Source of the DNA: Octopus sinensis | Taxonomy: Eukaryota | Reading direction: 5' to 3' | DNA: 64,000 nucleotides | Assembly: GCF_006345805.1 (NCBI RefSeq) | Contig: NC_043012.1 | Coordinates: forward strand, 35,154,001 to 35,218,000 | In this document: positions 1 through 64,000 of the stretch, piece after piece | How positions within the stretch are numbered: the first letter of the stretch is position 1 | Layout of the letters: every line of letters starts with the position of its first letter | Notes under the pieces: generated by a model | Told to the model about the DNA's origin: nothing | What the model saw: only the letters and a program-made list of their open reading frames with translations | The model's database searches: none | Position numbers and translations under genes: made by a program

Positions 1-294
1 CCCATCCCAATTTTTTAAGCATTTGGTCCTCCTTCACTTGCTGAGTTGTGGTGCACCCAAAGACCATTGGTGAGGGTTCATGGTGAGCAAGTCACGAAAA
101 CCTCAACTGATTCAAGTATTGATTCTTTTAAAAGATCGTAGCGCGGCGCTGACCACCACTTCAGAATTTCATCAGATCGTCTCTTCTCTTTTCATTATGT
201 GTTTACTCTCCTAACGCCTCTCCCTCTGTCTTTACATCTTTCTGCCCACCCGTCCGTATCTCTCTCTCTCCGTCTCTCTCTTTCTGTATGGTTT

Positions 295-352
<58 letters not shown>

Positions 353-1368
353 CCCACAAACACACACATATACCTAATATTACAAATACTGTTAATATTA
401 TAAATGATACTGTTTACATTGCATTAGTAAAGTGTAAAATAGTAAATGTCCTGATAACCTGGAATACTTATTATTCCCGAAGTTTTTAAAATATATACAT
501 ACATTATATATATGTGTGTGTGTGTTTGTGTGTGTATGTGTGTGTGTGTGTGTGTATGTATGCATGTATGTATGTATGTGTGTATATATATGTACGTGTG
601 CATCTATATACGTATATATTCATATACATACATATATACACATACACACATGTATATTCTGAATTTACTAAGAATAAAGGGTGACCATTACGATATAGAA
701 GATATATATGCCAAGCGGGCATATACTGGGGTGGGCATATACTGGGGAACACAGACACCCACTCCACCTTCGAATTTCCATCTACCAAACGTTGGAACTG
801 AATTCGAGACCACATCGGTGTAAAAGCGAGCGCCTCGCCCACATAGCAATGCCTGTGCCGATATCACATTTAATTCGAGTCGAGGCCATTTTTCGTTGCT
901 ACTTAAAATATTGCCGGCTTTTGGCCAGCCATCGGGTATCTGGGGAAGGGAATACTATACATGTACCATACGTGTACCAGACTAAGAATTCAAAAAGAAG
1001 TCTTTGTGATTGACATCTTCTGTCAGAACCTGGCTCCAGAAGCCACATGGAATCACGAAATGTTCGCACTAGCAAAATTCATCTTGTAAGGTTGTGTCGC
1101 CATTTTTATTGTTAACAACATCTGTTTACAGTGAGAGAAAATCTGTTGGAGTAACCCTGGTTTGGAAACGTACAAGCAAGATATATAAAGCTTGTAGAAG
1201 CTTGGGATCTCATCTGTAATATACGCTTTAAGGGTTGCAGGTTATCAGCTGGGTTCAAAGTCATTTCAGAATACAAAGACGAGATTGGCGATTATCGGAA
1301 TGTTCTCGAATAATTTGGACTGGTATCATCTGTCAGATGAAGCGATCAACGTCATCATCATCATCATC

Positions 1369-1415
<47 letters not shown>

Positions 1416-1655
1416 CTCTCTCTCTCACAGACACACACATACATATCTTTTATCTTTTACTTGTTTCATACTGGAAGAAATTTTAGTAGACTGTATCGAC
1501 TCCAGTACTTATTTTTCAAAGTCTGCTACTTATTCTATCGGTCTCTTTTGTCGAACCATTAAGTCACAGGGACGTAGACACATTTGTTGTCAAGCGGTAG
1601 TGGGTGGACAAATACAGACACAAAGACAATATGTGAATATATATATATATATATA

Positions 1656-1697
<42 letters not shown>

Positions 1698-1748
1698 GTT
1701 GTGTGTGTGTGTGTGTGTGTGTTGGTGTGTATGTATGTATGTATGTAT

Positions 1749-1848
1749 NNNNNNNNNNNNNNNNNNNNNNNNNNNNNNNNNNNNNNNNNNNNNNNNNNNN
1801 NNNNNNNNNNNNNNNNNNNNNNNNNNNNNNNNNNNNNNNNNNNNNNNN
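1749..1848. other. Assembly gap (100 N)
   Basis: Run of exactly 100 n. Confidence 0.99.
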
Positions 1849-4800
1849 GGCACCACCTTGAACAATTTATTAATCGGACGAATCAATTCCAGTACTTATT
1901 TTTTAACGCCTGGCACTTATTCTATCGAGTGTATTTTGTCGAACCGCTAAATTACAGCGACGCAAACAAACCGAAGCCGGTTGTCAAGTGGCAGTGACGG
2001 ACAAACACACACAAACACACACACACACACACACACACCAACACACACACACACACACACACTCGGATACTATATCATCATCATCGTTTAACGTCTGTTT
2101 TCTATGCTGGCATGGGTTGGACGGTTTGACTGAGGAGTGGCAAGCCAGAAGGCTACACCAGGCTACGCGAGGATTCTTTCAGTTACCGTCCACCAAATCC
2201 ACTCAGAAGGCTTTGGTCGGTGCGAGTCTATATTAGAAGACACCCACCCAAAATGCCGTGCTTTAGATCTGAACCTGAAACCATATGGTTGGGAAGCTAA
2301 CTTCTTACCACACAACCATGCTTGGCCGAGTATGATAAATCATTAATCTCCGTAAAATTTCTAAAATAAAATCGCTTTTGGGAAAACGGGTGATGGCGAA
2401 GGAGACATTTATTGTTCTGATAAAATAACATTTCGGAATCAATGATTTACAATATCAGGATTTCACTATTTCACTAAGTGACTGTTGTGAGCTTCTTAAG
2501 CACTCAGCCATTTCGTCAGACGGCAGAGTGTGTCGTCTGCTTGTCTTACAGTTCCTCACATGATACAGTCTATCGTCTGGTCTTTCCATTTTGTTACGAA
2601 TATGATGTGGAGTCCCTACGAATTTGACCTCTCTCCCTCTCTTCCTATCCGCCTCTCTCTCACTCCCCCTCTGTCTGTCTGTTCTGTCTGTCTGTCGTCT
2701 GTCTTTCCCCCCTGATCCTCTGTCTCACTCTCTCACAATCCCCCTCTCTTACTGTTTCTGTCTGTCTCTCTTTCTCTGATTCTCTGTTGGTTTCTGTCTC
2801 CCATTGCCCCTCTTCCCCCCACACTGCTGCCATCTCTCTCTCTCTCTCTCTTTCTGCTACACTGTCTCTCTCTCCTCCGTTTCTCTCCCTGTCCAACTTT
2901 CTACCGAGTTGTTTACCAAACAAAATTTTTCTTTCATTTTACTCTCACCCCACCTCCTTCACTGCCTTGATCGTCCCTCACTACACGTATACCCCATTTT
3001 GACTCAACTACCTTTGAACTGAATGACGATGCTGCTGCTGCTGCTGATGATGATGATGATGACGACGACGATGATGGCAATGATGATGATGCGGTGGTCG
3101 ACTAAATAACAATAGCAACAGCTTATAACCAACTACGGATCATGTACGTGATATCTCGATTTGCTAGAAATAGTAGCGCCAAATCCCCCCCTCAATTTAT
3201 TCCTATACCGTCTTCATTAATAATGCAATAACACCAGATTATGTAGCCGTACACCCACTAAAAGAACGGAATGGTCACATTTTGAATTCTCCTTTTTACA
3301 TTATCGGCCTGATGAGCGAAAAGAGATTCATGTATCCAGTCCTTCCAAGTAAGTACACTATACAACCACTTTCTCTATAGTAACCAAATAAACAATGCCA
3401 GCCATTCTTTGCCAAAGAAAGATGATGGGGGATCTGTTTATGAGAGACTCGACCAACAGCAAGATCAACCTTACACGCATTAAGAACAGCCCGTCATAGC
3501 TATACAGCTAAACAGTTTTTGAAAGCCGAAAGAATGCGTGAAATGGCACCCCGGTAGCACCGCCTTGCTTGAGTTTTCTATAGATTATTCATAGGCTCTA
3601 CTATGAAAATTTGCCGGCATTAACCGCTTAGCATATCTTTGTTGACACCTCAGGTCTCCTTGAGAACATTCGTAACCAAGGCCGGGTTAAGACCCAGAGA
3701 GACCCTGAGCCCTTAAAAAATTATGGTGTCCACATATAAACGTAATTCAAAATATAAACATTAATAAACCATAAAAAAATTTTTTTTATTTTTCAAAATG
3801 AAACAAATCTAACAGTAAGATGGGGAATAATGTCTATTTTTGTATAGTTCTAGTTTATTTATATTTGAAAAGTTATCTCCTACTTTTTTAATTGCAAAGT
3901 CTTTGATCAGATTAAAACACTCACCATGACACCACGAACACTTCGAGATTGTATTGCCCACCACATAAACCACTTAGAATATCATTTTAGAAAGATTAAA
4001 GTGATTTCTTTCGTGCCGTAAACTATTTACCATTTCTGTGGCGTCCCCATTTCCATCGATGCGCTTATGTTGCTTAATGGTTAATCCATCGCTGCTCCCT
4101 ACTAATCTTCAACAGAGGGTAGCGGAAGCATGATCGCTCATGAACTTTAGCTGCCCACAAAGTGTTTTTCTCTTACGTTTAACTACCCATTTTGGTTCAC
4201 TACGTTATAGTTGGGTCCATTTAGATTTACTCGAACCACCCACCCCTTAACGTGATGGACTAGCCTAGCGTCCGTACATTAGTTATAAAATGGGAAGTTT
4301 TTGTTCGCTAAGTCCCAAGAGAGGTGAGTTTTGCTACGAGCAACCTGAGACCTTTGATGTGAGAACAGTTTGATCTCACTTTGTAGTTTTCAGCTTGGAC
4401 GGAGTTCAAACCAGAATCCTTGACGTCATGCTTCGCGTCTTACCAACATTTAGAGAGAATTGTAACCAGGGTTTTCTAACATTTTATCTTCATTTCTATG
4501 AACATTTGAATCTACATAATGTATTGATAATTCTTAATGTCCCACCAGTTTTCTGTATCGGTAATAAATGCTTCAGTGTAGACAATTGCAACTTGTCTTT
4601 ACATTCGTTTATTGATATCTATCCTGACTTCATTTTAACAAAAGACATAATATATCAGACCTTAAACCGCATTTCATACAACCACATTCATACCTATTGC
4701 TAGAGACACAAGTGTAAGCCTTCCACCGATTGTTAAAAGACTTGGCAGAATTACAGACGTCAAACGCCCATTATTACTTTTCACTTGACCCGAAACTGCT

Positions 4801-6046
4801 GCACTGAGAATTTGTTTGATAAAGAACTACTGTAAAAGTGCAATTGAAGGCTTGTAAGGTAATACGAACCCGAAAGACAATCTTATCTGTTGGCCTATTT
4901 AACGATACGACCTGCAACACTAGGATGTCTTTTACATAGCTTATTCTGGTGCGATTAATCAGTTAAGATCTCTGCTCTAAGAATAACTGACTCTTACTGG
5001 CCCCCGAGGCCCCTAAAAATAATTATAGAATTGCCCTTCTCTACTGACTAAGTACTATGCTATATAGTTTCCATGTATTACATCTTGCTACTGTGTGGAC
5101 TGAGATCCCCGTTGACAGGTCCCTGATATTTAAAAATGAAGTGTTAACGCTTACGTTACGCAAATTACAAGCTTCAGTTCTTCTTGGCTACAGAAGTCGT
5201 TGACAATAGGCTGAATGATTGTTTCTTTGGGATTGGTCAAATTGATGCAGACACCTCTGAGGAAAATCCAATAAGATTTGAAAGTCGATTTTGTTCACAA
5301 TTTATTTTTCAATCTAGTGAGAAACAGCTGAATTAGTCTTGTTTATACAAGGGGTACAAAAGTAGGTATACCGTATCACATCAGAGTTATAGTTATTACC
5401 ACATTAAATTAGTTAGCCTCGTTTTTTTTTTATATTTTCAGTGTCGTTAATCATAATGATACATTTATCATAATTATAATAAAACTTTTATCATAACTTT
5501 CATCATAATTTTTTGCTAAAAATAAATTAGTGTTGTACGTGCTTTCGTTTCATTTTCATAACTGTATACCTTCTTTTGCCCCACCCTGTACATCTGCTAT
5601 ATAGGTTACATATATATGAAAGGGAAAAAAAGTGTGGGGGTTGGGGGTGGAACAGCTTTGCTAGGCATTACCCATTCCTTATTCAAATTACTTTCACTTC
5701 AAAAGCACAATTTTCAATGTATTTCTGCAAATGGCAATATATTTTAGACGACAAAGGGAACTGTAAATTCGAAAGCACAAGGTACACAGAAGATGTGCGC
5801 TTCAGTCACCTCCTAAGACATTTTGCACAACATATAATACAAAAATAAAAAAAGAAAAGAAAAAGACATGATACTAAAAAGTCACTTCAGACACTGGAAA
5901 GCAAAAACTGGTGCAGTGGACAGAACAGACACAATAAATGATACAAACCCTACAAAAGGCGGTGTTGCTGCACACCCGTCGAGTAAATCTGCGAGTGTGA
6001 ACTGGCGGAGTACGAGAAACTCACATGAAACTTGTTATAAGCGTGT

Positions 6047-6078
<32 letters not shown>

Positions 6079-6366
6079 CAGAAAAGGAGAGGGGGGAGAG
6101 GAGATTATAATAACAATGGAAATAACAACAAGAATAATTCTGGTTTCTTTATTTGCCACAAGGTCGCAAAGGGAGAGAGGACGTTGCTACGAAGACGAAG
6201 TTCTGAGAAGTGAGAGTGTGGAGGAGATAGAAAGAGAGAGAGGGAAAGAGAGAGTGTATGTGTGTATGTGCGTGTGTGTATATGTGTGTGTGCATATGTG
6301 TGCATGAGTGTTTGTGTGTGTGTGTGCGTGTGTGTCATCTCATCTATTGAAAGAATCATTATATAA

Positions 6367-6410
<44 letters not shown>

Positions 6411-6428
6411 TATATATTATATATATAT

Positions 6429-6475
<47 letters not shown>

Positions 6476-7118
6476 TATATATATGTATATATATATATAT
6501 AAACTATTTAAACATCTACAAGTCATAAACGAGTTTAAAATAGAAAAAACTCATCATACGAGTTTTATGAATAAAAATAATATTATAGAAGTTATACAGT
6601 TGGCACACATGTAAGAGCATTTCAAAAGGAGAGAGAGAGAGAGGGGGCGGGAGAAAAGAAAGAGAGAGAGAGAAATAGAGAGAGGGAGAAAGGGAGGATA
6701 GCGGTGGATGGGGAGGAGGTGTGGGTTACGATAGTGAACAGGTAAGAATGAGAGAGATGGTGGGAAAACTTGTCGGTGATTGGTGGTGGGAAAGGTAGGA
6801 CAGGTGAAAGAGGGGGGGAGGGAGTTCATGTTCAAAGATGTAAAGACAGATCGACGTAGACAGACAGGTAAACGAACAGGTGACTGCCTCGTTGGAAGCC
6901 TTTAGCATAGGTATAACACTTGTTCAGAAACACATCACACACACATACACCTATTTATATGTGTGCGTATATTAATAATGTCGGTTGAATAAAACTAGAA
7001 ACAAGTCTGCTTTCTTTCTTTCATTTCTTTCTTCTTAGCTAGGTTGACATGTAGGGTGGGACAGCGTTTTATACAGCCATAAAAATATATGTCAGTATCA
7101 AATATATCTGCATGTGTG

Positions 7119-7422
7119 TCTATACGTGTGTATATAAAAGTGAAGTTGTGTGTCCGTCTCCTACGATTTAGATTCCTAACTACTCCCACATTTTGCGGTG
7201 CAGTTTAACCAAAAGCGGGTATCTTATAGTCGTGATTCATATCGAGCCCTTCTGGGTATTAGCACGCGTCTACGATGAGTCTACGATTTAAAAAAAAATG
7301 TACCATCATTTTTTTCCATTTTTAATGCATTTTTTGCTATTATATAAGGGAAGTAACTCTCTAAAAATGCTTATATAGTTATTTCCCCTACAAACCCGAG
7401 CAACGCCGGGCGATACTGCTAG
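7119..7422 (+). mobile_element. Non-autonomous Helitron
   Basis: 5' TC...tatataaaag start; 3' GC hairpin cccgagcaacgccggg followed by terminal CTAG (7419-7422) then t. The 5' boundary is approximate. Confidence 0.7.
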
Positions 7423-7527
7423 TGTGTATATATATGTCTGTCTGGTTATATATCTATCTGTCTTTCTATCCACATAACTTTTTATCTATTCATATCTCTA
7501 TGTATGTATGTATGTATTTTTAAAAAT

Positions 7528-7730
7528 TCTTTTTATTCTTTTACTTGTTTCAGCCATTTGACTGCGGCCATGTTGGAGCACTGCCTTTTCGTCGAAGAAA
7601 TCGGCCCTAAGACTTCTTCTTTGTAAGACTAGTAATTTATTCTTTCGGACTCTTTTTGCCGAACCTAAGTTACGGGGACGTAAACACACCATCATCGGTT
7701 GTCAAGCGATGGTAGGCGGGACAAACACAC

Positions 7731-7780
<50 letters not shown>

Positions 7781-7933
7781 CGGGTTTCTTTCAGTTTCCG
7801 GCTACCAAATCCACTTACAAGGCTTTGGTCAGCCCGAGGTTACAGTAGAAGCCACTTGCCAATGGTGCCACGTAGTGGGCCCGAACGCGGAACCATGTGG
7901 TCGGGAAGCAAGCTTCTTACCACACAGCCATGC
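7528..7933 (-). mobile_element. tRNA-type SINE family A (internal microsatellite)
   Basis: Reverse complement of the 10608-11065 copy, with A/B-box-like head and taaaaga tail. Confidence 0.85.
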
Positions 7934-7965
7934 ATGTACGTATGCATGTATGTATGTGTGTGTTT

Positions 7966-8003
<38 letters not shown>

Positions 8004-8540
8004 CACACCATCTGTAGAAAGAGTTGTCTGATGAAATATGTATCTTCCTTTATAAACAAACCCCTAAGCAGGTCTTCGTTGAAACTCCAGGGCTCAGTGA
8101 ATGCCAGTGTAAGCTGGATGAATGTGGCTGGGAAGCAAACTTCTGATCGCACAGACATACCCGAGTCCTGTGTATATAAATACAAATACAAACAAACAGA
8201 GAGTACGAGACTTCCCGTTAAATATAAAAAATAAATAGATTCCGCGCCTTCATTGCGTTTCACCCTCTGGCTGCCGATAACTGATGGACATTTGGTGACA
8301 CTCTGTATCTCTTTACCGCTTGTTTGTCCGTTTAGTATGTTTTTTAACTTACTATATCGATGTTTGGGATTCCTCATAGATGGCGACACTGAACAAACCG
8401 AGTGTTTTCACACCTTTTTTTTTACCATAAAAGAGATACTTTCTCCACGGCAACTGAAATGAAATTGTCTTTTAGGACTTGAAATATGTTACGAGCACAT
8501 TTTAACTAACCTAAATTTTGCATATATATATATATATATT

Positions 8541-8910
8541 CTTTTATTCTTTTATTCTTTTACTTGTTTCAGTCATTTGACTGCGGCCATGCTGAAGAAC
8601 TGCCTTTAGTCGAGCAAATCGACCCCAGGACTTGTTCTTTGTAAGCCTAGTACTTATTCTATCGATCTCTTATTGCCGAACTGCTATTTTACGGGGATTT
8701 AAACACACCAACGTCGATTGTAAAGCGATGGTAGTGGGGACAAACACAACCACACAAACATATAGATAGATAGATATATATGCGACGGGCTCCTTTCAGT
8801 TTCCGTCTACCAAATCCACTCACAAGGATTTGCCCAAGGTGACACGTAGTGACATGAAGCCGGAACCATGTGGTTGGTAAGCAAGCTACTTACCACACAG
8901 CAACTCCTGC
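8541..8910 (-). mobile_element. SINE family A copy (internal deletion)
   Basis: Same head (gcagg..gtgtggtaag) and body as the other family A copies. Confidence 0.85.
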
Positions 8911-8951
8911 GCTTATGTATACATACATAATACCCACCACACCACACACAC

Positions 8952-8993
<42 letters not shown>

Positions 8994-9059
8994 TATATTT
9001 GTTTATATTATATGTATGTATGTATGTATATATATATATATATATATATACATACATAC

Positions 9060-9114
<55 letters not shown>

Positions 9115-9118
<4 letters not shown>

Positions 9119-9320
9119 GGAGAGAGTTTACGAAAAAAACAAAAGACGAAGACAGGTGGTGTACAAAACAAACAGATGTATTAGTATAACGCCGAGGAAT
9201 AGAAAAAGTCTTTTACGTTTCGAGCCTACGCTCTTCTACAGAAAGGGACACAGAAAAAACAAGGAGGGAAACAAGGAGAGAAAAAAATGTGTGTAGTGGC
9301 TAACGATCTATCATGGCGAC
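9115..9320 (-). repeat. Penelope-like dispersed repeat with degenerate hammerhead motif (other copies ~11905-12060 and ~40615-40797)
   Basis: Three recognisable copies. Minus strand reads cttt-CTGTAGA-agagc gtag gctc-GAAA-cg-TA-aaag. Confidence 0.6.
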
Positions 9321-9340
9321 TAGTGACACACACACACATA

Positions 9341-9395
<55 letters not shown>

Positions 9396-9752
9396 TACTT
9401 GTTCGAATCTGTTGAATCACAGTGTACCTACTTTTCATAGTTCCAAGTGTTGTGTGATTTTGTTTTTCCTTTGTCAATTGCGCAGAGCCTGATACTCAAA
9501 GAGTTCGCACTGTTGAGAATCACCAGTTGTGAGCAAATAAATTATGATTTCTAATTTATTGCACGGAGCCAGCAATTTTATCGCCTCCCCACCCCCTAAC
9601 GGATGAAAGGTAAAATCACCCTGGGTGGACGAAATGCCGCTAACGATTCTACTAACTCACCTCCTCTGTGAGCGAATAATCTTAAACTGTCTTGCATATT
9701 CATTACATGTAAAACATCACACACACACACACACACACACACACCCACACAC

Positions 9753-9834
<82 letters not shown>

Positions 9835-10184
9835 TGTATGTACATAAATGTCGGGAAAGAGAGATAAAGAGAGAGAGCGAGAGAGAGAAAATTTGCTTGT
9901 TTTCAATCTTGATGGGTGTGTGACATGTTAGTATACCAGGAGACAGCTGTTGACCCTAATCCATTCTGGCTGGCAGCTGAAGTAGACAAACGGGTCGCTA
10001 ACATGTGTTTATAGTCGTGTATCACATAAGCTGAAATTGCACACATTTTGAGGAAATAGCTGATCGATTGAATTGAACCCAGTAATAGATTGGTGTTTCA
10101 GTTTTATCGACTGTGGAGCGATAAAAGGCAAAGTTGAGCTTCAGCGCGATTTGAACTGTAACAGGATATTGTAAGGTATCCTTG

Positions 10185-10223
<39 letters not shown>

Positions 10224-10562
10224 ACACACACACACACATACACACACACACAAAAGAAAGAGGATGACAAACGGATATGCGATAATCTTTTGAACTTGGC
10301 GCACTCATATTTGGGAAGGGTAACACCTTGCAGTTTCATCGATGCCTCAAACGTGACACGTGCAACCACCTTTCTCACCGCTAGCTGTTACATTCAGGAT
10401 GTTCGATCGGGGTCGGTGGTGGGCTGGTGAGGCGGTGTTCTGCACTATACAGGTACCAACCACAAACAATCAGTGGAAGTACAATATACATTTCAAAGTA
10501 TGTACCACCCTTACGAGTGACGGCTGTTCACATTCACACACCCTCTCCATATAATAATAATA

Positions 10563-10604
<42 letters not shown>

Positions 10605-10607
10605 TTG

Positions 10608-10762
10608 CTGTGGCTGTGCGGTAAGTAGCTTGCTAACCAGCCACATGGTTCCGGGTTCAGTCCCACTGCGTGGCATCTCGGGCAAGTGTTTTCTGCTATA
10701 GCCCCGGGACGACCAATGCCTTGTGAGTGGATTGGTAGACGGAAACTGAAAGAAGCCTGTCG

Positions 10763-10844
<82 letters not shown>

Positions 10845-11065
10845 GTGTGTGTGTTGTTTGTGTGTCTGTGTTTGTCCCCCTAGCATTGCTTGACAACCGA
10901 TGCTGGTGTGTTTACGTCCCCGTCACTTAGCGGTTCGGCAAAAGAGACCGATAGAATAAGTCCTGGGCTTACAAAGAATAAGTCCCGGGGTCGATTTGCT
11001 CGACTAAAGGCGGTGCTCCAGCATGGCCGCAGTCAAATGACTGAAACAAGTAAAAGAGTAAAAGA
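10608..11065 (+). mobile_element. SINE family A, near full length
   Basis: A-box-like tggctgtgcgg, B-box-like gggttcagtccc, internal (TA)n/(TG)n, 3' ctgaaacaagtaaaagagtaaaaga. More than 10 related copies in the window. Confidence 0.9.
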
Positions 11066-11083
11066 ATAATAATAATAATAATA

Positions 11084-11630
11084 AATGCCCTGATGCAGTG
11101 ACTCTCATGGCTTCTGATCTTAACTAATTGGAAGTGTTATCATGTACATTGTTTTGTCTTGGTATAAAAGATGGGCTACAGCAAATATTCTGCTCAATAC
11201 CACAGATTTGCTTGTCAGTTGTTTGACCTTAACCAGTTGAGCATGTCCCTTAGTGGTTGACGATATGTGCATCTCTGATCACGAGCAGAAGTAGTGGGGG
11301 AGCATCATAGCCATGTGTTGAGAGGGATTCTTTGGGGTTTGAATAATTCACCTCTGGAAACATGGGTGGTTTTTTCAACATCCTTAAACAACCCTTATTC
11401 AGGGACCGTTTGAGCGGGATGGGCTACTCAACCTGAAGAAAATTCTAACTGGGCCCCATCTGCAAGGTCATGTGCTGTTTATCTTTTTATGAGATCACCA
11501 TGTCGCGCACATATGGTTGTGATGCATGTGCCTGGTGTACCCTTATCAGACGGGTAGTCGTGATGGGTATATTGGGCTTCGTATATTTTACCCCAGTGTC
11601 ACTTTGATGGCATGAACTGCTCTCTTACTC
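11084..11630 (+). mobile_element. ~550-bp non-autonomous element embedded in (TAA)n
   Basis: Four highly similar copies (also 30088-30495, 34245-34620, 53806-54352). This copy is flanked by TAA repeats, ends ...ctc(aat)n and has no ORF. Confidence 0.8.
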
Positions 11631-12215
11631 AATAATAATAATAATAATAATAATATGTAAGTATATATATATTCCTTTATTCTATTACATGCTTTAGCCC
11701 TAAAGGCTGTGACTGTGCTGTACGTTGGTGCAGGCGTGGCTGTGTGGTGAGAATTTTGCTTCCCAACTACATAGTTCCGGGTTCAGTCCCACTGCGTAGC
11801 ACTTTGGGCAACTCTCTTCTACGATAGTCTCGGCCGACCAAAGCCATGTGAGTGGATTTTGGTGGACGGAAACTGAAAGAAGCCTATATATATATATATA
11901 TGTATAGTTGAAATTTATAGAAAAACAAAAGACGAAGACAGGTGTATGAACAACAAACAAGTGTATTAGTTTAATGCTTGGGAAGGTGAGAAAGTCTTTT
12001 ACATTTCGAGCCTACGCTCTTCAACAGAGAAGCAAAAGAGAAGATAAACACAATGAGAATGAAAAAACGGTCCAAAATGGAGAATGATTGACAATATATA
12101 TATATATAGGTTATAAGAGGTAATGGTGTCATTGAGACCCAAAGGTGTCAGATAATGCTGGATAAGTGCTATAGACAGACCATAGTTAAGTTCCAGGTTC
12201 GGTGATTTTGCGAAT

Positions 12216-12460
12216 AAGGGGTTATTCTTTGTAAGCCTAGTACTTATTCTATCTGCCTCTTTTGTCAAACCGCTCAGTTGCGGGGACGTAAACACATCAA
12301 CATCAGTTTTCAAGCGATGGTGGGAGGGGAGTCTACCAAATCCACTGACAAGGCTTTGGTCGACCCGAGACTATAGTTGAAGACACTTGGCCAAGGTGCT
12401 ACGCAATAGGATTGAACCCGGTACAAAGTGGCTGGGAAGCAAGCTTCTTGCCACGCCTGC
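12216..12460 (-). mobile_element. SINE family A copy
   Basis: Reverse-complement match to family A. Confidence 0.75.
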
Positions 12461-14143
12461 ACCTTTGTTGACAGAAATTAAAAAAAAAAAAAGAAAAAGT
12501 AATCTTCGCCATGCACCGACTGGTTGTTCATATTTTGCAGCCATATATTGAAAGAATTTCACATTTGCAAAGTATTAAGTTCTTATTTCTTAAAGTAGAG
12601 CGTCTTAGAAATTATTTAAACTACTTTCAGTTGCAAAAGATTCTATAGAGATACCATAAGTCATGGGAATTTTTATAGTGTTCCGGCAGAATGTAATGGA
12701 GATATTTATATTTACTACTGAGGCGTATGAGAAAAATGGAACCCCGGCAGCAGATGTTATTAATATTTTCGCTAATTAGAAAGCAAGTTTAGAAATCCGA
12801 TATGGTGTGAAAGTTTTGGGCTATCAAGTTCACTAAATGTTTTAAAAATTTGGATGTTACAGAGAAACTAAGGAGATTATTGATGGCTTTGAATTATTTT
12901 ATCTAAGGGGGAAAGAATTTCACCATCGACGGAAATTCGATATTGTCACTCTTCTACACTATTCAAAATACTACGTTTGTTGAAGTTTTAAAATCAAATG
13001 ATAAACTAAATCTAAATAGCATGTTGTCAACTTAATGTGACAGTCCCATAAAAGGGGAGAATGCTACTGTTATTTAGCCCTGGGAAACACCGTCTCCTGT
13101 TGGACTTGACACATCTACTGTCTCTACTTTGAAAACATAAGGACACAAATTCACATTGCGCACGCGCATAGAGACACACCTGCTGGTGTTAAATAACTGT
13201 TTTATATAGATCTCTTTATAGAATGTACCGTTCGAAGTAAATATTCAATATGTCTGAGCATTCCCCGTTTTTTTATGCAAACACTGGGATATGTGAGTCT
13301 TTTTAGTGTAAAGGAACGAATGTAATTTACTCTTTTTTTTTTCTACTCTAGGCACAAGGCCCGAAATTTTGGGGAGGGGGACAAATTTATCGACCCTGAT
13401 AGGATGAAAGGCAAAGTTGATCTCGGCGGAATTTGAACTCAGAACGTACGGCGTGCTAACGTTTCTGCCTGTTCGCCGCCTTGTAATTTACTCTTTTCCG
13501 AACATCCATGCTTATGTCTAGAAATGAATTTATTATGCAACTATGAGTTTTATTTAGATTGTTCTGGATATTGAATATTAGGTTAAATATTGAATATTAA
13601 GTATTCTAGGTCAGCCTTTCATCTCTTGACATTTTCAAGTGTGTTGATTACAAGCATACAATCAATAAATCCGTTACACATATATTCATGCATTGCGCGC
13701 GAAAGAACGAGATAATGCTAAACTAAACAAATACACGCATACAGACAGACAGACACACACACGCACACACACAAACACGTACGTGCGCGTACATACACAG
13801 ACAGACAAGCAGGCAGGCAGGCAAGCAGGCAGGCAGGCAAGCAGGCAGGCACACACTGACACACAGGCACATATGTTAGCTCGGTTACATCAAAGAGACA
13901 AATGAATAATGGTAGCTGAATGAAAACAGTGAATTTAGACGCTGTTGTCCTAAGAAAGAAAAATATTCACTGCGTAACGCAATCCTATATGTTCTTTGAT
14001 AAAAACGGGAATTGGAATGTCTTGAATCGCGTTTATTCCATTGGAATTGGTGTGTCTAAAAGAGCAACTACAACACGATCCAATAGATTATACTAAGGAA
14101 GTCTGGAAATGTTGATAAATCTAGGAAGTCTATCGTTCGAAAT

Positions 14144-17100
14144 AAACAGGTAAGTCATAAGGTAACAAACAGGTAAGTCATAAGGTAACAAACAGGTAAG
14201 TCATAAGGAAACAAACAGGTAAGTCATGAGGTAACAAACAGGTAAATCATAGGTAACAAACAGGTAAGTCATAAGGTAACGAACAGGTAAGTCATAAGGT
14301 AACAAACAGGTAAGTCATAAGGTAACAAACAGGTAAGTCATAAGGTAACAAACAGGTAAGTCATAAGGAAACAAACAGGTAAGTCATAAGGTAACAAACA
14401 GGTAAGTCATAAGGTAACAAACAGGTAAGTCATATGGTAACGAACAGGTAAGTCATAAGGTAACAAACAGGTAAGTCATAAGGTAACAAACAGGTAAGTC
14501 ATAAGGTAACGAACAGGTAAGTCATAAGGTAACAAACAGGAAAGTCATAAGGTAGCAAACAGGTAAGTCATAAGGTAACAAACAGGTAAGTCATAAGGAA
14601 ACAAACAGGTAAGTCATAAGGTAACAAACAGGTACGTCATAAGGTAACAAACAGGTAAGTCATAAGGTAACAAACAGGTAAGTCATAAGGAAACAAACAG
14701 TGAAGTCATAAGGAAACAAACAGGTAAGTCATAAGGTAACAAACAGGTAAGTCATGAGGAAACAAACAGGTAAGTCATAAGGAAACAAACAGTTAAGTCA
14801 TAAGGAAACAAACAGGTAAGTCATAAGGAAACAAACAGGTAAGTCATAAGGAAACAAACAGTTAAGTCATAAGGAAACAAACAGGTAAGTCATAAGGAAA
14901 CAAACAGTTAAGTCATAAGGAAAAAAGGTAAGTCATAAGGTAACAAACAGTAAGTCATAAGGAAACAAACAGTTAAGTCATAAGGAAACAAACAGTTAAG
15001 TCATAAGGAAACAAACAGGTAAGTAATAAGGAAACAAACAGGTAAGTCATAAGGAAACAAACAGTTAAGTCATAAGGTAACAAACAGGTAAGTCATAAGG
15101 AAACAAACAGTTAAGTCATAAGGAAACAAACAGGTAAGTCATAAGGTAACAAACAGGTAAGTCATAAGGAAACAAACAGTTAAGTCATAAGGAAACAAAC
15201 AGGTAAGTCATAAGGAAACAAACAGGTAAGTCATAAGGAAACAAACGGTTAAATCATAAGGAAACAAACAGGTAAGTCATAAGGAAACAAACAGTTAAGT
15301 CATAAGGAAACAAACAGGTAAGTCATAAGGAAACAAACAGGTAAGTCATAAGGAAACAAACAGTTAAGTCATAAGGTAACAAACAGGTAAGTCATTAGGA
15401 AACAAACAGTTAAGTCATAAGGAAACAAACAGGTAAGTCATAAGGTAACAAACAGGTAAGTCATAAGGAAACAAACAGGTAAGTCATAAGGAAACAAACA
15501 GGTAAGTCATAAGGAAACAAACAGGTAAGTCATAAGGAAACAAACAGGTAAGTCATAAAGTAACAAACAGGTAAGTCATAAGGTTACAAACAGGTAAGTC
15601 ATAAGGTAACGAACAGGTAAGTCATAAGGTAACAAACAGGTAAGTCATAAGGTAACAAACAGGTAAGTCATAAGGTAACAAACAGGTAAGTCATAGGTAA
15701 CAAACAGGTAAGTCATAAGATAACGAACAGGTAAGTCATAAGGAAACAAACAGGTAAGTCATAAGGTAACAAACAGGTAAGTCATAAGGTACGAACAGGT
15801 AAGTCATAAGTAACGAACAGGTAAGTCATAAGGTAACAAACAGGTAAGTCATAAGTAACAAACAGGTAAGTCATAAGGAAACAAACAGGTAAGTCATAAG
15901 GTAACAAACAGGTAAGTCATAAGGTAACAAACAGGTAAGTCATAAGGTAACGAACAGGTAAGTCATAAGGTAACAAACAGGTAAGTCATAAGGTAACAAC
16001 AGGTAAGTCATAAGGTACGAACAGGTAAGTCATAAGGTAACAAACAGGAAAGTCATAAGGTAGCAAACAGGTAAGTCATAAGGTAACAAACAGGTAAGTC
16101 ATAAGAAACAAAACAGGTAAGTCATAGGTAACAAACAGGTACGTCATAAGGTAACAAACAGGTAAGTCATAAGGTAACAAACAGGTAAGTCATAAGGAAA
16201 CAAACAGTGAAGTCATAAGGAAACAAACAGGTAAGTCATAAGGTAACAAACAGGTAAGTCATAAGGAAACAAACAGGTAAGTCATAAGGAAACAAACAGT
16301 TAAGTCATAAGGAAACAAACAGGTAAGTCATAAGGAAACAAACAGTTAAGTCATAAGGAAACAAACAGGTAAGTCATAAGGAAACAAACAGTTAAGTCAT
16401 AAGGAAACAAACAGGTAAGTCATAAGGAAACAAACAGTTAAGTCATAAGGAAAAAACCAGTAAGTCATAAGGAAACAAACAGTTAAGTCATAAGGAAACA
16501 AACAGGTAAGTCATAAGGTAACAAACAGGTAAGTCATAAGGAAACAAACAGTTAAGTCATAAGGAAACAAACAGTTAAGTCATAAGGAAACAAACAGGTA
16601 AGTCATAAGGAAACAAACTGGTAAGTCATAAGGAAACAAACAGTTAAGTCATAAGGAAACAAACAGGTAAGTTATAAGGTAACAAACAGGTAAGTCATAA
16701 GGTAACAAACAGGTAAGTCATAAGGTAACAAACAGGTAAGTCATAAGGAAACAAACAGGTAAGTCATAAGGAAACAAACGGTTAAGTCATAAGGAAACAA
16801 ACAGGTAAGTCATAAGGAAACAAACAGTTAAGTCATAAGGAAACAAACAGGTAAGTCATAAGGAAACAAACAGTTAAGTCATAAGGAAACAAACAGTTAA
16901 GTCATAAGGTAACAAACAGGTAAGTCATTAGGAAACAAACAGTTAAGTCATAAGGAAACAAACAGGTAAGTCATAAGGAAACAAACAGGTAAGTCATAAG
17001 GAAACAAAACAGGTAAGTCATAAGGAAACAAACAGGTAAGTCATAAGGAAACAAACAGGTAAGTCATAAGGAAACAAACAGGTAAGTCATAAAGTAACAA

Positions 17101-17325
17101 ACAGGTAAGTCATAAGGTTACAAACAGGTAAGTCATAAGATAACAAACAGGTAAGTCATAAGGTAACAAACAGGTATGTCATAAGGTAACAAACAGGTAA
17201 GTCATAAGATAACAAACAGGTAAGTCATAAGGTAACGAACAGGTACGTCATAAGGTAACAAACAGGTAAGTCATAAGGTAAGTCATAAGGTAACAAACAG
17301 GTAAGTCATAAGGAAACAAACAGGT
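14144..17325 (+). repeat. 23-bp tandem satellite (aaacaggtaagtcataaggtaac), about 138 units
   Basis: Head-to-tail units with variants ggtaac/ggaaac and caggt/cagtt. No spacers. Confidence 0.98.
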
Positions 17326-17466
17326 TATATATCGTAGAGTTATATATTGGATTGTTACCTAACACTCCATTGAATCTCTAGCGCAAAACCGATTGGTACG
17401 GTCGGCCTTAGTGGATATATAATATTGTACACTTCGGATAATATGTGTGTGCGTGTGTGTGTGTAC

Positions 17467-17508
<42 letters not shown>

Positions 17509-17703
17509 TATTTCTTTATTCACCATAAGGTTGAGAAAAAGAGGAGACAAAACAAACGTTTGGGTCAGGGTATCGAATGAGACGAAACCTATGAATAAAC
17601 AAATAATTAAAATATATACAATTAAATGAGAATGAGTGATTTACAAAAAATGAAGCGGAGGATGTGGTCGACCCCACAAACCACATACTCACACTGAAGA
17701 CTT

Positions 17704-17736
<33 letters not shown>

Positions 17737-17884
17737 TGTGTGTGTGTGTGCGTGTGTGCGTGCGTGTAGAGAATTAAGAAGTTTAAGCATTCAAGTTATA
17801 AGAGTCCGATAGTTGATGCTAAGGGAACGGAATGATTGCGGGGCAATAGTCATAGTTAGTCGTATAATTTGATTTATGGAAATG

Positions 17885-18274
17885 AGTCAGGACAAGATGC
17901 AGCCAAGGTAGAAAGGAGGCTGAGCATGAAAGATATCACCGGAAATCCACGGAGACGGACTTGAAACATCAACTTCTATCAATGGGTGGGCGGGATGTGT
18001 TGGCAGCAAACTCGAGGCAGAAGAGAGATATGAAGACATCGAAGGAATGAAAGACAAAGGTCTCTGGCCGTGGAACTTGGATCTCAAGAAACCCGAACAA
18101 AATAGAAACCTGTTGAAGCGTAGGATCTTATGGTCTGCACCACGGAGACGGAAACTCTCTTGCATCTCTCTTCTGCTCCAAATAGTTTATGAGGAGCTCC
18201 TAACAATCCACGAACTTGCACAGATGGTGAAAAGAAGGCCCACGGTGCCGAGTGTGTGAAGGGAGAGAGAGAGA

Positions 18275-18318
<44 letters not shown>

Positions 18319-19010
18319 CGGTGGTGCACATAGTGATGTGCTGTAAGGAAACTCTTAGCAATGGTAAGTATATATGGTACCATGAGTACTGGTTAACGTC
18401 TTGGGGCAAGAGAGACGGAAGAAATGCCAGACCCATGCGATTCCAAACTCTGTTGTTCAGTTCATCAGTGATGAGAATAAGTTAATCTTTCCTGAAAAAG
18501 ACAAAGAAGAGCCTCCTGTAAGTAACAGTACTATAGAAGATGAGGCTGGGCCAAGGAAAGAAGCTTCACCTTATACAGGTTAAATATTTGTGAGGTTTGA
18601 CATAGCCGTATGGTCTGGTGAGGCGAGTGTTGAACAGACGCTCCCATGGAAAGGTGGATGTGACGAGCTTCACAGAAGAAAGCTGTCAAAATACCAGGAT
18701 CTGGTGCAAGAATGTAAGAAAAGGAATTGGTTATTTCCAGTTGGATCCAGAGGTTTACCGATGCAGTCTTGCGAGAAAGGCTTACGAAAGCAGTTGCTCG
18801 CAGGTTGGAACAAAACCAGAAACTGCATTTTGTTAGTTCCAGAACAAGCCGTACAAAATGAGTTGAAAGGCAGAAAATGAGCAGTGACTCGCCATCACTG
18901 CCTTTGTGCCATCTGGAAGATGTTAGGGCTTAGGATCGAAAACCCCGAGGAAATTTGGATACCAGCTCACTACTTATTTTCCTGGCCGAAAGCTACAGCC
19001 GTGTGTGACT
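17885..19010 (+). mobile_element. Degenerate 3' part of Hero/NeSL-type RLE non-LTR retrotransposon
   Basis: Fragments HIVMCCKETLSNGKYIWYHE (zinc-knuckle region) and DIAVWS..VEQTLPWKGGCDELHRRKLSKYQDLVQEC..FPVGSRG (matches the PDIV..ELTVPW..KY RLE pattern). Interrupted by (GA)n. Confidence 0.75.
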
Positions 19011-19875
19011 AAACCTTCTAGCATTTCTAAAAGATGTATCTAATGGCGTGGGTGAATTTTGAAGGAATGAAAAGAAAGTGTGGGTTTATTTTTTAAAGGT
19101 TAGCATAACGGAAAAGTCAAAAAGGATAACACATATGAATGTAAAGCAGATTGAGATAATTAATTTCACTTACGTAATTGGAACACATAGCAGTAGAAGA
19201 TTAATTACTAGGAATGCTTATGGAAAATTATAAGCATTAAGTGAAATGGAATGAAGGAAGGCTTACAAAGTATTTTCGTATGCTTGTGAACGTATATACG
19301 TAGAGTTTTCAGTTAGCAAGTAAATAGAAAAGCAGAGGTTTAAGGTTAGGGCGAACGGGGGCTTTAAACTTGACTTGTTATTAAAAATATGTAATAGAAA
19401 TGACGAAACGGAGGATTGAAAAAGCTTAAGATACGAAAATAGAAAAATGAAAACTAAGAAGTGAATAATAATGAAAAAGAAATGTCGTTGCGCTTACGTA
19501 AACACAGACACACACACGCATCCACTCACAGACGGACACAGATGTACATGTATACACACATGCATGCAGGTACACACGTATAGACATAATAAATGCATAT
19601 TTATTCATACTCTTTCACAGGCAACACCATATGCAAACATGCATAAATGCTTACACACGTACGCATATACGAACATATATACATAGACACATACAACTAC
19701 ATAAACACTTAAATATATATATATAATGTATGTATATAGAAAGTCATATATAAATAGAAAATGGCTTCAATATAATAAGTTATGCACCAAAATTCGCGCA
19801 GACAAATACATAAATATAGAAGTACATGAACAGACACGTCTTCTAACGAGTATATATGATATGCTGACATATATA

Positions 19876-20038
19876 GGCGCTGGAGTGACTGTGTGGTAAG
19901 AAGCTTGCTTACCAACCACATGGTTCCGGGTTCAGTCCCACTGCGTGATACCTTGGCCAAGTGACTTCTACTATAGCTTTGGGCCGACCAAAGCCTTGCC
20001 AGCGGATTTGGTAGACGGAAACTGAAAGAAGCCTGTCG

Positions 20039-20070
<32 letters not shown>

Positions 20071-20250
20071 CGCGCGCGCGTGTGTATGTTTCTGTGTCTG
20101 TGATTGTCCCTCCACCATCGTTTGAGAACCGATGTTGGTGTGTTTACGCCCCCGTAACTTAGCGGTTCGGCAAAAGCGAATAAGTCCTGGGGTCGACTTG
20201 TTCGACTAAAAGGCCACAGTCAAATGACTGAAACAAACAAAGAATAAAAG
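19876..20250 (+). mobile_element. SINE family A copy
   Basis: Head, internal microsatellite and tail match family A. Confidence 0.85.
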
Positions 20251-20803
20251 AATAATATAAAAAATTATGCACCAAAATTCGCGCTTCCAAATATATAGAG
20301 ACACACGGACAGACACGTCTTGTAATGAGTATATAAGATATACACATACAAATAATGACATATATATACACACACACATAAATATATGTGTGTGTGTGTA
20401 CCTTGACCTTAACAATGTTGCAACGGTTAGGTCGGATGGTGGATTATACCACAAGATGTTTTTTCCTCTGTCTGTTTCCAGTTCTATTGCTTGTGTCAAA
20501 ATTCTAAAAACTTAACAAGAGAGAATCGGCATCAGCACTTTCAGTTTTTGAAAATTGCAGACAATGTAGAAAGAGAAGACGTAATTCAAGAGACATAGAA
20601 GAAAATATAGCCTATGATATTTATGATTCCAGGAAAAGGTCTCTTAACTACTCATGTGCTGTTGGAGATTTCTTTTACTGCTTTGGAACTATGCTCGAAA
20701 CGTCAAAAACCCTGTCCTTCTACTGAGCGTCAAACTAATACATTCCGTGTGCGCGTCCTCTTGTCTGTTGTTGTTAATTCTATTGTTCGTTTATTTGAAT
20801 TGA

Positions 20804-20883
<80 letters not shown>

Positions 20884-21025
20884 GTGTGTGTGCGTGCGTG
20901 TGTGTGTATGTGTGCGTGCCACAGAATATCCCAAAACCAATATCTAAGACTTTTCCAAACCCACTTAGATTACCTATGGAGAAAAACCAAACAACATCAA
21001 AGTAAGCGATCTCCACAAACTGTGT

Positions 21026-21410
21026 GGAAGCACTCCGTCGGCTACGACGATGAGGGTTTCGGTTGATCCGAATCAAAGGAACAGCCTGCTCGTGAAATTA
21101 ACGTGTAAGTGGCTGAGCACTCCACAGACACGTGCACCCTTAACGTAGTTCTCGGGGATATTCAGCGTGACACAGAGAGTGACAAGGCCGGCCCCTTGAA
21201 ATACAGGTACAACAGAAACAGGAAGTAAGAGTGAGAGAAAGTTGTGGTGAAAGAGTACAGCAGGGATCACCACCATCCCCCGCCGGAGCCTCGTGGAGCT
21301 TTTAGGTGTTTTCGCTCAATAAACACTCACAACGCCCGGTCTGGGAATCGAAACCGCGATCCTATGACCGCGAGTCCGCTGCCCTAACCACTGGGCCATT
21401 GCGCCTCCAC
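21026..21410 (-). mobile_element. tRNA-type SINE family C, full length with 13-bp TSD
   Basis: Minus strand gtggaggcgcaatggcccagtgg (A box) ... ggtttcgattccc (B box). Direct repeat ccacaaactgtgt at 21013-21025 and 21411-21423. Degraded relatives at ~42884-43450 and ~44882-45030. Confidence 0.9.
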
Positions 21411-22402
21411 CCACAAACTGTGTATGACTCCATAAACACCACTTCACAAGAATGAAGGAAACCAACCAGGATAACGAAACTAAAATATAAGAAATTAAAA
21501 GGTGAGCACAGCATATGTGCCTAAACGGACATCACTATGGTCTCGACACCTCAACAGCGCCATTCAATCCGGTGGTACCCACAGCGCTAAAAATATATTT
21601 ATATCATACATGGAGTATATGACACACTTCTGCATGATGCACTCTTAATTTATGGGTATATTCTGAGGAAAGGAAAACAAATTTACTGTTTCATCATGTA
21701 CTTATTGAAAAATATTTCAAAACAGTTTTGTGCAGGAATTATATGACACTGTGCATGTAAATACAATGCTGGAATAAAGTAAGAAGCCATAAGTTTAAGG
21801 TCTATAAACTACGTTATACGAGCACTGTATGACAATTATATCTTCTTTCAGACCAACATTATATTTGTTTATATGTTTTTGTTAAGAGAATATTTCTGGC
21901 CTTGATGTTTTATGTAAGCGCGATCAACCAACAGTGTGGTGCGCGACTGCTATGTTTTTGTTGTCATCCACCTATTGCAAAAAGCTGACAGATTAAAGTT
22001 TAATACTCCATTCATTTTCCCAGAATTTTCATTTAGATAATTTTAAAATGCTTCTTAAAGATAACACAGTTATTAAATAATTTAAGACACGTACTAGAAG
22101 TAGGTTATATATACTAACAAAATGTCGCGAATTCTCCACATAACTGCCCATGTATTGTAAGCAATTTTTCATTAAGTTTGTACTAAGCGACTGTAATATT
22201 ATGACTTGTTCTTCATATTTCATTAATAATAACAATTACTGTGCCTTACTATCCTGCTCCCTTATCTACAATACTCGCTTTCCCATTCGCCATACGGCCT
22301 CATTAGACGCAAGGAAATAGTTTGGTACAACTATATAAAAGCGTGTCTTATACGCCGGCAAAAATGGTGTGTGTGTGTGTATGCAGGTGTGTGTGTGTGT
22401 AT

Positions 22403-22471
<69 letters not shown>

Positions 22472-22869
22472 TATGTGTGCGTGCGCGCTCGTTAGTTACA
22501 ATGAACGGAAGGAAGAGTTCTGAGTACCGGATGCAGAGTTTTAATCTTATATGCTCGGTGGACAAGTTTTTAACTTGTCGACCGAGAAATCAGGGAATAT
22601 AATAGTTTCTCTGTTATATTCTCCTCGTAGAGCAGACTAATACGAGTTATTATTTCTCGTTGAAATATCAAGTGACAGCTTTGTTTCTTTGTCAGTTCTG
22701 GGTCAATATGTATATCATTAATGATGTGAATGGTTCCTACATAATATCTGGTTAACGAGTAATTGTCTCTCCTTGCGCAGCGACTGAAGAGGCCTTTGGT
22801 CACGGAATCATCATGCACATGAGTCATACATTCATTGTGGAGTATATTTGCGGCCCAAAGTTGTTTCCA

Positions 22870-23455
22870 AATGTCCTGGTGAAACCACATCCTCAGCATA
22901 TCTAGGAGCAAACGTTGTGTCTTAGTCTCACCGAGGATCTCCTCTGGTGAAACCACATCCTTAGCATCTCTAGGATCACTCGCCAAAGATTAGTCAAAGA
23001 TATTTTAGCCCCTAACAACTACTGACTCTCTGGTAAGGACCACAAAGGCTCACTGGTCCTACATCTGGGACGTTGCTTCTGCTACATCCATTGAAGTCCA
23101 GAATGATCTGTAGACAAGGTCCACTCGGCTGAGTGTCATCCACATCACTCAGACACACTCCAACCTCTGCTTCCCCACCTCTCTTTCTTTCTTTCTTTCT
23201 TTCTTTCTTTCGTTCTTTCTTTCTTTCCTTCTTTCTTTCTTTCTTTCCTTCTCTCTCTCTCTCTTTCTGTATTTTCTGTTACAACTATAATGGCACGTGT
23301 TCCTTTGAACTAGCTGGTCTCACACACAGCCACCCCCTCCGATTTACCCATATTTACACCTGTCAGCATCTCTACAGTGTCCGATGCCCCCTTCTAAGCA
23401 CTAATCTCAGTATTCAGTCCTTCTTCCCCAGAACACGATCTCTCTGGAACTTTCA
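22870..23455 (+). mobile_element. Degenerate CR1/Jockey-type LINE RT C-terminal fragment
   Basis: Residual motifs HIWD..., TLQPL, YNGTCSFEL and SFFPRTRSLWN typical of the ORF2 end. Broken by (CTTT)n. Confidence 0.6.
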
Positions 23456-24168
23456 TCTCTTTTCATCTCTTCTCATCTCATACATACATACATACATACA
23501 TGCATACATACATACAAGGAAGCTTGAATCTAGGTTAGAAACCGGTTCTTTCTCTATTGGCAAGAAATCTTGAAATAAAACTGAACAATGTCATACATGC
23601 ATACATACATACATACATACATACATACATACATACAAACATACATACATACATACATACACACATACATACATACATACATACATACATACAAACATAC
23701 ATACATACATACATACATACATACATACCATAAACTACATACATACATACATGCATACATACATACATACATACATGCATACATCCATCATACATACATA
23801 CATACATACATACATACATACATACATACATACATACATACATACATACATACATACATACATAAACGAGTATAACTAAGATCGTGCAGGTTAAGATAGA
23901 AATTAATTGGCCTCACTTCTACACGTTAAGGTAGTCGAAGACGAAAATATCAAAGCAACGTTCATTCCTTACTTCACAAAACTTATTTATTCTGATGATA
24001 AATCATTCAAGAAAATTAACGATAAATTTACAGCGTAACCAAAATTTCAATACTGCTTAATTAGACTCGGTTGTTTCATAAACCTTTTTACACAGACGAC
24101 TTAGTTTTCCATCGCAGGCATACAAAGGAATCCGGAATCTGCTGTTTGTTCGTTGCATATTAAATCTT

Positions 24169-24550
24169 TGGTAAGTAGCTTGCTAACCAACCACATGCTT
24201 CCGGGTTCAGTCCCACTGCGTGGCACCTTGGGCAAGTGTCTTCTGCTATAGCCTCGGGCCGACCAAAGCTTTGTGAGTGGATTTGGTAGACGGAAACTGA
24301 AAGAAGCCTGTCGTATATATGTATATATATATATATGTGTATGTGTGTGTCTGTGTTTGTCCCTCTAGCATTGCTTGACAACCGATGCTGGTGTGTTTAC
24401 GTCCCTGTCACTTAGCGGTTCGGCAAAAGAGACCGATAGAATAAGTACTGGGCTTACAAAGAATAAGTCCCGGGGTCGATTTGCCCCATTAAAGGCGGTG
24501 CTCCAGCATGGCCGCAGTCAAATGACTGAAACAAGTAAACGAGTAAACGA
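24169..24550 (+). mobile_element. SINE family A copy (5' clipped)
   Basis: Near-identical to 10608-11065. Confidence 0.9.
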
Positions 24551-24718
24551 GTTATTACATTCGTCTATTTTTCACATAATCGTAAACTGTCTTATGTTGT
24601 TAACCGAAAATTACTTAACTGCATATGCAATTAACCGGTCAATTTTACAGATATAATGCTTAAGTGTTCGTTTACGTAATAAACTAGAAATTATGAAGTT
24701 ACGCAATTAATTTAGGAC

Positions 24719-24752
<34 letters not shown>

Positions 24753-25885
24753 AGATAGAGAGAGAGAGAGAGGGAGGGGGGAGAAAAGAGAGAGCGGGAG
24801 AGAAGAGAGAGTGAGTGTGCGCGTGTGTTTCTTACGGTATATGATCAACTGAAGATATATATATAGAGAGAGAGTGGGAGAGAGAGAGGGGAGGGAGAGA
24901 GGGGGGAGATTACCATTCAGACTGTGTCGTCACGATTAACCATTTAACTTGGGACCGTTGGTTCAAGGCATGAACGTCACCACATCGCTGTGTCTCTTGA
25001 ACACGACGTTCTTGAAAGCGTCGATTCCCAGTGACACCACCCCAACCGTCCCCACCACCACCACCACCACCACTCCCACCTTTATCTTTACTACTACTAC
25101 TACTAGTACTACTACTACTTGAAAGCAGTAAACTAAAGTAATGAAGTGTTTTTCTCAGGCTGGTAAACCTGTTGACGAAAATTAGACCAATGAGAAGGGA
25201 GGGAGTGGTACATGTGCTACACACACAGACACACACACACGCACACGCATGCACGCAAGCACGCACACACGCACACACCACAAACTCATACACCCTCACA
25301 CACACATAGCGCACTTATAGATATAACACATGCGCATACATATAACCGCAGCATTGCCAGAAAGCTATCCTGCACACATACGCGGACACCTACATAAATA
25401 CATACACACACATATATATATATACATATATATATTATATATATATATATGCATGTCTGTATACACATATGCGCGCATATATGTATACATAAGCACAGTG
25501 TGACATATATATACACAAACACACTCGCTCGCGCGTATCCACACTGAACTGACAACTGATAACACTCAACGTGTTTCAGGTTGTATACGCACACATAGAA
25601 ACCCAGTCCATATACACATACACATACGTATACATATACATACATATACATATACACACATAAAGATCTTAATTCGCTACCAGTGCGTGCTTGGAGTTCC
25701 TTCTTGGTACATCTGAAATATATGTATATATACATATACACATATATATAATATATATATGCATATATATATACATATATATATATAAACATCTAACTAC
25801 CCCAGGATTGTATATAACAGGTAAGATCTTAAAAAGCAAGCATTTTTCTGTCATCAACATCTTCCTAATTATTATCATTCATTAA

Positions 25886-26490
25886 GACGGTCTGCTGGCA
25901 GAATCGTTAGCACACCGGGCGAAATGCTTAGCAGTATTTCGCCCGTCACTACGTTCTGAGTTCGAATTCCACCGGGGTCGACTCAAACTTTCGTGATCGA
26001 TAAATTAAGTACCAGTTACGTGCTCCGGTTGATCTAATCGACTGCTTCCATTCCCCACAAATTCCAGGCCTTGTGCCTATACTAGAAAGGATTATTATTA
26101 TTATTGACTTTGCCTTTCATCTTTTCAGGGTTGATAAAATAAGTTCTAGTTGAGTCCTGGGGTCGATGGGATCTGTTTACCCCTTCCCACAAATTTCAGA
26201 CCTTGTGTCGATCGTAGAAAGGATTAACATTATAGCTGTTGTTTTTTCTAATGAGCAGGGATATATGGCACATTACTTCGAAAAATGAGTAACTGTTGCT
26301 CATTTTATGGACCCCCATCGTCATCAGATAAGCTATTATTTAGTCCTACTAATTCCGCCAAGGTCGACTTTGCCTTTTATCCATTCGGGGTCGATAAATT
26401 AAGCACCAGTTGCATACTGGAGTCGATTTAATCGAGTGGCCCCCTCCGCCAAAATTTCAGGTTTTGTGCCCAGAATAGAAAAGATTATTT
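25886..26490 (+). mobile_element. Cluster of SINE family B copies and fragments
   Basis: ctggcagaatcgttag head, gagttcgaattcc B box, gcctttcatcc..ggggtcgataaattaagtacc core repeated. Confidence 0.75.
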
Positions 26491-27024
26491 AGTGCTCGTT
26501 CAACAGGACTACAACCACGGGAGTTTCAGTCATGATCCTCCAGAATGTTATTATTACAGCTATATCTGTTGCTATTATCATTGTGATGTCCTCTCATCTA
26601 TGTCTCTGTGGCTACTAAAAGCCCATGATTAGCCTTAGAGGTTCTCATATATCAGGAGGACCAGATCAACTTCATTTCCCTTCCCTTTCTGTTTTCGTAA
26701 CTTATGCATACTATGTATATTTTCTTTCTATGTTTTATTAGATACCAGTGGTTATCAACGGTGGTTCCCAACACTTCTATTTTAATGAGTTTTCTTTTAA
26801 TATGCTTATCCTTATGTGTGTGTGCGTGTGTATTAAGTTGGTGCGGCTTTTTTCCAACAAATCATATTCAACAAAAACAATAACAACATTTAACAAAAAC
26901 AACTTTAAATGATTATTCCGGAGCATATTCATCATCTACTTCAATTTCTGCTTGGCGTTTTGTTTAAATTTTTTGTTGAATAAAATTTATTGAAAAAAAA
27001 CCGCAATAATTATGCACCAACATA

Positions 27025-27082
<58 letters not shown>

Positions 27083-27286
27083 ATATATATATATTATATA
27101 TATATATATATATATATGTGTGTATATATGAATGAAATCATTAATTTAGTTCACAGACCCCTCCCCCAGTACAACCCTTGCGGACCGCTACGGAGGGAAC
27201 CACTGTTCTATACCATGCAGACTTTTCTTCCAGTTGATTTCTTTTTTTATATATCATTTCATGTCATTGAATGTAAATCCCTATAT

Positions 27287-27344
<58 letters not shown>

Positions 27345-27667
27345 CCTGTCGTTCTAAGGTCTCCTTTATCAGTCTCCCTTGTGGCAAAGTAAAGAAATCA
27401 CCACTTGACACTTGCCATGCCTTAGAGGTAGTAGAGTAATCCCGCTCTTTTGCGTGGGGCCCTACCCGCATTACCCAAAATGGACTTCCTTGCTATTGCG
27501 GATTCTACTTATTGATTTATTTATTTATTTCTCTAACCTCTGTTTGTCTATCCCTTGTTATATCCTCTAATATCACACTTTCATCGGTGTAAACTCCACC
27601 CGTTTTCGTGTTTTATCTCGACCTTTCATATTGTCCCCCAAGGAAATCATCATCATCATCATCATCA

Positions 27668-27716
<49 letters not shown>

Positions 27717-28112
27717 GGCGGCGACCTGGCAGAATCGTTTGCACTCCGGGCGAAATGCTTAGCGGCATTTCGTCCGCCGCTGCGTTCTGAGTTCAAATTC
27801 CGCCGAGGTCCACTTTGCCTTTCATCGTTTCGGGGTCGATTAAATAAGTACCAGTTACGCACTAGGGTCGATATAATCGACTTAATCCTTTTGTCTGTCC
27901 TTGTTTGTCCCATCTGTGTTTAGCTCCTTGTGGGTAGTAAAGAAATAGGTATTTCGTCTGCTGCTACGTTCTGAGTTCAAATTCCGCCGAGGTCGACTTT
28001 GCCTTTCATCCTTCGGTGTCGATAAATTAAGTACCAGTTACATTTACGTACTGGGGTCGATATAATAGACTAGTCCCCTTCCTCCAAAATTTCAGGCCTT
28101 TAGTAGAAAGGA
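27717..28112 (+). mobile_element. tRNA-type SINE family B (duplicated internal module)
   Basis: ggcggcgacctggcagaatcg head, B box gagttcaaattcc, two core modules, tail tagaaaggattatt. Confidence 0.85.
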
Positions 28113-28196
28113 TTATTATTGCTGCTCCTATTTTTTTTGTTTCTGCCTGTCTTGCATGTAGGATATCTAAGACAATATGATCTTACGGAATTAAAT

Positions 28197-28264
<68 letters not shown>

Positions 28265-28370
28265 GTGTGTGTGTGTGTGTGTGTGTCTACCCAGAAATAA
28301 TTGCATAAACACACACACACACACACACATATACATATATACATGCATACATACATACATACATACAACA

Positions 28371-28407
<37 letters not shown>

Positions 28408-28776
28408 AATCTGTCTGTATGCGTGAGTGAAGACAGCAGGTGTGGTTAAAAGTAAAATATGGTTCGTATTTCATGCATGTTTAGTGACAATGCTGTTACC
28501 CACTCGCTGGCTCGAGCAGAAAATTGAAAATCAAAGTTGACCCCAAAAAAATTCGAACGTTAACAGACGTTTCTGGCGCAATACATTTCGTCCGTTGCTC
28601 GACCGATTCCACTAATACATGATTTTTGTATTTTTTTCCTTCTCTTTTCCTTCTAGTTTTCCATGTGAGACACAATGGACCTCTTCTGTGTCCATATGAG
28701 ATTTTATTGTTAAAATTCATCTGCAATAAACTGGTTAAACTTCCACAATAGTTTAACGATTATATTTTTAATCTAA

Positions 28777-29365
28777 GGCAGGAGGAGCTGGCAGAAAAGC
28801 TAGCACGCCGGGCGAAATGCGCAGCCGTATTTCGTCCGCAGTTACGTTCTGAGTTCAAATTCCGCCGAGGTCCACTTTGCCTTTCATCCTTTCGGGGTCG
28901 ATTAAAAAAAGTACCGGTTACGCACTGGGGTCCATATAATCGACATAATCCGTTTGTCTGTCTTTGTTTGTCCTCTCTGTGTTTAGCCCCTTGTGGGTAG
29001 TAAAGAAATAGAAACAGGTATTTCGTCTGCCGTTACGTTCTGAGTTCAAATTCCACCGAGGTGGACTTTGTCTTTCGGGGTCGATAAATTAAGTACCAGT
29101 TACGCCCTGGGATCGATATAATCGACTTAATCCTTTTGTCTGTCCTTGTTTGTCCTCTCTGTGTTTAGCCCCTTGTGGGTAGTAAAGAAATAAGTATTTC
29201 GCCTGTCTTTACCTTTCTGAGTTTAAAATCTGCTGAGGTCGAATTTGCCTTTCATCCTTTCGGGGTCAATAAATTAAGTACCTGTTGCGTACTGAGGTCG
29301 ATCTAATCGCCTAGTTTCCTTCCCCCCAAATTCCGGGCCTTGTGCCTAGAATAGTAAAGAATTAT
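28777..29365 (+). mobile_element. SINE family B (three internal modules)
   Basis: Head plus three ~180-bp modules plus tail. Confidence 0.85.
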
Positions 29366-30087
29366 ATTTTATACAATTCCTAATAATATTGAGATATAAA
29401 ATGAAGTTTCAGGTATCGAATGGGCATGAAGCCCCCCCCACAAACACACACCCTCTCCCCCCACCTACCGAGTAAAATAGAAATCAAAGAGACCCGTAGG
29501 TAAAACATGGTTGAAAACCCCTGGTTTAGTCGATAAAATAAAAATGACCCCTTTATTAATACTTTGCCCAGTCTTCCTATCAGAAGGATAAGATACAAGG
29601 TTTACCTCAACAGGATTCGAACACAGAACTAGACAGCCATAATAATGCTTTCTACAATAAGCATAGGGCGTGAACTTTTGGGAGAAGGGGGTAAATTGAT
29701 TATATGGACCCCAGTGTGTAACTGATAGTTATTTCATCGACACCGAAAAAGCAAAATGCAAAGTCGACCTCGGCGGAATTTGAACTCAGGACGTAACGAC
29801 GGTCGAAATGTCGATAAGCATTTTCCTTGACATTTAGGCCAAGTGTCTTCCGCTATACCCTCGGACCAACCAGAGCCTTGGGAGTGGATTTAATGGACGG
29901 AGCCTGAAAGAAGCCCGTTGTGTGTATTTGTGTAAGAGAGAGAGTATGTGTGTGTGATATGTGTGTGCATGTGTGTGATTGAGTGAGTGTGTGTGCGTGA
30001 TGTTTGTGTGTGGGGGGGTTGTTTGGGTGGGTGTGTCTGTGTTTGCCCCCACCACTGCTTGACAACCGGTGCCGGTGAGTTTACGTC

Positions 30088-30495
30088 TCATATCAAGATA
30101 AACAGCGCATAACTTGCAGGTGGGGTCCAGTTAGAATTTTCTTCAGGTCAAGTAGCTCATCCCATTCAAAAGGTCCCTGAATAAGGTTTGGTTAAGAATG
30201 ATGAACGAACCACCCATGTTTCCAAAGGTCAATTATCCAAACCTCTAATAATTCCTCTCGACACATGGCTATGATGCTCCCCCACTACTTCTGCTTGTGA
30301 TCAGAGATGCACATATCGTCAGCCACCAAGAGACATGCTTAACTGGATAAGGTCAAACAACTGACAAGCAAATCTGTGGTATTGAGCAGAATATTTGCTT
30401 TTAGTACCAAGACAAAACAAGGTACATGATAACACTTCCAATCAGTTAAGATCAGAAGCCACGAGTGCCACTGCTGGTACCGCATCGGGGCATTT
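30088..30495 (-). mobile_element. TAA-associated non-autonomous element, partial
   Basis: Reverse complement of roughly 11084-11500. Confidence 0.8.
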
Positions 30496-30775
30496 GTTAT
30501 GTTTACTCCCTATTAAGGATTACACGTTGTTGAAATTTTTCCTATGTTAAGCTTGTTTACACACAAAACCCTCACAACACACATTCAGACATACACACAC
30601 ACACACACATACACTGACACACACACTCAGACACATTCAGACACACACACACTGACACACAAACTCAGACACACAAACTCAGACACACACACACACACAC
30701 ACACACACACATTGTTTTGTCCTGTACTGTCCGTAATGGTTTTCTTAATGTGATCTCTTTGTGGTTAATAAAGAA

Positions 30776-30815
<40 letters not shown>

Positions 30816-30858
30816 TATTATTATTATATTATTATTATTATTATCATCATTATCATCA

Positions 30859-30945
<87 letters not shown>

Positions 30946-30947
<2 letters not shown>

Positions 30948-33900
30948 TATTCAGTAGTCTTATTTTTATCACTTACTTTCAGTTCACTACCGAGCACAGC
31001 TTTGTGTGCCATGGTTATGTGTTGTGGTTTGTTGTGATGCTCTTATTTTCACCGTATTGAAAGTGTTTTACGTAGGATGTGTGCGGTGCCTAGTAGGGCT
31101 ATTTTTCGTATGTTATATATAATTGTAAGCCCTGATGTTTTTGTTATGTATTTGTTCGAAAGGGTTTTTTTTTATCATACCTAATGCGCCAACCATAATA
31201 AAAATTGTTTCTGTTTTTAGGCTCCACATTCGAGTTACCTCCCTTTCCAGGAAGGTCTTTGTATTTTTAAAGTTTCTCCATTTCTTTTAGAGAAACATTG
31301 TCATCTGTTGGTATTGATACATCGATTAGAAAGCAGTTTTTTCTTGCTGATCTCTGACAACTATATCCAGCCTATTGGCCTTAATTTCTCTATCTGTGTG
31401 TATTGGCATATCCCAGAGTGTGGTTGCTTTCTCGTTTTCTGTGACCTTTTCTGGCGTGTGCCTATTCCATCTTTTTTCTGTTGCTATTCCATAGTGTTGG
31501 CATAGCTTCCAGTGTATGTAGGTCCCAACTCTGTCGTGTCTGTGAATATATTACTTCTTAGCCAGGACTGGCAGCCAGAGATGATATGATTTATTATTTC
31601 TTGTCCATCTCCACAAATTCTGCAGTTACTTGTTGTTTCTTTTGATTATATGGTTTTGCTAATTTCTGGTGGGGAGGCTTTGGTCTTGTGCTGCAATTCA
31701 AAATCCTTCAGTCTCTGCTTTCAGTCCTGAGCTTCTCGACCATTGCTAGGATTTTACTTTGTCTATTTCTTTTCTGTTTAGTTTAATCCAGTATTTGCCA
31801 TGAAGGGACTTTTCTTGCCATCGTTTCATCGTGATCCTTTGCTGTTCTAGTTTTAGTTTGGACTTCAGTTGTTTTACAGTTTTTGTTGTTTCTTCTTTTT
31901 CTTCATAGTTGTTAGGTACTATGACTTCTTTTTGTATTTGTCAGTTTCTTTAAAGACTGAAACAGTTTTTTTTTGTTTTGTTCGTGTTTTGTGGCTATTT
32001 GTATCAGTTTTCCTTGCTTCTGAAGTAGGTATATTTGCAGTCCTATGGTGGTTATTTTGTAATAGTTTTATAGCTGTATAAGGCCTCTACAACCTTCCAT
32101 ATGTTCTATATATAACCTTTCTATGTCAGATTTTGGGTGGTGCATCCTAAATCCTGTCATTATTTTTCTTGTTTTCCTGTCTATTTTGATTAGTTCATTT
32201 AGAGTCCAGTTAAGAATATCGTAGATGTAACGTATAACAGGGATGGCTAAAGTGTTAATACCTATTATCTTGTTTTTCGCATTGAGCTCTGTTTTCAGTA
32301 TTGATCTAACTCGTCTATAGTATTCCTGTCTTATCTTCTCTTTCATTTGTGTGTGTTGTATCGTATCTCCTAGTTCATTGATTCCTAACTATTTGCATGT
32401 CTAGCTTTGGTCTAATTCTCTTATTTCATTTGCTTTATCTAGTGTGATGCTGCTACTCTTAATTAGTTTTCCTCTTTTCAAGGTTGCTTTGGTACTTTTT
32501 TCTAAACAAATTTCTAAACAAATAAACAAATTCCTTGTTTATTTCTTTGGTAAGTCCATGTACTGTCTGTAGTAATGTTTCCAGCTGTTTATCATTTATA
32601 GCGTACAGTTTTAGATCATCCATAAATGAGAGATGGCTGATTGTTTTGCCGTAGCAGTTGTATCCACATCCAGTTCTGTTTAGCATGTCAGATAAAGGTG
32701 TCAGTGCCAATAAAAAAAGGATGGGTATGGCTTTAGCTTTTATGAATCCCTCTTTTGTCTGGAGCTGTAGCACTATCCGCCCATTATTCATGGAATGTTT
32801 TATATATTTTATAATCATTGGTTCTACCTTGTTCATGGCCAGTGTTTCTAGGAACCATGTGTGGAAAATACTATCAACAGCCTTTCGATAATCGATCCAG
32901 GCCATACTTAGACCCTTTCTTCTTTCTGCGACTGTCTTCAGTCATGGCTTTATTGATCAGTAGCTGATCTTTACAGCCATATGAGCGCTTGCAGCAACCC
33001 TTTTCTCCTGGAAACAGGTCGTTTTCTTCCAGATGTTTGCTCATTCTCTGCGATATTATTGCAGTAAAGGCTTTGTAAATTGTAGGGAGACAAGTTATTG
33101 GTCTGTAAATTCGTGGGTTTGCTGTTTCAGTGTATTTAGGGATTAGAACAGTTTTTCCTTCCATGAGCCATTCAGACATTGTCTCTAGCTCTGCTAGTAT
33201 TTCATTAAATTTCTCAGCCAGCTTTTTATGAGTTCCTCTTAGGTATTTTTACCAGAAGTTGGGAATCTTGTCATGCCCGGGTACTTTCTAGTTGCTTAGT
33301 TTTTGCAGTGCCTGGGTGACCTTTTCAGTTGTTATATGGGCCCAGAGTTGTTCAGGTGCTGAGTTCGTTGTTTTGATAGACTTTTTCTGAGGTTGTTCCG
33401 TCGCAGAGCACATTTCTTTCCAAAATTCTTCCACTTCTTCTGCTGTTGGTGCTGCATTGATGTCTATTTTATTTTTGCCAAGTTCTTGGTAGAATCTTTT
33501 GATGTTGGAGTTGAACTGTTTGTTTTGTTCAAAGAAACGTTAGCATTTCTCATACCGGCGGATTCTCTGTGCTTTGGCGAGAATATCCTGTTCTAGCTAT
33601 TCCTTTACCTCAGCTATACTTTGTTCTCTAATTTATGTATTTATGTAGTATTTATTTTCTCTTCTTTTTGTTTAGTAGTGTTGATTGTCTACTAGTTTCA
33701 TTAAGGATTCACAGATCCTTTCTCTTATTTTCTATTTTTTTCTGGATATCATTAATCCACAGAGTTTTTTTGAGTGGTGATGTTCCTATTTGGATCGGTT
33801 TTGTGGGGTATCCAGCTTCCTTTGTTTCCATAGAGGCTGCTCTATATATTATATCATTTTGCCTAGTCATATTGACATTTGTTTCTGTGGTTATTAGTTC

Positions 33901-33970
33901 TGTGACGGTCAGGTTCATGATATTTATTATTGATGTTGTTTCATTATCAATTTTATTATTATTTATCAAT
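30946..33970 (-). mobile_element. R4/Dong-clade non-LTR retrotransposon, 5'-truncated and frameshifted
   Basis: RT motifs YRPITCLPTIYK, WIDYRKAVDS, HLSFMDDLKLY; EYYRRVRSILKTELNAKNKI; RLY..EGCRGL; CRICGDGQE..HIISGC knuckle; RLE end GALG..KIALLGTAHILRK*. Ends in a (TAA)n tail at ~30775-30945. Confidence 0.92.
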
Positions 33971-34176
33971 CTCCTTCTTCTTCTTCTTCTTCTTCTTCTT
34001 CTTCTTCTTCTTTCTTCTTCTTCTTCTTCTTCTTCTTCTTCTTCTTCTTCTCTTCTTCTTCTTCTTCAAATTTATTAGGTGGTATGATTCTTGTTGTATT
34101 GTCATCTTCTTAAATACTGAGAACAGTTCTTCTTCTCTTCTTTTCTTCTTCTTCTTTTCTTCTTCGTTTCTTCTTC

Positions 34177-34244
<68 letters not shown>

Positions 34245-34620
34245 GAGTGAGAGAGAAGTGTATGCCATCAAAGTGACACTGGAGTAAAATATACGAAGCC
34301 CAGTATACCCATCATGACTACCCGTCTGATAAGGGTACACCAGGCACATGCATCACATACATATGTGCGTAACATGGTGAGCTCATATTAAGATAAACAG
34401 CGCATGAACTTGCAGGTGGAGCCCAGTTTGAATTTTCTTCAGGTTGAGTAGCCCATCCCTTAAAAAGATCCCTGAAAGAGGGTTGTTTAAGGATGTTGAA
34501 TGAAACAACCAGGTTTCCGAAGGAGAATTATTCAAACTCCAACAAATTCCTCTCAGCACATGGCTATGATGCTCCCCAACTACTTCTGCTCGTGATCAGA
34601 GTTTCAGATATCGTCAGCTA
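34245..34620 (-). mobile_element. TAA-associated non-autonomous element, 3' part
   Basis: Reverse complement of roughly 11255-11630, with a (TAA)n tail. Confidence 0.8.
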
Positions 34621-34682
34621 CAAAGGTTTTGCTATCATTCCCAGTGCACCTATGACAACAGGTATTATTATTATTATTATTA

Positions 34683-34728
<46 letters not shown>

Positions 34729-35124
34729 TATAGTTTTTCTTATAACTCCATATTAGTCCCTTGTGTTTGTTCCCAAATCCATTAACGTTACAAGATTTTC
34801 GTGATCTCATCTTCTGGATGATGTGGAGATAATGATGCAATGTTGTTGCGTTTTGAATTAGCAGCAAGGGAAAATGGGAATAACATTAATACTAATAAAA
34901 TCACATCTTCCCCAGATGAAAAATTGTCTCTCAGTGGATTCCTGCTAACTTCATTAATTTATTTTCACCTGTGCTGTGTACCTGTGTGTTGATTTTTAAT
35001 CCGTATGTTGTTATTAATAAAGCTTTTGTAGTTAATCTTCTGCTTGTGTACGTCTTTGCGTGCGTGTGTATGTGTGCGTGTGTGGCTGTGCGCGCGCATG
35101 CATATATATGTGTGCAGAATTTTA

Positions 35125-35239
35125 AGTCTCTTTTGCCGAACTGCTAAGTTACGGGGACATAAATACACCAATATCGGTTGTTAAACGATGGTGGGGGTGT
35201 GGACAAACACAGACACACACACACACACACACACACATG

Positions 35240-35297
<58 letters not shown>

Positions 35298-35455
35298 GTT
35301 TCTTTCAGTTTCTGCCTACCAAATCCACTGACAAGACTTTTGTCGGCCCGAGACCATAGTAGAAGGAGCCTAGGAGCCTAGGAACCACGCAGTGGGACTG
35401 AACCCGAAATCATGTGGTTGGGAAGCAAGCTTCTTATCACACCGCCACGCCTGCG
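35125..35455 (-). mobile_element. SINE family A copy
   Basis: Reverse-complement match to family A. Confidence 0.8.
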
Positions 35456-35624
35456 TCTAAACGATTTATCAATCCTGTAACTAGAGTGCATCTAATTTGG
35501 CCATTTTTCTCTTTGTTTAGTAGGCGTTGTTTATGTTGTGCCTTCGTGACTAAATTCGTCCTTGTTTCATATTTGAGTCTGCTAACGTCTTTGATTTTGA
35601 GTATCCGCTATTAAATGACGATGG

Positions 35625-35845
35625 AGGTGTCGAGCTGACGGAATCGTAAGCACGCCGGACAAAATGTGTAGCGGCATTTCATCCGTCTTTACGTTCTGGA
35701 TTGAAATTCCGTCGAGATCGACCTTGCCTTCCATCCATTCAGGATCGATAAAATAAGAACCAGTTGAACACTGGGGCCGATGCAATCAACTATCCTCAAC
35801 CCGCTTCTAAAATTCCAGGCCTTGTTCCTGTAGTGGAAAGAATTA
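35625..35845 (+). mobile_element. SINE family B, diverged
   Basis: Head, core and tail recognisable. Confidence 0.7.
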
Positions 35846-36100
35846 TTAAACAACGAACAAGGATCCCCTTATGTGAACTTCTTTAAGGGGTCAAAATTTA
35901 AAGGGTTTGGCGGTTCGGCAAAAGGACACGAATGAGGATCAGGGGCCTTAAGAAACTACAATTACACATGAGTGATTACACACACACACACACACACACA
36001 CGAGGCAATTGTCATTTTTTCTCCGTTCTTAAAGCAGATCTTTGTTCTGGCAATGAATGGCTTTGTGGCTGCATTTGTAGACGTGTACGTATTAAATGTA

Positions 36101-36640
36101 CGTGGCCTGATCAATAAGTATTCGGACTGTTGCCATAGTAACGAAGCTAAAGCATGCAGAGTAATGCCGCTTGGCATTGATTGATCTTGAACTCTATTGT
36201 GCATGCGCACTAAGTTTCAACGTTCTAGCTCACTTCCGTTGTTTACAGCAGTGCTTGGAAGGAAGGTGTGTGGCGTGTGATCATCACATTGACCACGACA
36301 GAGAAAGTTAAACAGAGAATCTGCATCAAATTTTGCCAAAAGCTTGGCAAAACCTGCTCAGAGGCCTTTGCAAAGTCTTCAAAATGTTTTCATCGTTCTC
36401 AACACTATCAAGGAAATCTTGTGCAACTGAAACCCGGGTGTCTCTTTGGTCAGCTGAAAGCAGTTTTGGCACAGACTTGGCAGACACGTACCTCACAGCC
36501 AAATCTTCTATAATAATGGACTGAACTGAACTGTAACTAATCTGCAGAGTTCAAGGTCAATTTTTGCCAAGCGGCTTCGCTCTGTGTGCTTTAGGTTCAT
36601 TACTATGGCAACAGTCCGGATACTTATTGATCAGACCTCG
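36101..36640. mobile_element. Tc1/mariner non-autonomous derivative with TA TSD
   Basis: ta|cgtggcctgatcaataagtattcggactgttgcc ... ggcaacagtccggatacttattgatcagacctcg|ta inverted ends. Transposase N-terminus KQRICIKFCQKLGKTCSEA on + and an internal piece IIEDLAVRYVSAKSVPKLLSADQ on -. Confidence 0.9.
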
Positions 36641-37457
36641 TATGTCAGAGTGATGTGTTACGTTCGGTATACAATTGCCTCAGTCCCAGTTTTATTGGTA
36701 ACATGGGTGTGGTCTTTAATTCCGACTCCCAGCAGCCTCACTCCTAAAACTACCTCTTACTACCACCATTAACTCACTACTCCCCTCTCCCACTATCACT
36801 ACCCCTCCAGGTACCCCTATTTAATCACATTACATTACATATTTACAGTGTTCCAGGTCAGTCCAGTACCATCGTGCAGCCATCACTGTACTCAGGCAAA
36901 CGGCTTCACCGCACTTCACCTTCCCCGCCACCACTGCTGCCACCGCCGTCATCACCACCCCCAACATCAACCCACTCCCTCGCCCGCCACTACATTCAAC
37001 ACCATTGCCGCTGCTTCCACCACCAACATCACCACCACACCCATTTTACTTTCACTTCTCTCTTCATTCCCTCCTACCCAAACGCCTCCCCCTACCACCT
37101 TTACTCACTACCATTGACTACCACCCAAGGTTATACTCACACAGCCATCACTCTCTCTCTCTCCTCACCCCACCAAAACCGCGTTCTCTCCTCCGCCTCT
37201 ACCTCCACTACCGCCGCCACCATAATCATCAAATTCCTTGATACCAAATACGCTGCGTTGAGAATGTTAAAGAATATAAAGCAACCGACGGAATTAAATC
37301 TGTATTTAACCTATTTCCTGGTTTTCCTCTGAGTTTGAACCTGGGATGGAAAATATGCCGGAAGGGAAGTATTTTAAACATTCGCTATCCCTTCACCTCA
37401 CACCCAAATACCATTCTGTCAGAGCTGATAATATATATATATATATTTATATATATT

Positions 37458-37488
<31 letters not shown>

Positions 37489-37558
37489 AATGAGTGTTAT
37501 TTTTTACCTTGTTAACATCATTTTTGCTAAAATGTCTTTGACGAGTTTCGTCTTTTTC

Positions 37559-37644
37559 ACTTTCCTGAAGAGAAGATTGCATTGTTTATACCATTTATTC
37601 TTTTGAATAGTATCAGTGGAATTTTCGAAACATGTGTCGAAAGT
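37559..37644 (+). ncRNA. Type I minimal hammerhead ribozyme motif (Penelope-type)
   Basis: Stem I actttc/gaaagt; core CTGAAGA; stem II gaagatt/aattttc; GAAA; stem III catgtg; GTC cleavage triplet. Confidence 0.7.
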
Positions 37645-37684
37645 AAAAAATTTGATTTACACCTGCGTTAAACTCCATTTATTT

Positions 37685-37735
<51 letters not shown>

Positions 37736-37942
37736 AGATAGATAGATATATATAGTGTGTGTGTGTGTGTGTTGTGGGTGTGTGTGTGTGTGTGTGTGTG
37801 TATGTTATAAGAGGTAATGGTGTCATTGAGACCCAAAGGTGTCAGGTAATGCTAAGTGCTATAGACAGATCATAGTTAAATTCCAGGTTCGGTGATTTTG
37901 CGAATAAGGGATTCAATGTTGGTCATATGTCAGCGTGTGTAT

Positions 37943-38245
37943 ATATGAATTTTTTGCGTAATAAGATACAAAACCAAGGATGTGTAGATATTAAACCATT
38001 TATAGATAGATGGTCTTACAGCTGTTTCCAGGATATTTATTGATTATATCCCTTCATCGGAGACGGTGTGAGAGGTATCCAATCTAAATTAACGATTACT
38101 TAACCATCCTCTCACACCGTCTCCGATGAAGGGATATTATTATTAATTAATATCCTGGAAACAGCTGTAAGACCTTCTATCTTTAAATGTTCTAATATCT
38201 ACACAGCCTTGGATTTTTATCTCATTATGCAAAAAAATCATATAT
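37943..38245. repeat. Inverted repeat (~130-bp arms) with a hammerhead-like motif in each arm
   Basis: Arms are reverse complements. + copy 38119-38173 reads gtct-CCGATGA-agggata..tatcctg-GAAA-cagctg-TA-agac; - copy is 38013-38064. Confidence 0.8.
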
Positions 38246-38825
38246 ATATACCAGTAATATTCTTGGGTTAAATACCAGCCACTTACGAATTTGTTAAGAA
38301 CTCCTTCTGCAGTGTTTTGAAATCCTCACTTTCAACCCTCCTCCTCCTTGATACTGTTGATTCTGTTATTTTCAGTGTTAATTTTGGGTGGTCCAAATGA
38401 GGATTTTAACTCTCATTTCTAGCGGGTAGACACTTCAGTGTGTGCTTATGATTAATACACATGCACGCACATACACACAAACACACACACACACAGATGA
38501 GCATATAAGAGCAAACACACACACACACACACACACACATATGCACATATTGCAGAAGTAATAGAGTGACTCAAGGTTCCAGAGTTTCGTGCCATTCATC
38601 AAGTGATAAACGCACGAAACTCTCAGACCTTGAGTCACTCTGTTACTTCTGCTAGATATGAATAAAAATACACAGATACTCATATTTTGAGTTCTACTTT
38701 TCCTGTTTGCATCATCCTGTCTGTCTGTCTGCCTGTCTGTCTGTCTGTATGTATGTATGTATGTATGTATGTATGTATGCATGTATGTGTGTATGTATGT
38801 ATGTATGTATGTATGTATGTATGTA

Positions 38826-40143
38826 TGAAGGCACTGTGAATAAAGATAGAGTGACCCGAGAATATTACACCAGACTTAAGAAAATATGGAAGTCGGAACT
38901 CTCTTCTTACAACAAAATAATATCCCACAATGCATTTGCAGTACCAGTGCTGATCCCAACATTTGGGATACTTGATTGGTCTGTAGAGGAAATCCACTCC
39001 ATAGATATCAAAACCCGCAAAATCCTGACAACAACTGGGAACTTCCACAGAAACAGCGATGTTAACAGGCTCTACCTAAGAAGAAATGAAGATGGTAGAG
39101 GCCTGAGATCAGTGCAGACGGCCTTCGAATGCCGTATGGTATCACTCAGGCAGCATCTGCAAAATAACAGCAGCAAAAATAAATATATAAATGCAGTGCT
39201 GAATAGTGAAGTGAGCAGCAGTGTACGAGTTGGCAGTGAACTCCTCAAGAAGCACTCTCTTCCTGATGATCTCCAATACAGCCCCAAAACAGCTGAGCTC
39301 TCTTACTCCAGAGAAGACTTCTATTGGAAAGCACTCAGCATACAAAACATAAAAAGACTCTGCATGGGTATGTTACCCGGAAGCTTGAAGAAGTTAGTAG
39401 AATTGATACACAACACAGCCGCTGTTGGACACAAGACCACTACATCACACCACCCTTTGAAGGCTATGCGTTTGCAATCCAAGAACAGGAGATTGTCACA
39501 AAGTACCTGATGAACAAGAGAGACAGTGACGCTCTTGTAATCCCAAGGTGCAACCGCATTTGTAGGCTACGTCACGATTATGTGGAAGACATTACGCATG
39601 TGATTAGCAGCTGTCCTAATATGTCGCCACGGTACTTCCACACTATGCGGCACGATGTTGTCGCTAAAACAATTTACAATGCTATCCGCAAAAAAAGACT
39701 GTCCTGAAATAAACTTAGAAAATCCCTCTGTTATGGAATACATTCATAAACACCAACTCAAGAAGGAATATTGGTGGAATATTCCCATCAAAACTTCTGT
39801 CAAATGTAAACATAGCAGGCTGGATATTGTTGTTTGGGACAGGGGCAAAGGTATGTGCCATCATAGAGGTCAGCTGCTCTGCAGATATAAATAATATCTC
39901 TTTGAAAATCAAAGAAAAAGGGCATCTATGGACAATTGCTTCGAAACCTCCAGCTTCTATATCCAGTCTATGAGTTCACCATATTCATACCAATAATGAT
40001 TGGGGCACTAGGTTTTGTTAGTAAATGCTTAAAGGAGAATCTGGGATTTTCAGAAAGAGAAACTGGCCGGCTGATCTGTACATTACAAGTCCAGTCTGTG
40101 AGTGGAACAGTAAAAATATGCAAGACTTTCTCAAGTTCCAAAT
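38826..40143 (+). mobile_element. Second R4/Dong-like LINE 3' fragment (different subfamily)
   Basis: EYYTRLKKIWKSELSSYNK, RLYLRRNEDGRGL, LHGY, EGYAFAIQEQ, CRL..EDITHVISSC..RHD, RLDIVVWD, IPIMIGALG. Several frameshifts. Confidence 0.9.
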
Positions 40144-40543
40144 GTGAATTTATGCGTGTTAACTACATCCCAAAGATGGAGCCTTGTATCTTTGTTGGGA
40201 ACCGGCTCCCTCCTTAGGGGAAGATTTATAATAATTAAAAAAATAGAAGAGACATACATAATACCAGTCATTGAGGAATTAGGTTTCTCAAAAGTAGGAG
40301 GGAGAAGACCACAGCTCCAATCCATCAACGGAACTGTAAAAATCTGTAAAACCTTCCAGAGGTTTATCGTTTGAGTATATATGCGCATGTCTAGATATGC
40401 GAGTATATGCATTAGAATACATACGTAAAATAAACATACAAATTTCCATGTATACATATATATATATATATATACATACGTACACACATACATGCATATA
40501 CACATATATACATATATACAAGCATAAATATATACATACATCA

Positions 40544-40589
<46 letters not shown>

Positions 40590-41042
40590 TGTGTGTGTGT
40601 GTGTGTGTATGTATATAGGGAGTGTTTACGAAAAAAAAAACAAAAGACGAAGACAGGTGGTGTACAAAATAAACAGATGTATTAGTATAACGCTCAGGAA
40701 TAGAAAAAGTCTTTTACGTTTCGAGCCTACGCTCTTCTACAGAAAGGGACACAGAAAAAACAAGGAGAGAAAAAAAATGTGTGTAGTGGCTAACGATGTG
40801 TACGTATATATAGAATATTTGAAAGAATGAATAAAAATAGCTTTTCTGATAACCATCTCGTTATTAAAGTGGAAAAATTATCAGGAAAGTTATTTCTATT
40901 CATTCTTCTAAATATATGATAGTGTACCAAGGATTTCCTGTATCTTATTCTACGATATATATAATATATCTTCTACTATAGCCTTGGGCCGACCAAAGCC
41001 TTGTCAGTGGATTTGGTAGACGGAAACTGAAAGAAGCTCGTC

Positions 41043-41100
<58 letters not shown>

Positions 41101-42454
41101 TGTGTGTGTGTGTGTGTGTGTGTGCAGCACCGTCCTGCATACAACACACACACACACCAGGCAGTTGCCCACTTGTTTCACGGGTTTAACGGCCCAGTTT
41201 TGATCCGTGTATACAATGGGGCTGCAGTCAATAAATAATTACTACAAGGCTCAGTTCATTGATTTAACCTGGGTCCTTAATTGCAGTTAAGACGACTATG
41301 AATATTGTGTATGTGTGTGTGGTGTGTGTGTGTGTGTGTGTGTGTTTGTGTTTTGGGTGGAGTTTGTTGTAGTGTTGCGCACAACTAAAGAGTGATCATG
41401 GTTTCAAGTGCCACGTTAATTATCGGGACTCTATTGTCAATGTGTTGTTACCCGATGCTTATTCGTTTCAAATTCTTATCTTGCTTGCTTTTCAATATTG
41501 TGTCGTTTCCTTTCACGTTGATGGGCAAATAAACATTTTTGGGAGACACTCCCAGCTTTACAATGTGTACCCACATACACGTTTCTCTACCACCACCACC
41601 ACCACAACAACAACAACAACTACTACTACTACTACTACTACTACAAATAGTAGCAGTAGGTGTCGCTGTTTTAATTCAGGCGATTTAGAGGTGTTTCATT
41701 TTGTAACTGAAGTTATTCATTTGTGTCACTCAGTGAAAAAATTCAAATTGTTGCCGCCACCAACAACAACAACAGCAACAACTACTACTACTGCTACTGC
41801 TGCTGCTGCTAATTTTACAGTATAAAATGTAACTAGTTTGTTTAGCCTAGACCGACCGCCCCCGCCCGCGATCCATAATTTTTATGATCGTTCTAATGGC
41901 ATTCCAGTTCTGACCAACTCATCTCTTTAGAAGTTTCAAACTTTCATTATATAGATCAGTGTATATTACTCCAGGAAGTGGGTGGGGCATATAAAATTTT
42001 TTGGGGTTCCACACAGGCAAAATAGAAAATTGGGGATCAACAGTAGCAATTTAAGTGTCCATGAAAGATTTTGACTTATATGTATTTACCGCAAGAAATA
42101 CCTTGGTTTCTTCCTCTAACATTTTACAAAGTTCAACCTCTCCATGTGAATGAGTAAATCAAAATGGATGTTTTGAAAGAAGTATTTATGAAATAACTTT
42201 TTGAAACATCGAATGGCTATGGAAGCCACCAAAATAAAATATTAAATGAAGTAGTCCACAGGTAAGAAATGGTTGAGAACTTCTGATACAGTGGAATCAC
42301 GTTATCCATTTTTCGTTTGTTTATTGAGTTAATTTGTGAATAGAGAAGCTAAAAATTCTACGACCCTTATCAGGGATTTCTAAGACTCATGGATCAAGAT
42401 ATTCCTTAGATCGGGGACTTGGCCCCCAAGCCTGCAGCATTTGACAATCAAAAT

Positions 42455-42685
42455 ACCTATTTCTTTATTACCCACAAGGCGCTAAACACAGAGGGGACAA
42501 ACAAGGACAGACATAGGTATTAAGTCGATTACATCGACCCCAGTGCGTAACTGGTACTTAATTTATCGACCCCGAAAGGATGAAAGGCAAAGTCGACCTC
42601 GGCGGAATTTGAACTCACAGCGTAACGCAGACGAAATACCGCTAAGCATTTCGCCCGGCGTGCTAACGTTTCTACCAGCTCGCCA
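42455..42685 (-). mobile_element. SINE family B copy
   Basis: Reverse-complement match to family B. Confidence 0.85.
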
Positions 42686-43801
42686 GGTATGAATACACCT
42701 GCAACTAGGTCAGTTGAAGCGGAATATGTCCTTTTCAGCGCGATTAGTTTACCTTCACGTCTGTTATTCTGTTATTCCAATTCGCAATTAGTTCTGATTC
42801 TCTCTTATTCAGATTGCTATTCAAAACCGTTGTTCGATTATCCCGTCTTTTTTTAATATTATTTTTCTGGTTATGTTGCCATCTGTGGAGGCGTGCAGCT
42901 TAGTGGTCATGATCGACAGATTATGGTTTCGATTCTTGGGCTGGGCAACGCGTTGTGTTCTTGAGCAAAACACTTCATTTCACGTTGCTCCAGTCCACTC
43001 AGCTGGCAAAACGAGTAATCCTGCGACGGACCAGTGACACGCCCGGAAGCGGGGGGGGGGCAGAGAATAGAAGCGCCACGCCACTGGAAACCGGCTTTAC
43101 GAGTTTGTATGACACAGGAAGGATCTTTATCCTTTTTGAGTGAAGGCACATGGCTTTGGTTAGGGTATTCACATCATGATCGTAAAGTCGGGAGATCGAT
43201 TCCCGCCGGTGCGTTTTGTCTTTGAGACACTCTATTTCACGTTGTTCCAACTGCCACTCAGCTGGCAAAAGTGAGTGGTACCTGTAATTCAAGGGGCCAG
43301 CATTGTCACATTCTGTGTCACGCAGAATTTTTCTAAGAAGGGTACATGTGTCTGTGGAGTACTCAGCCACTTGCACTTTAATTTCATGCTCAGGCTGCTC
43401 CATTGATCGAATCACCTGCAACATACGTCGTCGTAACTGACGGAGTGTCAGATGATAATAATTTTGTTGAAGAGGCTCTTATACACCCTTCCTTCCTATC
43501 CACCGATTCTACACAATTCCAGTGAGCATCGAAGATACCATTCTACTCCTTCAATACACTAATGTACAGAATATTTCTAGGTTCCTACAGAAGTCTGGTC
43601 GTCAGGGTATACGTCCTGAACCACTTCAAATTACTTATCCATAAATAGGCAACTTTCAGTAAAACCAATCTGGATTTTAAGTTAGCGACAAGACAACGCG
43701 GACTTACTTTGAGCCTAGTTCCTTAGGGACATCATACATTTACAGAGGATCTTTATTTTAATGTGAAGATTTCAATATATATATTTTCTATTTCAATATA
43801 A

Positions 43802-44386
43802 AGGCGGTGAGCTGGCAGAAACGTTAGCACGCCGGGCGAAATGCTTAGCTGTATTTCGTCTGCCGTTACGTTCTGAGTTCAAATTCCGCCGAGGTCGACT
43901 TTGCCTTTCATCCATACAGGGTCGATAAATTAAGTACCAATTACGCACTGGGGTCGATATAATCGACTTAATCCGTTTGTCTGTCCTTGTTTGTCCTCTC
44001 TGTGTTTAGACCCTTGTGGGTAGTAAAGAAATAGGTATTTCGCCTGCCTTTACTTACTGAGTTCAAATTCCGCTGAGGTCGACTTTGCCTTTTATCCTTT
44101 CGGTTGTCGATTAAATAAGTACCAGTTACGCACTGGGGTCGATATAATCGACTTAATCCGTTTGTCTGTCCTTGTTTGCCGTCTCTGTGTTTAGTCCATT
44201 GTGGGTAGTAAAAAAATAGGTATTTCGACTGCTGCTACATTCTGAGTTCGAATTCCACCTAGGTCGACTTTGCCTTTCATCCTTTCGGGGTCGATAGATT
44301 AAGTACCAGTTGCGTACTGGGGTCGATCTAATCGACTGCCCTACCCTCCTCCAAAATTTCGGGCCTTGTGCCTAGAGTAGAAAAGA
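43802..44386 (+). mobile_element. SINE family B (three modules), well preserved
   Basis: ggcggtgagctggcagaaacg head, three core modules, tail cctagagtagaaaaga. Confidence 0.9.
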
Positions 44387-44732
44387 AGGTAAAGATTTGA
44401 ACTGAATGTAACATCTTCGGACTCTAGGCAAGTGTGTTTTCATTATTATTTCTTCCCGCCAACATGATATTTTAATCTTTTTCCTTTCTTTTTCTTTTAG
44501 TCAGATCTTTCAACATCTTAACATTATTCTTCAATAACATCAAATTACTCATTTACCATCTTTGTATCATTTATAATTAATATTCATGTTATCTTTTTAA
44601 CCTCTCTGAAACCCTGGATGAGTCGATGAAAAGATTACTTACCACTCTTTGCTCACGATTTCTCACGAAGAATTTCCGTCTTCATCTTTATTCTGTAACG
44701 CATTTGGCAATGTTCACCGGTTCATGGCATTT

Positions 44733-44779
44733 ACAACAACAACAACAACAACAACAACAACAGCAGCAGCAGCAGCAGC

Positions 44780-44835
<56 letters not shown>

Positions 44836-44882
44836 CGACGACGACGACAACGGCGACGGCGACGGCGACGACAACAACAACA
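44733..44882 (+). repeat. Compound (CAA/CAG/CGA)n microsatellite
   Basis: Seen directly; it abuts a truncated family C SINE. Confidence 0.95.
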
Positions 44883-45339
44883 GACCGGGCGTTGTGCGTG
44901 TTTATTGAGCGAAAACGCCTAAAGCTCCACGATGCTCCGGCAGAGAATGGTGGCGACCCCTGTTGTACTCTTTCGCTCCAATCTTCTCACACTCTTTCTT
45001 CCTGTTCCTTGTCCCCGACTTCCTACGCAACCGCTGAGCCTGGATGCGCATTCATCCATCCGTCGATGCTCTCGGTGTCGGGGCTTGACTTGCTTTCTCT
45101 TCTGCGGGTCTTACGAATAGCAAAGGACCACGTTTCGGACTTCTCCCATCTTGCGAGCTCTGGGACGAAGACCGTTCGCTCAACAGCAAAAGCAACAGCA
45201 ATGACAACAAAAACAACAGCAACAGCCAGTTTACTTACTTGTTTATAGATTTTTCTTCTATTTTAAAATTTATCCAGCCGAAATGTGCTTTTTTCCTTAA
45301 TTTATGTATTGTCTTGTATTCTTTCAGAAATCCAGCAAA

Positions 45340-45489
45340 ATGCAGGTTCTACCCTTGGCTCATGATTTCCCTAGCAAGCACATGACCTTTTCTGGTCTGC
45401 TTGCTGTGCTGGTTGGTTTGTTCACTTTCATAATATCTTGCGTCTACGCAGGAGGCATGATCATTGGAACATTGATCTGTTGTTTATTT
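45340..45489 (+). CDS. Four-TM MS4A/CD20-like protein, coding exon 1 ([50 protein letters not shown])
   Basis: Acceptor gtattctttcag|45328; ATG in aaaATG context; donor ttt|gtgagt; 150 nt, phase 0. Encodes TM1 and half of TM2. Confidence 0.85.
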
Positions 45490-45510
45490 GTGAGTATACT
45501 CCTCACTTTC

Positions 45511-45588
<78 letters not shown>

Positions 45589-45634
45589 AATCTATCGATC
45601 TATCTATCTGTCTGTCTGTCTGTCTGTCTGTATG

Positions 45635-45718
<84 letters not shown>

Positions 45719-45738
45719 CCTGTCTGTCCGTCTGTCTG

Positions 45739-45821
<83 letters not shown>

Positions 45822-46089
45822 TTCCAATCACTCCCTCTATACTTCCACCCTCTCTCCTATTTTCCTTTTACCTCCTGCTCTCTACCATTCAACCTCTTCC
45901 TTTCTATTTGTCAGTGCCCTTTCTCTCGCTTCTCTTGCTGTGCGAGCCATGTTGTATGCTGAAGTGATGATGGCAAATGAAGTGGTATGCTATTGTAGTT
46001 AGGACATGCGTGGCGGTGCAGTGTGGTACACCCTACAATGCACTGCTTGTTATAGGTGACGAATTTGCTGAATGCAGTCGGGATGTTTA

Positions 46090-46345
46090 GAAGCATGTGT
46101 TGCACTGAGCAAAATGTTACAGAAATTTATGAGTATTTTTCTAATGAACTTATTCGCTGGTAGAAGAGGTTCAAGGACAATAGAGAGGAGAGACGATGAA
46201 ACGGTGTGGCAGGGAGCAGGGCTACCGAACATCAACAGCTGGTTGAGAGAATTCGCAATTTTCTAGTTGAAGACCATCGTGTTTCTCTAAAGACATTAAA
46301 CATACAGTTTAGAATTGGTGAGACCATTGTACACAGAATCCCGGA
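46090..46345 (+). mobile_element. Degenerate mariner transposase N-terminal (HTH) relic
   Basis: RW*KRFKD...VERIRNFLVEDHRVSLKTLNIQFRIGETIVHRI. Confidence 0.7.
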
Positions 46346-46581
46346 TGATCAGTTGGACATAGCAGGAGCGGGTCGAAAAGATGATCTAGGTCCACTTGGG
46401 ATTATGTAAGAACCTAAAACAACCAACGACCAAATTATATGTCACTAAGTCCGTTCCTTTATGTGTAATAACAAGGTTTGAAGGTGGAGAATTTGACTGC
46501 TTTTTCTAGCACATTGTGAGTTACTACTAGACATACACATGTTTACAGTGATATCACAATTTCAATATGTTTGTTTTTCAG

Positions 46582-46647
46582 CTTACTATAGTCGGTGTGT
46601 TCCTCATTCTTACTGGTCTCTACGTCTTGAAACCAATAGTGGAAAAT
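46582..46647 (+). CDS. Four-TM protein coding exon 2 (LTIVGVFLILTGLYVLKPIVEN)
   Basis: tttgtttttcag| ... aat|gtaagt; 66 nt, phase 0-0; completes TM2. Confidence 0.85.
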
Positions 46648-46686
46648 GTAAGTAAACAACTATTACTATTACTATTATTATTATAA

Positions 46687-46744
<58 letters not shown>

Positions 46745-46746
<2 letters not shown>

Positions 46747-46895
46747 GTTTGACTTTAGCTTTATATTTGCACAAGTTGGTTCCAAGTTTCACCCAGAGAC
46801 CTCAAGAGACAACAAGTTGGAAGTTCATGTTGGTGTTATGTCTAGGGTGCCATATATTTGGTTTTGTACTTAGTGTTGTACTAGTGAATGTCTAA
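46745..46895 (-). repeat. Probable R4/Dong-type 3' UTR fragment between (TAA)n tracts
   Basis: Short non-repetitive stretch running into a (TAA)n tail on the minus strand with TAA on both sides. Family assignment is inference. Confidence 0.4.
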
Positions 46896-46954
46896 TTTAA
46901 TTATTATTTTATTATTATTATTATTATTATTATATTATTATTATTTTATTATTA

Positions 46955-46990
<36 letters not shown>

Positions 46991-48635
46991 TATTATTATT
47001 ATATGTTATTATTATTATTATTATTATTATTGCAATTTAATTCGAATTACAATTAAATTTAAATTTAATTGATCCAAAAACAATTCAATTTAAAAGTATA
47101 GTCACTCCTCAGGTCAACAATAATAACAATAATAGTTAAATAAATACATATTTTTAATAAATAATAAAACAGAATTAAATAAAAATATGATACTTCTTAT
47201 AGAAGAAATTCCGTTAACTAAATTTTAAACTTAAAAAGTAGGACCAAGTGTTTATAATACATTTATCCCGTTAAAAACCTAATGAAAAAAATAGAGTAAA
47301 TAGATAGAAATATGTATATTATCTGTGAAGATATATTTTAGCTTTGAGAATAATCTAAACAAACTATAGTATATTTTTACAGGGAAAAATATAAGATTTC
47401 AATTAATTAAAATAAAACTACTCAAAATATACTTAAGTTAAGCTAAAATACTATAATATAATCTATATTTATTAACTAATTAAATTATATATTACTTTAT
47501 TAATTAAATAAACATCTAATTTGATCCAATTCTAACTATGTACTAAACCCTATACAAACATGTGTAGACTTATAATATATCTTATATCAACAACGCTGCA
47601 GCCACAACCCTGCAATAGCATTTTGTATATATTTCAACAATATACTAACAATTAATTTAAACTTATTATATAAGTAAATTAATTTATGTCTAGAACTAAT
47701 ATTTCGCTCAACGATAAAATAAACAAAGTACTTATTTTTATTATTAAATTGAATAGTATATAAAGAAAGAAATATAAAAAAGTTTTCACTACCTATACTA
47801 TAATATTTTACGTTACAAACTATTTCACAAAACAACCACAAATAATGCTCTAAGATTTTCGTTCACATATAATAATTATAATAATAAGAATAATTAAATA
47901 AAAGTACGTATTTTAAATTATAATTAACAAATTAAAAAAATTAGAAATACATATTTTTTAATCAATAATCATATAAATTTCACCATTATTTCTTAAATAA
48001 AATGTATACTTATTTTTTTCGAAGATATTTTATGAACTAAAATTTTTTTTATTAAAAACGTATAACTTAGCGTTTATATGTCTAGATCTAATATTTCGTT
48101 TATTAAGGGAATAACGAAAGTACTTATATTATTATTATTATTATTATTAAATTCAATAGTACAAAAAAACAACAACTTTTCACTACCTATACTATAATAT
48201 TTTACGTTACAAACTATTTCACAAAACAACCACACTTAATGCTTTTCACTACCTATACTACCTTCCCCCGCAGAGATGCGGGCGTCAGATCTCTCCTTTC
48301 GAAAACACTAACTTTTGAAACATTGTTTACAAAATGTAAATTTGGCACTCTGCGGTAAGTTTTGTAAGATGAATAGAGAGGCTTACCTTCTCCCGCGGAG
48401 AAGTGAGAGTCAGATCTCTCCTTTCGAGAAGATGAACAGTTTACAAAATAACAGCTGATCGTTTGCGAATGAGCGTGTCTACTGTCAACACTTAGGATTT
48501 TTGCTCTGGTAACTTCTGCTCTCTCCCATGTTCACGCACGACCAAGCTATATGTCACTATGAGTAGAGCAACGGATTCAACTAATTTGGAAATTTGTTGT
48601 GGAGAAACGGAAAATATTGTTTATATGGGTGTATA

Positions 48636-48679
<44 letters not shown>

Positions 48680-48907
48680 GGGTAACACACACACACATAC
48701 AAATGCGTACGTACGTACACCTATTGCATACATGTTTTTTGTACGCATACATGTTCGCGTGTGTGTGTGACTGTAGCCATTCACGCACACATACATACAT
48801 ACATACATACATACATACATACATACATACATACATACATAACAACTCCTGTCTGACTCTTTTTATCTGTCAACCACTCACTAAAAAGAGGAAACTTTAA
48901 AAATGTG

Positions 48908-48951
<44 letters not shown>

Positions 48952-49168
48952 ACACCGTCGCTAGAAGGGGACTTAACTCGTGTTTGCAGCTTAGTTTGCA
49001 TAATAATGTCCTCACAATGTACAAGAAATTGTATGCATATCTTTTTCATTGAGCTCCCTCACAAGACACTTTCCCTTGTACATTATTGCTCGCCCTAATA
49101 TCTTCATTTTTGTAAAGAATTGTTCTTTATCTTCATTCCTCTTGAGAAATATATATATATATATATAT

Positions 49169-49217
<49 letters not shown>

Positions 49218-49287
49218 ATATATATACATACCATACATACATACATACATACATACATACATACATACATACATACATACATACATT

Positions 49288-49329
<42 letters not shown>

Positions 49330-49444
49330 ATAATATATATATATATATAGCTGTGACTGGTGAAATATCACTATTTCTGTAATGATTTGTACTGGATGAA
49401 GGACCAATTTTGTAAAAGTAAACTGTAATCTTGTGTTAAACACA

Positions 49445-49485
<41 letters not shown>

Positions 49486-49992
49486 TATACATATGTGCAT
49501 ATACATAAATAGAAACAATGTTACATCCAGATTTTCCAACACATACCAGCACGAGGAATTCAACATTGGACAAGGATGATGATGATGATGACATTAAATC
49601 CAGACAATTTTTTTTGAAAAATAACTTTTTTTAACCAATTTGTTATCTTCTATTGAAAGAACTGAACAGCTGTATAGATGTAAACACAATCTTTTCTTCT
49701 TCCTTTTTTTTCTTCCTTTTTTCCTTCTTTCTTTCCTTCTCTTTTCCATTGACACCCCTTTCAGACACACACTGGCACACACACACACACACACATACAT
49801 ACACACACAAACACACACACACTCTCTTTTACTATCCTATATCTCTCGCACCCCTACATACTATAAAAAGAGACGAATCCCATCAAAAAAAATCAAATCT
49901 GAAGAATCTGCTAGAGTGGATGCAAGCACTATTATGTGATTTATAAAAACTTGTGACCTATTAAAAAAATCTGTAAATATGCAACCAACCAG

Positions 49993-50108
<116 letters not shown>

Positions 50109-50222
50109 ATATATATGTATATATGTATATATGTATATATATATGTATACATATGTATATGTATACATACATATATATATATATATTATATATATATGTA
50201 TGTATACATATATTGTATATCT

Positions 50223-50294
<72 letters not shown>

Positions 50295-50385
50295 ACATCA
50301 TATATATATATATACATACTGTCGCACACGTAAACTCATATATATATATATATGAGTGTGTGTGTGCGCGCATTTGTACACACAC

Positions 50386-50446
<61 letters not shown>

Positions 50447-50502
50447 AATTATTTTAATTTGATATAAATTAATGTATGCATACATCATTTACTCCGTTTC
50501 AG

Positions 50503-50583
50503 ACCTTGATCCAGATGGTGTTGATTGGTCTCGGTTTATTATTTGCCTTCATCTCATTTTGTATATTTTGTGCCGTTGCAGAT
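50503..50583 (+). CDS. Four-TM protein coding exon 3 (TLIQMVLIGLGLLFAFISFCIFCAVAD)
   Basis: actccgtttcag| ... gat|gtaagt; 81 nt, phase 0-0; TM3. Confidence 0.85.
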
Positions 50584-51085
50584 GTAAGTTGAAAAATTCC
50601 TTCTGTCAGCTTTATATTTTGTTTTTATTCAAAATTGATAACTCAGACCTCCAATTAAATCTATCTATCATCTCTTTCCCCCTCTCTGTCTCTGTCTCTG
50701 TCATCATCACTGATGACACGCACTTAAAAACAATGGTGAGTTTGGGGTGCTCTTTCGATTAAAAAAAATAGAGAAATCCTCGCTTCCTTTTGAAATAAAA
50801 GACGAAACGTAATTTCGTATCAATAGTGAAATTTTTCATTAACTCCCACCCCATCCTACCTCATCCCAAGAACCCCAAACTTTTTGCTTCTTTTCGAAAT
50901 TCTTTTTTAGTTTTGAAGTATGGACTGTTCGAATCAGCGATTTGTTTTAGTTTATAATTTTAAAATAATTTTGAGACGAAAAGGTGTGTGATTTGAAAGT
51001 GATTCTAACCCTAACCCAATATCCTACGACCACCTGGTACAGTCCTTGTTTATTTGTCACTTTGACATGTATTGATATTGCTTAA

Positions 51086-51453
51086 CTAGCACTATGACCC
51101 GGCGTTGCCGGGTCATAATGCTAGTGCATGCATATACAGCTACGTGCGTGCGCACATACACGCGAGTACTGTCCAAATCTCCGACCAATCACATACAACT
51201 AGCTGGCATTCAATTGGCCTATCAAGTTTCGGACATTTTGATTGGGTTTTGGATAGAAAATTCACAAAAAAGTCACTTCTATTGATTTTTTAATGGCTTT
51301 GCCGGGTGACTGGGGAAATGTAAAGATGTGCACGACCACCCTTGGACGGTTTTGAATGACCCTAGAAAGTGCGAGCCCTCTAACTGAAAAATTATGGATT
51401 TGTATAAAGGACACGCACACACACACACAGTTTGTCGTTTATATATAGAGAGA
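51086..51453 (-). mobile_element. Non-autonomous Helitron
   Basis: Minus strand begins a|tctctctatatataaacg and ends with hairpin gacccggcaacgccgggtc then CTAG|t. Confidence 0.8.
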
Positions 51454-51795
51454 TATTTTTCTCACCCACATTTCAAACGATGATGCGGAAGTAACAGCTT
51501 TCTTTAGTTCAAACATGATCTATTGCAAATAAAATGAGTTTCCAGAATTATGTCCCTTGCATCGGCACGGCGGAAGCGTAAAATCGCATGTGTGTGTAAA
51601 CTAGGCAGGATATTCGCGTGACTGGATAGCGGGGATAAGAGAGGAATGGAGGTGTTAGCGAGGTAATTGACCGGTTTCTGAAGGAGTATTCTATGTATAC
51701 AGGTAACGCGACAAAGGCAGGCAGCACCTTTCACCATCCCTACAGTCACCTCTTCTCTCACCCCTTTGCTCGCGTTATCATATTTCCTCCCTCCC

Positions 51796-52201
51796 GTCCT
51801 ACGCTTCTATACCTATAATACTCCTTCGTAAATTCACTTCTACTCCCCCTCTCTTTTCCTCTCTCCCCTCCATCACCTCGTTATCTCTTTTCTTGCCATC
51901 ATCGCAATTCAAACATATACACACAATTGTCGAATACAAAGATTTTTGACTTTGCTTTCTCAACTTTTAAAAAATTGATATTTGTCGATGAAATTTTCCC
52001 CGAAGAGTTATTCCCCCTTGATTGCACTGGGACATCAAAGATCTTTGTATTCGACAATTGTGTGTATATGTTTGAAGTGCGATGATGGCAAGAAAAGAGA
52101 TAATGAGGTGATGGAGGGGAGAGAGGAAAAGAGAGAGGGAGTAGAAGTGAGGAGTAATCACTGAATTTACGAAGGAGTATTATAGGTATAGAAGCGTAGG
52201 A
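51796..52201. repeat. Inverted repeat with ~155-bp arms
   Basis: cctacgcttctatacctataat...gaatacaaagat is mirrored by atctttgtattc...attataggtatagaagcgtagg. Confidence 0.9.
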
Positions 52202-53326
52202 CCCGCATGAATTTTCCAGAACCCTTACCCTAACCCTAACTCCACCCACGAAAAAATAATAAATAAAATTTTTGCACCACAAATTCCGATGTAATCAGAC
52301 TCTACACATTCAGTATTTGTAGAAAATTTCATTTAAAAAAATCCATGAGGAAACAAAGTTATTGATGGGGCCACACTTGTGAACGTATGCCTTTTCCTTT
52401 CTGCCACGGATTTTCGTTGCGATTCTTTAAAAACAACCAAGAATTACCTTCTTTTGCACTCGTCAGCACAAAACGCCCAGACTATACATTTCTGACGGGC
52501 CATGTCTGTTAATGCTTTTAAACAAGAATAATTTCATGAGAATCTTTGTATAACATTGTGGCCGTATGTCGACTTAATTAGTATTACCGTAACAGCATCT
52601 TGAGCATGCTGGGAAAATGCTCAATGTCATTTCATCTGGCTTTATGTTGTTGGTTCAAATTTCGCCGAGGTCAAATTTGCCGTTTATCCTTTCAATGTAG
52701 AAGGGGTCGATAAAAAAGTACCAGTTGAACGCTGGGGTCGTTGAAATTGACTTTCCCTTCGCCCGAAATTTCAGGTCTTTTGCCTGTAATAGAAAGGATT
52801 TGTTATGGGAAAGAATTGTTACTACGTCGGACAAGATGCTAAAATATATTTCTTCCATTGCTAAAATGGTAATTATTTCATTGAACCCGGAAGAATGAAA
52901 AGTAAGTCGACCTTGACAAAGTTTCAACTAAGACCCGAAAGGCAGACGAAATGCTGCAAAGCCTTTTGACCGACGTGTACGCCGTCGTCATAATAATAAT
53001 AATAATAATAATCCTTTCTATTTCACAAACCTGAAATTAGGGAGAGGGGGATAGTCAAATACATCGACCCCGTTACACAACTGGTACTTGTTTTATCGAC
53101 TCCGGAAGGATGAAAGGCTAAGTCGAAGTTTGTCCCCTTGTGCGTAGTAAAGAAATAGGTATTTCGTCTGTCTTGACATTCTGTGTTCAAATTTCGCCGA
53201 CGTCGACTTTGCCTTTCATCCTTTCATGGTCGATAAATTAAGTACCAGTTGCGTACTGGGGTCGATCTAATCGACTGGTCCCTTCCCCGCTAAAAAATTT
53301 CGGGCCTTGAGCCTAGAGTAGAAAAG

Positions 53327-53364
<38 letters not shown>

Positions 53365-53385
53365 CATTATTATTATTATTATTAT

Positions 53386-53745
53386 CAACTCACAGCTTGT
53401 ATTGCTAGGCATGCTGGAAAGTGTCAGCTGTCCACAGCCAACAGACTAACGTGACACTTGTTTACTGGTCATGCTTCAAGAACCCTGCGAAGAATTCTTG
53501 CAGTTCCAAGCAATGCTAGTTTTTGTAGGTGTTCTACCTTCACACTTGCACCAATCTTTTTCAGCCATGCTGGTAGTTGAGTGCTGATACTTCCAAGTGC
53601 ACCAATTACCCTGGGTATCACCTCTACTCTCTTCATTGACCACAACCTTTCTATTTCCCACTTTAAATCGTCAAAGCTGTTTATTTTTTCTTCTTCTTTC
53701 ACATTGACCCTGTTGTCACCGGGGCTTCCTATGTCGATTATCATA
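53386..53745 (-). mobile_element. Third R4/Dong-like 3' end (RLE C-terminus, UTR, TAA tail)
   Basis: IIDIGSPGD..KEEEKI..DLKWEIERLW..VIGALG..LQKLALLGTARILRRVL*. (TAA)n on both sides. Confidence 0.85.
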
Positions 53746-53805
53746 CATGTACTTTATTATTATTATTATTATTATATTATTATTATTATTATAATTATTA
53801 TTATT

Positions 53806-54352
53806 GAGTGAGAGAGCAGTGCATGTCATCGAAGTGACACTGGGGTAAATATATACGAAGCTCAGTATACCCATCATGACTACCTGTCTGATAAGGATAC
53901 ACCAGGCATATGCATCACAACAATATGTGCGCGACATGTTGATCTCATATCAAGATAAACAGCACATGACCTTGCAGTTAGAATTTTCTTCTGGTCAAGT
54001 AACCCATCCTGCTCAAAAGGTCCCTGAGAAGGGTTGCTTAAGGATGTTGAACAAACCACCCATGTTTTCACCGGTGAAATATTCAAACCCCAAAGAATCC
54101 CTGTCAACAAATGGCTATGATGCTCCCCCACTACTTCTGCTTGTGATCAGACATTCACATATCGTCAGCCACTAAGGGACATGCTCAACTGGTTAAGGTT
54201 AAACAACTGACTGGCAAATCTGTGGTATTGAACAGAATATTTGTTGTAGCTCATCTTTTATACCAAGACAAAACAATGTACATGATAACACTTCCAATTA
54301 GTTAAGATCAGAAGCCATGAGAGCCACTGCCTGGTATTGAATCAGGACAATT
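53806..54352 (-). mobile_element. TAA-associated non-autonomous element, full length
   Basis: Reverse complement of 11084-11630; TAA tracts on both sides. Confidence 0.85.
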
Positions 54353-54386
54353 TATTATTATTATTATTATTATCATTATTATTATT

Positions 54387-54435
<49 letters not shown>

Positions 54436-54470
54436 TATTATTATTATTATCATTATTATCATCATCATCA

Positions 54471-54507
<37 letters not shown>

Positions 54508-54536
54508 TATCGTTATTGTTATTGTTATTATTATTA

Positions 54537-54586
<50 letters not shown>

Positions 54587-54668
54587 CATCATCGTTTTAT
54601 ATATATATATATTTATTTATTTATCTATTTATTTATTTATTTATCTATTTCTTTTTTTATCATTTCAG

Positions 54669-54676
54669 GCACCAGC
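54669..54676 (+). CDS. Four-TM protein micro-exon 4 (8 nt, gcaccagc)
   Basis: tttttttatcatttcag|GCACCAGC|gtaagt; strong sites; frame is restored by the 13-nt partner. Confidence 0.6.
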
Positions 54677-54976
54677 GTAAGTACAACCTCTACTTTCACA
54701 TTTCTGGGACAATATTTGATAGGTAAGAAGGTAAAAAAAGGAACAGGATATCGAAGAAAGTACTCTCCTTTATTTCTTCTCAGCGATTTATATCCACTTT
54801 TAAAATAAGACTGTCCTAAAGAACATACATACACACATACATAAATATATATGTCTGAGTGTAGCGATATATGTGTGTGTGCGTGTATGTGTGAATGTAC
54901 ATTTATTTATATAAATTATAAATACAGAAAGTGTAAGTTGAGTAAAATTATTTTACCATTAGCTTTCCATATTCAG

Positions 54977-54989
54977 CTACAATTCTTTC
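54977..54989 (+). CDS. Four-TM protein micro-exon 5 (13 nt, ctacaattctttc)
   Basis: ctttccatattcag|CTACAATTCTTTC|gtaact; donor is weaker; 8+13=21 nt gives APAYNSF. Confidence 0.45.
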
Positions 54990-55084
54990 GTAACTTACTA
55001 TCATGTACTAATAATTTATTTTATTTCATTTTATAATAAAAAATTATTTACATGTCTGTATTAATAAATATCTTCCTTATATCC

Positions 55085-56620
55085 CAATATTGACCACGAT
55101 GAAGGGGTAGAAGCTTGCATGGATGCCTTCGAAAAGCGGTCAGCCAAAATTATTCCATCAAATTTTCTCTGTAGATTATTGAGATTTGTGTTACAAAGTA
55201 ACACAATGAAGTTTAAACAAAGATTTTACCACCAGACGAATGATTGCGCCATGGTTACCCCCGTGGCAGTTACTTTCGCTAATGTCTTCATGACGAAATT
55301 CGACTCAGTTACTAAAGACATTCGAACCCTTTTATCGTCATGAACCAATACTCTGGTTACGGTTCATTGATGGCGTATTTTTATCTGGGGAGGATCACAG
55401 GATAGTTTAATGGAATTGCAATTCTGTGACCGTTGTACTAAAAGCTATGGCTTTAAATCCAACATATAATTTACGTCTAGTTTTCTGGAAGCAGAATAGG
55501 GACAGAGTTACTTTGCAAGCCCACGTCTTTCCACATTTATCTACCCCGCTGCTCCGATCATCCACACCATCTTATTCGGTGAAATCCGAAATCCCAATTT
55601 TTTAGGATAAAACGGATTTGTACTGACTGGAAACATGCAAATGCTTTTGTTTGTCATTATGTCAAACGCGGTTACAGTGAATAACGATTAAAGGAAATAG
55701 AAAATGAAATAGCTAATATTAGCAAAGACAGTCAAACCTACACGCATAATTTTAGTAAACACAATACAAGAAAAAGAAGAATACAATAGATGACATAATT
55801 CCTTTTGTGATTAACTGGCATTTCATAAGTGTTGCATGAAAGTTACTAGCATGTGGCGAAAAGATATCCTCGTTCAAACAGATATTTCCTCGGCTACCTA
55901 TTGACGGAATAAGAATAAAAGAGAATTATTGACCTCTCTTTCTGACTCCAAGAAAACGAATATTGGAGTATCTGCACGCTGTACCTTGAAAAACAGTTTC
56001 AAGAGAGGTAAGCCCTGTTCATTGTGCAACAACGTGAGTGAATTCCATCAGGAATCATAACAGAAATGTTATGATTTACACGGAAGATAGGACATGTAGA
56101 GATTTGGTGTACGCGGCAGAATGCACGGAACACAACTTGATTTATGTTGGTTGTACAACAGAACAATTAAACAAAAGGTTTAATGGGCACAGATTCGATG
56201 TCAGGCCCAATAACAGTAGTTTGACAGAACTTGCTGAACATTTCGTTTCAAACGACGGCAATTTTGAAAAAGATTTGAAAGTGCATATTCTCAGAATATG
56301 TTTGCGGGTTATTAACATCACGCCCTGGAGGAAAGAATATCAAGAGAATATCATCAAATTTATACAAAATTGTTTGATTAAATATTCTTTTTCTTTTCTT
56401 TTTTTCCTTCTTTTTTTCTATCTTTTTCTTTCCGCTTGTTATAAAAGTGAAACTTAAAGACTGATGATGTCATTCCATCAACGTGCGGACGCTAGTTGCT
56501 CTCGTTCATACTTCACATTTGAATTTCTATAATTTCAAATTCTTATCACTTCTTATTTTGAACTTGACAAAGACAGACTTACTTTCGAAATATCGTTCAA
56601 CCAATAAAATATCTTTTACA
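55085..56620 (+). mobile_element. Penelope-like element, degenerate (RT plus GIY-YIG)
   Basis: RT: FVLQSNTMKFKQRFYHQTNDCAMVTPVAVTFANVFM and WLRFIDGVFFIW. Endonuclease: LVYAAECTEHNLIYVGCTTEQLNKRFNGHR. Downstream ctgatga relic at 56461. Confidence 0.88.
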
Positions 56621-56691
56621 ATCGAATCGCGCTCTTCCTCTTAACTGTTTATCTTCGTGAAGAGTTACGTCAATCCTTTTTAAAATATTAT

Positions 56692-56729
<38 letters not shown>

Positions 56730-56836
56730 TTACTACTACTACTACTATCATTATTATTATTGTTGTTATTGTTGTTGCTGTTATCATCATCATTTGCATA
56801 TCTTTATTTCTCTCCTTCTTTACTTTGTCATTTCAG

Positions 56837-56848
56837 CTTTATTACACT
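56837..56848 (+). CDS. Four-TM protein micro-exon 6 (12 nt, LYYT)
   Basis: ctttgtcatttcag|CTTTATTACACT|gtaagt; symmetric phase 0-0; flanks are paralogous to those of micro-exon 4. Confidence 0.65.
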
Positions 56849-57599
56849 GTAAGTACAAACTTTACGTTTACATTTCTGGGACAATATTTAAGAGATAAGG
56901 AGGGGAAAAACCCGAGGAATATCGAAGAAAATACATTCTGTTAATTATTCTGGGCGATTTACATCCATTTTTAAAACAAAACTATTTCATAGGATAAACA
57001 TACATGCAGACACACACACACACACACGCAAGCACGCTCGCCCGCACACATACACACAACACACACGTGCGCTTATATGTTAATGATGCACATAAATACA
57101 TGGCAGGTATACATAATACTGAAGTGCTCATAAAGTAAACACATACAGACAAATATATAAATACACCAAAATTTAAAAAATAATGATAATATACAATCAA
57201 TGAAGAGACAAAAAAAAGAGTAAGATGATACATGTTGATTTTATTAGGTATTTCTGTTTATTTAGAAACCTACAATGAACAGATCATTTCACAGACGCTA
57301 AACTATAAATTTCACAGGGTACAACCTTAAAGTTGACACCACTCCGCGAAACGCAGAAAATTCCTGTCTCGCTATTGGCTAAAAGTACCCACTTTTTTTC
57401 CGATTATTAAACCTCTGTAATCTATTCCTCCAATTTTTTTCTCCACAACAGCATAACTTCACAGCAATGAAGCTGAAAGGCTGCATTATTAAAGCCGATT
57501 TTCAGATTTTTTACTTCTTTTTAAAAAATGCATATTTTGCGAATGAAAAAACTAGATCCGGCATGCCAAACCTAATAGCACCATCTGGGTGGTATATAA

Positions 57600-57831
57600 G
57601 GCGGCGAGCTGGCAGAATCGTTAGCACGCCGGGCGAAATGCGTAGCCGTATTTCGTCTGCCGTTACGTTCTGAGTTCAAATTCCGCCGAGGTCGACTTTG
57701 TCTTTCATCTTTTCGAGGTCGATAAATTAAGTACCAATTACGCACTGGGGTCGATGTAATTAACTTAATCCGTTTGTCTCTCCTTGTTTGCCCCCTCTGT
57801 GTTTAGCCCCTTAGGGGTAGTAAAGAAATAA
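57600..57831 (+). mobile_element. SINE family B copy
   Basis: Intact head ggcggcgagctggcagaatcg plus one module. Confidence 0.88.
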
Positions 57832-57986
57832 GTATATATGCATATATTTATATATATGAATACATATATACACACACACGTTCACACATACACACACTCA
57901 CACACGTAAATGCATACGCACACACGCTCTTATACACACACAAATATATTTGACTGCAGCTTTAAGGCTAAAACAATTTAAAGATT

Positions 57987-58031
<45 letters not shown>

Positions 58032-58179
58032 ATACGTGTGTGTGAGTGTGTGTTTGTGTGTGTAGAAGGTAGAAAAGTAGCACACGAGTTGATATGTATA
58101 ATGAAAATAAGACAAGGTAGAAAATGCTAAAATAATTTTATCATGGAGTACATTTTAGTACCGTTTTCTCTTTTTAGTC

Positions 58180-58272
58180 TTTTCAACTAAGTGTAATATA
58201 TGAAAAAACAATTAAATTGGAGAAAAAGAATAAATGAAATGTTTTGTAGATATTTTCATAGTCATCAGATAG

Positions 58273-58323
<51 letters not shown>

Positions 58324-58965
58324 CTCTCTCTCTCTCTGTATTCCTTTGTGAATGCCTGGTAGGTAGGTAGTAAACTTGAAGGAATAGTTTGGATACAGAG
58401 AATTGATGGTTTAAGCAGGAGTAGCCGAGGGAGAAGAAGAAGAAGGAGGGGGGGGGGAGGAGGAGGAGAAGGAAAAGATGAAGGAGGAAGGGAAGTAAGA
58501 GTAGGGAAAGAAGAGGAGGATGGAGAAAGAAAAGAAATGTACAGGAGTGTTGTGCCACAGTAAGTTGTTTGTGGAATCTTCTTTAATGGTCAATTGACCT
58601 AAAAGTGACCTGTTGTGGTCGTAGCAGTAGTGGTTGGAAATTTCTAAATTCTTGTAGTAGTTCTATCTGTGGTGGTGGGGGAATCCAAAAAAGGTTTATA
58701 TTTTGCAATAAAATATGCTTCTTTGCTGCTGCGCCGATTATAGAATTTATAGCGGGGAAAAAATTCTAAAGTTGGATTGTTCGTTAGTGGTGTAAATATC
58801 TACGTGCTCCCTTAATCCTATTTTTCTGTATTCTCGTATTTTAATCTGGGATCGATGTACCGTTTACCTATTTAAAGACTATGGAAATATCTACTAAACA
58901 TTTCACTTAATTTTTTTCTCCAATTTAATTGTTTTTCTTATTTTACTCTTAGCTGAAATTATGAA
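58180..58965 (-). mobile_element. Penelope-like relic with ~85-bp inverted flanks
   Basis: Minus-strand GIY-YIG C-terminus TVHRSQIKIREYR..HVDI..FRIF..KEAYFIAKYKP (~58690-58864). 58180-58263 is the inverted copy of 58877-58964. Confidence 0.6.
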
Positions 58966-59128
58966 GTATATTTGCCACCTAAATGTGGCGGACTCATAGG
59001 TGACGATGCTACTGTTGTTTTTAGCCCTAGGAAGACATCTCCTCCAGCTGGCTAATGACACGCTGTCTGTGTCCGATTAGTATTTGCGAAGGGATATCAC
59101 CATTCCCATCTCTAGCCTTACGTGATAC

Positions 59129-59171
59129 ATGCGGACCCGGGTTTCTGTGTAGTAACCCGTCATCAGCGTGT
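59129..59171 (-). ncRNA. Minimal hammerhead ribozyme motif (inverted partner)
   Basis: acacg-CTGATGA-cgggttactacaca-GAAA-cccggg-TC-cgcat; palindromic stem III; stem II partly decayed. Confidence 0.55.
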
Positions 59172-59313
59172 GACAATCACCAGCCAGGTATGAGAACTCA
59201 TTCCAAACGCAAAATACTATATGCTTTTTTCAGTGACAAACTGTCGCTGCTCTGGAAAAAGCATACAATATTTTGCGTTTGGAATAACTTCTCATTGCTA
59301 GCTGGTGATTGCC

Positions 59314-59356
59314 ATACGCTGATGACGGGTTAATACCCAGAAACCCAGGTCTGTGT
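59314..59356 (+). ncRNA. Minimal hammerhead ribozyme motif
   Basis: atacg-CTGATGA-c gggt taat accc a-GAAA-cccagg-TC-tgtgt. Confidence 0.65.
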
Positions 59357-59532
59357 GCATCATGTAAGGTTAGAGAGGGGAACGATAATTTCCCTTTGCA
59401 AATAATAATTGGACACAGGCAGTGTGTCGTTAACCAGCTCTTGTTGGCTAACGACCCACTGCCTTTTACAGCCCAGCTCTCTCTCTTTCTCAGTATATTT
59501 TTATTGTATATTGTTTGTTTATTATTTTACAG

Positions 59533-59643
59533 GGTAATAAAACCATTCTAGCTTTGAGCATCATCTCTCTGCTGCTGCTTATCCTAGTTATGCTCGTTTT
59601 AGGCCTACTTTTATTCATCGTCAACCGTTATCGTTCAAGCACT
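59533..59643 (+). CDS. Four-TM protein exon 7 (GNKTILALSIISLLLLILVMLVLGLLLFIVNRYRSST)
   Basis: gtttattattttacag| ... act|gtaagt; 111 nt, phase 0-0; NKT sequon, TM4, then basic RYR. Confidence 0.85.
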
Positions 59644-60089
59644 GTAAGTATCCACCTAAGGCTACCTAAAGTCTGTAATCATAAATCGTATACTTTCTTT
59701 CAGCAGACGATTACTCGTTTTTTACCATTTTATTGTTACATTTTAAAGACACATTGTTGTTTTCAGCAGAGAGCACGAGCTATATCCTAAACACACACGC
59801 GCGCGCACGCGCAAATTTCGAATCCACTTGAATTTTCTGCTGCTATAAAGCATGGTCAGCTGAAGTTACTGAAGTGCTTGCTTAAGGAATACCCAAGCAC
59901 ACATCTCTGTTTTTGCCAGGTCACAAAAGATGCATGTTCTCTAATCACAGGAAGTAGGATCCGAACTCAAAATGCTTAGAGCTAAAAGAAACAATGCCTT
60001 TCATTTGACTCTGTGACATTTCACTTGTCCTTAGTCCTGGACTGCTTCTTTATTTTCAATGCCCCTCCTCCTCTTCTTCCTCCTCTTCA

Positions 60090-60533
60090 TCATCATTTAA
60101 AATTTGTGTTCCATACTGGCATAGGTTGGACGATCCCACTGAATCCGGTGAGCCAGGAGATTGCGCACAGCTCCAATGTCCGTTCCACACCAGGCCGTTC
60201 TTCCTAACGCCAACCAGTTTACGAAGTTTACTTAATGTTTCTTTATTGCTTTTCTCATGACACCAGCACTAGTGAGGTTGCCAGATACGATACAAAACAA
60301 GACCACTTAGGCGAGAATGGCTGGGTGTGGGTAGATTTGAGGGATGTGGTCTGTGCCAGGTGATGAGAGGCGAAAATATGATAGCAAGATAGGAACAGGT
60401 GTCTTATTGTAGAGCAAATTCAGTGGTTCCTCAGCAGAAAGAAGATATAGGAGCTCAATGCAGTCCTATAGTTTGATGGATCCCGTCAAACCACCCAACC
60501 CATACCAGCATGGAAAATGGACGTTAAATGATG
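60090..60533. repeat. Inverted pair of SINE/RTE-type 3' ends with (GAT)n tails; Nin-domain-like core on the minus strand
   Basis: catcatttaa..ttccatactggcataggttgg mirrored by ccaacccataccagcatggaaaatggacgttaaatgatg; ttcctaacgccaacc core. Related fragment at ~2080-2165. Confidence 0.5.
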
Positions 60534-60588
60534 GTAATAATCATATTATAATATATATATATTCTATATATATATATATATATACTAT

Positions 60589-60626
<38 letters not shown>

Positions 60627-60769
60627 GAGAGAGGTGAATACTTGATAGCTAACTGGCATATACAGGTGCTTACAGCTATCAACTATTCACCCTGAATTTT
60701 TTGTTTATATAGATAGATAGATAGATGCAAATATATATATACATACATACATGTATACATATGTATATA

Positions 60770-61250
60770 CTAGTTGACGTACCCCGTAATTCCCGGGAAA
60801 GCGTGGCTTATCCCTTGGTTCTGCTCTCATAATTGTTTCGCTAATCCAGTAACAGCAATACAAAATATATAGCCCTTAAAACAGTTTTTGTGCATTTATT
60901 GAGAATACCGAACTGTCTTACACAGGATCTTGTTTTTAAGAATTCCCAATAAGTTATGAATACTCAAATTGTAAAGTCAGTTATGTAATAACATGAAATT
61001 AATTACCCGATAGTAAGAATTCAAATAAAGTAGCCCCGAAAAGGGCTTTAATACATTCCCAGAGTATAAAGAACTTGGGAGGAAATACTAATAAGGTATG
61101 TATACTAAAATCGTGAAGCATGTTATGTAATAACAGGCTAATCAGATATGACATAATAACAATTCAAAGTAAATAACTCTGAAAAAAGCTTTTATACGAT
61201 CGCAGAGAATATTACCCTCAGTGGCGCTAGTGTTGGTATATACCTGATGG
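60770..61250 (-). mobile_element. Possible Helitron-derived element (3' end and internal ~115-bp repeats)
   Basis: Minus strand cccgggaattacgggg hairpin then ctag|t; repeated gttatgtaataac unit. Far boundary uncertain. Confidence 0.4.
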
Positions 61251-62047
61251 AGATATCCGTTGTTGTTATTAGGTATAACTCCTTCGGCCAACACCGCCGA
61301 TCAAAAAGTCATTGTCCCCACTTACTGTCCTATGCATCTAATGAAGGGAACTACAAACACATAGAACCCAATAAGTCACTAAAATGTAAGCCTAAAGACT
61401 TAAAGAACTTTTTTCCCTTTTTCTTTTTTTTTTTTCCTTTCTTTTCCCTCTAAAATCATTCTGAAGATGTTTGTTAAATGTAACGAGGTAAATGTAAATT
61501 TACTCCGATTTGATAAACAGAAGCAGCTGTAAATGGTTCCGAACTACAATTAAACAGTGACTTTTTAACACCAATGATCAACTTCTCGTTGTTAATTCTT
61601 ACTCCATTTCTTTTCTTTTGCATATAATTAAAACACGGTTTTACATTTAAATTACCTAGCACCGTATACCTTATAGCTAGGACTATACAGAGTGAGGTAA
61701 TTCACCAGGAGTGGCCATGCTGGGGGAATGCCTTGAAGAGTCTTTAGTCTAATGAATCGACTCCAGTACTTGTTTTTTTAATACCTTGTACTTATTCCAT
61801 TTGCTTCTTTTGCTAAACCGCTCGGTTGCGGCGATGTAAACACACCAACATCGGCTGTCAAGCGGGTGTGGATAACTTTACATAAATACTTATATATGTA
61901 TTTATATATATATACATATACACACAGACACACACATATATTAATAATGGATAATTTGTTTTTAAAACTTTGTCAGTGAAGCATATAAGCATAGACTTAT
62001 TAAAGTGAAATCATATATAATGTATGTATATATATATATATATAGTG

Positions 62048-62152
<105 letters not shown>

Positions 62153-62165
62153 TATATCATATATA

Positions 62166-62515
62166 AAAATAAATATAAGAGAGTGGTCACTATATGGCTC
62201 ACTCTAGCACTAGTTAATCCAAAAGGTTTCAACCACCAAAAATACATGTTCCCATGAAAGTCAGTACGATTGTTAGCTCACACGGACAGGGCAAATAAAA
62301 ATAACAAAATACAGATTATTTTGGGACAATTGTTTCGCTATTAAAGCGAAACAATTGTCCCAAATAATCTGTATTTGTTATTTTTATTTGCCCTGTCCGT
62401 GTGAGTAACAATCGTACTGACTTTCATGGGAAACATGTATTTTTGTGGTTGAAACCTTTTGGATTAACTAGTGCTAGAGTGAGCCATATAGTGACCACTC
62501 TCTTATATTTATTTT
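62166..62515. repeat. Near-perfect palindrome (~175-bp arms, 5-nt loop)
   Basis: Centre tttcgct-attaa-agcgaaa; arms differ mainly by 1-bp indels. Confidence 0.95.
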
Positions 62516-62637
62516 GTAAAAAATATTATAATATATTATAAAATATTATAATAATCCAGGTTTCTCGGAGCACTAGGCCACTTGGTGTTGAATAGAATAC
62601 TATTAAATTAGTATCTAATTCTCTCACCCTTATTAAT

Positions 62638-62679
<42 letters not shown>

Positions 62680-62796
62680 TATCATCAATCATTAAGCTGT
62701 TAACCCATTTGTAACTTGACAATTTATGCATTTGGTTGGTTTCTCTTTCAAGTATATTTAATTGGTATTTTGTTTTCAATCTTTTATCTTCCACAG

Positions 62797-62880
62797 ACCC
62801 ACACAACGACAACGTCGACAAGTCACGCAAAGACTGTGACAACCACCACCACCATTGAAACTCCGCCGGCCAGAGCGTAA
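62797..62880 (+). CDS. Four-TM protein terminal exon (THTTTTSTSHAKTVTTTTTIETPPARA*)
   Basis: cttttatcttccacag|; phase 0 matches exon 7; ends TAA; AATAAA follows. Confidence 0.7.
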   Translation, partial: THTTTTSTSHAKTVTTTTTIETPPARA

Positions 62881-62902
62881 AACCATCATGGCCTCCAACA
62901 AC

Positions 62903-62908
62903 AATAAA
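62903..62908 (+). promoter_or_regulatory. Candidate polyadenylation signal AATAAA
   Basis: 22 nt after the stop codon of the predicted terminal exon; could be chance in AT-rich DNA. Confidence 0.4.
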
Positions 62909-63017
62909 AGGCATATTCTGATGCTTTAGTTAAATTTTCATTAACACACACCCACATACACACACACATATATACATATATATATATATACGTGTATATA
63001 TATATCTATGTATACAC

Positions 63018-63080
<63 letters not shown>

Positions 63081-63821
63081 ATCTTTTTCTTTTGCTTTTA
63101 ACATTTGTATGATCTTTAATCGTTTTAAATATATCTTAACTGCTTACATTTCAATTTTTCTTTCCTGAATTACTAAGAAATTTTATCTGCATAAAATATT
63201 TCTTTTCCAAAATCGTTGTGGTGAATTCTTTAAGTTCTTCGTGACAAAACGAAATTGTAATGTCATGCAATGGTGAATGAAGGAAGGAAGGAAGGAACGC
63301 ACGGACGAACGAACGAACGCACGGACGAACGCACAGACGAACGAACGAATGAAGTGAAGGCAAATGCAATGGAGGGTGGAAGGAAGGAATGAGTGGTTCA
63401 CTGAATGGGTAGATGAACGTTTGAATGGACGGATGGATGTGCGGGTGGGATGAGAGGGAGAATGGATGTATGGGTGGATGGCCGGACGGGTGGGTGGATG
63501 GACGGATGAATGATTAATTAAAAGGTGTATAGTTGGGTGAGTGGGTGGGTTGTTAGATAGAAGAATGGGTGAATAAGTTTACTGATGGTTGAGATATGAT
63601 AACGAGGGTCCGATATGTACATATCAGGTGTGGGGGTCATATATGGATAAGGAAGAAACAAACAATAAATCTATATTGATGCTCCATGCTTTAGATGTAC
63701 AACACATCAACACACATACATGTGTATAATTAGATATAAGTAGAGTATATATACATACATTTATACATACATACATACATACATACATACATACATACTA
63801 CATACATAATACATACATGCA

Positions 63822-63880
<59 letters not shown>

Positions 63881-64000
63881 ATATATATAATATATATATA
63901 TTATATAATATAATATATATATATATATATAAAGTATGGGGGTTTAGTTCACAGGTGATCTAAACGACTAGGTACGCTAGGTAAGTGCCGTAACGGATAC

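What the first reader, a model, noticed from the sequence alone, without database searches (positions are those of the whole stretch)
54600..57280. Micro-exons born by tandem cassette duplication: flanks conserved, exons diverged
Seen: micro-exons 4 and 6 share catttcag upstream, and about 155 bp of downstream intron align between them (37 of the first 41 nt identical, roughly three-quarters overall by eye), yet the exons themselves differ in length and sequence. Both follow similar trinucleotide tracts, and a Penelope element sits between them. Inference: the loop grows by cassette duplication, with exon sequence changing faster than intron, suggesting diversifying selection or conserved intronic splicing elements.
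Basis: partly seen in the sequence, partly recalled or inferred. Interest (0 to 1): 0.75.

Follow-up and report, generated by a model that had tools for sequence, protein, structure and literature searches.

The report
Octopus loop built from duplicated micro-exons
An octopus membrane protein builds one of its loops from tiny exons that were copied together with their neighbouring intron DNA, so the loop can grow, shrink and change quickly without breaking the protein.

Summary
The duplication is real. Two micro-exons of an Octopus four-transmembrane gene sit in homologous cassettes: 37 of the first 41 intron bases match, 75% over 172 columns. Spliced contigs from 4 of 4 runs continue from exon 3 into 9-base units. 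In 2 runs (organism A) the first unit is micro-exon 4 plus one A, so the functional exon has 9 bases and the window's 8-base copy is an assembly error or a broken allele. The implied 13-base exon 5 is not in the RNA. The RNA holds at least three more units with no splice-flanked match here. An O. vulgaris gene model reads through two further copies of the flank, and the Argonauta orthologue has its own repeat in the same loop. Micro-exon 6 was not seen in RNA. Exon-faster-than-intron change is suggested (2 of 9 bases match; P about 0.001, post hoc) but selection is not shown. The family is unassigned; MS4A-like is only a lead.

The parts
45328..45489 (+). Coding exon E1 (start codon at 45340; TM1 and start of TM2)
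   Evidence: Splice scan; 96% identical to P0001; 31 of 50 identical to Argonauta P0002; its words are held by 20 of 24 listed runs
46582..46647 (+). Coding exon E2 (rest of TM2, 66 nt)
   Evidence: Its last 30 bases are the 5' loose end at E3 in 4 of 4 contigs; 22 of 22 residues identical to P0001
50503..50583 (+). Coding exon E3 (TM3, 81 nt, phase 0)
   Evidence: Covered end to end, without intron, by 4 of 4 contigs
53781..54371 (.). Dispersed repeat whose end runs into the trinucleotide tract before cassette A
   Evidence: 3 other copies in the window, 83-89% identical
54352..54596 (+). Trinucleotide tract upstream of cassette A
54669..54676 (+). Micro-exon 4 (cassette A): 8 nt here, 9 nt in RNA (Ala-Thr-Ser); the window copy lacks one A
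   Evidence: only place in the window with a YAG..GT-flanked match within one edit
54677..54841 (+). Conserved downstream intron flank, copy A (second GT donor at 54723)
54977..54989 (+). 13-nt candidate 'exon 5' with weak donor; not used in the RNA seen
   Evidence: 3 of 13 bases match the RNA at that place
55068..56457 (+). Decayed Penelope-like retroelement (broken RT-like frames, then GIY-YIG); single copy in the window
   Evidence: Pfam PF01541 E 1.1e-4; translation and self-search
56687..56776 (+). Trinucleotide tract upstream of cassette B
56837..56848 (+). Micro-exon 6 (cassette B), 12 nt, Leu-Tyr-Tyr-Thr; not yet seen in RNA
   Evidence: Splice sites; used as an exon, in a shifted frame, by the O. 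vulgaris model P0001
56849..57016 (+). Conserved downstream intron flank, copy B
59533..59643 (+). Coding exon E7 (N-x-T sequon, TM4)
   Evidence: 19 of 32 identical to P0002 318-349; sequon at the same place in both
62797..62880 (+). Last coding exon E8 (Thr-rich tail, stop); AATAAA at 62903
   Evidence: 18 of 24 columns identical to the end of P0002

Best explanation
The gene encodes a four-transmembrane protein known so far only from octopods. The loop between TM3 and TM4 is coded by an array of micro-exons of 9 or 12 bases, all in phase 0. The repeat unit is a cassette: pyrimidine tract and acceptor, micro-exon, donor and about 165 bases of intron. Tandem duplication of a cassette brings working splice signals with it, and a length divisible by three keeps the frame, so units can be gained, lost or altered freely. 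Cassette B (12 nt) is an older sister; A-type cassettes (9 nt) have multiplied more recently. This assembly holds only two cassettes of at least five (four units in RNA plus exon 6) and has lost one base of exon 4, most likely because a repeat array was collapsed. Shown: cassette homology, splicing of exon 4, further 9-base units in RNA. Inferred: that each further unit is its own cassette, that they lie between 54677 and 56837, that the loop is extracellular, that duplication is by unequal crossing-over, and that exons change faster than flanks through selection on an exposed loop (about 0.45 on its own), with some splicing constraint on the first 40 intron bases.
For: Flank homology. Spliced contigs in 4 of 4 runs, four studies, run E2-E3-9-base units; organism A reads ATS, AST, ISI, G.. 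and units 1 and 2 match at 7 of 9 bases. In organism B the first two units are nearly identical to each other. P0001 has 18 bases, then the flank read in frame (14 of 15 residues like copy A), then 9 bases, then the flank in another frame (13 of 14 like copy A), then exon 6: at least three cassettes in O. vulgaris. Argonauta P0002 has two copies of a 92-residue identical block with different short segments between them, in the same loop. Exon 4 (9-base form) matches exon 6 at 2 of 9 bases at best while flanks differ at 19% of 160 ungapped columns; P(at least 7 of 9 differ) 0.0013 at p=0.25. An N-x-T sequon at the loop's end is shared with P0002.
Against: The further units have no genomic copy here, so their exon status is not shown. 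Exon 6 and E7 were not seen in RNA. P0001 and P0002 are predicted models that read through introns or shift frame; cassette counts come from back-reading them, not from DNA. The first units of organism B differ from P0001's, unexplained. The rate test uses one pair, 9 bases, chosen after looking. The runs are only guessed to be RNA, although the E2-E3 joint shows splicing. E3 itself differs at 2-3 bases between organisms A and B (3 in 86), so the background is not zero.
Confidence: 0.72

Rival explanations
1. The window is right as DNA: this haplotype truly lost the middle cassettes and one base of exon 4 (a null or exon-4-skipping allele), so the array varies in copy number between individuals, or the RNA comes from a near-identical paralogue.
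For: E3 plus exon 6 plus E7 stays in frame without exon 4. The other coding exons of the window are in frame and match P0001 or P0002. Units differ between organisms A, B and P0001.
Against: Two studies of organism A give the same 30 letters. The missing base is one A of a pair, a common long-read error (own knowledge). No second copy of the gene appeared in the protein searches for Octopus other than a distant fragment.
Confidence: 0.15
2. The contrast between flank and exon comes from the intron side: intronic splicing enhancers needed to include a tiny exon, or gene conversion, keep the flanks alike, while the exons code for a tolerant Ser/Thr spacer and turn over without positive selection. 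Compatible with the duplication part of the best explanation.
For: First 41 flank bases 37/41 against 78/114 further on, Fisher p 0.006, boundary chosen after looking; a perfect 20-base block; the same stretch is kept in both O. vulgaris copies; 92 identical residues in the Argonauta repeat suggest recent copying or conversion.
Against: Even the less conserved part of the flank (68%) is far more alike than the exons (2 of 9). No UGC within 30 bases upstream and no GCAUG within 200 bases of either exon. At least 3 differences in units 1-2 between organisms A and B all change the residue, if the units are orthologous (read).
Confidence: 0.4
3. The flank is a dispersed repeat carrying chance splice motifs, and the micro-exons are not used.
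For: The window is rich in dispersed repeats; genome-wide copy number untested; exon 6 not seen in RNA.
Against: Only 2 copies in 64 kb, both in this intron; exon 4 follows E3 in RNA; further copies in O. vulgaris lie in the same gene.
Confidence: 0.03
4. The array is a pool for combinatorial alternative splicing, as in schistosome MEG genes, and the contigs show only the main path.
For: Symmetric exons allow it; the X1 contig breaks 81 bases after E3, as a branch would cause; P0001's units differ from those of both RNA sets.
Against: Independent studies give the same path within each organism (2 of 2 for A, 2 of 2 for B). Contigs drop rare forms, so this is weak.
Confidence: 0.2

Closest known systems
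Schistosome micro-exon genes (MEGs) and VAL-6
   Same: Runs of very small symmetrical exons, variable products, raised dN/dS, enrichment of transposons, and one exon duplication in MEG-3 linked to a transposon (PMC4350168, passages; PMC10526429, passages).
   Different: MEGs are secreted, have a signal peptide, are described as restricted to flatworms, and micro-exons make up most of the coding region. Here they form one loop of a four-TM protein, and alternative splicing is not shown.
Snake-venom PLA2 genes (accelerated exon evolution)
   Same: Introns much more conserved than coding exons between duplicates, read as positive selection (PMC7285919, passages).
   Different: There whole genes duplicate and Ka/Ks was measured; here exon cassettes inside one gene, 9-12 bases, no Ka/Ks; nothing suggests a toxin.
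MS4A/CD20 tetraspan family
   Same: Four TM segments, short first and longer second outer loop; variation concentrated in outer loops, which in ascidian MS4A carry the positively selected sites (bioRxiv 10.1101/2022.08.15.492342, passages). Atlas lead: CD20 cluster at 0.87 for the P0003 second half; top Foldseek row 8k7t_B, E 1.5 (that this chain is FceRI-beta/MS4A2 is recalled).
   Different: No PF04103 hit for any of 4 proteins; the better single-domain model gave no MS4A row. A micro-exon array in this loop is not something I recall for MS4A.
Neural microexon programme (SRRM3/4, eMIC)
   Same: Exons of 3-27 bases in a bilaterian.
   Different: eMIC exons have weak 3' sites and nearby UGC motifs (PMC8797185, passages); these two have long pyrimidine tracts, consensus gtaagt donors and no UGC within 30 bases, and come as a tandem family.

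Membership tests
Tandem duplicated symmetric micro-exons | Homologous splice sites and flanking intron around neighbouring exons | tested here: met
Tandem duplicated symmetric micro-exons | Exon is spliced into mRNA | tested here: inconclusive
   Met for exon 4 (2 of 4 runs exact but for one base, related unit in the other 2); exon 6 lies beyond the 30 letters shown
Tandem duplicated symmetric micro-exons | Phase 0, length divisible by three | tested here: met
   9 in RNA, 12 in DNA, 9 and 18 in P0001; the window's DNA copy of exon 4 has 8
Schistosome MEG family | Signal peptide, secreted product | tested here: not met
   Four hydrophobic segments by hydropathy, shared with P0002; no signal-peptide predictor was run
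Schistosome MEG family | Most of the coding region in micro-exons | tested here: not met
   167 residues come from five ordinary exons; the loop adds an estimated 22-38
Schistosome MEG family | Alternative splicing yields a pool of variants | not testable with these tools
   Only assembled contigs were available
MS4A/CD20 | Match to Pfam PF04103 | tested here: not met
   0 of 4 proteins at E up to 10; two of them are broken models
MS4A/CD20 | Four TM segments, both ends inside | tested here: inconclusive
   Four hydrophobic segments; orientation inferred from the sequon and basic residues after TM4
MS4A/CD20 | Structural match to CD20 or FceRI-beta | tested here: inconclusive
   E 1.5 with a pLDDT-50 model; no such row with a pLDDT-70 model
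Penelope-like element | GIY-YIG endonuclease after the RT | tested here: met
   PF01541 above cut-off
Penelope-like element | Penelope-type reverse transcriptase | tested here: inconclusive
   No Pfam RT hit for the 91-residue frame; motifs recalled on the translation
eMIC/SRRM4 neural microexons | UGC close upstream of the acceptor | tested here: not met
   0 of 2 exons

The most novel reading that the evidence does not exclude
An octopod-specific, MS4A-like membrane receptor carries an accordion of 7-12 tripeptide micro-exon cassettes in its outer loop. The array changes in number and sequence between sister species and between individuals under diversifying selection, re-expanded independently in Argonauta, and may be spliced combinatorially: a MEG-like variation device built into a sensory, immune or gamete-recognition receptor.
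Probability: 0.2. Interest if true: 0.82.

Novelty: new variant of a known kind. Interest (0 to 1): 0.56.

Why it matters
It catches micro-exons being born by cassette duplication, with the intron record still readable, in a gene that both available annotations get wrong. If the loop is hypervariable it points to an unstudied octopod membrane protein in a recognition role, and the cassettes give a natural series for asking which intron elements make a 9-base exon splice. It also warns that such arrays drop out of assemblies.

Tried and rejected
No whole genome is held, so the flank could not be counted genome-wide. Metagenome contigs: 0 matches to the flank pattern and 0 confirmed loci of 598 pattern matches for E1. 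No RNA holder is on record as RNA. Protein searches found no transcript-based model of the loop: 1 hit among 72 candidates, 2 among 541, 0 among 6; 4 hits among 1.84 billion representatives, all octopod, single-sequence search only. PDB sequence search with a 4-row profile: 2 rows, best E 0.81. Fold searches gave generic helical bundles, no E below 0.001. Atlas for P0001: best 0.79, MARVEL-like, lead only. Rejected: the 8+13+12 exon model; a 54-base long form of exon 4 (stop in frame); tiling the missing units with 3-4-base exons (12 chance matches, none in order). Earlier scan notes: 0 in 3 look-ups. Literature: no paper on this gene or on such an array in cephalopods in searches (listings only; open-access library, so absence is weak). 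PMC2447309 gave only a reference-list hit and is not used. No supplements were read; cephalopod genome papers' supplements could bear on novelty.

Full report
Observation. The window is microsatellite-rich animal DNA. A splice-site scan gives a plus-strand gene with exons at 45328-45489, 46582-46647, 50503-50583, 59533-59643 and 62797-62880, and two short exons with strong sites between the third and fourth: 54669-54676 (8 bases) and 56837-56848 (12 bases). Both follow catttcag and precede gtaagtac. Their downstream flanks match at 37 of 41 bases and then at 78 of 114 columns; blastn gives 75% over 172 columns, E 3e-27, and no third copy in the window; the local score is 124 against at most 30 in 1000 shuffles. 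Trinucleotide tracts end 73 and 61 bases upstream, an arrangement that 2.1% of window positions share, though the first tract is also the end of a dispersed repeat. Between the cassettes lies a decayed element with a GIY-YIG hit above cut-off.

The gene. E1 finds one protein, the O. vulgaris predicted protein P0001, CAI9734194.1, at 96%. An exhaustive single-sequence search finds 4 proteins in 1.84 billion: P0001, two Argonauta hians models and an O. bimaculoides fragment. Argonauta P0002 matches all five ordinary exons in order (31/50, 13/21, 16/25, 19/32, 18/24), which fixes the reading frame of E7 and E8 and marks it as the likely orthologue. Hydropathy gives four membrane segments; the micro-exons fall between TM3 and TM4. 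An N-x-T sequon closes this loop in both species, and basic residues follow TM4, so I infer the loop is outside the cell. No Pfam family fits. MS4A/CD20 is a weak lead (Atlas 0.87; Foldseek E 1.5) that a better model did not repeat.

RNA. I laid 4 of the 24 listed runs on E3 and its borders. All 4 contigs cover E3 only, carry the end of E2 before it, and so are spliced. After E3, organism A (runs X1, X3, two studies) reads ATS, AST, ISI, G.. in 9-base steps. The first unit is micro-exon 4 with one more A, and the window has exactly one splice-flanked place within one edit of it. The 13-base candidate at 54977, which would rescue the frame of an 8-base exon, matches the RNA at 3 of 13 bases and is rejected. 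The later units have no splice-flanked match between E3 and E7, nor (units 2 and 3, one edit allowed) anywhere in the window. Organism B (X9, X12) has two nearly identical first units and then the same ISI and GA; at least 3 of 18 bases differ from organism A, each changing a residue if the units correspond (my reading). Both B contigs end 348 bases after E3; if that is the poly(A) end the loop is 65-115 bases, about 7-12 units. The same sum fails for X3 (8-28 bases, fewer than the 31 seen), so contig ends need not be mRNA ends and the estimate is soft. Exon 6 lies beyond the 30 letters printed and is unseen in RNA.

Other species. P0001 is mis-predicted in a useful way: after E3 it has 18 bases, then reads through the flank to its second donor (14 of 15 residues as copy A, 13 as copy B), then 9 bases, then the flank again in another frame (13 of 14 as A, 11 as B), then exon 6 out of frame with a first base that cannot be the window's C. 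So O. vulgaris has at least two A-type cassettes plus B. Argonauta P0002 carries, in the same loop, two blocks of 92 identical residues at a period of 107 with different short segments around them; they do not resemble the Octopus flank by eye, so I infer a separate, recent expansion. Both counts come from protein models, not DNA.

Mechanism. A cassette that holds acceptor, exon, donor and nearby intron is splice-ready when copied; phase-0 exons of 9 or 12 bases keep the frame. Repeated flanks, microsatellites and a retroelement offer substrates for unequal crossing-over (inference). B is an old sister (flank distance about 0.22); A-type copies are younger. The window shows two cassettes and a one-base loss, most simply a collapsed array, less likely a real deletion allele or a paralogue's transcript.

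Exons against introns. The 9-base exon 4 matches exon 6 at 2 of 9 at best; at the flank's 25% difference, 7 or more of 9 has P 0.0013. This is one pair, chosen after looking. The window and P0001 also differ at two residues in the first short loop, and at none in E2 or E3. That pattern fits selection on exposed loops, but cassette replacement or conversion could give it too. The first 41 intron bases are more conserved than the rest (p 0.006, post hoc), which fits a splicing element; the usual UGC and GCAUG motifs are absent. Neither is shown.

Comparison. It works like schistosome MEGs (small symmetrical exons, exon duplication near transposons, raised dN/dS; PMC4350168 and PMC10526429, passages) but fails membership. 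Introns outlasting exons is known from venom PLA2 genes (PMC7285919, passages). Variable outer loops under selection are described for ascidian MS4A (10.1101/2022.08.15.492342, passages). It does not look like an eMIC microexon (PMC8797185, passages). Six searches found no report of this gene or array.

Verdict. Real, larger than described, and a new variant of a known kind. Cassette array: confidence 0.72. Diversifying selection: about 0.45. Interest 0.56.

Noticed in passing
window 14139-17325: Tandem array of about 137 copies of a 23-base unit, 93% matches; each copy holds CAG followed by GTAAGT, an acceptor-plus-donor look-alike. Probably a minisatellite; any role in recursive splicing untested.
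   Followed up: partly
window 32068-33539, minus strand: Broken LINE-type reverse transcriptase frames; RVT_1 E 8.9e-8 and 0.0016.
   Followed up: partly
window 38662-39894 and 53469-53753: Further retroelement-like frames by eye; no Pfam hit at E 0.01 for the two frames tested.
   Followed up: partly
window 51796-52202 and 59046-59439: Long self-complementary stretches inside introns of this gene, 79% and 82% over about 400 bases; a further inverted pair at 58181-58272 and 58868-58958.
   Followed up: no
window 43851-44337, 28827-29192, 57594-57835 and others: A repeat of about 185 bases, in tandem and dispersed, many copies in the window; SINE-like.
   Followed up: no
window 47050-48250: Very AT-rich island (bin GC 0.255) in intron 2 with an internal repeat by eye; origin unknown; a 91-residue frame had no Pfam hit.
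   Followed up: partly
P0003 and P0004: Paralogues: Argonauta P0003 is two four-TM units in one model, on a contig of the same length as that of P0002, which suggests a gene cluster; O. bimaculoides P0004 is a fragment like its first unit.
   Followed up: partly
upstream of window 45328: The four contigs extend about 59-100 bases beyond E1 if they follow E2 and E1 (computed by hand), so an untranslated first exon remains unmapped.
   Followed up: no
window 54723: A second GT donor 46 bases into flank A is lost in flank B; the O. vulgaris model uses it twice. In the window's frame the long form has a stop.
   Followed up: partly

Follow-up and report, generated by a model that had tools for sequence, protein, structure and literature searches.

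A four-pass membrane protein gene and its relatives

The window, i.e., the whole stretch of 64,000 nucleotides of Octopus sinensis DNA that we analysed (contig NC_043012.1, positions 35,154,001 to 35,218,000), carries on its + strand a gene with five ordinary coding exons. Inspection of the splice sites showed that every junction between them is in phase 0. The exons are described below with the help of three relatives, the Octopus vulgaris model P0001 and the Argonauta hians models P0002 and P0003:

45328..45489, + strand: exon coding for TM1 and the first half of TM2 (96% identity to P0001; splice sites)
46582..46647, + strand: phase-0 exon that completes TM2 (second half) and encodes the TM2-TM3 loop (splice sites; match to P0001)
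50503..50583, + strand: exon coding for TM3, phase 0 (splice sites; aligns with P0003 and P0002)
59533..59643, + strand: exon coding for TM4, beginning with GNKT, whose N-x-T corresponds to NET in P0003 (splice sites; alignments of the relatives)
62797..62880, + strand: last coding exon, with a Thr-rich tail and the stop (matches the C-terminus of P0003)

Together, these large exons amount to about 500 coding nucleotides and keep their frame against the relatives. The first three agree with P0001 at 97 of 99 residues, and the tail part at 54 of 54. An AATAAA polyadenylation signal is found at 62903, 23 nt 3′ of the stop. The ATG of the first coding exon lies at 45340 and, since the homologues stay open in frame 5′ of it, the true start is uncertain. 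Immediately 5′ of this exon, a GC- and CpG-rich stretch (44800-45200), in which a clear donor was not found, is probably the promoter or a first exon. Matched by the O. vulgaris model as well as by an Argonauta orthologue, the four-pass membrane protein gene is, judged from sequence, a real one.

The hydropathy profile displays four hydrophobic segments after a polar N-terminus, and the tail past TM4 contains four K/R against one D/E, which favours an inside C-terminus. From hydropathy and charge, the TM3-TM4 loop is predicted most likely to face outward. Hence, the micro-exon candidates described below lie, as a sequence-only reading of this DNA had proposed, between the TM3 and TM4 exons of a four-TM gene, most likely within an outer loop. 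The same reading had placed an NKT glycosylation sequon next to this loop. The sequon is indeed present, and is kept in P0003 as NET, but its Asn lies only 3 residues before the hydrophobic run of TM4. Glycosylation follows a distance rule of 12-14 residues from a TM helix. In a published study, sites had to lie 9-11 residues or more away from an interfacial helix to be glycosylated efficiently (PMC11837994). Because of the short distance between the Asn and TM4, use of the sequon is doubtful.

Homologue searches gave matches in 1/34, 2/641, and 4/7999 candidates, and a search of 1.84 billion protein representatives returned five proteins, one of which (P0004, an unrelated repeat ORF) was dropped. 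The remaining ones, P0001, P0002, P0003, and P0005 (from Octopus bimaculoides), belong to the same family and are all unnamed hypothetical proteins; no correctly spliced orthologue was found in these searches. By their common TM4 and tail exons, P0001 and P0003 are orthologues of the gene. In P0002, two four-TM units are joined in one model of 325 aa, with TM3-TM4 loops of different lengths, and this model may represent two neighbouring genes fused by the predictor. Moreover, the source genome contains the first exon of a paralogue (47% identical; G000:C16:29088161-29088006), followed by an assembly gap, and no further exons of it were found in 380 kb. As these searches found relatives only in Octopus and Argonauta, the family is apparently octopod-limited, absence outside octopods being weak evidence.

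Membership in the MS4A family, to which the sequence-only reading had likened the protein, was not borne out. Neither P0001, P0002, P0003, and P0005 nor four of the window exons match PF04103 (CD20/MS4A) at E values up to 10, and the locus is absent among the 34 PF04103 matches of the source genome. The best of these (G000:C8697:138078-138362), at 34.5 bits, is over the cut-off and contains no stop; it may represent either a genuine MS4A or a match caused by low complexity. In the Atlas, a score of 0.88 to a cluster that is 52% CD20 constitutes a weak lead, and the first 99 residues lead to MARVEL with scores of 0.82-0.84, all below 0.9 and as weak as the CD20 lead; PF01284 (MARVEL) gave no match in the Pfam scans of family members and window exons. 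The two predicted models of P0002 are of low confidence (mean pLDDT 49.5 and 59.2). With them, Foldseek found no match at E 0.001, its weak rows including three Fc-epsilon-RI entries (best E 2.3), and the best VIA Z of 9.8 was to unrelated helical bundles. Among solved structures, a single irrelevant match was obtained (E 0.57). A chemosensor role has no support beyond analogy.

Duplicated units with probable micro-exons in the TM3-TM4 intron

Three pieces bounded by AG and GT are found in the TM3-TM4 intron, exactly where three micro-exons had been proposed:

54669..54676, + strand: 8-nt candidate, unit 1; shifts the frame as assembled, likely for want of one base of an in-frame ATS exon (rank 1/1290)
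54977..54989, + strand: 13-nt candidate, judged to be due to chance (rank 46/1290; no duplicated flank)
56837..56848, + strand: very probable 12-nt symmetric micro-exon coding for LYYT, unit 2 (rank 2/1290; read as FITL by the O. vulgaris model, whose frame is shifted there)

The phase 0 assumed for the TM3 and TM4 exons is confirmed at their splice sites, and the frame arithmetic, once recomputed, is right: four of the eight inclusion combinations preserve the frame. The three pieces nevertheless differ greatly in their signals. Using a rough splice matrix made for this analysis, in which both strong acceptors profit from a T-rich microsatellite, the 8-nt piece scores 18.5 and the 12-nt piece 16.1, i.e., first and second among the 1290 AG..GT pairs of the intron, and both equal or exceed the large exons of the gene. 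The 13-nt piece scores 4.4 and ranks 46th, with an acceptor at -0.6 and GTAACT as donor. In a background of 988 kb strand-bases of the same genome, pairs scoring as high are expected 0.01 (8-nt), 0.07 (12-nt), and 29 (13-nt) times per 8.9 kb, the first two values not being independent since the two pieces are duplicates. Upstream, the AG-free run extends over at least 297 nt for the 8-nt piece and at least 170 nt for the 12-nt piece, while a rival AG is located 12 nt upstream of the 13-nt piece. Thus, two of the three proposed micro-exons stand far above chance and the third remains at background level. We rejected the 13-nt piece as an exon on account of its score, of the upstream AG, of four other stop-free candidates which would mend the 8-nt frame and which all outscore it, of its lack of a duplicated flank, and of its lack of support in the relatives. 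It looks picked to close the frame rather than for its own signals, and we consider it very improbable as a real exon. On the contrary, the 12-nt exon is in all probability real.

The 8-nt and 12-nt pieces are tandem duplicates, i.e., copies of one unit, a relationship that the sequence-only reading had missed. They are 70% identical over 337 columns, with acceptors identical at 11/12 nt and donors at 11/12 nt. Directly after the donor, the flanks are identical at 40/46 nt, though the exons themselves differ in length and sequence. The duplicated flanks and the element that separates them are located as follows:

54677..54830, + strand: donor-side intron flank of unit 1 (118 of 158 columns match the flank of unit 2); a second donor follows 54722
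55068..56340, + strand: decayed retroelement between the two units, GIY-YIG-bearing (PF01541 at 22.9 bits, cut-off 22.6; many stops in all frames)
56849..57001, + strand: donor-side intron flank of unit 2, duplicate of the flank of unit 1

A search of the source genome recovered exactly two copies of the unit, both of them here, and a metagenome scan with the unit flank gave 0 matches. We assume the retroelement to be probably Penelope-like, its class name and its likeness to a reverse transcriptase being presumed. Elsewhere in the window, broken reading frames were observed at 32071-33248 (-), 38662-40214 (+), and 53472-53753 (-), which we take to resemble LINE-type reverse transcriptases, as well as a tandem array at 14139-17325 (23-nt unit, 137 copies, 93% matches).

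The same loop in Octopus vulgaris and Argonauta

The evidence from other species comes from decoding three automatically predicted gene models, of which two are clearly mis-spliced, with exon borders deduced from protein rather than DNA. Indeed, the public models of both orthologues, P0001 and P0003, appear to be mis-spliced across this very loop. Past the TM3 exon, P0001 reads AD-ATSAMT, then a donor flank that has been read through, GNH, a second read-through donor flank, FITL, and finally the TM4 and last exons. The two read-through flanks, in different frames, each agree with the unit flank of the window at 14/15 residues. The tail that begins with FITL corresponds to bases 2-12 of the 12-nt exon, followed by its donor and the window exons (54/54 residues), and P0001 is out of frame from the micro-exon region to its end. 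The residue preceding FITL is R, instead of the S expected from the bases of the window, and one base therefore differs somewhere. Provided that the same second donor (after 54722) serves as splice site, the GNH piece comes out at exactly 9 nt, coding for A[TI][TI]. Residues 100-102 are ATS, which is one of the 19 tripeptides that the 8-nt exon could encode after insertion of a single base, a coincidence of about 0.5% by chance; ATSAMT may also be a single 18-nt exon. Taken together, O. vulgaris appears to possess at least three units, namely the 12-nt exon and two or more others, against one other here. In the TM3-TM4 intron of the window, we found no third flank and no unit coding for AMT, ATS, or A[TI][TI] followed by GT.

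In Argonauta, the loop of P0003 consists of QARM, a piece of 97 residues starting with VR, VGQSNYAIRI, the 97 residues again with one difference, GAQGNYQA, and the TM4 exon. The VR start fits a read-through GTAAG donor. While the repeated flank differs at 1/97 residues, the short pieces differ at 3/4 and 3/6. The Argonauta repeat gave no match to the window intron, and P0003 would represent an independent case of tandem duplication inside the TM3-TM4 loop, though its near-identical repeat could be a false duplication. In both species, the models imply three or more short pieces in the loop, which differ from one another although their flanks are near-identical.

These comparisons bear directly on the idea that neither unit is an exon and that both are copies of an intronic segment which contains splice-like motifs by chance. 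Both units do count as one event and not two. Against this, the O. vulgaris model includes the 12-nt piece together with its donor, only 0.01 and 0.07 such pairs are expected per intron-sized stretch, and both units sit in the single loop whose length differs between family members, which leaves this explanation scarcely credible.

They also clarify the nature of unit 1. Because the O. vulgaris model contains ATS at the matching place, we read the 8-nt exon as likely being a 9-nt in-frame exon of the ATS type (A-x-[ST]) that has one base missing. Isoforms combining the 8-nt and 13-nt pieces would therefore likely fall away. The sequence-only reading had proposed four in-frame loops, made from exons of 8, 13, and 12 nt of which the first two are coupled (APAYNSF). 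Its frame arithmetic is correct, and its full insert would end with YNSFLYYT, which by eye loosely recalls the TYN...LYLT of the first unit of Argonauta P0002. P0001, however, displays ATS and not APA, and contains no piece resembling YNSF; with the weaknesses of the 13-nt piece given above, this makes the model very unlikely.

Whether the base missing from the 8-nt exon reflects an assembly error or a true deletion is evenly balanced. As to assembly quality in this region, no frameshift relative to the other species is seen in the five large coding exons, which indicates that indel errors are infrequent. A near-perfect palindrome lies 7.5 kb away (62170-62515; 170 columns, 0 substitutions, 5 gap columns). 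It has the look of a fold-back artefact of long reads, or of an inverted repeat of very recent origin, and its gap-only pattern suggests that one-base errors were left uncorrected in this part of the assembly.

As assembled, inclusion of the 8-nt exon alone introduces a stop into the TM4 exon (at nt 19), and the next junction follows 92 nt later. Joining it to a cryptic acceptor 19 nt inside the TM4 exon was also considered, and does not restore the frame. Nonsense-mediated decay applies to stops that precede the last junction by more than 55 nt, as this one does, and the 8-nt exon could be a regulated poison exon, whose frameshift would tune the protein level through this decay. It has the strongest splice signals of the intron and is preceded by at least 297 nt free of AG. 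On the other hand, the closest relative seemingly has an in-frame 9-nt form, so that nothing points to a poison role being conserved; we thus hold little hope for this explanation.

A loop probably built from micro-exons and its known parallels

The TM3-TM4 intron contains two duplicated splice-competent units, and we think it reasonably probable that the predicted outer loop is built from micro-exons of this kind that preserve the frame and that likely vary in number and sequence from one octopod species to another. In this scenario, a local duplication would have copied an acceptor-exon-donor unit, and each exon of 9 or 12 nt could then be gained, lost, or skipped, leaving the helices untouched, because all introns are in phase 0 and units of 3n nucleotides can be added or removed freely. 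The outer loop would grow by local duplication in steps of 3-6 residues, species differing in the number of steps. Here, the 12-nt exon would add LYYT. The in-frame products expected are the loop with no insert and the loop with LYYT and, if unit 1 is truly 9 nt long, also ATS and ATS+LYYT; if it is truly 8 nt long, unit 1 would be a dead or decay-triggering exon. That skipping generates several in-frame loop variants in one animal seems to us slightly favoured.

Conversely, the gene may yield one constitutive product, in which the 12-nt exon is always included, unit 1 being a dead copy from which a base was lost once the retroelement had inserted. The length of the loop would then vary between species and not within individuals. 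The consensus donors of both units favour constant inclusion, the 8-nt exon by itself brings a stop 92 nt ahead of the next junction, and, with no insert, just 8 residues would separate the Cys of TM3 from the run of TM4, far below the loops of the Argonauta paralogues. However, a dead exon with the best splice sites of the intron would tend to spoil transcripts, and several differing units in two other species suggest that the array is maintained. We regard the constitutive product as unlikely, albeit a serious contender.

A broader proposal goes beyond loop growth by micro-exons, and we put it forward tentatively, with a rather low probability. The gene would encode an octopod four-TM surface protein carrying a combinatorial cassette in its outer loop, made of exons of 6-18 nt that arise by tandem duplication, diverge faster than their flanks, are shuffled by skipping, and serve in recognition (of self and non-self, pathogen, or ligand). 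The faster divergence of the exons is suggested by the 1/97 differences in the Argonauta flank against 3/4 and 3/6 in the short pieces, and by the 40/46 nt shared by the flanks in the window.

If transcripts agree with the micro-exon-built loop, this locus would be a compact example of micro-exons that are born by tandem duplication and reshape a single surface loop, in which the exons of an orphan, apparently octopod-limited membrane protein show signs of outpacing their flanks. If there is one isoform only, it would be an ordinary duplicated micro-exon in an orphan gene. The duplicated micro-exons would also account for the errors that the two public orthologue models contain in this loop.

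Several known systems offer parallels. MS4A proteins have four hydrophobic segments, a short first outer loop, and a variable second one. As predicted from its sequence, the octopus protein would resemble MS4A/CD20 in these respects, and it differs in that no family member scanned matches PF04103. Neural microexons are preceded by an upstream UGC motif, which is found at -42 for the 12-nt exon and is absent within 60 nt of the 8-nt exon. Compared with the symmetric length of the neural (Srrm-type) class, the 12-nt exon is symmetric, whereas the 8-nt exon is not as assembled, and is likely 9 nt in O. vulgaris. According to a study of fly microexons (10.64898/2026.09.05.749416), bilaterian neural microexons span 3-27 nt, mostly preserve the frame, and can remodel the protein surface. 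They are usually single and conserved, whereas the octopus units are locally duplicated and quick-changing. In the literature on octopus microexons and cephalopod MS4A, which we covered outside subscription journals and preprint supplements that may list these exons, no paper on this gene was found.

The closest parallel is with the schistosome micro-exon genes (MEGs). In two papers, these genes are described as having very small symmetric exons and exon skipping, with one exon duplication in MEG-3 reported to be tied to a transposon insertion (PMC4350168), and as comprising 10-20 exons and a signal peptide (PMC10526429). In a MEG, such exons account for most of the coding sequence, skipping yields a pool of isoforms seen among transcripts, and the product is secreted or anchored. 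The octopus gene shares with them tiny symmetric exons, long introns, poor automatic annotation, and a transposon beside a duplicated exon. Unlike them, it has two supported units, which represent 20 nt of about 520 coding nt, are confined to one loop of a four-TM mollusc protein, and are known here from genomic sequence. Furthermore, MEGs are restricted to flatworms, and the host here is an octopus. The gene is thus not a MEG but, by analogy, would work like a small MEG cassette.
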